DNA of 64,000 bases, from the NCBI GenBank assembly GCA_030390025.1, contig CM059434.1, positions 18,166,001-18,230,000 on the forward strand, read 5' to 3'. The translations under genes and the position numbers were made by a program. This document shows, in pieces, positions 1 to 64,000 of this stretch. The stretch's first letter is position 1. Every line of letters starts with the position of its first letter. The notes under the pieces were generated by a model. That model had not been told where the DNA came from. It did not search any database and saw nothing but the letters and a program-made list of their open reading frames with translations. Source of the stretch: Squalus acanthias (lineage: Eukaryota).

Positions 1-38
1 AGATATCGCTTACAAGTTTTTTTGCATTTTTTAAGCAG

Positions 39-506
39 ACTGTTCGGGGTCAAGCCAAGCGCTAAGCAAGCTCCTGTCACAACAGCTGAAAACATGAAGA
101 ATTCCACAGTCATTTCCAATCCTCATGCCACTATGAGCCAGCAGAGCAGCCTGGATTCTCCACCATCATGTTTAGGCAGTGGAGGCAGCAGCCCACTCTA
201 TAACAAGGCTACAGACATGATACAATCTCCCTTGGCCTCCAGTCCAGCGTCAGTCCATTCCACAACGTCAAATGGTGTGCCATGGGGTGCCAGTCTGAGC
301 AGCTCCTCCACCATAAGTAAGGATGGTCCAGGTTATCAGTCAGTAAACAGTCTGCACACCAGCTGTGAATCCATTGACATCTCCCTCAGCAGTGGAGGCG
401 GTCTCAGTCATCACAACTCAACTAGTGGCTTGATCCCTTCCTCCAAAGAAGATTCTCTTACTCCTTTTGTGAGGACTAACAGCATTAAGACAGCTATGTC
501 TGAGAG
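39..506 (+). CDS. NAV2: Neuron navigator 2 internal coding exon (468 nt, phase 2-2), Ser-rich region
   Basis: T-rich tract then aagcag acceptor; translates (R)LFGVKPSAKQAPVTTAENMKNSTVISNPHATM...SLHTSCESIDISLSSGG...SLTPFVRTNSIKTAMSE, closely matching recalled NAV2; donor AG|gtaaga at 507. Confidence 0.95.
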
Positions 507-1374
507 GTAAGAAGCCAAGAATATGTGCTGAAATTTTATAGATTTGCATGTTCCTATTTTTACGAACGGTCTCATTTAATGGTCTTATTAATTTGAACTC
601 GTCATTCATGACAACGCAGGAATCCATATGGTGTTTGTAGGAATATGGAGTGCTTGATGTACTTGCCTGATAGGCCATTTGTTTACATTTCCTGTCCATC
701 TAGTGTGCCTCTTGTGTTGTCTTTTTTCCACTTCATTTTCCTCTGTAAAACATTACTGCTTTTGTTCTCACATTTGTAGAACAAAATATCATCGTAATGT
801 TATTGAGATGTTGGTTTATCTCCGCCTTCCTCCTGCTTTGAGACTAGATTCCGACCTTTTAGTGACAGTTTTTGAACACAGTGAGGCTGTGATAACCCTA
901 ACTCATAATAGTGTTCCCTGAAAATCTGTCACTGAGCAAAGGGAGAAGTAGTAGCACAGTTTGGAGGCCAATAGAACGGGCAGGGGCGTAAGACTTGGAT
1001 GCACCTGAGCTAGTCAAAAGATGAGAAACTTGAGCTTGCTGACAGCGGGAGAGCATCGCAGCTGCGAAAGGGGAAAAATCATTAATCTGAACCTCTGCCT
1101 ATATTTTTCTCAATGAATTAATCCCCAGGCTGAAATGTCGTCTCTTGTTACTGTGCCACCCAAGAGTACTTACTCGCCATGACCGAGATGATGCTGCAAT
1201 AGGAGGCCAAATTTGAACACCTGAGAATCAGTTTTGAAAATTAAAAATTGGCGGTGGTATCAATTCAATGTTTGGCAGGTACAACTTGATGAATACTTGC
1301 CTGAAGCACACATACTCCAGAGATTAGCAGTGCGAGCCCAGTGATAGAGATACTGGGATATAAATTGATGTTGG

Positions 1375-1462
1375 GGGGAAAAAAATCAGACGGAGTTTAA
1401 AACCTGGTTGCCGATTTGCTATCATCCGTTTTGTGATACTGTCCAAGACTGATTTACACCCC
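1375..1462. mobile_element. Very short MITE-like remnant
   Basis: Ends gggggaaaaaaatcag ... ctgatttacacccc form an imperfect terminal inverted repeat. Confidence 0.35.
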
Positions 1463-2302
1463 ATTATTTTGTGTGCCAGTCAGTTTCTAAATATACTCAA
1501 CACTTTGAGGTGAAGTGTTCCGGGGCAGACTGAGATTATTTGCCTCTTCTGAAATATACATTTCAAATTGCAAATCATTCCTTAATTTTACCATATAGTC
1601 GACCAACAGACAATCATAATCTATATAATTAAAAGTCTTGCATTGAGCACACATCCATGGTGAGGCATCTCTCAAAGATATTACACCTCAAATGGGTCAG
1701 CATACACAGACCAATTCCTCCCCCCCCCCCTTAATTGAATGCTGTCTGTTAAGTTGAGTATGTTAATTAACTTAAATCTCCAGTTGACTGAATTCAAACT
1801 AGTTGGGTACCCATAAGACTAACCAATTAAATGGCTCAATTTTTTAAAAGCTACCACGTACAAATCAGCAAGTACCACAAAACCAACAAGTCAAATGCTT
1901 CAACAACTTTGTTCTCATTTCTTTCAGCGGCCATGTTGTTCAATGAGCTATTGGCTATATATGTGTAAAAACTAAATTTTGAACATAAACATGCAAAGGA
2001 ATATGAGGAAATCATAAACCTACTAATCTTAAAAATGTTCCTTCGCACAGGCCTGCCCCTTCCTCTGGCCCTGGGTCCCTAGTTCTCCTGGGCTCCCAGT
2101 GCTTACAGTGTTTAACTGAACTTACCTGCCAGTATTGCCAAGGCACTGAGCATGTTGCACTTCAGTGTACAGCCTGTGACAGTTGTTTGGCTGCCATTTT
2201 ATGCTTGTCAAAATCTCACTCTCTACTGTTGCAATAAATCAGGAGTTTGTCCGGGTGATCTTATTTCTTGCTTGCAGTCGCACATCTGCTCAGCCAGATC
2301 AT

Positions 2303-2400
2303 TAGAATCATAGAATGGTTACAGCACAGAAGGAGGCCATTCGGCCCATCAAGCCCGTGCCAGCTCTCTGCAAGAGCACTTCAGCTGGTCCCACTCCCCC
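2303..2400 (-). mobile_element. CR1-type LINE 3' tail fragment
   Basis: agaatcatagaat...gaaggaggccattcggccc, the same tail as longer CR1 copies in the window. Confidence 0.75.
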
Positions 2401-2486
2401 GCCAGAGGAGGAAGGCAAGGAAAAGAAGCACAGGCCCTTGGCTCCTCCCTCCCCTCACGCTATGAGTTCTGGCAGACTCCAGCTTC

Positions 2487-2558
2487 CATAGGAACAGGAG
2501 TAGGTCATTTAGCCCCTCGAGCCTGTTCCGCCATTGAATGATGTCATAGCTGATCTGC
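2487..2558 (-). mobile_element. CR1-type LINE 3' tail fragment
   Basis: ggaacaggagtagg...cccctcgagcctgttccgccatt, as in the tails at 15115 and 21504. Confidence 0.7.
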
Positions 2559-3256
2559 GACAGCTTCCCTGCCCAATACCGTCAGGCCATAGAGATCCCA
2601 GCCAATACCCCCTCGCCCCAATGCTGCCAGACACCAGCCCTCCGTGTACTGCCAGTCCACTGGTCATCGCCCCACTGCTGCCAGGCCCAGCTATTCTCCC
2701 CTCCAACCCCACACCCCCACAATGCCGGACTTCAGCTCTCTGTCTTCTGCCAGGCCACAGATCTTCTCCCCCAGTACTTTCAGGCACGGATGTTCCTGCA
2801 CCCACCTCCCAGTGCTGCCAAGCTGTTGGTCACCTTCTCACAGCTGCCAGGCCCAACATGTCCTGCCACCACCTCCTGGTGCTGTGAGGCCACAGCCTCG
2901 ATATATGTTGTGATATTCTTCGAATAATTCAGAGTGATCATTACACTTAACAAGATCCATATGAGTCCACCTTCTTCCCATGAATATCTTCTTTCTATTT
3001 TTACTATATACTCCCCATGGTAAATTTCAATTGGTTTGCAGACTTACATTTCTGATCTGTTGCTTTTTTGGTTCTACGTTGTCGTGTTGAAGTTGGAAAT
3101 TTAAGTGAACCAAATGTCTAATTTTGCTGTTGGATATCGATGTATTTATTCTCGGATCTGCTAACATTGTTTTTTTTTCTCATTTCTTTCTTTCCTAAGT
3201 GTTAATCTGCCTTCTCTTCTCTGTTTTCCCCTGTACTGCTTGGTTCCACCCCATAG

Positions 3257-3322
3257 CCCTCTCTCTTCCCCATCCGCTAGTCCCAAATTCAACAGAAATA
3301 CATTACCAAGGAAACAAGACAG
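3257..3322 (+). CDS. NAV2: NAV2 coding exon (66 nt, phase 2-2): SPLSSPSASPKFNRNTLPRKQDS
   Basis: Pyrimidine tract and catag acceptor, donor AG|gtaatg; in frame with the previous exon; matches NAV2 SPLSSPAASPKFCRSTLPRKQDS. Confidence 0.93.
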
Positions 3323-3732
3323 GTAATGCTCACAGTCTGAAGCAGACGATTAATTCGGTCAAAGGAGGCCCTGTCTTCAAGGATCATCTGGGTTTTTAAT
3401 TAACCCCTTTGCAAAACTGGCACCTAACTTTTTAAATTATACTGTTTCGTGCTAAGCTTCTAAAATCTCAAAATCTACTACTAATATTTTGGTATGATGC
3501 GTTGTGTTTTGTTTGGGCATTGCTGTTCCTAATTGGTATGTTAGTTTTTAAACAAACACGAAGATTAAGTTCCACAATAGTCAAGTGAAAGGACTGCAGA
3601 AAGATTTCTGTGAGAACTACCCTCGCGAGTTGAGTTTTGAGTAGAACTCAAAGAAATATTTGATGGTACTGCACATATTTTAAGTAAACTTCCATTAAAT
3701 GTAGAATAGGTTGAGAGTATTGTACAAGAGCT

Positions 3733-4110
3733 TGCCTCATGGCTCAGTGGGGTAAAAATACCGGAAAGGTTCCCGGTTCAGCTCCCATCTTCACTGGATT
3801 TGCCAAGCAAGGCAGCAAATAGGGATGCTATTGTTTGCTTCAGCGTTCCTGGGTTAGGGATAAGGCAAAATCAACCAGAGTTTCTGCTCCTGATCACTTT
3901 CTCAGTGACTCTCACTGGAAAGTTGACATCAGGTGAGAACAGGATTGGGATTGGCTGTGAAGTTGCCCACACAATCAAACAGGCTGCCAACCGCTCACTA
4001 GGCTCATACTTGAAGACAGGCCACTGAAGCAAATACCCGCGGGCTACCGAACCCGTGGAGACTTACCCCATTACGAGTTAGTGCATTCAGGAGAGAAGAG
4101 AAAATGGAAG
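3733..4110 (+). mobile_element. tRNA-headed SINE, second (non-Deu) family
   Basis: A-box tggctcagtgg and B-box-like ggttcagctccc; body shared with degraded copies near 8860, 18480, 28975, 36420 and 56495. Confidence 0.6.
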
Positions 4111-6991
4111 GCGGGTGGGTGGGGGACGGGGAAAGGAGAGAGGGGATGGTGCTGATACTAATTGTCCTTGTTTTAAATTATATTTTTAAATAATCAATAT
4201 TATTGCTGCCAACAACAAATTGTGTCTGTATTTGCACATTTGTGCCTTGAAATACTCACCAAATATTAATTGTCCCCATACCTTTTTAAAGCAGACATTT
4301 TAATTAAAAGAAATCTAAATATAAAATTAAATTGGCATGTTCCACACAAGCCTTCCCATTAATCGTGAGGTTAATCTCAGGTGATCCTTGATACATGGTC
4401 CAATGGCATTCAAGGCTTTGGTCAATATCATGTCACAGTGGTATGCTAGTGAGAAAAGACATATATATAAAGTTACTGGTGTTAATTGCCACGGAAATGT
4501 TCTGTTTCACAGGCAAAATGACCTCTTTTATTTAAAAACTATTTCAAAAAAATGCAAATCTTTCTGGAAATGTTTGTGAATTATTCTGCTAACAAGTTGA
4601 AGGTCAGGTTCTTTGTATACTTTAAAAGTTCATGGCATAGAGAGAAAAAGTTTACAATTTTTGAACTGGACAGAAAATAGATGAATGGTAGTTAAGGTTA
4701 TCCTTAAGACAAAAGAACTTGATTTTTCTTTTACGTTTATTTGGATCCCCTGCACCATTTTTTCCAATTAGTTCCTCTCCCCTCCTGCCACCCCACCCAA
4801 CACCACCCCCAAGACCTATACTTATTTTTTTGCCAGAATAGGGACCTGCTCTCAGTCTATGCTATTGCTTCTTGATTTATTGGTTGCTAGGAAATGTACA
4901 AGAGCAACCTGGTATAATTTTTCTCCCAACTCCTCCCTCTCCCCTTTCGCTTCTGATCCGTCAATCTCCCTGAGGGACAAGGTGAGGTCTGGAACTTAGC
5001 ATGCGATGCAATGTAGGCACAAACCTGCACCCAACACCTCTGATGCTGAACATTTCTAAGTTCGATTTGACATTCTTGATTTTACTGGCCAACTTGAGTC
5101 ACTGTGGTTGGCTAATGCTCCAAAAGAAAAATGGTAATCATGCAGTGTATTCAGCTAACAACAGCTTAAAATTCCTGCTTAATTTTTTTTGTATTAATAA
5201 TTGCCCCCCCCACACACCCTACTTATCCATAAGGATGTTATTTTCCATTGTTTTTAAAGCTCTGAAGACGTCTTTTAGTAAAGATCCATTACCTTTTGTC
5301 TGAGGAGAAAGATGAACTAGCTGCGGGCTACTTTAATTCAAATTATACCACGAGCAAATGATGGGGTTATATTGCCACGCAATTTTTGCAGGCACTGCAT
5401 TGTTGTGCTATTGGACAAACAAAAATATGTTTGATAGATACCTTTCAATTGTGGCGGTACCCCTTTCAGTTGCAGTGTTTTATAACAATCTTGTGTCCCC
5501 TGCCTTGTATTGACATTTGAACATTCATGAAGAAAAGAAGTAAAAACATTAATAAACAGGCGCTATCTTAACTAGTTAAATGTAATTGACTCAAATATTC
5601 ATATTTAACTGGAAACGGAGCATCTCATTATTATCACTGTTTGAGACATGTAATCTTAGAAGATTAACTGAGAAGCAGGATTCTTGGCACTTATGTTTTT
5701 TGAAATAATGGTCTGAATTATCTATATAAACACAATCACACTAGCATTCCATTGTGTAGGTTGTTTTCCCATTGGCATGCCAACATTTATCTGCATCATA
5801 AGCGAATGTGTTGCCCAATTCTAAAACTGTGTGTGGTGCTGGAAAATGCCTTTCTTCTGGCTGTGGCCTTTTTTCATGCTGCTTTTGTTAATGGTGGCTT
5901 ACTTGAGTAAGCATTCAGTCAATTGATCTTGAAGCATTTTAAGGTCCAAATGATTCAGGCATAAAATCAATAAGAGTATTTGTTTAGAGTTTTGGATAAA
6001 TCGATACTCTGAATCTACGTACTGTACATTGATTAAAAAAAAAAAAATGATGCTGGGGTACGTGGATCTTCAAAAATAAGAGCACGGTTTCCACAGTCAA
6101 TCAGATGGGATTCCTTTGGTTGCCAGAGTTCTCTTAAGTTCCGAGTCTGATCTTTTGCACCTTTAATGTGCAATGGAGTTCATCACAGCTATTGAAAAGA
6201 AAAATCAAACCTACAAGACCTAACTGTGAACCCTAACTGATGAACTCGGTCATTTAAAAACACCTTATTTGGATCTATGTTACTTCTGAGTCTAAACTAT
6301 ACATTTCAAATATTACGTTAAAAATATTTCCTTAATTACAGAGGTGACCTGTAGTAAAGTTTATATTGAACAGCATCTCTATTATTACCTTCAAAATGTC
6401 AATTGGATTAAATAAACGTTCAGTGAGTGGTGCTCATATTTTTACTGCTACTTGACTAAGCGTTAATACCTACTGCAGAACACCACAAGTGCAAGTACAA
6501 TGCAAATCCAGTGACTCGTAACAGCCAACAAACCTGCTGATGTTGAATATAATATTTGTTCTTTACACTTCCTGTTAGTAACAACTGAAGATAATTTTAT
6601 ATGCTTCATTGCTAACCAAGAAAATCTTTGGAAAATATTTTTTCCAATAAGTAATCTGTAGATGATTTCTCTCAGGCTATGGATTTTTAATTTGTGACCA
6701 TTGACCAGTTCAGAATATGATCTTTATGTTTGGTATACTACAGATTTGCCAGTTATGTGGCACAGTTTGGTATATATGTTTTTTTTTTAAAGTCATTAAC
6801 CTCATATCCTAAAGAAACTGCCATTTTGCTTTTTCATATCACATAACAAATCTTATTGCTGAGGAAATCAGTGTTGGGTGTATGTTAACATTCAACGGTT
6901 TATATGCCCGCTACACACACTTTACTTTAATCTTGCTACCTCTTAACTTCCTACTAGTACTTTTCTCAGTTTTCTTCTCACTTTCCTGCAG

Positions 6992-7036
6992 TGATCCGCA
7001 GCTTGATAGGAATACCTTGCCTAAGAAGGGATTCAG
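6992..7036 (+). CDS. NAV2: NAV2 coding exon (45 nt, phase 2-2): DPQLDRNTLPKKGFR
   Basis: Long pyrimidine tract and ctgcag acceptor, donor AG|gtattg; carries the navigator-family motif DRNTLPKKG. Confidence 0.94.
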
Positions 7037-7915
7037 GTATTGGTGCTTCCCTCATAGATAACTGCTTTTCGTGTCTCTGGCACTACGCGCTTTGTATTTG
7101 TGGCAGTGGGTGTTGGTGGCATATTTCCATTTGTGCGAGCGTCTCAATATCTTTATTTTTACCATTTTGCTTTCTTGTGCAGTCTGGATTTTGGAGTTTG
7201 TTTTTTAAGCTGCTGCGGCTTTTGCTCAACTCGATGTTTGTTTTGTGAGCATGAATCAAAGTGCTTTTACAAACATGGCCGATAGCTGTAGGTCACGTGT
7301 CTGAGGCTTGTTTGCGTGTATGGCTTTATTCCCCCCCACTCACTGAGTTACCAAAATTCCTTCCAGTCCAGTGAAGACAAAGGGTAAAACTCTTTGCAAC
7401 AACAATTCTAGCTTTGGGTTCACAGAGAATCAATGGATCATTATTTTTGCACAGAGGAGCACTTTGGACTGAACCATCATTACATGGAAGAGCCAAGTGT
7501 ATGGTGCAAAGAACGCCGTGATTAAAGTGGTTAAAGTATTTTGCAGACTTTGAATGTGGACATCTTCATTGTCCTTGATCAATGTCGTTGTATTGACAGC
7601 GAATTGGTTCTGCTAAAGGCAAACCAAGTGCAACCTCCACAGGCTTTTCCCGATCTTCCTGTCAGCGTGGCTTCTTTCCTCCATGTGGTGCTGCGCTAAA
7701 TCAAAATCAGTATTAAGCCACTTGAGGGATGTCAGAAGACATAATTCAGCCAAATCGACTATTTCAACCTAGGTCTCCTGATCTATATAATGCGGGCCAA
7801 TGATACATTATACTACTAAGTTGACAATGTCAGTGTTTCGAAAAGTTTTGAAAGGGATCTGCCCAGGAATAATTTCAAACTGAGCCTGCAGGGGGAGCAT
7901 TTCAGATTGAGCTCT

Positions 7916-8030
7916 TAGAATCTTACAGCACAGAAGGAGCCCATTGGGCCCCTCTTGCCTGTGCCAGCTCTTTGAAAGAACTGTCCAATTTAGCCCCACA
8001 CTCCAGCTTTCTCCCCACTACCCTGCAAAT
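7916..8030 (-). mobile_element. CR1-type LINE 3' tail fragment
   Basis: tagaatcttacagcacagaaggagcccatt... tail, similar to 2303 and 60432. Confidence 0.7.
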
Positions 8031-8059
8031 GAATCCTCTACAAGTGCATAAGAGATATT

Positions 8060-8771
8060 GGGCCTGAATTTGTGGTCGGAGGCTTCCTGCGGGGGAATGC
8101 CTCTGATCCGCAAATAAAATCCGCATCTACCTGGTGCCTCGGGATCCACGGAGACTCGCGCTCCTGGGCCTCTACGCGTAGGCCTGTGTAGAGGCCCGCG
8201 TATCCCAGGGGCGCAGGTGGTTCGCAAGCGCCCCTGGGATCACGTGGGCCGGCCCAACCAATAAAAGAAGGGGATCCCCATTCGTGTTTATGGGGATTAC
8301 GGTTACATAAGCATGAATGGGGATCACATAAAAAACCACATTTACATACCAAATACATTTTTTTTTAATTACGTATTTAAAATTAATTAAAATACCATTT
8401 AATTAAACATTTAAAACAAAAATTTGATTTTTTGAGAAATAAATGTAAACGTTTTAAAGGGGTTAAAATAGCCTTAACTTATTTTACAGGTGTTTTAATG
8501 TTTAAATAATTTAAAAAAAAATTATTTTTATATTCATTTAAACTCTTTTACCAGGCGTAAGAATTTCACGGGCATTCGCTGGGCAGAAGTGGGGTAAATA
8601 GCCCAACTCTCCGTACAGTTCCCAGGATTGCGGAGGATCTGTCAAGAAGATTCTTGACAGATCGCAAGTTCCGGATTTTCGTGCATGCGCTTCACGCGCA
8701 AAAACCCGGAGCTTGCGGGGACCTTACAGGTGGCCCGTGTACGCACCAGTAGGCCCCGGAAAATCCGGGCC
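8060..8771. mobile_element. Non-autonomous DNA transposon (PIF/Harbinger-like MITE), family A
   Basis: Ends gggcctgaattt ... aaatccgggcc; GC-rich arms around an AT-rich core; homologous to 49034-49722 and 58850-59618. Confidence 0.75.
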
Positions 8772-8859
8772 AATGTACATAACTCAACCTGATCTGGACA
8801 GCTGCAGTGCAAGTCCCGGTGTGTAGGCTTCCTTCTCCTCCAATTTCTCCTCTGAATTT

Positions 8860-9125
8860 CTTCTTTTACTCATTCTTTCTTGAAGGTGTTGTTACCTGCT
8901 GTCATGTGTGTTCATGGGTGGTACCAAGCTAAGTGCCGATTCTTTGTATTTGAGCATGAGCAGTGAGTTTTGGGCTAGTTGTCCAATGGAGGCCATGCAC
9001 GCTTCTGGTCTTCATTGAAGATCCACGTGCATACAATTCTCACGGGGTTGATGGGTAATGGGCAGCGGCAGTCACGCGGCTGACTTTTTCACCCTCCCTA
9101 CCCAGGGACACTAAAATTAATTGGA
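8860..9125 (-). mobile_element. Degraded SINE of the 3733 family
   Basis: ctgactttttcaccctccctacccagggacact is the reverse complement of that family's body. Confidence 0.45.
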
Positions 9126-9339
9126 GTGTTTCGACTGCTTTTTTGTTTTGTTTGGTTCAGTGCCACATGAAGCATTCATTTACCCACCGCCCCAGTATCC
9201 ATTGTTTAATTAAAGTTAATGATCTTCAATGTTTCTAGTGTATGAGTGACTGCAACTTTGTGGAAGTATAAGGTTGAACTGTCGAGTATCGGACATGACA
9301 TTGGCGAAGTAATATAAAACTGTTGTATGTTGTTTTTTT

Positions 9340-10228
9340 GAGGCAAAAGTCCTGGCCCCGATAGCGACGGGGAGGGAGTGGGAGTGAGGTTTAGTGGCTC
9401 CTGGATGTCCTGCCCAATTTAACAGCAGGACCTGATTAACATTTTTGGACTCTGTTTCCTGGCTGCAGCCAGCCAGATTGAGAGGCTGGCTAGCTGACTT
9501 AGTCGGGCGGGTAGGACTGCGGCACCAGGCCGCAGCCGGGGAGCGGAGAAGAAGGAGGGAAGGCAGAGATTGTGGATCGACGGGGGGCATCGGGCGGGGG
9601 GGGTTGAGCGGTGTGGAGAGTTTGTGGCTCGGAATGGTTTTGTGGGTAGGGGCGAGACCACGGAGAGATTGTGGTTCGGGATGGTCTTGAGGCCCCGGAG
9701 GGATCGTGAGTCTGTGTGGACTTGGATAGGGGTGGGGTGGGTGGAGCCCCGGAGAGATCGGTTGGGGGTCGGAGAAATTGGACGGGGCCAGAGAGCTAGG
9801 TCGTGGGTTGGAGACATCGTAGGGGTTGGACAGGTAGGTCTGGGGTCGTAGAATTCGCAGGGGGCGTCCGACTGCAGGAGGGTTAACAGGTTTGCTTGGG
9901 GGTCCGGGGGGGAAGCACTCCTGCTCCTCCTGGCCCACAAGCAGTGCTGGGAAAGCACTTACCTGCTGGATCCAGCTGTCCTCGACCCCCTTCAGCTGTT
10001 TGGTTTCCTGAGGCCTGGGAAACCTGGCCGGCCAGCGTTAAACCTGAAACAGAGGTAAGATCTGAGGAACGCAGCCTCATTAAAATATTTAAATGAGGGA
10101 CCCGCCTCCGGAGAGCAGGTTAATCACCCGCCCCCCCAGCCCGCCTCTGTTAAAACCAGATTGGGGTCAGTTTCTCATTTTTAAACCCCTCCTCCCCCCG
10201 CCTGTTCTGGTGGTCAAAATTCCCCCCC
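9340..10228. mobile_element. GC-rich non-autonomous DNA transposon (Harbinger-like) with G-rich degenerate internal repeats
   Basis: CpG-rich block in an AT-rich intron, ending in caaaattccccc like the other TIRs; loose gggtcgg-type repeats. Confidence 0.55.
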
Positions 10229-10929
10229 CCCCACCCCCAATCCCACACACCCATATCTCCATATAGAATGAGCTTATTGGTGCTTTCTGATGGTTATCTA
10301 TTTGTACATTTATACTCATATCTTAAAATAAGGGATCTTTAAAATTGTTCCTTTCTTCAATACAGGCCTGTGCTTAAGCATAAACGTAGGGTTGTGTCGT
10401 TGCTGCGCTTTAAGGGGCAATTTTATCAGATTTACTTGCAAACCAAGTCTTTGGGGGGGGGGGACATGCTGATGTAAAAATGGACTGTATGTTCCACAGA
10501 TAAAAAGAAAAACCATGAATGCTCGGAATCTGAAATAAAACGCAGTGATCTGATTAAGGGTCCCACCCAAAATATCAACCTACCTCTCTTTCAGATGCTG
10601 ACTGACCCACTGCGTTTCCACCATTTTATGCTTAATTTGCAGACCGTTGCGGTAACCGTCTGTCATCTGGATGCGGCAATGAACATAATTTTAAATCTAT
10701 AAGGGCTCTAGTTCACAAAATGATTCTCTGTCAACATTTTACAGTACATGGGCTGGATTGTGCGGCCAGTGGTGAACAAACGGTACCAGCACTTGCCCGC
10801 AGACTTTCCATGGGCTTTTGCACTGGAAGTTCCTGTCAGCCAACTATCCACAGCGCCCTCTACAGGGCATCTGGGACCTGTGTGAACAGGGCAACAACTC
10901 TGTATCTCCTTAACCAATTAGATTGAAGA

Positions 10930-11638
10930 ATCGTTAATGAGCAGCGCAGAATCTGAGCCAGGAAGTGTCAGTTCGAATAGTGAATTCACTGTCAAATCAG
11001 GTACAGAAAGCAAAATAGAGAGGGAAAGAAAGATTGGATTAAAAGAGATAAAAAGAAAAGGGAACAGATATATATATTTTTTTTTAAATCTCCAACAATA
11101 AATAAAATCTGAAGGAATGAGACTCCACACTTGTAAACTTTAATTTTCAGTGCCACAGAGGTTGTTTGGCAGTAATTAAGACTTACCACCAATGTTCCCG
11201 TTAAGCCGTGAGGCCGCGCAGCTGTCTGGAGTTCCCACTCAGGCCGCTTACCGGCTTTACAGTTGAAAAACTGCGCATGCGTGGAAATGTGAATGGGCCA
11301 CGCAGCCCATTAAAGGGGCCACACACACACAAAAAATTCGAGGGAGCATTGCATACCACGCTGTTAAAAGGGCACACGCACTGGAATGGACAAGCCCTAA
11401 CTTTTTCTGGCAAGTTAATGAATATATATCAGGTAAGTACAGCAGCTTCACGCCATTCATTGTATTTCAATGGTGAGTCTCTCAGCGAGATAAAGTTAGC
11501 GCGCAGCTTCTGGAGGAGCAGGGCATCTCCCGATTTACGCTTTTTAACTGTGCATGTGTGAAGTTGCTGTCCGATTTACACGCTAATAGCTGTTAGCGCT
11601 ATTAGCCTCACCGTTAACTCTACTGCAAAATCTGGCCC
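10930..11638. mobile_element. Harbinger-like MITE remnant hosting a nested hAT-like MITE
   Basis: Right end gcaaaatctggccc|att resembles family A termini; left boundary uncertain. Confidence 0.45.
11190..11351. mobile_element. hAT-like MITE (162 bp)
   Basis: TIRs caatgttccc ... gggagcattg; 8-bp TSD cttaccac/cataccac (7 of 8); inverted homolog of 42043-42179. Confidence 0.85.
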
Positions 11639-11969
11639 ATTGTATTCTACATGGAGATGTACAGTACTATAAAAGAACTATAGAATAATAAAATAATTTC
11701 GCAATGTTAGCTGTATTATTTATCATGAAACAACTTTGACATTCATTTGTAATGAATGGCTACAGTCAAACAAATCCATTCATTTTAATGCACTGTAAGT
11801 TGTTAAATTGCTTATCTTGTGCATGGGAGACACTGGACTACATCATAGTGCATTCTAATTTTAGTAACTGTTTTCATTTGAGGGTGCATGTTGCATGAAC
11901 CAGAATCTGAAACATTTGTGCATACACTGGATAATTATTTTGGATGGTTCTCAGCAATTCATCATTTGT

Positions 11970-12217
11970 TACAACAACAACAATTGCATTTATGTTAACG
12001 TAGTAAAACGTCCCAAGGCGCTTCACAGGAGCATTATCAAACAAACCTTAACACCAAGTCACATAAGGAGATATTAGGACAGGTGAGGTTTTAAGGAGCT
12101 TCTTAAAGGAAGTAGAGAGGCGAAGAGGGAATTCCAGAGCTTAGGGCCTAGGCAGCTGAAGGTATGATCGCCAATTGTGGAGTGATGAAAATGGGGGATG
12201 CGCAAGAGGCCAGAATT
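11970..12217 (-). mobile_element. L2-like LINE 3' end
   Basis: (aac)n tail, ttgcatttat...cgtcccaaggcgcttcac...ggaattccagagc; homologous to 22150 and 26795. Confidence 0.7.
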
Positions 12218-12365
12218 TATATGAACTGCGCAATATAAGCAACTCCTCTCTCTTTGTTAGGGTGAACTGTACAGAAATATCTACATTTGAAATGTAATGC
12301 ATGATATTCCTTTCTTCCCTCCTCCCCTCCATTAACAAACTAGGCATTGTATCTTTAGAATTATT

Positions 12366-13259
12366 GGGGGGAAAATTCAGTTGGTTGCGCCTCCCGTTAG
12401 CGCCTTAAGAGGGCGCTAATGGGGCGCAAAAGAGTCTAGCGCCCGGGCGCGGCGATGTTTGCGCCGCTTGCAAAATTAACTAGACATTTTGCGGCGGCGC
12501 TAAACACTACCGCCACGATCTCCTGCGCCGGCAGATCGTGACGTCAGTCAAGTGCGCAACGCCCCGGTATCGCCCCAGAGCGGATATTGAGTGGCGCCCC
12601 CTGCCTTACCACCTGCCGCTAGCAACGACAGGTTGAGGGGAGCATTTTGCAGTCAGGAAGGGACTGGGGGAGCGCTATTTAAAGGTGACCGCTTCCTGCC
12701 TTTTATTGTTGGTGACATTTTAGAACCACGCATTCTGAGAGAAAGAGAGAGAGACTTCTGGAGAGATTCAATGCTGTGTGAAGGAGTTTTGGGTACTGAG
12801 CAGCACTTTGCAGGTTCATTTTGATTTGCCCTTCCTTGTATCGATTTAGAAGAGACTGTGGGGTCTGCACTCTGAGCTCTTTCCCTGGTACTCTTCATTG
12901 TTCTTTCCAGCAGATTTGATGTGCAGGTCTCTCCAGGCCGAGATTCAAGGCTGCAATGAGCAGGATGTGGATGGAAAGCAAGATCATCCCTCCCCTTTAA
13001 GAACTGGCCCGCGCCATTGTGTCTGTGTTCCATTGCTGACTGACATCACATGAGCTTCGCCAGCGCTCTGAGGTAGCGCCTCGCTCCTCGGCCTTTGCGC
13101 CTTAAGACAGGTGTGAAGCGCCTGATTTAGCGCTCCAATCACCTCCAGGGGCGATAAAAGTCAAGTTTGCAGTCGGTGGCGATAATTAACGCCAGGCGCT
13201 AATCTTTGCGCCCGGACAATAATTGCGCCCCAAATGGGGCGATACTGAATTTCTCCCCC
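12366..13259. mobile_element. PIF/Harbinger-like MITE, family B
   Basis: TIRs ggggggaaaattcagt ... actgaatttctccccc; 3-bp TSD att on both sides; many agcgcc/ggcgct subterminal motifs. Confidence 0.8.
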
Positions 13260-13979
13260 ATTATGTTTCTTAGCATTTCAGCGCAAAAATAAAACCTGAT
13301 CATCACATTTTATTTTTATTGCTTTATATTCTCTCTGTTGCTCCTCATTCAGCTGAGAGAGGAGGTAGACAACCTGCTCTCTGATTGACTCCTTGGAGGT
13401 GAGGATGAACCTAGCTTCTCCTCAGTAACTCCTCTTGACATCCCAAAGTAAGACTTGGCACAGTTGCTGTGGGGTATTATGGATGCAAACCTCATGTCCT
13501 ACTATTCTGAGGTGCAACGCATTGGTCCACCAAACCTCACTGAAAACATTTGTCTCGATTTCTTTTTAACGTTTACTCCCAAGAACTAAGAATGTCTGAT
13601 ATTTCTCCGAATCTGCACTTGTACATTCTGTATTTGAAATGTGCAGACATTTATTCTTAGACATAGTAATGAACCGAAGATGTTTGTGCTGTGATAGTCT
13701 TCAGAATTCAGGATTAAAAGGAAGTCCGTTCTTAACCTACATCTGTGGACAATTCCAAATAAATTTCATTTGTTAGCCAGAGATGGACTAAGTTAATTGC
13801 TCATTCCAGTTTTTGATCATTATTCCACCACAGCACGTTTTATTGAATCAGTTACTCCTAAACAATGATTGTGGACTGAATTGCTCTGTGTTTTTATTGA
13901 TTTGAGATATTTCTGATATTCTTGCTTGTGCTTTACAACTGCACTGTTAATCTTGATGAGCTGTTTGAACTATAGCAGT

Positions 13980-14075
13980 GTGCAACACAGAAGAGGTCCA
14001 TTTGGCCCATTGCGTCTGTACCAGCTCTTTGCTAGAGCAATCAAAAACGAATCCCACTGCCCTGCTCTCTCCCCG
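13980..14075 (-). mobile_element. CR1-type LINE 3' tail fragment
   Basis: caacacagaagaggtccatttggccc tail motif. Confidence 0.6.
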
Positions 14076-14825
14076 AATCCTTGTATCTACCCCCGCTTGA
14101 TTAGAAAATAAAACCTGAAATGGTGTCAATGAAGCAAAGCTGCATTGTGCCATATGGCATTTTGCCATTGTACTTACCACTGAGACATCTTCTCAAGGGA
14201 AAATGGGCCAGAATTTCCTGGAACAGCGCATTTGGCCACGAATACCATAAGTTAGACTGTTGTGCTCCCTGATCTTCCATTGGCAAATTTACGCAAAAAA
14301 TTGCTGGATAACTCGTTAGAATACACTATACCGAGGATAGTGGCGATTCGGAAGTGGCTCAGCACAATGTACTGATCCCATAACGCTCACGGCTATGAAG
14401 ACAATGGGGCAACCTCTCGCTCGGTTACCGTGCTGTATTAAATTTGGGTGTTTATCCAAAGTTAAATGTTAAAGCAGACGCGATTAAAGAAAGCTGGATG
14501 ATGAAGGACCCACCCAGAGTCTGTTCAAACCATTGGGACTAAGCCTTGTATCCCTTTTATAGATTACAAATGGAACAGTGCTGCAACAAATTTATCTTGG
14601 GAGTGAACAAAATCTGTAGGTTATTTGTAATAAATTTTGCTGCACAGAAATATCTTAACGACATTTGCGTATACTAAAACAGACCCCAGTATCTCTTGTA
14701 ATCACCACTTGCTGCATTAGTTCGTTATTAAAAATGTAAACTGCAGTGAGAAACCTGCAGGAATATAACGGCTCACCTCTTAGTCCTAGTGCACGATCTT
14801 ATGAAAATGATTGCTGTTTCCACAG

Positions 14826-14986
14826 GTATACTCCTTCATCTCAACTGCGAAGTAATGATGAGACTAAGGAGTGGCTGCGTTCACACTCTGCAGTTGGACT
14901 ACAGGAGAATATCAATAATTCACCATTTTCTCCAGGATCTAGTATCACATCACCCTCTGGAACAAGGTTTAACTTTTCCCAACTAG
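14826..14986 (+). CDS. NAV2: NAV2 coding exon (161 nt, phase 2-1): YTPSSQLRSNDETKEWLRSHSAVGLQ...SPSGTRFNFSQL
   Basis: ttccacag acceptor, donor G|gtgagg; peptide matches NAV2. Confidence 0.95.
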
Positions 14987-15114
14987 GTGAGGTTTTAATC
15001 TAAAAATTGGCTTCTATTTCTTTCCACGTTTGTTGTCTATTTAAAGCTATGCCTCCAATTACTGCCAAAGCTACATTGGTGAAGTGCTAAATTACAGATA
15101 ACCAACGCGGCCGA

Positions 15115-15477
15115 GAACATACGAACATACGAATTAGGAGCAGGAGTCGGCCACTCGGCCCTTCGAGCCTGCTCCGCCATTCAATAAGATCATGGCTGAT
15201 CCGATTACTCCACATTCCCGCCTACCCCCGATAACTTTTCACTCCCTTGCTTATCAAGAATCTATCTACCTCTGCCTTAAAAATATTCAAAGACTCTGCT
15301 TCCACCACCCTCTGAGGGAGAGAGTTCCAAAGACTCACGACCCTCTGTGAGAAAAAATTTCTCCTCATCTCTGTCTTAAATGGGCGACCCCTTATTTTTA
15401 AACAGTGACCCCTCGTTCTAGATTCTCCCACAAGAGGAAACATCCTCTCCACATCCACCCTGTCAAGACCCCTCAGG
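15115..15477 (-). mobile_element. CR1-type LINE 3' end (5'-truncated)
   Basis: ORF2 C-terminus ...ESRTRGHCLKIRGRPFKTEMRRNFFSQRVVSLWNSLP; tail with gaacatac repeats. Confidence 0.9.
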
Positions 15478-16015
15478 AGAAGTTAGCACCTGAAAAGTTC
15501 CACACAGTAGAATGAACCAACATGAGAATTGTTCTGCTCCCGAATCTTCTCTGACAGCCTCTCCCCTCGCCACCTCGACTGAACCAGTTGACTTGCTGCA
15601 GTTCAACAGGGTGACAGGTGCTCTTGGGTATAGAATGGAGCCTCGAGTGTAAAATTACTTTTGTGCAGAGGGCTCTTCCTTTGCAACATTTCCTCTGGCA
15701 TCCTGGACACAAACCAGTGGAATTCTATCATTTGTTTCAACCATTATCACCCCTTAATCTTCAGAAGTAAGGAATGAGAGAGCAAACTGCTGAAAAAGGA
15801 AAGACATTATGCCAAGTCTTATTATTACACTTCTCAAATTAAGACAGTACAGTGTGCACACTAAACAGTATCTCCGATGGAGAAAATCCCATTTCACAGT
15901 TACCAATCCAGTTTTTGAGAAGAGATTTAACATTCAGAGACATCTATCCAGTGTTACACTGGGAATAACGCTTCGTTTTTTGCTGGATGTCATAAATAGA
16001 CTTTCTTTTCAACAG

Positions 16016-16204
16016 CGAGCCCAACTACAGCTGCCCAGATGAGCCTCTCAAACCCCAGCATGCTTCGTTGTCACAGCGTGTCCAATCAGGATGGATCATA
16101 CGATCCATACAGTGACTCCAGATTCCGGAACAGTTCCATGTCTTTGGATGAGAAGCACAGGACAATGAGTCGCTCTGGATCATTCCGGGATGGATTTGAG
16201 GAAG
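16016..16204 (+). CDS. NAV2: NAV2 coding exon (189 nt, phase 1-1): ASPTTAAQMSLSNPSMLR...DSRFRNSSMSLDEKHRTMSRSGSFRDGFEE
   Basis: ctttcttttcaacag acceptor, donor G|gttagc; frame continuous; matches NAV2. Confidence 0.95.
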
Positions 16205-18479
16205 GTTAGCAACTACTGCATTGTATTCTACGCGTGTTATTAAACTTTAGCGATGAAGAAGGGCTTAAGATTAACCTAACGGATACAAATTTTGTTTCAT
16301 GCTTTATTGAAATATATAATTAATAAGCCCGAAACGAATGAAAGGCCAATAGGAGAGTGCTATCAATATAAAGTACTCCCGCATCTACAATAATAAATTG
16401 TGTGGGGAAAACCGCTCTTCAATTGGTCGGAAGTACTTAATTTTGAATATTGATTTTCAGCCTTGTGGAAACCTGGCATTTCAAAATGTAATTGGTATTT
16501 TGGTAATTCCTGAAGCCTTTATCAGACAGTCTAGTGGTTGAAAGTATTTACATGTTAATAGAGCAGCAGTGGACTGGCATACAAGCACATCGTATTCACT
16601 GCAGCATTTAAAATGTGACAAATACTGAAGATTTGGGCCTGCAAAAAATGACACTTCATAATACCATGTGAGGGGGGGTGCAATGAAAGGAATTTCTTCT
16701 CCAGAGCTGTAAGTTTGAGAAAGCAGTGCAAGTGCTCCGACATGCCATGCTGCAAGGTTCAAGCATGTGAATTCACCCCATTGATAACCTCGCACCACAA
16801 GTAGGGCATCCACCAAGATGAGCAGGTGAGCAGGAGGCTGTCGTTGCACGCTTCGTAGCGGCTGAATTGAGAAGAACAGGAAAAGGCATGGCAGTAGGTC
16901 ACCTTGCTTGCTTTATTACCAGAAGGATGGTGCTCAGTAAGCAGGGAACTAAAGAGAACTCTGGGTGGGATACGAAAGAGAAAGAAAATTTAAAAAATTC
17001 ATGGGGTTGCCCGCACCTTGTTTTTTAAATTTTCCAGTGCATTATTTCTTAATTCTGCTGCAGAGTTTTAACGTTCTGTCACATCAGTTTACCCTCTGAG
17101 ATAAGATGTAGCATGCTATTTTGACCTTGCACACTGATCCGTGTGATGTGAGCTGACAAGTCTCTAGCTGTTGTGTCTCTGCTGGTCCGTAGCATAAAAA
17201 AGTGGCGCCCCAGATTCCTTGGTTGTAGATGCCAAGAGTTCATCATTGCACAGCTGCTTTTGGACATTCTGCTGTACTTGCAGGCAATTGGTTAGCTTTA
17301 TGCATCACTGGCTCTCACATTCATATCAATGATAATGTCTACCAGTAGTGCGCCAACATCATTGAAGAGTTACTGGCATTCTACAATATCTGACTATGGT
17401 AATTTCATTATTTATCATTGATTTTAGTTTAGTTAGAATTTGGTCCAGAACTCTGGATGCTGTTACTCTGAAGTTATGAGAGGCAGGAGAAGATCTGATT
17501 CCACAGTAGTGTTCAAGAAGAGTTACAACAGTGTTGGTATCATGTTTTGAGATTATTGACTATTTGGCTTAGGAGGAATTTTGAATTAATTTATATCGTA
17601 ATATTGCTCTTCCGTTAAACTGAACGCACACGACGTGAAATCTACACAGCACATAAATTATCTGGGGAGGCGTATTAGACCCAGTAGCCAGGACTGGATG
17701 AAGTGGCTGGCAGAATTGTGTTTCTCAAGTACGCTAATCAGTTTGAGACAAATAGGGAAGTTAATACATTCTAGCGACATTTGCATCTGTAATGTTGGAA
17801 TGGCCTCATTCGTTTGAGCCCAGCGGAGGTAACTGCCAGGGGACCCATACACAAGCAGCCAGCGTTGGGAAGGTCATGGATCAAATCTTGGCTTCCTGTC
17901 CAGCTAAAAAAGACAAGTTTGCAGAAATTAGTGTCTGGAAACAGACACGGAGTAAAGAACTCTCTTCCTAAAGTTAGGACCTGACTAGCTTCAGGAAATT
18001 TACTGGCCTGTAAAGTGAATTTAGCCCATTATAAGGGTGGGAGTGGTTTGTTAATTTCTCTGTCACAAGGAGTATTGTGAAATTCATTGATTGAAATTCA
18101 CTGAAAACAATTTTCTGTTTGTTCATATTTACATGCTTACATGCTGGTCTGGCCTCACTAGAGTGGTCATCAGTCTGTTTACGAGAAATGCATGTGGGAG
18201 CATGTACACGATTACAGTAGCCAGTAAGCACAACAAGGGGTTTTTATTGTGCTGGGCCCTGGATTATGCTATCGTGTGACTAGATATTGGGCAGTATGGG
18301 CAAACTCCTGATCTAGGGAATGCAAGTTGACGTACAGGAATGTCAGATGACACTGCATCCAAGAGAATATCTAGTGCATACCCAAAATTGATATCGATTA
18401 GTTTTAAGTTCTACCCCCTTGCTGTTTTCCCCTTGTCCCTACGCGCCTGAAGCTGGTTATCATTCGTACAGGAATACAG

Positions 18480-18780
18480 TAGCCGTCCTCTCTGGTACCT
18501 AGTCTGAGTGGTCTTATTTCATGCTTAATCCTGGACAGGAAGTTTTGGTGGGCTATTTTCCAATGGGATGCTTCACAATCCAAGATCCGTACACTTGCAC
18601 TTCCAACAGGGTCACTGGCTAGAGATTAGGAATAGGAATCCTGCCATCGCTCCAGCCTCCATCTTTATCCTCCTACCTGAGATAGGCCATCTCGGCACCG
18701 ACCGATAATCAAACCTGGGATCTTCCTTGTCTGATAGCTCAACACATACCATGAATTGCATTTATCCCATGCATTGAGGG
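18480..18780 (-). mobile_element. Degraded SINE of the 3733 family
   Basis: gccgtcctctctggtacct...ttccaacagggtcactgg...aatcaaacctggga. Confidence 0.45.
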
Positions 18781-19432
18781 AGAGGATTGCACTTTCGTTA
18801 ATGGATCAGTGCATTAAAAACTACAGAGATGCATTTCATGGCTTATTTGAAGCAACAAAATGTGGTAGGGTGCAGTTTCAAATATAAAATAATATTTGTT
18901 AACTTGCTAGGCAAGTTAGGCTGCTGTGTATATCACAGCAGAACATAGATTGTACTCCAAAGGAGTTTTAATGAAATTTGCGATCAGTCTGATTTTCTGA
19001 ATAATGAAACAATATATACTCAGAATCTTTATTCTTAATTAATTATTTCTTGAAAGATCCCTCTGAAGGAAAAAGCTCCCTTCCTGTCCAGCCCAGCTGG
19101 TGTTAAAGATGTGTGTGGCTGACAGTGCCTTCCTCCTTGCACTGTTTTGTGCAGAGGTTTTGCTCGCAAACTGAGGCGTGAGCAAATGCTCAGTAGATTT
19201 GTCACTGATGCAAATTTTCTTCCTGTTTGCCACTACAGTTCTCCTCCTTGCTGAACAATTTCCCCGGGCCTCTTTTCAAAACTATCCATAAATTCCTGGT
19301 TTTCATTAACAGGGATATGCGCTAATTTTTCAGAATCTTATGGAATCTTTCAGCAAAGCCGAAAGATTTGTTTTAATGGCTCAAAAAGATTTTTTTTTCC
19401 TCTTAGACTAACTTTGAATCTTCCTACCTATC

Positions 19433-19556
19433 GCTTTTTTAATTTGTTTATGGGATGTGGGCGTCGCTGGTATGGTCAGCATTTATTGCCCATCCCTAAT
19501 TCCCCATGAGGAGGTGGCGGTGAGCCGCCTTCTTGAACCGCTGCAGTCCGTGTGGA
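19433..19556 (-). mobile_element. LINE 3' tail, same family as 42626-43047
   Basis: gggatgtgggcgtcgctgg...catttattgcccatccctaatt is nearly identical to the 42626 copy. Confidence 0.75.
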
Positions 19557-19966
19557 TTGCTTAATATTCCCTCTAATTTTATAGCATATTAGGAATAAAT
19601 GGAGTCATAAAGGTATTGTGAATTGATGCCAAATGGAGAAAATTGTTAATTAAGGCCAACGGATGTTAAGAAATTTGTTCTTTATTGCTTTTGTTATCAG
19701 GTGTATCACACTGCAATCTGTTATGTTATGAGGTGAAACTAAATTGAGACAAATCTCCAGTGCAAACACTATCAAGCTAGTGGTGATTCGCATTTAGTAA
19801 TCTTTAACTGAGCAAGTTGCAAGTGATAGTTGCTCTGTTTGAAAAGTATAGACCTACATAATAAAATTTAAACATGCCACCAAAACTTCCATGTTAAAGA
19901 TATCAAAACTAAACAATTTAACTTTTTGATCGTTAACAAGCGTATTAATATATATTTACATATATC

Positions 19967-20417
19967 CAGGGATGGGGGAATCTTAGCTACAAGGACAGGC
20001 TGGAGAAGCTGGATTTGTTTTCATTAGAGCAAAGGAGGTTGAGGGGTAATTTGATAGAGGTGTACAAGATTATGATGGGTTTGGATAGGCTAGACGGGGA
20101 AAGGCTGTTCCCACTAGTTGATGGTACAAGGACTAGGGGACACAGATTGAAGGTTTTGGGCAAGAGATACAGGGGGGATGTGAGGAAAAGCATTTTTACG
20201 CAGCAAGTGGTGAGGACCTGGCATTCGCTGCCGACGGAAGTGGTGGAAGCGGAGACACTCAATGTTTTCAAGGGGAGACTGGATAGGCGCTTGAGGGAAA
20301 TAAACTTGCAGGGCTACGGGGATAGAATGGGACTGACTGGATTGCTCTACAGAGAGCCGGCATGGACTCGATGGGTCGAATGGCCTCCTTCTCTGCCGTA
20401 TAACTCTATGACTCTAT
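19967..20417 (+). mobile_element. CR1-type LINE 3' end
   Basis: LFSLEQRRLRGNLIEVYKIM...RTRGHRLKV...QVVRTWHSLP; actctatg tail. Confidence 0.9.
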
Positions 20418-21503
20418 ATATGTTTATATGTATATACATTTTGTCCTTGAATCAGGATTTCCATATAATGGGAAGGGCCATACACATTCAAATTTTATAC
20501 AGGGATCGGGTTTGAATTTATCTGGAGTCATCAGGAGCTTTGAAATATATGATGATCACTCACAAATTGGCACATAATACTCATATACTTATTATACAGT
20601 TTTTTTTATGTTGACCAACTGTAGCTGCATGCTGAAAAATGGTATTAATACCGAGTGGCATTTTGCAAATTTACCACACAACTAACTGCATTGCAATATT
20701 TACCAGTCACCTTCAGCCACAGTCTTCAGTCACTCCTACCAAGTGCACGGGCAATTTAATGTGATGCTGTCTTTATGAGAATGTTTGACAAAGTTTCTTC
20801 TTTTGTTTGCCACGCATGGGTTGTTGCTATAATTTCAAGCCTCCTCAATGAGCAAGGCTGGCTGGTTAACCATTCTAGGCAGTTCCAACATGCCTATGAA
20901 GTGGTCCGAGCTGGCCAAGCAGCAGGAAGCTGCGGTAATGAGTGGCGTGATTTTAAGTAGTTGAACTCCAAGAGTACCCCTGCACACACTTTGAGTTGTG
21001 CGGGTTGGGATGGAGTCGGGGGATGGTCGGGATACCTGTGCCCCAGTTCTTTGGCTTTGTGCAAGTGAAGGATCTCCCGATAGAGAGACAGTGTGCACTC
21101 CATATCTGGCAAACAGCAAACCTATGTAGCTTTTCCAGTAGTTTGATTTGAATACTATTTTGCATGGCAACACGGTGTCTGTATGCTGACACCCAGCTAA
21201 CCAAAAAGGCAAAACATATTATTGCGTCACTTTCATATGATGCCCTTGTGGTTAAAGTGACTCACGGCTCTTCCAGTATTTCCTCTGCCTCCTAAAATAA
21301 ATATGATTTGCGAAACTTTCTTTCCTGAAGACAGTGCGTCTTTTACATCGAGACTGGGATTTACATGTCGTGACACATTGCTTACTGTAAACTAACACTT
21401 TGTTTCCCTGTTGTGGGGATGCGATCTTGCGCAACAGGTGAACATTGCTCGAATGTTATTCTGTTTGGTCCCCTCAAGTAAGAAATGGCACTGTCTGCCA
21501 GAG

Positions 21504-22035
21504 ATAGAAACATAAACATAGAAGATAGGAGCAGGAGTAGGCCATTCGGCCCCTCGAGCCTGCTCCGCCATTCGATGAGATCATGGCTGATCATCCAAAC
21601 TCAGTACCCTGTACCTGCCTTCTCCCCATATCCCTTGATACCTTTATCTTTAAGAAATATATCTAACACATTCTTCAATATATTTAATGACTTGGCCTCA
21701 AATACCTTCTGTGGTAGAGAATTCCACAGGTTCACCACTCTCTGGGTGAAGAAATTCTTCCTCATTTCTGTCCTAAATGGCTTACCCCTTATCCTTAGAT
21801 TATGACCCCTGGTTCTGGACTCTCCGACCATCGGGAACATTCTTCCTGCATCTAGTTTGTCCAGACCTGTCAGAATTTTATATGTTTCGATGAGATCCCC
21901 TCTCATTCTTCTATACTCCAGCGAGTATAAGCCCAATCGACCCAATCTCTTCTCATATGTCATTCCTGCCATCCCAGGTATCAGCCTTGTGAATCTTCGC
22001 TGAACTCCTTCCATGGCAAGAACATCCTTCCTCAG
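21504..22035 (-). mobile_element. CR1-type LINE 3' end, young copy
   Basis: Uninterrupted ORF2 C-terminus MEGVQRRFTRLIPG...RMRGDLIETYKIL...NFFTQRVVNLWNSLP plus 3' UTR. Confidence 0.93.
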
Positions 22036-22149
22036 GATGAGAGTTTTTACTTGATTTTATATTCTCGGCAAACCTTAGGAGCACAGCCAAGTTCGATATG
22101 TTCTGGAGAAACATCAGGTCCTGGATTCCCTCGTGCTGGCAGATGTTGC

Positions 22150-22447
22150 AACAACAGCAACTTGCATTTATTTAGCGCCTTCAAAGTAGTAAATACATCC
22201 CGAGGCTCTACTCAGGACTGTTCTCAGACATAACTTTGACAGCGAGCCACATAAAGAGATATTTGGACAGGTGGCAAAAAGCTTGGTCAAAGAGGTAGGT
22301 TTTAAGGAGCGGCTTAAAGGAGGAGAGAGTGGCGGAGAGGTTCAGGGAGCGAATTCCAGAGCTGAGGGCTTAGGCAGCCGAAGGCACAGCCGCCAATGGT
22401 GGAGCGATGAAAATCGGGGTTGTGCAAGAGGCCAGAATTGGAGGAGC
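22150..22447 (-). mobile_element. L2-like LINE 3' end
   Basis: acaacagcaacttgcatttatttagcgcc tail; homologous to 11970 and 26795. Confidence 0.75.
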
Positions 22448-22934
22448 ATTGGGTTAAATTGCATTGGGTAAATCAAGGTGGGACCGGCAGAAATGCTGAC
22501 AGAAGATGCCATCCTGCCACTCTCTGTGATTTTTGCACGAAAGTGGACGAATGCAAAAAGTGGCTGCCTCCAATTCTGGTGAAACTTATGCCAGATGTAA
22601 GAAGGATTAGTGTCTAAAATTTCCCAGATTCTGCCTTGACTCTGTCCCCCACCCACCTAAATTGCACAGTTTTTTTGTCCAGCACAAGAGTAATTTGTAG
22701 CTGACATTTTCTTAATCCAGCAACATTATTGTGAGTTTTGTTTCTGACAAACTGGACTGTTTGTGATTGAAGAGACCAAAGAAAAATGTGCCTCTTTGCT
22801 TGAGTGAAATGATAAGTACATTATCAATTGCTTTGGTTAGTTACTGCAGAGCTGTTTTTCACACCTGACTAATAGTTTTTGTTTTCCTTCTCTTTTGGCC
22901 TGCTAATCCTGTCGAAACCTGAAATTTTGTACAG

Positions 22935-22987
22935 TTCATGGGTCATCTCTATCTCTGGTCTCCAGCACATCTTCCATTTACTCAACA
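22935..22987 (+). CDS. NAV2: NAV2 coding exon (53 nt, phase 1-0): VHGSSLSLVSSTSSIYST
   Basis: gtacag acceptor, donor |gtaagt; highly conserved navigator peptide. Confidence 0.95.
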
Positions 22988-25080
22988 GTAAGTACATACT
23001 GACGTAAGAAAACTACTAGGCACTTGGTCTGAGTATTAAACAAGGCTTTAATCAACTGTTTGTCAACATGGAGGTCTAGTTGTGTCCTTTCCTAGTTCCT
23101 GTTAAAGAATGTCCTTAGCAAGCTGGGCCCATGCCCGAGTATTTATACTCTCCCTGGACAGCGCCACCAGCAGGCCGCCCAGTATTATTTCATAAGTCAT
23201 TTCCACATGAATGACAAGATTCATGTCACCTACAGTTTAAGTCATTTGCTTGATCCTTGTTTCCCACATGTTCAGGATGTGACAAGCAAAGAGGTTCAGT
23301 ACAAAATACTCTACTTCGTGAACTTTTGAATAATCTTTTGATGCAGTCTTCCTTTCCTCCTCATGATAATGGCGTCAACTCTGAAGTTCCAGTTTAAAAG
23401 GTAGCTTTACGTTGCTGCTAAGCCAACTGTTTTCATTGTACACACCCTGCTATTATATTGGTGGCAGATAGAAAAAGCCATACTAAGGTATTATTACAGA
23501 TAACTTTAAATCAGATACAGTTTTCATAGCTTGATGTCAGAAAGCTACTTTTTATTGATTATTTCTACAGTAATGTGCAATTATTTAGCTTTATATATAG
23601 ATTCGGTACAGTATATGTTATTCCCTTGTATTAAGCAATATTAATGTGTAGATATTTCACTGCAGAAAGGGCTGTTCTTTTAGGTACTGGCAATAACATA
23701 CAATATTTAACTTTTCTACGCTATGAATCATCACTTTTAAGCAGTTGTTTTGTATAAACAAGTTGTTACATCATTAGGTCACTCCAGTAGCATTTAATTT
23801 TGCCTTGCCCACGCAAGCAACAACATCTTGTGACCACACCCATGATGTCACTTTATCTGTTAGTTGCGTGCAAGCTGCTTTTATAGATTTTGACTTGCAC
23901 ATAACAAACTGCCTCCGTCCAATAAGAATGCAAGGTGTTGTTCAGGTGCTCAGAAATGCGATAGCTTGGGTGGTTTCCTCTGGTTTTTGTCCTTCTGGCC
24001 GGTTCTTATCACATCAGTGGCAGTGGTTAAAACAAGCAGGTCCAGTATGATGACAACGTTAACACTCACCAGGGCCCCTAGAGCCAGGCAGCTGATGGTA
24101 GGTGATGGTATGAATTGTGATCAAGCATAATGCTGAAATTGGAGTGTTTAGTGTCACAGTTGGAAGGTGAAGAATCTGCGGCTGTATACATCCATGTACA
24201 GGAGTGTTTTCGTTATCCAGGTTTAATGTCATTAAATGTATATCAGAGAGAACTAGCTTCAAGTTGATAAAATGTATAAACTGTGGAGGATCTACTTGGT
24301 TATTTGTTCTAACTGAACTGACGGGACGATTGACTGCATAATTTCTTTTTGCAAGAGCTTGTTTGTTGGAGTGAATTAAAAAAAAAAATTCAGGTAGTGT
24401 TCGCACTTTGCATTGAATCAGTCAATAAATTAATAAAGTAAAAATACGTTAAATGTAAAAAAACAATAATTATAATAATTGTAGTTGTAATGTGCTTTAC
24501 TTTAAAATGTTCATAGTTTATATACGCAAGGGAGATTCACAGAAGGGTAGAATGCCATACAAAAATGGGCTAATTATCTGATCCAATATCAACATGATGA
24601 TAAATGATTAACGAGCAGTTAAATTGTACCTGTCAGAAAAATGACACCTGTTGTTGTTGCCCTTTGAAATAAAGGTATTATTAAGTGCTTGAAGCTATTT
24701 TGGGTGAGAGACAGAAAAATAAACTGATTAGGGTGTGTGCAAGTTTTGTCATCCTTGTAAGCATCTGAACTGAGTATTACAATTCTGGGCAGTGTTGTTG
24801 CCTGGTGTGCTCATACAATGCTATTTATACCACAGTTGGTCTTCATTTTCTCCACTGTTGGCATAAAGGCAATCATTCATTCAGATGTGACGCCCCTTTT
24901 GGTAGTGGAAGTTAATACATTATTGCTTGCTTTGCGGCTAATGTCATCGCCAATAAACTATTTCTTCTGGAATGCTGTGATACGTTACCCACAAGTTGGT
25001 TTCGAGCTGCAGTCTTACTACTGTCACTAATTCAGTCCCGCCACTTGTCGAATTGGTAATTCTTCCCATAGGACTAAGCA

Positions 25081-25286
25081 AAGAAGAGCAGGGGGAGTTC
25101 TCTCAGTGTCCCGGCCAACACTTATCCCTCAATGAGTACTACCAAAACAGATTATCTGGCCATTAATCTCATTGCTGTGCGCAAATTGGCTGTTGTGTTT
25201 ACCTGCACAACAAGAGTGACCAACCTTCAGAGGTTGCTTAATTGGTTGTGACACTTAGGACGCCCTGAGGCTGTGAAAGCACTATA
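25081..25286 (+). mobile_element. Partial DeuSINE (3' half)
   Basis: aagaagagcagggggagttctc...gtgtcccggccaac...cagattatctgg matches 37641-38088. Confidence 0.75.
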
Positions 25287-25309
25287 TATATATATATATA
25301 TACACACAC
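25283..25309. repeat. (TA)n(CA)n microsatellite
   Basis: tatatatatatatatatatacacacaca. Confidence 0.9.
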
Positions 25310-25310
25310 A

Positions 25311-26781
25311 AATACAAAAGCAAAATACTGTGGATGCTGGAAATCTAAAATAAAAACAGAAAATGCTGGAAATACTCAGCAGGCCAGGCAGCATCTGTGG
25401 AGAGAGAAACAGAGTTCACGTTTCAGGTCGATGACCTTTCATCAGAACTGGAAAATGTTAGAAATGTAACAGGTTTTTTGGCAATTGCAGAGGCAAGGAA
25501 AGGGGGGAGTGGAGGAAAGAACAAAAGGGAAGGTCTGTGATAGGGTGGAAGGCAGGAGAGATTAAATGACAGAAGGGATGATGGTGCAAGGCAAAGGGAG
25601 ATGGTAATGGGGCAAGTAAAGAAACAAAAGATGGGTCTAGAGGAGGTGTAAATGGCAAAAGCAGAATCATTACCAGTACCTGCTCTCCGAAAAAATGGGA
25701 GAGGTTGTTATGATCTGAAATTGTTGAACTCTATGTTGAGTCCAGAAGGCTGTAAAGTGCCTAATCGAAAGATGAGCTGCTGCTCCTCGAGCTTCCATTG
25801 AGTTTCATTAGAACAGTGAAGGAGGCCAAGGACAGAAAGGTGGGAGTAGGGCGGAGAATTAAAATGACAGGTGACCGGAAGCTCTGGGACACGCTTGTGG
25901 ACTGAAAGATCACCCAATCTACATTTGGTTTCCCCAATGTAGAGGAGACTGCATCGCGAGCAGCGAATACAGTATACTAAATTGAAAGAAGTACAAATTA
26001 CTCGCTGTTTCACCTGGAAGGAGTGTTTGGGGCCCTGGACGGTGGGAAGGGAAGAGCTAAAAGGGCAGGTGTTGCATCTTCTGCGCCTGCACGGGAAGGT
26101 GCCGTGGGAAGGGGAGGGGGCGATTGAAGAAGGGACCAGGGTGTCGCGGAGGGAGTGGCCCCTTCGGAATGCTGAAATGGGAGGGGAGGGGAAGATGTGT
26201 TTGGTGCTGGCATCGTGCTGGAGGTGGCGAAAATGGCGGAGGATGATCCGTTGAATGTGGAGGCTGGTGGGGTGGAAGGTGAGGTCAAGGGGAACCTTAT
26301 CGTGGTTCTGGGAGGGAGGGGAAGGGGTGAGAGGAGAATGCGGGAAATGGAACGGATACGGTTGAGAGCCCTGTCAACCACGGTGGAGAGGAATCGTTGG
26401 TTGAGGAAAAAGGAAGACATATCGGAAGCACTGGTATGGAAGGTGGCATCATCAGAACAAATGCGACGGAGATGGAGGAACTGGGAGACTGGAATAGAGT
26501 CGTTACAGGAAGCGGGGTGGGAGGAAGTGTAGTCAAGGGAGCAGTGGAAGTCAGTGGGCTTAGAATCGATATTAGTCGACAACCTATCCCCAGAAATGAA
26601 GGTGGAGAAGTAGAGGAAGGGAAGGAGATGAACCATGTGAAGGTGAGGGAAGGGTGAAAATTGGAAGCAAAGTTGATGAAATTTACCAGTTTGGGGCGAG
26701 AGCAGGAAGTGCCACTGATACAGTCATCAATGTACCGGAAAAAGAAGTGAGGGAGGGGACCGGAGTAGGACAGGAACTCAG
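25311..26781 (-). mobile_element. Penelope-like retroelement, truncated and frameshifted (RT C-terminus plus GIY-YIG endonuclease)
   Basis: Minus-strand frames give FFRYIDDC (RT motif), KPTDFHCSLDYTSSHP, and LVYCIRCSRCSLLYIGETKCRLGD...LEEQQLIFRLGTLQPSGLN (GIY-YIG). Confidence 0.9.
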
Positions 26782-26794
26782 TCCCACACACCCA

Positions 26795-27070
26795 TAAGCT
26801 TTGCCTCTTCCGATCTCTGTAACCTCCTCCAGATACAGCTGACCCCCCCACCCTCCCCCAACTCTCCAGCCATCCAACTCTGGCCTGCTGTGCATATCCG
26901 TGCCTTCAGCCGCGTAGGCCCCACACTCTGGAATTCCCTCCTTAAACACTTTTGCTTATCCATCTCCCTCTCCTTAAAACCCACCTCTTTGATCAAGCTT
27001 TTGGTCACTGCGACTAATATTTCCTCCGTTGGCTCAGCGACCCTTTTTGTTTTGATTCCGGATACCTGCT
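26795..27070 (+). mobile_element. L2-like LINE 3' end
   Basis: RAFSRVGPTLWNSL followed by ccttaaaacccacctctttgatcaagcttttgg. Confidence 0.75.
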
Positions 27071-28337
27071 TGTTTTGTTTTTTTTATTTTCCTCAGCCCC
27101 TTAAATGCAGTTATGGTTCATAAAAAAAAAATACTATTAAATACCAAGTGAGGTTTTTTTTTCTGCAAAAAATGAACCAGCATCTGGAACTCCTCATCTC
27201 TGTTGACATATTCTGCTTGTTCAATGGCGGGCTGTGAGTAGACCATTAACCGCATTTTAAATAATTTCGAAAACAGTGTGCTGCTGTTGCACATAAAACA
27301 CCATTGGAGATAGCACTTAATTTTTTTCCAAGTCTGCACCTCACACCTCTCACATTGAGCAGCGAGAACTTGATTCCCTACTCATTAGGGATTTCGATTC
27401 AGTTCAGATGACGTACATGCACACACCTTACATATTTACCCGTGCCTTCAACCGTGCCGTGTTGGCAACGTGTCAGATTGCGAGTTGAACACATGTGGTG
27501 CAGCGGGAGGCAAACTGCATTTAAACCAGCTCATCTGAATTAGCTTGATTCAAAGCCATTGAAATTGGAATGCTTTTAAGCAACCAAGGGGAGGGTCTGT
27601 TTTCTTCGCACTCATTGTAGTAAGGCTGATCTGCAGTTTTTTAATTGCTAAGTTTCAATTCCAGAAGGCCAACCCATCCGAATTAACAGCAGTGGTGTAA
27701 ACAAGCTTTTTTTTTTTGGTCATTAATCCATGCGAAACCTACCGAGTGCGTGGCAGTTCGGTAAAAATTAGGTTGCTGTTAATGTAGTATGAGCCGCGGA
27801 GAATGAGACAAAGCCCTTGGACTGTCGACTGGGCTGATTAAGAGAGGTCAGTCATGGACGCAAAAAAAAAAGTGCTGGGAATTTCAAGCGAACCCGAGCA
27901 CCCGAGCAATGTTAGCTTTAGGAGCCTGACGTGAGAACTCATTGCCTAAAGGCGATAATTCATTTCAACTCCTGTCATTTTTCTTTCTTCGTCATTCAGC
28001 AGGAACACTTAACTGCCCTGCTGCGCCCCTGGTAACCGAGCTTGAGGGAATATGCTGTCTGTCTCCTGGGTTCCGTCGGAAAATTGCACAATTTTTTTTA
28101 CTGTGTTGAGAAATTTAATGCGGTCACTTATAAGGAGAGACATCTATCTCACCAAGTGCAATTACGCCAAGTATTGCAAATTTTTGAAACCTCACCGTCT
28201 CACTGATGTTTTAAATTTGGAAACGATGCATTATGCTGTTGGCCTATTTTTATATTTTCCTGCACTCAATAGAAAAGAGAATGAAGCTCATAGTTTTGCT
28301 GTTAAAATCATTCCCAACAAGTACAAGTGATGGTTTT

Positions 28338-28946
28338 GGGGGCAAAATTCGGTTGCTTTGCCCCTAAGGGGGCGCTAACGGGACGCAAAGCAACTCGTGC
28401 CCGGGCGCGGCGCCACTAACGCCTCCCGCAAAATTCAGCGGAGGTTCGCGGTAGCCGGTAGCGCCCCGCGACGCTGCGCCTCCGGCAATGATGTCATCAC
28501 CGTGCGCTGCGCCCTGCTCGCGCCCTGGCCGCAAACTTCGGTTGCGTCCCCTGACGTACCGCCGGACGCTATGTCTGACGGGATAGGAGGGTGTACGTGC
28601 GGCTGGGGCGGCGATATTTAAAGGGGAGGTTCCGGGCGACCATTTTTTTTTTTGCTGGCCGCCTGTCAGCACCTGCCCCCCTCTGCCATCTCCCCGCGGG
28701 GTGCCGGCCGCGATCGGGCAGCCCAGCACTCCTCTTGCGTGCCGGGCTCTCTTGCTGGCACCCCGCTCCCTGGTGGCCCAGCTGGGCCCCGGTTCGCGCT
28801 AGCGCAAGAGGGAGGAGCAGCACTTCCAGTAGCGCCCCACCTCCTGCTTGGGCGCTACCATCGAATTTTGGGCGCGGGGCTGCTAACATTTTCGGGGCGC
28901 TAGCGAAGTTAGCGCCTCAGAGGGGGCGCGACCCAATTTTTGCCCC
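28338..28946. mobile_element. PIF/Harbinger-like MITE, family B
   Basis: TIRs gggggcaaaattcggttg ... cgacccaatttttgcccc with ttt on both sides; CpG-rich; left arm similar to the 12366 element. Confidence 0.8.
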
Positions 28947-28974
28947 TTTGTCCTTTAATACCTTGCAGAAAACA

Positions 28975-29250
28975 TGTCTTGAGGTTAGGGTTGGATGACC
29001 ATGTCCTTGGAAGGAGAAATATTGGCCACGATTCCTACTTCTGATCGTCATCTGGTGATTCCTAATGGAAAGTATGTGTGTGGGCGTAGAGTGAGGACAG
29101 GCTTGGCTCTGATGCAGCCCCCCATGGTTAAATAGCCGTCACCATTCACTGTTCATAATTCATGCCTTTGGAATGACAGCTTGGGTGAGATACTGAAGAG
29201 CTGCCAGTATCTGTGAAACTGTGCAAGTCACGATGTTTAGAAGGTGAAGC
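28975..29250 (+). mobile_element. Degraded SINE of the 3733 family
   Basis: gattcctacttctgatcg...gtgaggacaggcttggctctgatg...aaatagcc. Confidence 0.45.
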
Positions 29251-29451
29251 ACAAGAGCAAAAGAAACTAGAGAAGCTATATGGTCATTGTTGAATCAAAA
29301 TGATGAAAGCAATTCATTATTGAATAATCCACGCAGGTAGCAAAGTCACTTTTCCCCCATATAAGTATCATGTAATAATGTTTCACTTAATTTTTGCTTT
29401 ACAATCTTTTTATACCTTCTCTTTTAAAATAATATTTTTTTCTTGTTTTAG

Positions 29452-29475
29452 CCGGAGGAAAAATCGCAGTCAGAG
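29452..29475 (+). CDS. NAV2: NAV2 24-nt microexon (phase 0-0): PEEKSQSE
   Basis: Long T tract and ttag acceptor, donor GAG|gtaagt; matches NAV2 PEEKCQSE. Confidence 0.92.
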
Positions 29476-29559
29476 GTAAGTGTACCTTAATATGATTCAA
29501 ACGTTTGAAATTGGTGGTTAACTATTCAAGGTCCATGACACCGAATGAAATTACGAAGC

Positions 29560-30780
29560 ACTTGTCGAAGCTTCAGTTAATCAGGGTCAGTGCACACAAT
29601 CTTCAGAAGACAGTTTGTGTTACCGTGTCGAATAGGGAGATAAATGAAATGTAGCAGATGTTTAGATGGATTTTCAACAAGTATTTGCTGAGGCGCCACT
29701 TAAGTTGACTTATGGCAAAGGATGCTATTTGGCATAAAAGGGCATGTGGCCACATGGATACAGAAATGGAGAACAAATAGTACAGGACTGGGGTAAAAGG
29801 AAATTTCTTGGATTGGTGAGTGATGTTCCATAGGACCTTATGTTGGGGAAGCTATTATTTATTATACATATAAATGATCTGGTTTCGAAAATTGAGGAAA
29901 TACTATCAAAATGTGCTGTTAACACTAAACTTGGAGGGGTGGGGGTGGATGGGATATATGGCAAATTGTGCCAATGATTGTCAAAGACCACGGGAGGAAA
30001 TAGATGGGCCAGAAAGACAGCAAATGCAGTTCAGTGTAGAACAATATGAAGTCATATGTTTTGGAAGTAAGAACAGCAGAAAGTAATACACCTTAAACAG
30101 TAGGGTTTTCAACGGATCAGAGGGGTCTTGATGTGCATATTCATAGGTCTTTGAAGGTGGCAGTGTAAGTAAATACAGCCATAAAAAAGTCAAATAAAAT
30201 CTTTGGTCTTGTGTGCAATGGCAATGGATACCATTGGAGGAGGCAATGTTGAACTTGCAGAAGACCCCAGTCAGGGCACAGTTGGAGTATCATATAGTTT
30301 AGGCACCCCATTGTTGGAAGGATATAAAAGTAATGAAAAAGGTTCACTGTAGATTCACTGCAATGTTAACAGGGAAGAGGATTACAGTTATGACGAGAGC
30401 CTGAAGAAGTTGGGGCTTTTTTAGACGGTTAAAGGTTGACTTGATGAAGCTCTTCAAGATCTTGAAGAGTTATAATACGATAAATAGCAATCGATAATGA
30501 GACAGTAACAGGAGGGTGCAAATTTAAGGTAATTAGAAGAGAGAGGTTAGAAAAAAACCTTTATACAGAGGATGGTTAGAATGTGGAATTCTCTGCTAAA
30601 AAAAAGCCTTTGTTGAAGCAGAATTCGTAAGTTATTTTAGAAGGGAATTCGATAGTTGCTTGAAAAGGGAATATTACAAGTTATGTGGATTAAACAAGAG
30701 AGTTTGATTACACTGTATGCCTCATGGGATGAAAAACACTGGATTCAACTGGATGGGATAAATGTCCTGCTTCTGAGGTG
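29560..30780 (+). mobile_element. Old, degraded CR1-type LINE (RT region to 3' end)
   Basis: Remnants of CR1 ORF2 motifs (gtagatg...gattttcaa; tatataaatgatctgg; gttagaatgtggaattctctg) with many stops and indels. Confidence 0.7.
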
Positions 30781-30882
30781 TCCCAGAAGTAACGTGTAAA
30801 TCTATTTAAAATATATTACATTTTCAGTGCAGCATTGTAATGCAGTTTGTGACATTTAATTTTGTGGCATTTTGGTTCGCAG

Positions 30883-30957
30883 ATCCGCAAACTTCGTCGA
30901 GAGCTCGATGTTTCCCAGGAGAAAGTGGCAGCGCTCACGACACAGCTGACTGCTAAT
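30883..30957 (+). CDS. NAV2: NAV2 coding exon (75 nt, phase 0-0), coiled coil: IRKLRRELDVSQEKVAALTTQLTAN
   Basis: cgcag acceptor, donor |gtaagt; navigator coiled-coil peptide. Confidence 0.95.
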
Positions 30958-33009
30958 GTAAGTAAGCATTAGGAGGGAGGAGTGGAGAGGGGTCTGGGGA
31001 TTTAATGCAGCTATCATTAAAGTTATATTAAGGTGCTCAGAGGGAATTGGTCTAGCTGTGCAACTGTGAAAACTTGCTTTTACTGTCGCACTATTCTACA
31101 GCAAAGGGGAAGCTATAACTTGAAATAAATATACTTCAGTTGTTAATGGTGAGCAGTGTAATGCTTCTGTTTGGTTACCCTTCCACACTCAAGTTCATGG
31201 GATTGGCTTAGATGGTTACGGTGATCATGTTGTTGACAGACATTGTTAATGAGTGAGGACATTTTTACTCCCTCTTTATTAGTTGAACAACATTTTAATC
31301 TAGCTATTATTTCTCCCAAAATTATTTTCTGTTGGCCACAGTTCCAAACATTACAGAATACAGTAAGAACAAGATACAAAACATACAGAAAATGCTTCTG
31401 TAAATAATGCATGTAAAGTAGGGGGAAAATGAAGTTGCCTCCATCACTCAAGTGTATGACTGCCATCTAAATTTACTTTCTTCAGAAGCCTGCTCCGTTA
31501 AATGTATTATAAGATTCATTTAAGTGAACAATTTTACAGACTTTGCAGAAAATACAACTCAACGTTGCAAGTAGGAATCCTGTTCCTCTCTTTCACAAAA
31601 AGTATTATCATTATATTTTCAGCTCTTTAGTTCTCCCCATACATCCACGTACCATCTCTGCTTCACTAGATGGCAGCTAGGAAGTGCTTGAGACCTATCC
31701 AGGGTGACCTGACCTCTTAGCTCTTCCTTCCTCCTTTATGGGGAGTGTATGGCCTCTGCTTTGTGTCCTCCATTGATAGCAGTGATAAATCAGGAATTTG
31801 CTTATTTTGTTGATGTAACAAGGTGAAGGGCCAAGGCCCATAATGCAGAACGCTGACAAGGTTAAAAATAGTAGTTGAGAAGGCTGAATAAATCACCAAC
31901 TAGCGATTAGCTGACACTGATTTGTGGTTTTTGAAGTCTGTAGATTATTGGAAGAAGGCAAGACTGAAGAAGGTGAAGAGTTCCATAGTTCTGAAGTCCT
32001 GGGAAAGAATGGGCTAGTATAGGGGAGAGAGTGAGGCATCGTCATTTCAACTACAGGAGGTGGCGTATGTAGGGCAATGCTGTTGTTGGTGCGTAACACA
32101 CCATAACATAAACACAGTAAAATATCAACACACTAAGCCAAGGCACAGCTGATATCTTTTTAAAAGCATATCTACAACCACGTGCTTTCCTGTTTTCTTG
32201 GTATCTTTGACTTAAAACACAAGGCTGCCTCCAGTTTTCCAAAAAAAACCATAGTTTTTAAAAATTAAAATGATTCAAGTATTTGTCACCATAGAAGCGG
32301 AGATAAGATATCAAACATTTTAAAAATGGATCAAATCAATTTTGTAAAATCGCTTTGAAGTCTGTTGGTCAACAACAGAAAAGAATTGGAATTTTACAAT
32401 CATGCCTGGATCAGATTGTTTGCCCACCTTGGTTTTTTTCCATACAGTTGCCAACAATGGTTTTACACAGTATGTTGGATTTTTAATTTGAAGAGTAATT
32501 CCAAAAGATGAAACGGTTGGAAGAGGTACATAAAAATTTGAATAAAACGTACGCAATTCTGCTGTGTAATAAAGTTTGTTAAATTGCTGCAAGGGTTGTA
32601 AGTTACTCCCATGGCTCTGTTGGTAATTACTTGGGAGATCGATGTTTGCAGAACACCAGAAATGTTATCAATCACAAGTTCCTTGCTTAAATTAACCATG
32701 TTTAACGTTGTAGCCTAGAGTGGCTTTGCAACTGTATATGTAGTTTGTGGTCATAATTTGTAATGGCGTTGTGTTTGAATAATGAGGGTGACTGCAAATC
32801 ATATTTGGTGGTTTATTATTCATATTCTCCTTGCTACCTGTACACTCTTTGTTGTTTCCCTGCTGGCTTGGCATTATTTATGAATAGGATTGTACATTGT
32901 TACATGATTTTGGGTCAAATTTCATGATGCTTCCACATTTAAAAAAGCTAAGTTACACCAGTTCTGCATGGTGTTAATAAAAAAACTAGCAAATCAAAGC
33001 TAAGGAAGG

Positions 33010-33725
33010 GAGTTAATGAAACAGTTAAATAAGGAAATGAAGTGTCATTTTAAATAGGAAGGAAGGGGATAAGGAAAATAAAAACAATTGATAGGAGCAA
33101 TTAGAAAAGAGGAATAGGTGAGATAAGCATACAAATAAAAAGAATTTAGCAAAGTGGTAGCATGCAGAAAGAATAAAGGGAGTAGAGGAGGATCTAAGTG
33201 AAGAGTAAATAATTTTGAGTAGCCAACACAGATTTCAGAAAAGAAGATCGTGTTTGACAAACCTGATAGAGTTCTGCGAGGAATAGATTTGAAACTTGAA
33301 GAATTGGGGTCATTTTAGTTAGAGCAGAGGAGATTTAAGGGGTGTTTTGGCAGAGGTGTTTAAAATTATGAAGGGATGCGACATGATGGATAGAAACAGA
33401 CCATTTCTAGTAATTGAGGGGTCTAGAATGAGGGATCATAGATATAAGATTAAATGTAAAAGATTTAAGGATAGAGAGCAGGGGAATTTTTTTTTACACA
33501 GTGGGTTATGAGGCTGGGGAATGCACTACCAGAGTTGCTGATTGAATCAGAGACCATGTCTAAATTTAAGAATGCGTTAGCTAGGTGATTGAAGGAAAGG
33601 GGAATAAAAGGATGTGGGAACAGAGCGGGCACGTGGGTTTGGGATTACTGCTTGTGTAGAAGATCAACAGCAACATAGGCTGATTGAGCCAAACACCTGT
33701 TTCCTTCTTGTAATTTCTATGTAAT
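33010..33725 (+). mobile_element. Old CR1-type LINE fragment
   Basis: ttagagcagaggagatttaagggg...gaggtgtttaaaattatgaaggg...tttacacagtggg; tttctatg tail. Confidence 0.7.
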
Positions 33726-35602
33726 TTCTACATAGGTACGCCCTTTAACTGGCAGATGTACAGCTTACTTGGGTAATGAAACAGAATAAAGTTGATGAAG
33801 TGTGTGCGTTCAAGTGTGCGTGCCCATTAGAAAGCTGATCCACTAAGTTCTGCATTTCTGTGGAACTTGGGAGGGGCACTCACCATCTGAGCCCTTGCCT
33901 TGCTCTGACATTTAAACCCCATTAGAACTTAGTGCTTTGTCCTGTGCTTCCTTCCTCAACATCGCTGTGGTGGTTGGCAGGTGATGCTCTTCATGTGTGC
34001 CCAGTTGACCACTAGGGCTTTTCTTGTTCTGTGACAAGAACAGATGGGACATTACGAGCACATCACCACAACTATTGATTTGAGTGCTTCATTGGGTATT
34101 ATGTGCTTTCACACAATTAGCATGCACGGGAATGTTGATGTAACATTGTGCACATCATGGAATATCTAAATACTATGGTACGAACCAAAAGCTCTGCATA
34201 CCCCTCTGATCCCCATATTACAATGTCTCCCAAACTCTAGATTTAATCAATTGCAGTGGAATCTTGATGATCTGCCGCATGCAGGTGACCCTCTCTGGGA
34301 AATAATCCAAATTGGCAGATAAGAGAGTCTCCAAATTTGAGTTCTGCCACCTTCCACCGACCTGCCTTAGTTGTTAACTCTAGAAGCACTCAACTCTATT
34401 ATGCCTGTCAACATGCTCCCCTCCTACCCCAAGGCCCCCGACTACAGAGATCAGAACTAAAAGTAACACGCGCTCGTGTCAGAGATTCCGACAGTAGCCT
34501 GTGTGACACTCCCTTCAGCGGAGCTACAACTTTACAGTTCTGTGAAGGTAGAGGCCTGAAACTAGGAGACAGTCGTGTCGAAGTTGCTGAACCGATCTGT
34601 GATAAAATGTAGCCATCATCATTTTATAACCGGCATCACTGTATTTCCATTATTAAAATTGTACTAAATCTCGCACTCCTACCCTCATATTGGTAGTGAT
34701 ACGTTATCTGATTTGTTGAATGTAAAATTGGAATGTAAGGGGGTATGTTCAGATTTAATCTTTGAAGTATTCCTTCAAACCACCTCTCTGTGTTCGGCCT
34801 AAACCAGCTGGCAGAAGTAATGTTAAGTGAGTGACCTTGCGTGCTCACCTGTCAGCACCTTGTCTGGAGGGAACGTTTCATTTCCTGCCAATTTTTCTTG
34901 GCATAAGTGCTCCTGTGGTGGTCATTTATTTTTGGTTGGGCATTCAGTGATTAAAAACGTCTTTGACTATTATTGCTCTTGTGATCCCTGAGTGTTTTCT
35001 TTGTAAGCACGAGAAGAGGAGTGTATCAAAACCCTGCTTTGTGCTAATGGACAGGTGCGGGACCGTTACATGTAGTTAGTTGCCCGCCGATTGTGTTGTA
35101 GAGTCTTCTGAAGGTAATGCAGAGATATGGAAAAATGAGCTGTAGAAGTGGAGAAATGGAACCTTTTGTTTGTGCCTGTAGGGTAGAGTTTGGATACATT
35201 TCCAGCACGCCAAAAATAAAAGTGGAAGATTTACTATTTGAACTAGAAGGACAGTAAGTAGGGCTACAGTTTGCTCGATCATAAAATGGGAGGATAAACG
35301 CCCAATTTCAGTGCTGTTGAGAGTGGAACCCAGGCACTTCCCATGGGAAAGCTGAGGTGTCAGAGAGAGCGTCACTGCTGAGAATTACTGTACGCAGAAG
35401 CCAGTTTTAGACCAATACGGACATAATATCAAATCATGGATGAAGATGGTGTGAGAAAATCAAAGAAGACAGAGGGGAGAAAAATTCCACAGCAAGTAAA
35501 ACAATTGCACATGCTTTGAATCCAGAATCTGTGCATTGTCTTATATTAGTAAAAGAACTTATAATCTATTTTGGATCGTATAGTTTTTGACAACTAAGAT
35601 AA

Positions 35603-36140
35603 ATCATAGTCATAGAAATTTATGGCACAGAAGGAGGCCATTCGGCCCATTGTGTCTGTGCCGGATGAAAAAGAGCTATCCAGCCGAATCCCACTTTCCA
35701 GCTCTTGGTCCATAACCTTGTCGGTTACAGCACTTCAGGCACATATCCAAGTACTTTTTAAATGTGATGAGGGTTTCTGCCTCTACCACCCTTTCAGGCA
35801 GTGAGTTCCAGACCCCCACCACCCTCTGGGTGAAAAAAGTTCTCCTCAACTCCACTCTAATTCTTCTACCAATTACTTTAAATCTATGCCCCCTGGTTAT
35901 TGACCTCTCAGCTGAGGGAAATAGGTCCTTCCTATCCCCTCTATCTAGGCCCCTCCCAATTTTATACACCTCAATCAAGTCTCCCCTCAGCCTCTTCTGT
36001 TCCAAAGAAAACAACCCCAGCCTATCCAATCTTTCCTCATAGCTAAAATTCTCCAGTCCTGGTAACATCCTCGTAAATCTTCTCTGTACCCTCTCTAATG
36101 CAATCACATCTCTCCTTTAATGTGATGACTAGAACTGTAC
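35603..36140 (-). mobile_element. CR1-type LINE 3' end
   Basis: IALERVQRRFTRMLPGLENFSYEERLDRLGLFSLEQKRLRGDLIEVYKI...FFTQRVVGVWNSLP. Confidence 0.92.
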
Positions 36141-36419
36141 AAAATGTTTTGATGTAAACTAGATCAGCACTTTCATGTAATTTATTTCTGTGACTATTTT
36201 CCCTGGGGAATTAAGAAAGGATTTAAGTATTGGAAATTTTAGCCCACATAAATTCTTTCTCACTGAATGCTACATCAACATTATGCCACTGTGTTTATTT
36301 TTCCCCCCAGAGAGTGACCAGGCAAAGAAATATACAATTCAAATTCAGGCTTGAAATAAGCATGAGCTTATTAGCTTGTAGCCTTAGTGGGCATTGAGGA
36401 TTTGTTTTCTGCTCTGATA

Positions 36420-36790
36420 GCACGGTGAGTACATGCACATGATGTGGTACTGAGCCATTTAGACCAGGAAAGCCTAAGGTCCAATGCCTGATGTAAGTTG
36501 AGTTAGCCAGTATTTCGGACTACCAAGGTGAAGGAGGAGAAAAGAAAATCGCCTAAGTTTTGGCTCGTGATCTTCACTATGTAGTGTACTTTGCTGATGT
36601 TTTTGTGTGGATGTTGGGTGAGATCAGGACTGGGCGTTCTTATGATAGCTGCCGCGCTCAAATAGTTGCTGACGTTCACTGCTCGGGCCTACAGGAAATG
36701 TGGGCACCAGGCCTGCGTCACCCTTGGAATCTAGCCCCAATGTGACTCACCATTTTCAAAAGTAGAAAGGAAAGGGGAGAAAATCAGTGG
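36420..36790 (+). mobile_element. Degraded SINE of the 3733 family
   Basis: tgagttagc...gtggatgttgggtgagatcagga...caaatagttgctgac. Confidence 0.45.
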
Positions 36791-37640
36791 AGAATTGCAA
36801 CAGAAAAAAAAAATCTGTTTTGCCAGAATGATCAATGGTTTCTTCTTCTGAACTCATCTTACGAATTGCGCACTTATTTGTACAAAAAGGCTTAAATTCC
36901 AAGCCAGTGATACTGTTGAATGTTGTTTTCTTTCCCGGGGGCATGTTGGTATTGTGTTCGTTTAGAGAATGATCTATTTGGCAGGCTGGTGAAAAGTGCT
37001 TGCAAGACAGATAAGTACAGTATGTTTGGTATCTTATGTTTAGGGATTACTGGAGACACCAAAGATGGGTGATAAGTACTTTTCACTTCGAAACAAGACA
37101 GCATTAGAGGATCAATGTCTGGTATCAGAGGAAGATGTGTTGCTGCATGCCAAAAAAAGGGCACCAACAGCATTTCCCTTCTATCGAATTGTTTCACCAG
37201 TGTTGCTTTTTTTGAAAAATTCCTGGGTTTGAAAAACAATTGTGAAATTTAATGATAAGTTTGACTTAATGTCATTTGCATTTTGAACAACTTTAGTCAA
37301 TAAGTTGTTTGGATTCCTATTTTTTTAATTTTACATTTATTTCTTCAGCATTTAATAGCTAAAAAGAGCATAACAAGCTGCTCCCACAATGCTCACCTGC
37401 TGCCCTGTTGGCCTGTAGTCTGTTCTTTAATCACTCAATAACCATAGTCGTTTAATAAATGCCTCGTAATGTTTTGATAACCTGCTCTTAAAAGGTTGTA
37501 TCTTGTTAATTTCAATAGGAGGGGTTTCCACGCCTAAGATTTTCCAATTGGACTTTTGACAGTCAACTATAAATCCACTCAAGTCATGACTCGCTGGCTA
37601 ATGAAGTCTCTGTTATGAACCTGTGCAGCGCATTGCTTTA

Positions 37641-38088
37641 GGGTGTCAGCCGAGGCTCAGTGAGAAGGTTGTGGGTTCAAGTCCCACTCCAGAGACTTAA
37701 GCACAAAAATCTAGGCTGACACTCCAGTGCAGTACTGAGGGAGTGCTGCACTGTCGGAGGTGCCGTCTTTCGGATGAAATATTAAACCGAGACCCTGTCT
37801 GCTCTCTCAGGTGGACGTAAAAGATCCCATGGCACTCTTTCAAAGAAGAGCAGGGGAGTTCTCCCCGGTGTCCTGGCCAATATTTATCCCTCAATCAACA
37901 TCACTAAAGCAGATTATCTGGTCATTATCACATTGCTGTTTGTGGGAGCTTGCGGTGCGCAAATTGGATGCCTCGTTTCCTACATTACAACAGTGACAAC
38001 ACTCAAAAGTACTTCATTGGCTGTAAAGTACTTTGGGACGTCCTGAGGTCGTGAAAGGTGCTATAGAAATGCAACTCTTTCTTTCTTT
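37641..38088 (+). mobile_element. DeuSINE (SacSINE1/AmnSINE1-like tRNA-SINE), near full length
   Basis: tRNA-like head (ggctcagtg...gggttcaagtccc); Deu-like core gtgctgcactgtcggaggtgccgtctttcggatg...aaagatcccatggcac; LINE-like tail and (cttt)n. Confidence 0.85.
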
Positions 38089-38152
38089 GACAGTCTAGTC
38101 CATTGTTGCTTCTGGTCTCCAAAAACCTTGTCTGTTCTGGATGAGTAAAGTA

Positions 38153-38693
38153 CCTTATCTGAGGAAGGATGTTCTTGCCATGGAAGGAGTTCAGCGAAGA
38201 TTCACAAGGCTGATACCTGGGATGGCAGGAATGACGTATGAAGAGAGATTGGGTCGATTGGGCTTATACTCGCTGGAGTTTAGAAGAATGAGAGGGGATC
38301 TCATTGAAACTTATAAAATTCTGACAGGACAGGACAAACTAGATGCAGGAAGGATGTTCCCGATGGTCGGGGAGTCCAGAACCAGGGGTCACAGTCTAAG
38401 GATAAGGGGTAAGCCATTTAGGACAGAAATGAGGAGGAATTTCTTCACCCAGAGGGTGGTGAACCTATGGAATTCTCTGCCACAGAAGGCAGTAGAGGCC
38501 AATTCATTAAATAGATTCAAGAAGGAGTTGGATATATTTCTTAAGGCTAAAGGGATCAAGGGATATGGGGAGAAAGCAGGGACAGGGTACTGAATTTGGA
38601 TGATCAGCCATGATCGCATTGAATGGCGGAGCAGGCTAGAGGGGCCGAATGGCCTACTCCTGCTCCTATCTTCTATGATTCTATGATCTATGA
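38153..38693 (+). mobile_element. CR1-type LINE 3' end, young copy
   Basis: PYLRKDVLAMEGVQRRFTRLIPG...; nearly identical to the reverse complement of 21504-22035. Confidence 0.93.
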
Positions 38694-39899
38694 AGGCAGT
38701 TATTTTATTTCCACCAATTGAACATTGCAGCAGCAGTGAGCGTGGCAAACTGCTGAAGGCAGTCTTACAAATTAATTAAAATCCAATCCACAAGATATCC
38801 CATTTATTTGACCGAGCCTTCTCCAAAGAGATGTCAGCAAGGTTAATTGAATGTCTTGACTGTCCCAAAGTAATGTTCTGTATTGCGAGAAAAAGTGACA
38901 ACTGAGAAATGTCCTGCTCGTATTATTAAATCTATTTTAACTGGACGTTTTGCCACTGTTGTACTCCTGCAAGTCAAAGGACAACTGCATCAGTCAGAGG
39001 TTAAGAAGAGGAGTAATTTGTGAATGATTTAGTATATCTGAACAGCAGCTGTACAAACACAGTATTTCAGGCTTAGGTGTCGGGCTTCCTGAGCACTGCT
39101 ATTGGCATTCTCCGCCTCAGCTTAGGGAATGGGCTGATGCCACCTGTGCTTGTGCTAAATGAAGCCAAGCATGTTGCTTCACATTTAAAACTGCCAATTA
39201 CAGAAATGTCGCGTTATGTTACAATTTAATTGGCATTGTTCTGCTTTAAAAGTTCTAAAATATTCTCCAAACTATTTTGGCTTGCTATTTGGGGAAACCA
39301 CATCGAAGTTGGAGACGGTTAAAAGAATTAGCAAATTGTTTTGACTGATGGACATGAGGCTATTTGTGATCACATTCATGTAGGTTTTATGGATTCAACA
39401 TAATTTTCCTCGCATAATTGCACGTGAGCATTTCTTGCTGGCGGAATTAATTTAATAGTTCCCCGACATTGCCAAACAATTTTTCCGTTTTTCTTTCTCA
39501 AAAGACAAACGTACGGTTTTACTTCGGTTACTACAAACAAAATCGGATAACATAAGAAATCAGATTAGTTTGGCTTCATATGTGGTTGAAATGGTGAACT
39601 AGTTAATTTATGGAGTAGGGAAAAGGTGCCTCATGTGCAGATATGAGGCACTGTTTGTATTTCTTGCAGTCCCCTGTAAGACCAGATCTCTTCTTTAGCA
39701 TAAATGTCAGTGTTATTGTGTAAACAGGCAGATTGTTTTGCGAGAGTGCTTACTTTATTTTTCCTGTTCGTGCGACTTGTTAATAAGGTCATTATGTTTG
39801 TGTGTTTAACTGGGAAAACTGTCTTAAAGCTCTCATGCTAAATTGTCAGCACAGTGATTGATTTGGTATAATTGCCGAGGTTAATTTATTACTTTGCCA

Positions 39900-40140
39900 G
39901 CATCTGTGAGCCTGTTTATGTCATCAGAGAGACTAGAGAGTGCTTCCTATCACCCGCATGTAGAAGCTGTTTATATATATTTGATCCTCTGGGTTCTGCC
40001 TGAGGGAGCCTGACACTGCCTGGAGCCCTGCCTGTTCAAATTAGAACTTTTTTTGCAGGGGGTGGGGGGGCCTGCTTGTGTGTGTTATAGAGAAGCAACA
40101 GAATAAAGAGCTTGTGACACTTTTACACTCTCCTGATTCT
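39900..40140 (+). promoter_or_regulatory. Possible internal promoter upstream of the candidate exon
   Basis: tttatatatat near 39970, GGGGGTGGGGGG (Sp/KLF-type box) near 40058, ttatagag near 40085, in sequence with no recognisable repeat. Confidence 0.3.
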
Positions 40141-40447
40141 GCTGCAGCAGAGGTGAGCCTAGCAGGACAGCAGAACCCTTCTTGTTAAACTTGGAAGAGA
40201 GCTATTGATTTAATTTTGCAGTAACAGTGAGAAATCATTCCTTTGGCAGTCACGATAAGCATTTGAGACTGGAGAGTTACCTGGGTCAGAAACTCGTCTG
40301 ATTTGAGAAATGGCGATTTGAACTTGCTAGAGATGAAGCCTTTTGAGGTTACCAAAGCGGCTTTTTTCTCCCCCTCTGTGTTTTGGATAGTTAGTCTTCA
40401 GTGCCATTTGTTATTTCTTTGGCACTGAGCTACAAGGTGGAACTGAA

Positions 40448-40651
40448 ATGTCTGTTGTGAGCTCTCCTAACAAGCTAGCCAGTACCCTGCCCTGGCCCAG
40501 CCTCAACCATTACCCCTCTGTGCAAAGGAGGGGCACTAAGAATGGACAGTCAGAGCTGAGCAGCAGTGTCCATTGTTGTGATCAGTGCAACGGAAATTCC
40601 AGTTTTTCCAAAGAGCCTCCATCACCATATCCATTTGCAAATATGAATGAG
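40448..40651 (+). CDS. Candidate alternative NAV2 exon (internal first exon, 68 codons; or a cassette from 40391)
   Basis: No recognisable repeat; ATG with purine at -3; open for 68 codons to GAG|gtggga, phase 0, compatible with the exon at 55029; no transcript evidence available. Confidence 0.5.
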
Positions 40652-41960
40652 GTGGGATTATTTATTTAACGTGAATTGATTTGTCGTTAACAGTATAAAT
40701 GTCAAATCGACTTTTTTTCCAAAATGAAATGTTACTTATTTGTTTTGGACAAATGCTTGCAGGAGGAGTTATAAGATCATGTAGATTGGCCATTTGTGAA
40801 ACAACTGGCCTTTGTTTGCTCACTGAAAGACAACAGTGCAAACTTGTTTGAATGCTTTGTCATCAGGATTTTGTCTTTTATATTTGTCTGTGCTGCTGCT
40901 GTTTGGAAGGTTCCCCAATCTTTCTCGGAATAATCTTTGAGAGATTTTGAGTCGTAACGGTGCCTGTAGTTACTTTAATGAACATTGCAATAATGGCAAA
41001 AAAAAAACCAAAACTGCAAAAAAGGTGCAGAATTTAGGTAATATATGGCCAGAATTGTTGTGATAAAGGATCAACACTGCTGAACAGCGGTATACTGCCG
41101 ACTGAACAAGAAATTACATTGGACCGTATAACTCCAGAGTCTGTTGTTGTGACTTGGTTTATTTTGTGATAAATCACTGCTAAAATGTTTTTATTTAACT
41201 TGTGGAGGATGTGACTTTTCATTGAAACATAATGCACAGTGTTGAGGATAAAGTTCTGTGCCACTTAGCCAAAATGTGTTGCAGCAAAGGCTGACAGAAG
41301 GATGGATTAATAGAGGACGCATTAATAGAGGACGCATGTTGACATGAGTTTCGTGACAGCAGTGGGACTTGTTTCAAGGAGGAGAGTGCGTCATGTGTAT
41401 GATTGAGGTTACGGCCTGCCAGAGGGGCATAGGACCAGTAGGGAAAAGCTGGTAGGGGAGAAGTGGCATTATATTCGAAGCACTGTTGAGCCATGAATGG
41501 AGATCCATCAGTGAGATTATTGTAAAAACGCAAGAGCAGACAAGCTCCCAGTGCTTTGGCAGTGTATTCTATAACTGACGACTTGCAACATTTCCTCCTT
41601 GTGGGGAATCATCTGGACTCTGCTGTGTACCTTTCCCAACCATGTGGCTGAAGTTCAACCATACAGATCTGAAGGCCCCAGGTTCACTTTCCAATCTGTG
41701 CCAAGTTAACTGGTTTCAACTGAGCAGCGCAGGTTAGGGCTTAAAAAAAAGGACAACTTAAGATTGATATCGGGAAGATCGTAAACAGAATAGCTTTCTA
41801 TATAGAATGATGGAAGGGACAACTTTGGAGCCGGTTAAGAAAAAAATGAAATGTTATGGTGGGGTGGGGGGAGGTGTTGGATTTTTTTGGAAGGATGAAC
41901 CAAGATGGGGGTGAATGGATTTCTGCGTCTATTTATCTTGTGAATACAATGAGAACAATA

Positions 41961-42510
41961 TGTCAGCGTTGCTCAGTCGGTGGTACTCATGACTCAGAGA
42001 CAGATGGTTGTGGGTTCGAACCCCACTCCATGAATTGAGGACCAATGTTCCCTTTAATTTTTTTTGGGTGCGTGGCCCCTTTAAAGAGCTGCGTGGCCCA
42101 TTCAAAATAACCCACATGCGCGTTTTTGCAGCTGGAGCTGCAGAGTGCTGCGTGGCCGCGCAGCTTAAAGGGAACATTGTTGAGGACCTAATTAGGCTGA
42201 CACCCCAGTGCAGTACCGTGGGAATGTTGCAGCATCAGAGGAGCAATCCTTTGGATGAGGTGTTGAACCAAAGCCCTAGCTTGAGTAGACATTGTAGATC
42301 CACTGTCACTATTTGAAGACGAGCAGGGAGGTCTCGTGGTGTCCTGAATTCCTCTCCCAAACACCAACCAAAAATAGCTTATTTATCTTGTTGTTTGTGA
42401 GATCCTGCTGTATACAAAATAGCTGCTGAGATTGCCTACATAACAACTTCACTTTCATAGGAGTGGGACTTTTGTCAGAGACATGATAAAGTTGTGTACA
42501 AATGCAAGTC
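41961..42510 (+). mobile_element. Older DeuSINE interrupted by a hAT-like MITE
   Basis: tRNA-like head gctcagtcggtggtactc...gggttcgaacccc; body resumes after the insertion (aggctgacaccccagtgcagtac). Confidence 0.75.
42043..42179. mobile_element. hAT-like MITE (137 bp)
   Basis: Perfect 15-bp TIR caatgttccctttaa / ttaaagggaacattg; perfect 8-bp TSD ttgaggac (42035-42042 and 42180-42187). Confidence 0.92.
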
Positions 42511-42625
42511 AACATTTTGGGGCTTCAGAACCCCTGGGCTATGAAGGGGTAAGAAAATTAACCACAGCTCTCATTCCTAATTCCTATCCAGTGACCCCCC
42601 GCTTGAAAATGTACATGTGGGGACT

Positions 42626-43047
42626 TTTTTTAATTTGTTCCTGGGATGTGGGCGTCGCTGGCAAGGCCAGCATTTATTGCCCATCCCTAATTGCCCTTGA
42701 GAAGGTGGTGGTGAGCCGCCTTCTTGAACTGCTGCAGTCCGTGTGGTGAAGGTACTCCCACAGTGCTGTTAGGTAGGGAGTTCCAGGATTTTGACCCAGC
42801 GACGATGAAGGAACAGCGATATACTTCCAAGTCGGAAGGGTGTGTGACTTGGAGGGAAACTTGCAGGTGGTGGTGTTCCCATGCGCCTGCTGCCCTTGTC
42901 CTTCTCAGTGGTGGAGGGGTCGTGGGTTTGGGAGGTGCTGCCGAAGAGGCCTTGGCGAGTTGCTGCAGTGCATCTTGTAGATGGTACACACTGCAGCCAC
43001 GGTGCACCGGTGGTGGAGAGAGTGAATGCTTAAGGTGGTGGATGTCG
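42626..43047 (-). mobile_element. Non-LTR retrotransposon 3' end (CR1/L2 group)
   Basis: Minus frames IHSLHHRCTVAAVCTIYKMHC and ...SKSWNSLPNS...LQQFKKAAHHHLLKGN, then AATAAA and an A-rich tail. Confidence 0.8.
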
Positions 43048-43929
43048 AGTGAGAATAGGTAAAAGCTCTGGGAACATTTCCCATCATTCAGTAAGCTGTC
43101 AACATTGTTTCTTACCCCATCTTGTTCCAATTGAGTAGTCAGACTGAAGTCATCAGAGAGATGTCGACCAAAGAGATAGCTAAAGGTTCATACTCAGGGA
43201 CCCTGTGTCCACTCCAATTTAATTTGCAGTAAAGTGCAGAAGCTCACTTAACCTTTTATTATTTTCTATTTTAAGAGGAGGGATAGTTAAGCCTGCAATT
43301 AGTGTGAATCTACAGTGCACCATTCCCACTGTGCATTTGTTCATTTGCTGTTCAATAAATCTGTGCAGCGGTTTACAGCCTGAGCCATGATCCAGTGAAG
43401 TGTTTATTGTGCCATCTTCCAAAGTTGAGCATGATCACATGAAGGGTATGTGATATAACCAGTAAGCTGAAGTACAGAGAAGAGGATTCTCTGTTTGGCA
43501 CCTTGGCTTGCTGCAAATAGCCTAGATATTTGGCAGGCAAATGCATCCCAGCCATAGGGAGGGGGAAGGGGGGGAGCTTGGGACAAGAGCTTGCCTATGG
43601 GAGTGGTCTGAGATGCTGAATGGGAGAAAAAGATCGAGAGTTGAGACCCAAAAACATAAGTTAGGAACTCATGATGTGGGGAATTATAAATACGAAAATT
43701 TGTTCCCTACCAATACTGCCACAGCAGTCTGGAACACTCTGCTTGTTCTATCATTATGCTATTTTCTAATGACTATGTTTCTAATTAACACGTCAAAGTT
43801 TTGAGATTCTCTAATAAAAAAGGTGTGGAGGATTGTTCTACAAACAGAAATGCTGCACTGTAAATAATTTCCTTTTTTTTTTACAAAAACTTGAGTTGCA
43901 TGCCCTTCTTTCATAAATTTTAATGACCT

Positions 43930-44300
43930 ACGCTCAAACCTGGTAGACCATTGCCAGTTTTGGGTTCCCTACTAAGAAGGATGTGAAAGTCATGGAGAGG
44001 TAACAGAAGAGATTCACTCTGGTAATACCCGGGTTGAGAGGCTTTAGTTATCAGCAGGCACTACAGAAACAAAGACGCTTTTCTTTCGAACGGATAGGGA
44101 GAGTTTCATGAGAAGAGGAGTGCTGATAGAGAACACTATTTTCACTGACTGGTGAGTCTTCAGCTCAAGGGCATGAATGTAATCCAGATGTGGAATATTT
44201 GTGCAAAATGGCTCCGGGGAGAAAGAGAAAATTCCAATTCACTAAGTATGTGGAAAAAACCATTAGAATGCAAAAGAGGTGACTGGGTGGTTAGCTCTAC
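43930..44300 (+). mobile_element. Very degraded CR1-type fragment
   Basis: cagttttgggttccctactaagaaggatgtgaaagtcatggagagg...agattcac resembles CR1 QFWSPY-KD-LE-VQRRFT. Confidence 0.55.
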
Positions 44301-45505
44301 ACTGAAAAACTTATCAGTGTGCTGAAATTAACCCATCAGTAAAAAAGACAGCATTAATTTTTTGAAGGTAAATTACATTTTTATCCTTCACAGATTATGC
44401 TGTGGGCGACATATATTCGAATGTGTACCATCGGATAATGGTCATAAAAATGAAATCAACAAAGCATAACAATGATAGCAGAGTTAACCCCTGTGAAACC
44501 AAAAATGTCTTCAATAGCCCTCCGGGATATATAGCTGCAGTGCCTCAAAAGACTATTGTCCCTGAACAGTTTACAGACCACAAAGGCAAAAATACTATTG
44601 CCACTTTTTCTGCCCTTTGCTCATTTGCCGAAGTGTGTTTTTATGGTCAGTTGATTACAAAAGAACGCAGCAAGATTGCAGCTTGAGATTTGGATTTTGG
44701 GATGCCCAGTGGCAGTGAATTATCTGTTTACAAAGTTAGTGACATTCAATCATTCCTTTAGCAAGCAGCTCTTGAGCCCTTTTGCCTGTAAGCTTATGAT
44801 TTATTGCCTGGCAAGGGGGTTAGGGTCATGTTTTGAGATCAAACCATTATTATTACCTGTTATTTTTTTGAGGTTGCACCTTCATGGTTGTCTTATGATG
44901 GATGCAAAGCTGAGGCAGCAATGTAAATATTTCATGAAGATTGTGTACAGAGCAGGTATTCACGGTTTTCGATACTTACAAATTCTAGGGTGGCAGTGTC
45001 CAAAATCCAACTCTCAAGACTCCAGTGTATCGTGGGACTGACTACTACTGTTGCTTTCCTGGCAATGTACCCGATTTTGTTAATTTAATTTGTTTCCTTT
45101 GGCTGTTCTGTGTCTTTCTCTCACTATTTCTATCTACCTTACATACTTTCTATCTCTTTAAATCTTTAATACTTTGTTATTTGCTGTCAATTTCTCTTGC
45201 CTTTATGTCTCTTCCTTTCTCCCTTGGTTTTCCATTGCCCAAAATTCTCACTCTCCAAAAAGCTGTACAGAGTCAATTACGGTTTGCAGTAAAAAAAAAT
45301 TTAAAAAACTGTAATCACGCCTATTTGGTAAACCTGCTCTTCGGGCATGGAGAGATTCCTTAATGGAGCTATACAAAAAAGTCATTATTAATTATAATGG
45401 AAAACAATGAATTGAGACCCTCATGAATAATAAAGTTCCTGTTTTATTGCTTTATAAATTTTGAAACTATGAGCAATGCCTTTTTTTTTGCTGAAATGCA
45501 TCGCT

Positions 45506-45838
45506 GGTTGTTTCCCCTGGCTGGAGAGTCTAATACTAAAGAGCTTAGTCTCGGGATAAGGGGTCGGCCATTTAGGACTGAGATGAGGAGAAATTTCTTC
45601 ACTCGGAGGGTAGTGAATCTTTGGAATTCTCTGCCCCAAAGGGCTGTGGATGTTCAGTCATTGGGTATATTCAAGGCTGAGATCGATAGATTTTTGGACT
45701 CATGGGGAATCAAGGGATATGGGGATCTGGCGGGAAAGTGGAGTTGAGCTCAAAGATCAGCCATGATCTTAGTGAATGGCGGAGCAGGCTCGAGGGGCTG
45801 TATGTCCTACTTCTGCTCCTATTTCTTATGTTCTTATG
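45506..45838 (+). mobile_element. CR1-type LINE 3' end
   Basis: LFPLAGES...IRGRPFRTEMRRNFFTRRVVNLWNSLP; ttcttatg tail. Confidence 0.9.
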
Positions 45839-47101
45839 GTTGTGAGGGAACAAAGCATCATGGCCTTTGTATTGGTGGTGACAGTGCCCTGGTGCGTGGT
45901 GCACGATGAAATGTTAGTGGATCAACATAGACTTGGAGTAGGCCATTCAGCCCCTCGAGCCTGTTCCACAAAGCACAGAGCACTTGAAGTAAATAGGGGT
46001 TAACACAGTTATTATTTTGCCGGGGAACTGCCTTGTCCATCATAGCGCAAGACCAATTCTTACTTCTGTTGAATATCAATGGGAGCTTTAATTTACTGTT
46101 TTTTCTTTTCATTGCCTGATAACCTCGTGTTTTCTTTGCAGAGTTCAACCATGTCTGTGTTTATCATTGGGCTGATCTTCAGACCTTTCTCTCTGTTTGT
46201 CGAAATAACAGCATACCCAGCCCATAAATGATGGGAAAGGTTTGATCCTGATCTAGATAGATACAATGGTGATTTTGTTTGACATCCAGCAGTCTTGCTA
46301 ATCCTGTTTAAAATTTTATGCAGCATTTGTTCTATTTTTTGTGTGCATTGGACCTACTGGTTCACCAGGATTGTTCATCCATCAAAATTTCTCTTTCGAA
46401 ATATAATCAGATTATTAAATCAACACATTGCACAACAGCTGAATTGGAAATGAATGGAACAAAAGACACTGCAGATTATTTTCGCGATGTAACTGAGCAG
46501 AAATAAAAACAAAGTTATTGTTCCCGACGTGAGTGAATTCCACAGTAATTCCCAAATCTGAATTGATTTGAATGAGTGTAATTTATTATTATTGTAGGCA
46601 CCCCTTCCACCCATATCTTGTAGGTGCAGCAACAGGTATTAATGGCAGGTTAAGAACAAAACTTATTTTAAACCCAATTGCTCTGCAATAAGCAATGTCA
46701 TTCACATTTGAATCTTTGAAAAACAAAGCTCCAAATCTAAAGTTGTATTCTGTTTAAGCTAAGTTCACTTAGTTCTGGTCTGGTATAGATATATCAGGGT
46801 ATACGTAAAACCAAATAATAAACCATGTTAGTGGAAGGGTACACAACCTGTCTGAAAAGCACTAAATGTTGCTGAACGGATCAACAACTGAATACGGTTG
46901 ACATAAAATGAAAATGAGTGCATTAAGATTCATAATGGAAATGATTACAAAGCAGTGGCTGCATTGTGGGAGTCAGATGATTGTAAACCACTCTTGCTTT
47001 CCCCTCTCAATTTCTGACATAATTCTGAATCTTGCCCATAGATTATTGCTGGCACTCACGGACATGTCTCCAACCAGCCAAGCAGAGAAATACTTTCTAG
47101 C

Positions 47102-47469
47102 AATTCTGAGGGGGATTGACAGGGTAGATGCTGAGAGGTTGTTTCCCCTGGCTGGAGAGTCTAGAACTAGGGGGCATAGTCTCAGGATAAGGGGCCGGCC
47201 ATTTAAGACCGAGATGAGGAGGAATTTCTTCACTCAGAGGGTTGTGAATCTTTGGAATTCTCTACCCCAAAGGATTGTGAATGCTGAGTCATTGAGTATA
47301 TTCAAAGCTGAGATCGATAGATTTTTAGACTCCAGGGGAATCAAGGGATATGGGGATCGGGCGGGAACGTGGAGTTGAGGTCAAAGATCAGCCATGATCT
47401 TATTGAATGGCGGAGCAGGCTCGAGGGGCCGTATGGCCTACGCCTGCTCCTAATTCTTATGTTCTTATG
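47102..47469 (+). mobile_element. CR1-type LINE 3' end
   Basis: ILRGIDRVDAERLFPLAGESRTRGHSLRIRGRPFKTEMRRNFFTQRVVNLWNSLP; ttcttatg tail. Confidence 0.92.
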
Positions 47470-48200
47470 ACCGTACCAAGCAGATTAAAATAGCTTTGTT
47501 AAACACAAAAAGAAGCTGCCAATCAAAGATAATTCAACCAATCCCACAAGATGTTTGTATTTGAATTGAATGGCCTGGCCCCTCCCTCGTTTAACCTCGC
47601 TAAGACAAAACAACAATTGTTGCATACGTTGGATCAAAAATAAAATGGGGCATATTTTCTGTGAGTGAAGCTGGTTGTTAACCTTTTATGTAGTGTGACA
47701 GAAATCAAGTAGACAATACCATGCTAAATTTTCATGCTTTATTCCTGGCACACCACTTACTACCACAAGGTGATAAGAATAGGTCCAATTAAGATGAGTG
47801 GGATTCCTGTTTGTGAATATTTGCAGGAACGTACAAAATGTTTATTGCAAGGACGACCTTCGCTAAATTCAGTTCCGAACAATTTGATACTGATCAAAGA
47901 ATCCATTGATACCTTATATATTCCAATTGTTTGATGGCCTAGCAGCAGCATCATATTGGGATGATGGACCCCAATTCACAAAGCCCGAGTTCAAATCAGA
48001 GCCAGAACTGACTTTTGAACTCTGTTGCCCTTTGTAGGTGCTGTTTACTAGGTTCTACCTTCTTTCTTCCCTGCTTTCTCCTCTACCCCATTCTTCTCTC
48101 TATCACTTCTCCCCTCCTCTAAACAAAGCTTAGCTCTTGTAAACCTAATCAGTGCAGAGCCTCACAGTTCAGCCTGTGACATTTCCCCATTTAAAGCTTG

Positions 48201-48658
48201 AAAGAAAGAAAGTCTTGCATTTATATAGCGCCTTTCACGATCACCGGACGTCCCAAAGTGCTTTACAGCCAATGAAGTACTTTTTTGAAGTGTAGTCACT
48301 GTTGTAATGTAGAAAACGTGGCAACCAATTTGCACACAGCAAGCTCCCACAAACAGCAATGTGATAATGACCAGATAATCTGTTTCAGTGATTTTGATTG
48401 AGGGATCAATATTGATCAGGAAACTGGGAATAACTCCCCTGCTCTTCTTCAAAATAGTGCCATGGGATCTTTCACATCCACCTGAGACGGGGCCTCGGTT
48501 TAACATCTCATCTGAAAGACGGCACCTCCAACAGTGCAGCGCTCCCGCAATACTGCACTGGGGTGTCAGCCGAGATTTTTGTGTTCAAGTCTCTGGAGTG
48601 AGACTGAACCCACAACCATTACTGACTCAGAAGCGAGGGTGCTACCAACTGAGCCACA
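48201..48658 (-). mobile_element. DeuSINE (SacSINE1-like), near full length
   Basis: Reverse-complement homolog of 37641-38088 with a more complete tRNA-like head. Confidence 0.85.
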
Positions 48659-49033
48659 CTTGACGGTGCATAAAAAGGAATAATTGGAATGGGGGAGGGT
48701 TGAGTAGGTGTGCAATTGCAACAGCCAAAATTCATACTTTCTCTGTTGGATCTGCTGAATTTATCTGCAGTTATTATTTATCATGTTATCTACAGCATGA
48801 GACATGCACTAAAGAGTTGTTTGAAAAGATAGACCTGCATGTTTGAAATGAGGGATGTCTCAAATTTGTGCAGCTTGTCTCAGACCACCCAGAATGACTA
48901 CTTGTGGGTAACAGTGCAGCTCCGTGCTCTTTGTTTCAGCTGCTGCTTAGTTAAAAATGTTCGAAGTGACAGGGTGTTCCTGTGAACACTTACATATCGC
49001 ACTGCAGACATAGAAATTGCATAAAAGTATAAT

Positions 49034-49722
49034 GGGCCGAAATTTGCGGTACCTCTGGAGTACGCTTCCAACCCGAAAAAAATAGGAAAGTACCTGGTAG
49101 CTTCGGAGTCTTCGGGTCCTGGGCGTCCAGGCGTATACCTGCGTAAAGGCCCACGGATCCCTGGGACGCAGGCGGTTTGGAAGCGTCCCTGGGATCACGT
49201 GGATCAGGTCAACCAATTAGAAAGGGGGATTCCTCATAAGCTTATGAGAAATTCCCAAATAAAACACAATTCTAATAAAAATGAATATCCCCATGTTCAA
49301 AATTAATTAAAAGTCCCTTTGATTAAGTATTTAAAATAAAAATTTAATTTTTTGAAAAATAATCGAAACATTTTAACCTGGCCCAAAATGTATATGAACT
49401 AATTTTAAATGTTTTTGTATGTTTTAATCTTTTTAAAAATTTTAATTATAACATTTATTTTAACCCTTACGCTCGTATAAGTAGACCCTATGCCTGCTTT
49501 TACCAGGTGTAATGGTTTTGTGGGCACTCGTTGGGCAAGTAGCCCAACTCTGTGCCAGCGAAAGTGTTTTTGGGGCACATGTGGAGGATCGTCAAGGAGA
49601 AACTTGACAGATCGCAAGCTCCGGGTTTCCGCGCATGCAGAAACCCGGAACTTGAGGGGGGGCCATCCTGAGGACTTACGACGGTGTGCGTGTGCCGTCT
49701 TCGGCCTCACAAAATCCGGGCC
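49034..49722. mobile_element. PIF/Harbinger-like MITE, family A
   Basis: Ends gggccgaaattt ... aaaatccgggcc; shares gggatcacgtgg, agcccaactct and ttgacagatcgcaag with the 8060 copy. Confidence 0.75.
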
Positions 49723-50504
49723 AAAATATTACGCTGAGAACAAGAAGCGTGCATAGCGCAGTTCAATCCTAAAATGGCAAAGGGGGTCCTATTAATTTCA
49801 CAGGATCCCGATTTACAATATCTAAATTAGCTGTGCGCACACTATGGTGGTCACCCAGGCCGCCTATTCGAAGGACCGCGGAAAAATGGTGGCGGCAGGA
49901 ATGGAACGGCAAGTTCTTTCACACCGCTTTATGGCACTACTTCCCTGTTTTTCCCGGGTGGGAGGTCTCCAGATCGCTCCCCATATTGCATAATTCTGAC
50001 TAATTTGATGACACAGTGTTTTGATTCAATGTTAGAGTATTACATTATCTTGGAGTAATCACAGTATTTTATCATGAACAATGAAAGGAACAAGTTGCAA
50101 CATCTAATTTTTTAAATATTTTATGAAATGAATCCCAACTATTTGGAAAGTACCATATGTAATTATTCATAGGCGTATACGGGTGTGTTCACGCCACTTT
50201 CAGCGTTGCTTTGCAAAGATAGTGTGTGAGCTACTTCAGTGGCAGATTGAATCAATCTCTCAATCGGACTTTGCACCTCCCACTCCCATTACCCCCACCA
50301 CCACCCACACCGTCCCCCCTCCCCAAATCCTCAAACCTTGTGGTTTCAGCCAAATTGCAGATGTCATACCATAGTTTAAACATGATCTTCCACAGTTTGG
50401 GTCTCAAAAGAGAAAGGATACAGTAGCTGAACGGTTAAGCTACTTGTTATCCAGCAGCTTTCATGGTTATTTTTTTCCGGTAATGTGCGGGCTGGCACCA
50501 CAAA

Positions 50505-50730
50505 GAATGATCACGAATCCTACTGGATTGTCGTAAGAACCCAACTGGTTCATAAATGTCCATCAGGGAAGGGAACCTGCCACCCTTACCTGGTCTGGCC
50601 TACATGTGACTTCAGTCCCACATTACATCATTACATGGTTGACTCTTAATTCACTTAGAGAAAACTAGAGATGAGCAATCTCACAACTTGGAATGTTGCC
50701 CACACATCCCAAGGGCAAATTTAAAAAAAA
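50505..50730 (+). mobile_element. SINE-like fragment with an A-rich tail resembling the 42626 LINE tail
   Basis: ggattgtcgtaagaaccc...ccttacctggtctggcctacatgtgact...cacatcccaag followed by an A run. Confidence 0.5.
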
Positions 50731-50929
50731 AAGACTGAGGAGGAAAAAAATGTTAATAATATGTAAAATCATTCTTCAATCACTTATTCCTAAGGATATT
50801 GTTAAAAATATTTTAGTGTCTTCAAAATTAACCAAACTGTTATGCGCGCATGCATTGTGACTCCATGACGTCACCACACAGACGCCTGAGCACCACAATG
50901 CTTTACAAATTAATTTGAAACTCAGGTCA

Positions 50930-51688
50930 GGCTTGTGGCAAGTGCCTACCCTTGTGTGTTGTTAGTTGGTATGATTGGACTAGGTTGAGGGTGAGTGTTG
51001 AGGGGTGGCTAGTGAGATGGGGAAGTGATAATGTAGATAGAGAGGGATGGGTGGAGGTGCAAGGTAACTTTGTGTGAGTAAGGATGTGCAGGAGTAGGGT
51101 AGGGAAGGCAGAGGGGATGTGATGAGAAACACAGCAGGATGAGGTTGAGTGTGGCTTTGCAGTAACATTTCGTGATCTACTAAGATCATTTAAAGGTTTG
51201 CGTCACTGCAGCCTGGTCCTCCTGAGAACATCCTTGCTTGTGCCCTCCTGTGCAATGTGCAACCAGGCTGCGTTGGTCTCCTGGGGAGGTGTCTTCCGCC
51301 CATTGGAAGGGAAGAGAACCTCCCTGTGTGCTGTGACTCCCTCCATAAGTATATGGAGGGAGTCATGGGAGAGCCTGGGTGCAGCCATGCACCTCTGTGC
51401 AGTGCTTGTCAGTGTTTGCAGCACCTCAATGCTGTAGAACACTGACAGCACAACTGTCAAACTAAATTTGCGCATGGTCCCTTTAAGGAAACCGGCTGAT
51501 GACGCGTCATCAAATGACATCATCAGACCCGCTTCCTTCAATTGGCAGGGAAGCTCGCTGGGCGGGCTTAACCAGCTCAATCAGGGGAAAGTCATGCCGG
51601 AGGCCGGGATGGAGCCAGCAGTGGGGTCGGGACCCGCCACCGACGTCGCCCCACCCACGGACCCGCCGAGGTAGGGAAAATCGCGTCC
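50930..51688 (-). mobile_element. Harbinger transposon left-end fragment with a decayed Myb/SANT-like ORF
   Basis: Terminus ggacgcgattttccc on the minus strand; translation AAPRLSHDSLHILMEGV...VLFP...AWLHIAQE...RTRLQ*RKPLNDL. Confidence 0.75.
51180..51389 (-). pseudogene. Myb/SANT-like (trihelix) DNA-binding domain remnant, Harbinger second ORF
   Basis: Spacing matches Myb_DNA-bind_5/NAIF1-like domains (W..IA.E.....R...Q.RK..NDL); premature TGA where QCRK is expected. Confidence 0.7.
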
Positions 51689-53499
51689 TTAATGTCTGAC
51701 TGTGAATTGAGTTTGAGGGAGTAGCTTCAGTCGAAATAGGAGCCAACTGCAAAACTTGACTGACATCCGCCAATAGTAATTACAGAGCTGAGGGAGTGTG
51801 GAATTAATACTTGGTGGTGAAGTGAGTTTATTACAAATTTGGGTATGCTGTTGATACTTTCTAGGATTCAATGACGTCAGCCTCTCCCATAAGTAGTCAG
51901 AGCATCTTACTCTTATAGGTGCTCACTCGCAATGCCCTGTATCTAATTGTACAATCAAGAGGCCTAGGGTTTAACAGTGGGACCCCCAGGTGACCAGATA
52001 TCTTCGTCCTTTACACATGTATTCCTTCAATTTCTCAAAGACGACCGACTTAACACTGGATGAGGTGAAGCTTGGTTCAAACAGTAAAGATGATTTATTC
52101 CACAGTGAGGTTAAAGTATAGAACACTAGTTATAATCATGTTTACTTAGTTCAATCAATACAACCTATTTCCCCATAGTAACATCAAAATAATAAAGGGG
52201 CTATACTACCCACTTCAGTGAGTCACCTTGTTTGACTTAAGCGGACTAACTCCTCTGCATTTTGATTTATTGATCTTGCATCTTCCAGGGCCTTTCGCTT
52301 CAGCAGCCTCTCTCTTGCCAAAACTAGACTACATTTTAAGTGTCTCAGTTCTAATCCTCCTCCTCATAGAGAGACAGAGCTTTTCCCAACATTGGGTGAA
52401 CTGTGTTTTCTGATGACCCAGACAAGCTAATGAATCATTCATTTCGTGTCTGGGAGAAACAATTTCTGTTTAGTACCCTTTGTCCGGGTGCTATTATTTG
52501 TTTTAACTTGTGCAACTACACATTAAACCCAGCATTAAAAGTGGCACTTTTACCAAATCCTTTCTCTGGAAAAATGTCAAAACAATTGTGAAAAGTTGTT
52601 TAGACTACTTATACAGGTGGTGCTTAAAACCTTTAATTTTTAATTGACTATATTCCTTTGACACAGGATATTTGATGGTCCTCCTCTTTTCTCAGTCTGT
52701 CCCTAATTTAAACCATTTATATCAACTTAAATTAATTTACAGCAACAGTGAATTGGGTTCCATGTTTTGTCTTCTCAGTTTGTGTGGGGTTCGATGGCCC
52801 TTGGGACCTTTGCCTCTTGGCACATAATTGTCTCTGCTGCCGTTCTTTTAACACTGAGTTGGGACCTCTGTCTTGGTTTTCTTCCCCTCACAAAAGTTGA
52901 ATAACACCCACTCTCAGCAATGATAACAGATCCTGAATATCAAGAAGTGCTTTGAAACTGCTTATCCATATTCAAGTCTATGCCCTTTAAGTTCTTGAAC
53001 GCTACAAATGGGTCAGTGTTTGTGTGTTTTAACCCAAAAACTGACATGTAAATTCTCTTTACTTTAAAGGTAAGATCTACGATCTGTTTGTTCAGTAAGG
53101 CACAATGGTGCATGTTGACAGTGTTCAGAGAAACAAAAGGTTTCAGTGTTTGTATGAACTTGTGTAGCACTCGTATTCCGTGTCGGTGTTCATTCTAAAC
53201 ACACCATCAAAAGTTGCCAAACAGCAATGTTTCATGCTCCTGTACTATTCCTAAGCTGGCTGCTGGGAGGTGTCCCTAGATTTTGTCTTCTGCTCAAAAC
53301 CTCCATCTTGCAACATGGCTGAGATCAGCAACTCATTGTATAAATGAGGCAGGGGGCGGTAACTTTTAACATATAGGGCAAAAATAATGGTTGCTGGTTG
53401 AAAAGATGGTGCCATAATATCTGAAGCTCTTTTAAACAATTGGGTATCAAATAACTGCAAGTACTGAATTGAGTGTGCGGGAGTTGGAGAACAATCTTG

Positions 53500-54912
53500 T
53501 ACTGAAGGGATAATTACTCGTCCTAGCCCTTTTCGGGCTACCCCAGATCAGCCGTATTCCCCAGATGTTCACCTTCAACCAAAGTTAGAGATAGCCGAAT
53601 TCTATAAGACGCTTAATTGGGTCTAAAGGTCCAGGCTATCTTTCCCGAAAGGAAAGGAACGACTTGAAGATGTTACCGTCCTCCGGATAGCACTTTTAAT
53701 AAGTTTAACTAGACTGTAACCATCCGGATATTATGAGGGTCCGGAAACCCCCCCCAGAATTCTGCAACTCCTCACAAAAGAGTGTACAGAAATTGAGTTC
53801 GCGAGTTTGATACAGAAATACTATGTGAGACAATTCTAAAAATATATAGATTTATTAAAGAACCGACATGCAGCTAACAGTTGGTGATTCAATCGCAACT
53901 TTAACAGTTCAAAATACAAATAGCTTACATTTCTTATCAGAGATCCTTATTCTCAAATCTTAACTTCGTTACATTTTTATATTTCTATTTATTCTTAATC
54001 CAGAATATCCACCAAAATCAAATAAAAGTACCTTTGATCCCCGAGACTCAAAGAGTTAAAAACTTACAGAGCTTGCCTCTGAAGTTGAGAATCGCTTGCC
54101 CCTTCCAGCGACTTCTGACTTCCTATCTGAAAGCTCTATATTTTATACTCTTTTTTCAGTGGTATATTCTTTGAAGTTTTCTGCTGATGTAAGCTAATTA
54201 TCTCCTGTCATATTTCTGTTGACTTCTTTCTAATCTTACTGCCAGTTCAGCTGCTGCATGTATAATTATATCTGCTGTGTAGGTGTTTCAAAACTTATCA
54301 TAAAAAATGGTTATAACAGATTTATCTATTTGATGCCATTCTTACGAAGGTCTTCTATTAAATTCTTAAATCACTTTAACTGGTTGAAAGCAGACTTCTG
54401 CCTCCGTGTGTTCCAAGTTCAACACATAAACAATGTGATTGCTTGGTGCATCTATTGATGTCATATTTACAAAGTCTTTTGTTTGTATCTTTTACAACAT
54501 GTAAATTTAAAAACACTTCAACCGAGTACTTGATTGTTTCCCCAGCCATCTTAGTTGGACTATATTACAAACTTATGTCTCCTGTCTTTCATTTGATGTT
54601 ACTTTTACAAAGGCACATGGTTTTTTAATGTTCTGTGTTTCTATTCGAAGTGTTAGTTTTTAACACTTTAAACTGGGTATTGGTATTGTGTTGGTTCCAA
54701 ACTGCAGACTTCTTGGAAGAAACTCTTTGCTTCTTCTATAGGGCCATTGTTTTAGTATTTACAACCAATTCCCATTTCAAAAGCTTGTATGGTGTTTACA
54801 GCTTTGTGACTCATCTTATCTCAGAAGCCTGTATTTACAGCTTTGTGTCGTTGAGGCTTTTAGATTTTTAAACCCAGTTTGTCATGTTTTAATAAAGTCA
54901 GAATTCTGTTCA
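53500..54912 (-). mobile_element. Possible solo LTR
   Basis: On the minus strand, TATAAAA near 54140 then AATAAA near 53851; CpG-retaining end; TG/CA-type ends, but no TSD found. Confidence 0.35.
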
Positions 54913-55028
54913 TAGGATGGTGTATTTTTCTGAATAGGTATGGCTCATTCCTTTACGGTACGACTGGTATCGTGACGCAATTTCCTGTATGAGTTTTATC
55001 AGAACCCCTATGTGCTTTTGTCACACAG

Positions 55029-55112
55029 GCTCACCTGGTAGCGGCCTTTGAACAAAGCCTAGCAAACATGACGGGAAGATTGCAGAGCTTAACTATGACA
55101 GCAGAACAGAAG
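55029..55112 (+). CDS. NAV2: NAV2 coding exon (84 nt, phase 0-0), coiled coil: AHLVAAFEQSLANMTGRLQSLTMTAEQK
   Basis: cacacag acceptor, donor AAG|gtgagt; follows a 24-kb intron in frame. Confidence 0.95.
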
Positions 55113-55610
55113 GTGAGTGTTGTCTGCTCCCTATGTTATGTGTACTCTAATCTATCAAGCTTTTGCTGTATTAAGAAAGCATTGCTTCACTGAGAGGCTG
55201 GCCAGTTTTTGGACAAGCGGAAGTTGTAGGGGCAAGTGACTTCAAGGTTAAATTGAGCAAGTATCTTGAAGAGAACCGTATCATCGTGAACAACTGCTAT
55301 AACAGCAGGAAGCTGGATTGGATATTGTTTCTCATGCCCTTGAGATTTTGGTTGTTTTTATAATTTGATGCTCGCGCTATATCTTTTGATTATACAGCAG
55401 GGAAGTAGAAGCTAATTACCAACTAGACTACCAGGAGTAATACAGTAAAACACTATCCATTTGTGTATATTTTCCACAGTAAACAGTAGTTTGGCTTTGA
55501 GAAAAGCCAGTCGTAAATTAATTACGGCTAACAAGAAAATAATAAAATACTGTTTTTTAAAAAAAACTTGTAATGAACATTTTAATATCTACCATTTTTG
55601 TAATATTCAG

Positions 55611-55722
55611 GATTCTGAACTTAATGAATTGAGAAAGACCATTGAACTGCTCAAGAAGCAGAATGCTGCTGCCCAGGCAGCGATAAATGGAGTCATCAAC
55701 ACACCTGAGCTCTCCTGCAAAG
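55611..55722 (+). CDS. NAV2: NAV2 coding exon (112 nt, phase 0-1): DSELNELRKTIELLKKQNAAAQAAINGVINTPELSCK
   Basis: ttcag acceptor, donor G|gtagga; nearly identical to recalled NAV2 and clearly different from NAV1/NAV3. Confidence 0.96.
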
Positions 55723-56639
55723 GTAGGAAACCAATATTTTCCTGGTGTGTGGCAGTGTTGAAATATTCCTTAAATAATTATTTGTGAGGAAATCCTCCAT
55801 TCATTACATTTACCCACTGTGACTTTTGCCTATGGGATATATGGTAACTGATCAAGCCATTGTTAATGCACAATTGTGATAAATAAGGATTGTAGAAATC
55901 TTTTTTTTAAAAGAAAAGCCACACAGCTCATTAGACACACCCTGACTGCTCGAATTTTCCAATGCAGAAAACCCACTTGGACCACCTTTATCTCCATTAC
56001 GCCTGAGCACAAAACTTATATCTCTCTAATTTGTGCACAATAGAAATTCATTGCAATTAGCAATGTTTTACCCAGATAATATTTGCAGCATTAGGCTTTT
56101 ATTATATTTGCATACCAGTGAATTTGGTAGTAATATTCTAACTAAAGTGAAAAGACAAGTAACACACTTCTGTCACTGATTTTTTTTAAAAAGCCTAGTC
56201 TTTCCCTCCTCATCTTGGGAACACTGAGAATCAGTTCTGCCATTCCTATCATCACCCTACAGTTATTTGCTAACTCAACATAGACCAGCGATCAAATCTG
56301 GTTCTTCTCAGCCTGTATGGTCCAGTACTATAGCCTGCATTTACCCATTGAGTTATCAGAGAAGTTCAAAGCTCATTGGTACCTTCAGCAATTGTAAGTT
56401 ATACACTGTTATAAAATACAAGGATTTATTTATTGAGACTTCAAAAACCTCTGCCTAGTTGTACAGTATATTCCTATAACAAATGGAGCCACCATAGCTC
56501 AGTGAGTTATATAGACCAAGAAAATCCCAGGTTCAATCCCTGATCTATGTTTAGTTAGCTGACCTTAGCCAGGACAGCTGAGGAAATGCTGCATTTAGCC
56601 TTAGTACCTGGACTAAAGAAACATGCTGAAACAAGGCAA

Positions 56640-57830
56640 AAGATTGATCAGAGGTTCAAGGAGAGAACTAGAAAGAAGCATAGCTGCAAAGTGAAACCAA
56701 ACAGTAAAAAAATTCTTTCAGTATTGCAATAGCAAGTAGGCAGTCAGAGAAGAGGGAAGAACATTAAAAGATGCCAACAGGCTTGAAACAAAGGTTGAGC
56801 ACAAGATGATAAATATTCTTTAATGCTCACTTCCTCAAAGTATTCCTAGGGAAGACATGAACAATATGCCTTCCCTCCCTCAAAAACTTTCCAAGGCAAA
56901 ATTTAGGACTTTGATGAGATGGAGGTCTGAGACCAGCTGAAAAGGTTAAAACAAATAAATCCCCAGTGCTAAATAGTATTTTTCCCAGAGTGATGAGAGG
57001 GACCAGCAAGATTTGTATGGCATTGGCAATCATTATGAGGGAGTCAATGGACACTGCAGGAGGTACCAGTAGATTAGACACAGATGAATATGGTGCTCAT
57101 ATTCCAAAAGGGTGATTGAACAGACACTGATAACTAAAGGTTAAGGGGTGATTTGATTGAGGATTTTAGGATTTTGAAAGGAATTGATGGGGTAGATAGA
57201 GGGAAACTTTCTTTCTGCTGGTGGGGGAGTCGAGGACAAGGGAACATAACCTTAAAATCAGACCCAGGCCATTCACACATAGGGCAGTTGAAGTGTGGGA
57301 CTCTCTCCCACAAAGAGCAGTAGATGCAATAGCTCAATTAATAATTTTAAATCTGAGAGCGATAGATTTTTGCTAGCCCAGGGTACAAAAGGATATGGAG
57401 CCAAGGTGGGTGGATGGAGTTAAGATGCGGATCAACCATGATCTTATTGAATGGCAGAACAGGCTGGAGGGGCTGAACGACCTACTTCCTGTTCCTATGT
57501 TCCCAACAAAGCCATAAGTCTTACTTCAATTCCATGTAAAATAATGGAATTGATTATCAGGTGTAAACTTGATCATCTGTACAACAACATGTTAGTAAAC
57601 AGCAGTGAACGTGACTTTATTGGGGGAAGTTACTGTCTGACCCGCCTCCTTGTTTTCTTTGAGGAAGAGACAATCCTAGTTAAAGAGGTCTCGGGGTATT
57701 GGAGAATACAAGTCAGAGGAAGTCAGTCAGAAATACCTGGAGTACTGTGCCCAGTTTGTCCCTGAAACAATGGGGCCATTGAAGCCGTTGATTTGATCCC
57801 TAGTGTCAGAGGGTTAAGTTATACCAGATA
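56640..57830 (+). mobile_element. Old CR1-type LINE remnant containing a better-preserved CR1 3' end (57135-57503)
   Basis: aggttaaggggtgatttgattgagg...atggagcc...ttcctatgttcc embedded in degraded RT-like sequence (agtcttacttcaattccatgtaaaataatggaa). Confidence 0.7.
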
Positions 57831-58539
57831 TGGAGTGCACACTTACAGAAAGGAGTACACCCCACCTACTTAAATGCATAGAGCTCAGGTACAGATTGGC
57901 AAGAGCTAACCCATAGGAACTTTCAAATATGTGCAAGTGAACCTAAAATTGCAGTTTCTTAGTGGAGACGACTGGTAAACATCCTGCTGCTTTTAGCCAG
58001 GGTCGCCCTTTCCTTTAGGGCATTTGCTAATAGGAATATCTGGAGACGAATGGGGAAAAATCCCATTCCCCAATGATAAGTCTATCCCATTAATGGGCCA
58101 AGCTAGCTAATCAATCATCAGCAAAGAGACTTGCCTTTCTCCTTTCTCCCTCACCCCCAGGGAATACTAGATGTTATGATAAAGAGGGGGGTGGGGGGCG
58201 TAACTGTAGTCTCAGTCTGGATGGATGAGCTCGGTTGATTGAACCCGCCTGTCTTAGCTGTAACAATTTTTTTTTACGGAGTTCTTTTATGTGTATGTAG
58301 CAAGGCAATAAAAGAGTTTACAGTTGCAACTCGGGGACAAAGATTCATGAGTAATCTAGTAGCTGGCATAGAGCGAGCTACTCATTTGTGTTACGACCTT
58401 ACTATAAACATCTATTAGATTACCTTAATCTAACGTATCAATCAAATGAGGATGTACAATTGTTGTGTAAACTGTGATGAAACGCACTAAGGAATTACAT
58501 GGAGCCGGTTCTGATATCACTGCCATCCCTTCACACCAG

Positions 58540-58685
58540 GAAACGGTACATCTCAGTCAGCAGACCTCCGGATCCGACGGCAGCATTCATCGGACAGCGT
58601 GTCTAGTATTAACAGTGCCACCAGCCATTCCAGTGTGGGCAGCAGTGCAGAGGTGGATTCCAAGAAAAAGAAGAAGAAGAACTGG
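58540..58685 (+). CDS. NAV2: NAV2 coding exon (146 nt, phase 1-0): GNGTSQSADLRIRRQHSSDSVSSINSATSHSSVGSSAEVDSKKKKKKNW
   Basis: caccag acceptor, donor TGG|gtaaat; contains the polybasic NLS-like stretch. Confidence 0.95.
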
Positions 58686-58849
58686 GTAAATCTATGGCTT
58701 TAAACTTTTGAGTGCGCTTTTAAAATCAAGTTTCAATCCACAGTGCCCTGTACAAATTCACATATGCTCCAGGCCAAGCTTGGAAATCAGGAGGATTTTG
58801 TGTTCCCATATATGGTGCAAGGCATCATGTGCACAGTATGTAACAAAAA

Positions 58850-59618
58850 GGGCCAAAAATTGCGGTTATTATTATCATTATCACCCCCCCCCCCCCGCCC
58901 CATCATTATCACCCTCTGCAAAAGGAATATGCACCTACCTGATGGCGGCGAGGCTGCGAAAACTTGGAGTCTGGCGCTGCGAGGCGGAGGGCAGCGTAAT
59001 GGCCCACGGATTCCAGGGACCCAGCCTGTGCGGAAGCGTACCTGGGATCACGTGGACCTGGTCCTCCAATCACAAAATAGAATTAGGTTTTAATCATTTC
59101 CGAAGGGAATCCCGTAATCAGATTTAATGGAATCCCGAAATCAGATTTAATTACAATTTACAGCATTGGAATTTAATTCCTAATTCGCTTCATTCCACCA
59201 ACTTCGCTAAAAATTTTAATTTTTGATAATTTTAGACATCATTAAAACTCTTATATATTTGCAGAAACATTCAAAAACTCATTTGATACAGTGTATGTGT
59301 ATGATTTCCGAGATGAAAATTTTAATACATGCCTGAGGTATCCCCTTACGCTGATGCAAACAGGCCCTATGCCTGTTTTCATCAACCGTAACATTTCTGT
59401 ACGCAATTGCTGGCCAGTCGGTGGGCAAATAGCCCAACTCTGCGCCAGCAATTGCTTTTTCTTGGGCCGTGCGGATGGCCTGTCAACGCATACGTTGACA
59501 GACCACAGGTTCCGGATTTCGCGCAAGCGCATGTAGAAATCCCGAGCTTGCGGTAGATTTCAAAGGAGATATGACGACGTACTCTGTGCGCCGCCGTACC
59601 CACCGCAAAATCTGGGCC
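58850..59618. mobile_element. PIF/Harbinger-like MITE, family A (more diverged)
   Basis: Ends gggccaaaaattgcgg ... ccgcaaaatctgggcc; contains gggatcacgtgg and aatagcccaactct. Confidence 0.75.
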
Positions 59619-60431
59619 ATTATATTTGATAAATGTTTGTGATGTTCAGCTAAAAGTTCAGATTTTGTTGGTTTCTGACAAAATAGCGATTATATTTTTC
59701 ATCCAGATGTTCTTGGAAGAGGGATTGACTCAAAGTGGAAATCTCATACCTTTGGTGAAAAAAGCTTTATCTCTTTCTGACACGTTGGTGCCAATAAGGT
59801 TTCCCGATTGCCTGCTGGGATAGATAAATAGAGGCAAACAGGCATGATTAGCAAGAGAGAGAAGCAAAATGGAAGAGAGAAAACAAAATTAAAAATAATC
59901 ATTGTATATGTGTGATATTTCCAGAATTGGGGCATGTTTGGTGATATATTGCTGATGACCTCAGATAATCTGCATTGAATACAAATACCAAACTAAGATC
60001 TGGTGAAAATCGGTTACCACAAAATAATTCAGTGTACCCCGCATGCCCTGTTGGCTCGTGGAATGCATGTATCTCTTGGCTTTGTGAATTGCCATGGCAT
60101 TTTAACTGTTACTTCCGTATTATGTCTGCTTTGTTCATTGCACATACATAGCTCAATACCAAGCAAGTACTTCTGCGCAGCTGTCCACAGATTATTCACA
60201 TATTTGTACAAGAAGTTTGGCGTTTTAATCTTCAGCCGTATAAGGGTCTCCGGCTCTTCCCCCCCCCCCCCACCGCCACAGAGTGATACATTGCTGCTCT
60301 GATTTTACCCCACCTCATTGTGGGGGTGCCTCTGCTGTGCCTCTACAGTCACAGATCATTCACCCCAAGTATGTAAATGACCCTATCCACGCGATTTGGG
60401 ACAGGGTCAAAGGCCTGGCCAAGCGGCGAAC

Positions 60432-60782
60432 AGAATCATAGAATAGTACATCACAGAAGGAGGCCATTCGGCTTATTGAGTCTGTGCCAGCTCTTTCAAA
60501 GAGCAATCCAGTTAGTCCCACTCCCCCGCTCTTTCCCCATATCCCAGCAATTTTTTCTCCTTTAAGTATTTCTCCAATTCTCGATTGAAGGTTATTAACC
60601 TGTACCACCCTATCAGGCAGTGCATTCCAATCCTAACCACTCGTTGCGTTAAAAAAAGTTTCCTCATGTCGCCTCTGATTCTTTTGCCAATCACCTTAAA
60701 TCTGTGCCCTCTCGTTATCAACTAATCAGCCATTGGATACAGTTTCTCTTTATTTACTCTATCTAAACAGTTCATGATTTTA
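60432..60782 (-). mobile_element. CR1-type LINE 3' end
   Basis: ITRGHRFKVIGKRIRGDMRKLFLTQRVVRI; agaatcatagaat tail. Confidence 0.88.
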
Positions 60783-61526
60783 GTTATCTATAGCCAACTT
60801 GTTCATATGCTTGCAGGGACTACTGTAATACTTTGTGCCAGGACTTGAGAGCTAAATATGTTAGTTACGTTTGCTGTTTAGGTTATATCCGAGCTCTCAA
60901 ATGGCCGATGTGACATGTATTGAAGATTAGTATTTTGGATCATTAATAGTTCAGAATAGGTTTAGCTACAAGTAATATTCAATCAAATGTTTTAATATTC
61001 TTTTTATGAATTTTTTTGTCTGATAGCAAACATCATCTTGTTGCACATTGTTTAGTTTAGACCCATTCTGTCTGTCAAATGATCATTAATGCTTTCATTA
61101 ATAGCTATAATAAATGCCACTAAAATTTTAGTTGAAACATAATGTTATTTTGATGTATGTATTTTAAGAACCATCCTAATCTTCTCCTGGAAGAGTAGCT
61201 CTGACCAATTGAAATTATGCATGCAGTCCGTGATTCTAATTCAAACAGCAAATCACGTATTTATTCTGCTTCTCTGAATAATTGGTTTACAGCTTAGAGC
61301 TTCCCTTTCTACTTTGCGACAAAGAAATTCCAAAAAAGATCACAAATTTTCACGACACTGTGGAAATCAGATCTTCATTGGTCTAGTTTGCTTTATCACA
61401 AAGAGCCAACCTTGCCATTGGCACTTTGTAGAATTTATTTATCAAATACATTTTTACTTTGTTCAAAATTAAAATTAGTTTGTTGTTTTCTCTTCTCTTT
61501 CCCTGTGCTTGCACACTTCATGGCAG

Positions 61527-61535
61527 GTTTATGAG
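61527..61535 (+). CDS. NAV2: NAV2 9-nt microexon (phase 0-0): VYE
   Basis: Pyrimidine tract, tggcag|GTTTATGAG|gtaagt; matches the W-V(N/Y)E-LRSSF insert of navigator proteins. Confidence 0.85.
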
Positions 61536-63636
61536 GTAAGTATAACCTTATACTTGCAAATCACCTTAAATCTAGTACAACATAATATACCCTTGTTATA
61601 GCACACAAATCAGGAAACAGTTAACTGGAGAGAGGGACCTATCAACTTTCCTCTATAATTTGCCTGATTTTTGCCCCATTCTGTACTGCTGTGGGAATAA
61701 TTTTTACTGCAGCATGCCTTAATTACAACATGATAATTTCAGATGAGTATTTCACACTTGGTAGTTCACAGATGTTAAATCATTCCTCAAGGGTGCCGCA
61801 GTATAGTAGGACACAGTTTGGCATGTGGTAACTTTCTAATCTCGGCTGCATCATAGTGTTACGGTGCCAAATGGAAGCCGAGAGCTTTTTTTTCCATCGG
61901 GAAGGAGAGCCATGCCCTTCCTAGGGGCTGCTAATTGAGAAGAATGGGCAGAGAAGGTCCTCTTGGTGGAGAAGTACTAAAGAGTGAAAGGGAAGGGAAT
62001 AAATTTCTGCCTGGGGTGTTGTATGTCGGGCGGTTGTTTTGCGGTTTGTTCTGTTCTGAGTGGTCTAACATCAGAAGGTCAAAGTAACAGTAAATGGAGA
62101 TGAGGAAGAGGATGAAGCTGAGAGTGGTCTTCAGTTTATTGGTTCATACAAAGAATTCTGGGCAGTCTGATCACTTGATGAACTTTTAGAAATATCATTT
62201 TGGATGAAAATCTGTTAAATCATTTTGTAGTATTTAAATCTTACCCACTGAGTAGATTTAATTAGTAACCGTATTGTCAAAACATTTGTTCCTCCAATAA
62301 AGATAATAAAATCAGCGAAGCGCTGATTTATAGGGGCTCGATTTTAACCCCAGGCGAGGCAAATTGTGTGGAGGGGCGAGGGTGGGGGAGACGCAGTGGA
62401 TGGGTCGGTGGTTGGCTGGAAGGTTTTTGTGAGGCCAGGAAGAGCATTCACGTTATCATGTTGGAATGAGGCTCCTGCCACAAGTGGCCGCCCATGCAGA
62501 AGCCCCAGGAAAATGGCGGTGAGCAGTAAGTACTGTCCATGATTTTCAGACCGCTACTGCCCAGTTACCGTCCAGCAGACTGACTTAAAGTCAGCGCCGT
62601 GCTTTCTGGCAGATCAATGTCACCAACGGACAGACTGCTGCAGCTGTTGAATAGGCTTGACCCTTTGTAGACATATCTCAGCGCCGAAACACAGAACAAA
62701 GCAAAGCCAGCATGTTCTTTTTCTTTGCGCCCATGTATTGGTTGGGTAACGGCAGTGTAATTAACTGGACCCTCAACTATAAAACTGTGGAGTTTATGAA
62801 TCCCAGTCTCAATTGAACGCGCATACTTGAGCTTTCTACAAGTACATGTTTGCCAGTCTGGCAAGGAGAGAAGGAAAATAAAACTGGTGTGTGAGGAATC
62901 TAAGTCTACATTGCAAAATGTACCTTATGGCTTCCTGGTGGGCAGGCAACGGCACTATTGATACATCCATAGATGTCCGAAATAATGACATTAAAATCAA
63001 TCCTGGCTTTTAAGAGTTGTGACAATGTGCTACACAATTTTCTCTGAGTTATCCACAAATGCAGGCATTATTAATGTTGTCTTTCATTTAAATGTTGGTG
63101 TTTTCAATTCTTCTTGTTCTATGGATTCTGTTGTAATGTGCTTCTCATTATGACGTGCTTTTTTGGCTGGTTTTCAAATATTCCATATCATGGGGTCTAA
63201 TGCAGTGGGAACTTTAAGAGGATATTTATTTTGTTCGCTTTGGAAAAAATGTAGTAATGCACTGTACCTATGTCCTGATCAGGATTACCAGAAAAGATAG
63301 TTATATCAGTGAAAAATATTTTTAAATCAGACAATAGGGTTGAAGCGTGGTCTACATTAAGAATGCAACTAGCCAATTATAACTGGTCAATGTAATACTC
63401 AAACTTAATTTTTTTTCTCCCAGGTGGCAGGTTACAATGCAAGATGAATCAGTACATTTCTAAAGGAAAATTCTTTTTGTGATGCTCTGGTTTATAAAGT
63501 TGCTGTTTTGAGCAATATTTAACGTGCAGTTAGACTAAAGGCAGTCACGTTATAGACATCGTCACTTTGTATACCATGTGTTGAATCTGGCTTTAATGTA
63601 CTGGTGAATCTCCCGTGGCCTTGCTTATGGTTAGTT

Positions 63637-63795
63637 GGGGGAAATTGTCACCTGCAATTTCCGCAGCGCTCTCCCGCCATAACTTTGGTGGGAGATCGGT
63701 GGAAATCCTGGAGAATGGCCGTTGACGCACTTTATCTCGGATTTCTGCTGATGATCTGCTGAAGTTACGGCAGGAGATTGGCGTAAATTCTACCC
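63637..63795. mobile_element. Short palindromic MITE-like element
   Basis: ccataactttggtgggagatcggtggaaatcc pairs imperfectly with ggatttctgctgatgatctgctgaagttacgg; ends gggggaaatt ... aattctaccc. Confidence 0.55.
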
Positions 63796-64000
63796 TGGTA
63801 CAACTTCTTTGCTGTGCTTGTTGGAACCGGCTGGGAGAGGCTGCAGCGCCACCTCAGGTGCAAGTAAGGAAAGCGGGTGCTGTCTTTGCCATTATCCATT
63901 GATTTGAATGAACTGGGGGCATTACAGTGGGACTCGCTGAAGGATTTTAGTATATTATCAGAAGTGTATAAAATTAATTTAAAAGTATCCGCAGATATTT

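What the first reader, a model, noticed from the sequence alone, without database searches (positions are those of the whole stretch)
40361..40657. Candidate hidden NAV2 exon in the 24-kb intron: internal first exon or in-frame cassette
Seen: a stretch with no recognisable repeat holds an ATG at 40448 (G at -3, in-frame TAG upstream at 40388-40390). It opens 68 codons (MSVVSSPNKLASTLPWPSLNHYPSVQRRGTKNGQSELSSSVHCCDQCNGNSSFSKEPPSPYPFANMNE) ending at GAG|gtggga, a phase-0 donor that fits the phase-0 acceptor at 55029 (AHLVAAF...). That upstream TAG also ends a pyrimidine tract (cttttttctccccctctgtgttttggatag), so a 261-nt in-frame cassette 40391-40651 is also possible. Known: unc-53/navigator genes produce short isoforms from internal promoters. 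Inference: a short NAV2 lacking the CH domain and the N-terminal two-thirds but keeping coiled coils and the AAA domain, with its own N-terminus carrying a CCxxC-like motif.
Basis: partly seen in the sequence, partly recalled or inferred. Interest (0 to 1): 0.7.

Follow-up and report, generated by a model that had tools for sequence, protein, structure and literature searches.

The report
Ancient hidden navigator start exon
A 68-codon reading frame inside a large intron of a shark's neuron navigator 2 gene has its start codon, core peptide and splice donor matched at the same place in another vertebrate's sister gene NAV3, so it is likely an ancient hidden first coding exon that would make a short navigator protein holding only the C-terminal third with the AAA+ domain.

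Summary
The ORF 40448-40651 (ATG, 68 codons, phase-0 donor GTGGGA) has a homologue upstream of the same exon in a vertebrate NAV3 contig (L038): ATG, 64 codons, shared core LAxTLxWPxLNHYP, and the same phase-0 donor hexamer. Of 13 shared degenerate residues, 11 differ at synonymous sites, a coding signature. The NAV3 peptide finds this ORF as its best hit in the 3.7-Gb shark genome (E 0.005, next 0.37). A frame-broken remnant lies in the same intron of a bird NAV2 (L033); shark NAV3 and NAV1 show no copy. Homology and codon-like composition begin at the ATG, the acceptor at 40391 is very weak, and 102 of 102 shark/ray NAV2 records lack an insert, so a first coding exon is far likelier than the cassette. 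Predicted product: 836 aa, no CH domain, first coiled coil cut, AAA+ module kept. The CCxxC motif is not conserved. Transcription, splicing and protein are inferred, not shown, and NAV3 database isoforms were not screened. Verdict: new variant of a known kind (internal-start navigator isoform), likely older than the NAV2/NAV3 split.

The parts
40448..40651 (+). Coding part of the candidate first coding exon: ATG plus 68 codons, ending at a phase-0 donor
   Evidence: homologue L038:4243-4434; 11 of 13 shared degenerate residues differ synonymously; codon-like score starts at the ATG
40475..40516 (+). Conserved core, codons 10-23 (LASTLPWPSLNHYP; pattern LAxTLxWPxLNHYP)
   Evidence: 11 of 14 residues identical to the NAV3 copy, identity by codon position 12/11/3 of 14; partly kept in bird NAV2 L033
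40652..40667 (+). Donor GTGGGA followed by a T-rich run
   Evidence: Same hexamer, same phase and a similar T-rich run in L038; unchanged in the close relatives; score 4.8, with 6 of 27 training donors lower
40391..40447 (+). Likely 5' leader; open in frame but not codon-like and not homologous to the NAV3 copy
   Evidence: Coding score -0.15 against +0.04 for the ORF; alignment A2
40361..40390 (+). Pyrimidine tract and YAG: weak possible acceptor (TAG here, CAG in relatives)
   Evidence: score -1.5, below all 27 training acceptors
40150..40158 (+). Strong donor-like site GAG|GTGAGC after 40152; possible end of a non-coding first exon (inferred). Splicing 40152>40391 would remove the upstream ATGs at 40310 and 40333
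   Evidence: Score 8.2, 14 of 1453 GT sites in the intron as high; ATG list; no counterpart scoring over 4.5 upstream in L038
39776..40056 (+). Low-divergence non-coding block with a TATA-like run at 39972-39979; candidate promoter or enhancer (inferred)
   Evidence: 2 substitutions in 281 nt against 3.5% overall; as a scan result P = 0.08, so only a hint; TATA-like run
55029..55112 (+). Shared NAV2 exon (AHLVAAF...) that the candidate would splice into, phase 0
   Evidence: 768 codons from here to the stop in this genome
30883..30957 (+). Preceding shared NAV2 exon (IRKLRREL...TQLTAN), first part of coiled coil 1, absent from the predicted isoform

Best explanation
The frame 40448-40651 is likely an ancient alternative first coding exon of NAV2 that would splice in phase to the exon at 55029 and give a predicted 836-aa protein. 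Shown: start codon, 68 open codons, phase-0 donor, and a homologue with the same layout and a coding-type substitution pattern upstream of the same exon in a NAV3 gene. Inferred: an internal promoter near 39.8-40.1 kb drives it; the exon was present before NAV2 and NAV3 duplicated; it was kept in shark NAV2 and in the L038 NAV3, is decaying in a bird NAV2, and was lost from this shark's NAV3. Inferred mechanism: the product lacks the CH domain and the long disordered region with the mapped cytoskeleton-binding segment and most SxIP motifs, loses the first part of coiled coil 1, and keeps coiled coil 2, the ubiquitin-like domain and the AAA+ domain with its lid. The conserved 14-residue core most likely is a short binding motif that gives this AAA+ module its own partner or location in place of the lost N-terminal anchors.
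For: L038:4243-4434 (P0391): ATG, 64 codons, CAG|GTGGGA in phase 0, 3.9 kb upstream of the AHLVAAF exon with no known exon between. Local score 90 against a shuffle maximum of 61 (0 of 5000 reach it); against all six frames of 8.3 kb, 0 of 200 shuffles. Codons 1-35: 15 identical residues, 11 of the 13 degenerate ones changed synonymously, identity by codon position 23/19/9 of 35. P0391 against the whole shark genome: best hit is the candidate, E 0.005, next 0.37. L038 is NAV3: 170 of 196 residues identical to shark NAV3 against 156 of 196 to shark NAV2, and it falls outside all NAV2 rows with support 97/97. Remnant in the same intron of bird NAV2 L033: score 55, 0 of 200 intron-wide shuffles. 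Codon-like score jumps from -0.21 to +0.13 at the ATG; 3 of 121 GC-matched background stretches score as high at order 2. In a relative about 4% diverged: 4 substitutions in 261 nt (9.0 expected, P 0.04), no indel, ATG and donor intact. Domain layout; PMC9877351 section 10.
Against: Promoter, splicing and protein rest on sequence and conservation only. None of 102 shark/ray NAV2 records with the acceptor exon, and none of 315 such records overall, carries this exon; 54 of 150 shark/ray cluster members were not listed. No relative of the peptide came up. The intact homologue is one contig from one host. The donor is weak (6 of 27 training donors score lower). In the close relative 2 of 3 changes in the ORF are non-synonymous (S12T, S59L), and three random changes would leave the frame intact 83% of the time. 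The coding score is less distinct at order 1 (61 of 365 background stretches as high, 15 of 121 GC-matched). The bird NAV2 copy is frame-broken with a repeat beside it, so NAV2 can do without it. The role given to the motif has no test behind it.
Confidence: 0.78

Rival explanations
1. The exon was once coding but is now a relic in shark NAV2, as it appears to be in the bird NAV2 copy.
For: Absent from 102 of 102 shark/ray records; weak donor; 2 of 3 recent changes non-synonymous; broken in L033 and missing from shark NAV3 and NAV1.
Against: ATG spacing, the 14-residue core, exon length and donor are all intact although third codon positions are at chance identity to the NAV3 copy (9 of 35); divergence from the close relative is below the flanks (2 non-synonymous changes against 6.1 expected, P 0.06).
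Confidence: 0.1
2. It works as a 261-nt in-frame cassette (40391-40651) in full-length NAV2.
For: Open frame from AG to GT in phase 0; the only such cassette of 87+ codons in the intron; the TAG to CAG change in relatives keeps a YAG.
Against: Acceptor below all 27 training acceptors; first 57 nt not codon-like and not homologous; in L038 the frame is closed upstream by a stop and the two in-frame AGs score -6.8 and -2.6; it would put 87 residues with 8 prolines inside one continuous helix (pLDDT 95-97); 0 of 102 records have an insert.
Confidence: 0.06
3. The frame makes a free-standing microprotein (unspliced, 73 aa to the stop at 40667) or joins another downstream exon such as 55611.
For: The frame stays open 5 codons past the donor; the exon at 55611 is also phase 0.
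Against: The donor position, phase and hexamer are conserved in L038 while the stop is not (the L038 frame runs 22 codons past its donor); in all three loci it lies upstream of the same exon.
Confidence: 0.04
4. It is a conserved non-coding element or neutral DNA with a chance ORF.
For: Such ORFs arise 0.15-0.8 times per 24 kb; shark versus bird NAV2 similarity is DNA-like (1 of 9 degenerate shared codons changed, 5 of 15 residues changed); a non-coding block nearby is as conserved.
Against: Similarity to L038 is at the protein level with saturated third positions, and blastn does not detect it; reciprocal best hit genome-wide.
Confidence: 0.02

Closest known systems
Short NAV2 isoform from an alternative start upstream of exon 13 (about 1470-1540 aa; e.g. 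P0118, P0091; mouse form in PMC2843687, passages)
   Same: Own short first exon, no CH domain, shared C-terminal exons, kept from sharks to mammals.
   Different: It starts before the WDDSSSVSS exon, about 700 residues upstream of the acceptor exon, and keeps both coiled coils whole. The candidate starts inside coiled coil 1 and is 836 aa.
Human NAV2 isoform 6 (UniProt Q8IVL1-6, P0358, 874 aa)
   Same: Similar size; coiled coils, ubiquitin-like domain, AAA+ and lid without CH.
   Different: It starts at an internal Met of a shared exon 106 residues upstream, has no unique N-terminal peptide and keeps coiled coil 1 whole.
NAV3 transcript ENST00000552895.5 with its own promoter (PMC12275056, passages)
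   Same: [quoted passage not shown]
   Different: Could not be placed against this exon; from recall it is longer (about 1250 aa) and starts further upstream, so probably not the same.
C. elegans unc-53 short isoforms from internal promoters (recalled; not seen in a paper here)
   Same: CH-less, C-terminal navigator forms from internal starts.
   Different: No sequence or positional link to this exon was tested.

Membership tests
Alternative first coding exon (internal-start navigator isoform) | Own start codon at the beginning of a unique coding stretch | tested here: met
   ATG 40448; aligned ATG in L038, homology and codon-like score begin there
Alternative first coding exon (internal-start navigator isoform) | Donor in phase with the next shared exon | tested here: met
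   Phase 0 GTGGGA in shark and L038; acceptor exon phase 0
Alternative first coding exon (internal-start navigator isoform) | Selection on the protein sequence | tested here: met
   11 of 13 synonymous, 23/19/9 by codon position against L038; within close relatives too few changes to tell
Alternative first coding exon (internal-start navigator isoform) | Spliced transcript containing the junction | not testable with these tools
Alternative first coding exon (internal-start navigator isoform) | Own transcription start and promoter | not testable with these tools
   Only a low-divergence block and a TATA-like run
Known short NAV2 isoform (about 1490 aa) | Start upstream of the WDDSSSVSS exon | tested here: not met
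   that start lies far upstream of this window
In-frame cassette exon | Usable acceptor, coding sequence from the acceptor on, conserved frame | tested here: not met
   0 of 102 records with an insert
Cys-based metal-binding motif (CCxxC) | Conserved cysteines | tested here: not met
   One Cys in P0391 against three in the shark peptide
SxIP EB-binding motif | [ST]x[IL]P with a basic and no acidic neighbour, conserved | tested here: not met
   STLP matches the pattern (11% of shuffles do too) but the NAV3 copy reads NTLV; context rule from PMC9877351 section 10, and the nearest basic residue lies outside the nine-residue window as I recall its bounds
Neuron navigator family (predicted product) | C-terminal AAA+ domain with ubiquitin-like domain and lid | tested here: met
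   All lie downstream of residue 1553 in P0122; 768 open codons in this genome
Already annotated NAV3 isoform | A database protein that begins with the P0391 peptide | not tested

The most novel reading that the evidence does not exclude
Jawed vertebrates inherited from the pre-duplication navigator gene an unrecognised third size class of protein: about 830 aa, an AAA+ module headed by a new conserved binding motif (LAxTLxWPxLNHYP). Different lineages keep it in different paralogues (NAV2 in sharks, NAV3 in amniotes), it is undescribed in mammals, and it tunes or competes with full-length navigators away from actin and microtubule plus ends.
Probability: 0.35. Interest if true: 0.75.

Novelty: new variant of a known kind. 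Interest (0 to 1): 0.6.

Why it matters
The AAA+ domain defines the navigator family, yet its function is uncharacterised (PMC9877351, passages). A natural isoform that is little more than this module, plus a motif kept since before NAV2 and NAV3 split, gives a direct handle on it. It also bears on genetics: the mouse Nav2 gene trap between exons 7 and 8 leaves shorter transcripts intact (PMC2843687, passages), so 5' alleles would spare such an isoform and 3' truncations would remove it. The apparent swap of the exon between paralogues in shark and bird is a testable case of reciprocal loss after genome duplication.

Tried and rejected
RNA: no RNA holder listed. Runs X1, X5, X6, X7 (RNA by guess, contigs only) gave no cover on 40391-40651; X1 had three low-depth contigs upstream (39200-39309, 39632-39877, 39917-40078) and no joints. 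None of this is evidence either way. Complex prediction of the 68-aa peptide with residues 107-800 of P0358: no answer, score 0.00, alignments not used. Protein searches with P0001: 0 of 65 candidates at E<=10 among 154-2000 aa; 3 hits among representatives, all multi-stretch repeat proteins, rejected; exact 73-aa ORF not in the collection; 0 of 165 pattern matches in metagenome contigs; no Pfam family; no usable Atlas hit for either peptide. No Rfam match at 39000-41500. Leader hairpin z -1.33, ordinary. TGATTGAT site: 4 in the window, 4.4 expected. Weak likeness of the peptide to NAV2's own DRNTLPKKG region: 2 of 300 shuffles for a bird record, but 13% and 49% for a ray and a shark record and no DNA likeness, taken as chance. 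An ATG..GT frame in the shark NAV3 intron is G-rich DNA unrelated to the candidate. Profile searches of the shark NAV3 (7.1 kb) and NAV1 (3.8 kb) introns, both without N, found nothing. A SOX10-dependent rat Nav3 start site (PMC7430845, passages and supplement rows) could not be placed on the exon map. PMC7005187 and PMC9065059 (passages) held nothing on this exon; PMC2802743 is not held. Three look-ups of earlier scan findings returned nothing. The splice matrices rest on 27 automatically found introns, two of them probably misplaced, so their scores are rough.

Full report
Observation. The window is a + strand part of NAV2 in a 3.7-Gb genome whose exons are 84-98% identical to a named shark NAV2 over most tblastn segments. 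The shared exons 30883-30957 and 55029-55112 are joined in phase 0 across 24,071 nt. Inside this intron the described features are present: pyrimidine tract and TAG to 40390, ATG at 40448 with G at -3, 68 open codons, donor GAG|GTGGGA after 40651. The stretch is single-copy and unmasked.

Is the pattern more than chance? By itself only modestly. With matrices from 27 navigator introns of this genome (two probably misplaced), the donor scores 4.8 (6 of 27 true donors lower; 98 of 1453 intronic GT sites as high) and the acceptor -1.5 (below all 27). The candidate is 1 of 4 ATG..GT phase-0 frames of 30+ codons with as good a donor in the intron and the only one outside repeats. Comparable frames arise 0.15 times per simulated intron and 0.8 times per 24 kb of antisense DNA. 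A three-periodic model trained on 30 navigator exons scores the ORF 0.041 in frame and -0.13 and -0.15 in the other frames; 21 of 365 background stretches score as high (3 of 121 GC-matched), 61 of 365 at order 1 and 22 of 365 at order 3. The score is -0.19 to -0.29 upstream, +0.13 in the first 60 nt after the ATG, and the 57 nt between acceptor and ATG score -0.15.

Close relatives. DNA contigs of two organisms from one study carry almost the same changes, so they count as one comparison, about 3.7% diverged. In 40391-40651 there are 4 substitutions (9.0 expected, P 0.04) and no indel; within the ORF S12T, S59L and one synonymous change. This is mild constraint without a codon pattern, and the frame would survive three random changes 83% of the time. 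The TAG at 40388 is CAG in the relatives. A block at 39776-40056 has 2 changes in 281 nt (scan P 0.08).

Databases. All 102 shark and ray NAV2 records that hold the acceptor exon (103 examined) show the plain join; overall 312 of 315, the other three being two genomic frames running in from the intron and one partial record. 54 of 150 members of the shark/ray clusters were not listed. The known short isoforms start elsewhere: about 700 residues upstream, or at an internal Met 106 residues upstream in human isoform 6.

Distant homologues: the deciding evidence. A scan of metagenome contigs with the acceptor exon returned 18 loci. Two vertebrate loci held several kb of the upstream intron (L033, L038); a third (L025) held only 0.8 kb, and the rest are invertebrate-type. 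Both long ones match the peptide there. L038 has ATG 4243, 64 codons and CAG|GTGGGA in phase 0, followed by a T-rich run as in the shark. The local score is 90; 0 of 5000 shuffles reach it, and 0 of 200 against all six frames of 8.3 kb. Over codons 1-35, 15 residues are identical, 11 of the 13 degenerate ones by different codons, and identity by codon position is 23/19/9: selection on protein, invisible to blastn. The L038 peptide finds the candidate as best hit in the whole shark genome, E 0.005 against 0.37 for the next. L038 is NAV3: 170 of 196 residues match shark NAV3 and 156 of 196 shark NAV2 (one exon is closer to NAV2, 26 against 24 of 28); in a tree of 11 rows it leaves all NAV2 rows with support 97/97, grouped with shark NAV3 and a long, partial shark NAV1 row. 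The preceding exon is not within L038, so its intron is identified by the absence of any known exon in 8.3 kb upstream. Its host is not fixed by a named record; the same bird as L033 is an inference from the shared record prefix and a shared repeat.

L033 groups with falcon NAV2 (98/95). In its 4.7-kb intron the core is recognisable (score 55, 0 of 200), with an ATG at the ancestral spacing (3703), a frame break at codons 12-13, a second in-frame ATG at 3737, only a weak phase-0 donor (3.0) after 35 codons, and a repeat at about 3889 that is 78% like a copy in L038. I read it as decaying; a shortened live exon or a contig error is not excluded. Shark NAV3 and NAV1 introns show no copy.

First exon or cassette. 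Homology starts at the ATG, not at the acceptor. In L038 the frame is closed by a stop 29 codons upstream, with no usable in-frame AG. A model of the region (P0012, single sequence) shows one helix over residues 165-219, pLDDT 95-97 around the junction at 197/198; a cassette would put 87 residues with 8 prolines into it. The first-coding-exon reading fits all of this. Whether a non-coding exon ending at 40152 precedes it in the shark is open; that splice would remove the two upstream ATGs, but L038 shows no matching donor.

Mechanism. Shown: the anatomy and the conservation. Inferred: an internal promoter, splicing to 55029, and a product of 68 + 768 = 836 aa. It would lack the CH domain (residues 3-104 of P0122) and 5 of 8 SxIP-pattern matches, lose 33 residues of the first coiled-coil helix, and keep the ubiquitin-like, AAA and lid domains. 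The review places the microtubule-binding segment and most SxIP motifs in the N-terminal half (PMC9877351, passages and section 10 part 1 of 2). My best guess is that the 14-residue core is a short binding motif that re-targets the AAA+ module; this is untested. The cysteines and the STLP pattern are not conserved.

Comparison and novelty. It works like the known internal-start navigator isoforms (PMC2843687 and PMC9985553, passages) but is none of those examined. Nine paper searches listed nothing on an isoform starting in this intron; most subscription papers, including the original cloning papers, are outside the library, and only one supplement was searched. NAV3 protein records were not screened with P0391, so a predicted NAV3 isoform with this start may already sit in a database.

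Verdict. Very likely a real, ancient coding exon; likely still an internal first coding exon in this shark (0.78). New variant of a known kind. Interest 0.6.

Noticed in passing
window 29451-29475: A micro-exon of about 25 nt (PEEKSQSE) between the exons at 22935 and 30883, too short for tblastn.
   Followed up: partly
window 6992-7035: The DRNTLPKKG exon is alternative: 59 of 101 shark/ray records hold it, and the human counterpart is the minigene exon in PMC9065059 (passages).
   Followed up: partly
window 55029-55112: By my count the patient frameshift p.L1728Wfs2 (PMC9985553, passages) falls in this acceptor exon if numbered on the 2488-aa isoform, so it would also remove an isoform starting at this exon, should human NAV2 have one (inference).
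   Followed up: no
L033:3740-3784 versus window 40487-40531: Shark and bird NAV2 share 80% DNA identity over 45 nt with synonymous sites nearly unchanged (1 of 9) but 5 of 15 residues changed: a DNA- or RNA-level element may overlap the core in NAV2.
   Followed up: partly
window 30958-55028: This intron is 24 kb in shark NAV2 but 7.1 kb in shark NAV3, 3.8 kb in shark NAV1 and 4.7 kb in bird NAV2; 28% is repeat-masked against the fetched DNA, including several LINE-like reading-frame fragments (recalled likeness).
   Followed up: partly
L026, L027, L028, L030, L032: Compact invertebrate-type navigator genes with few or no introns across the coiled-coil and AAA region, several with a CH domain within 4 kb.
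   Followed up: no
window 39200-40078: Run X1 holds three low-depth contigs 99+% like the window just upstream of the candidate; pre-mRNA, DNA or promoter-proximal RNA cannot be told apart.
   Followed up: partly
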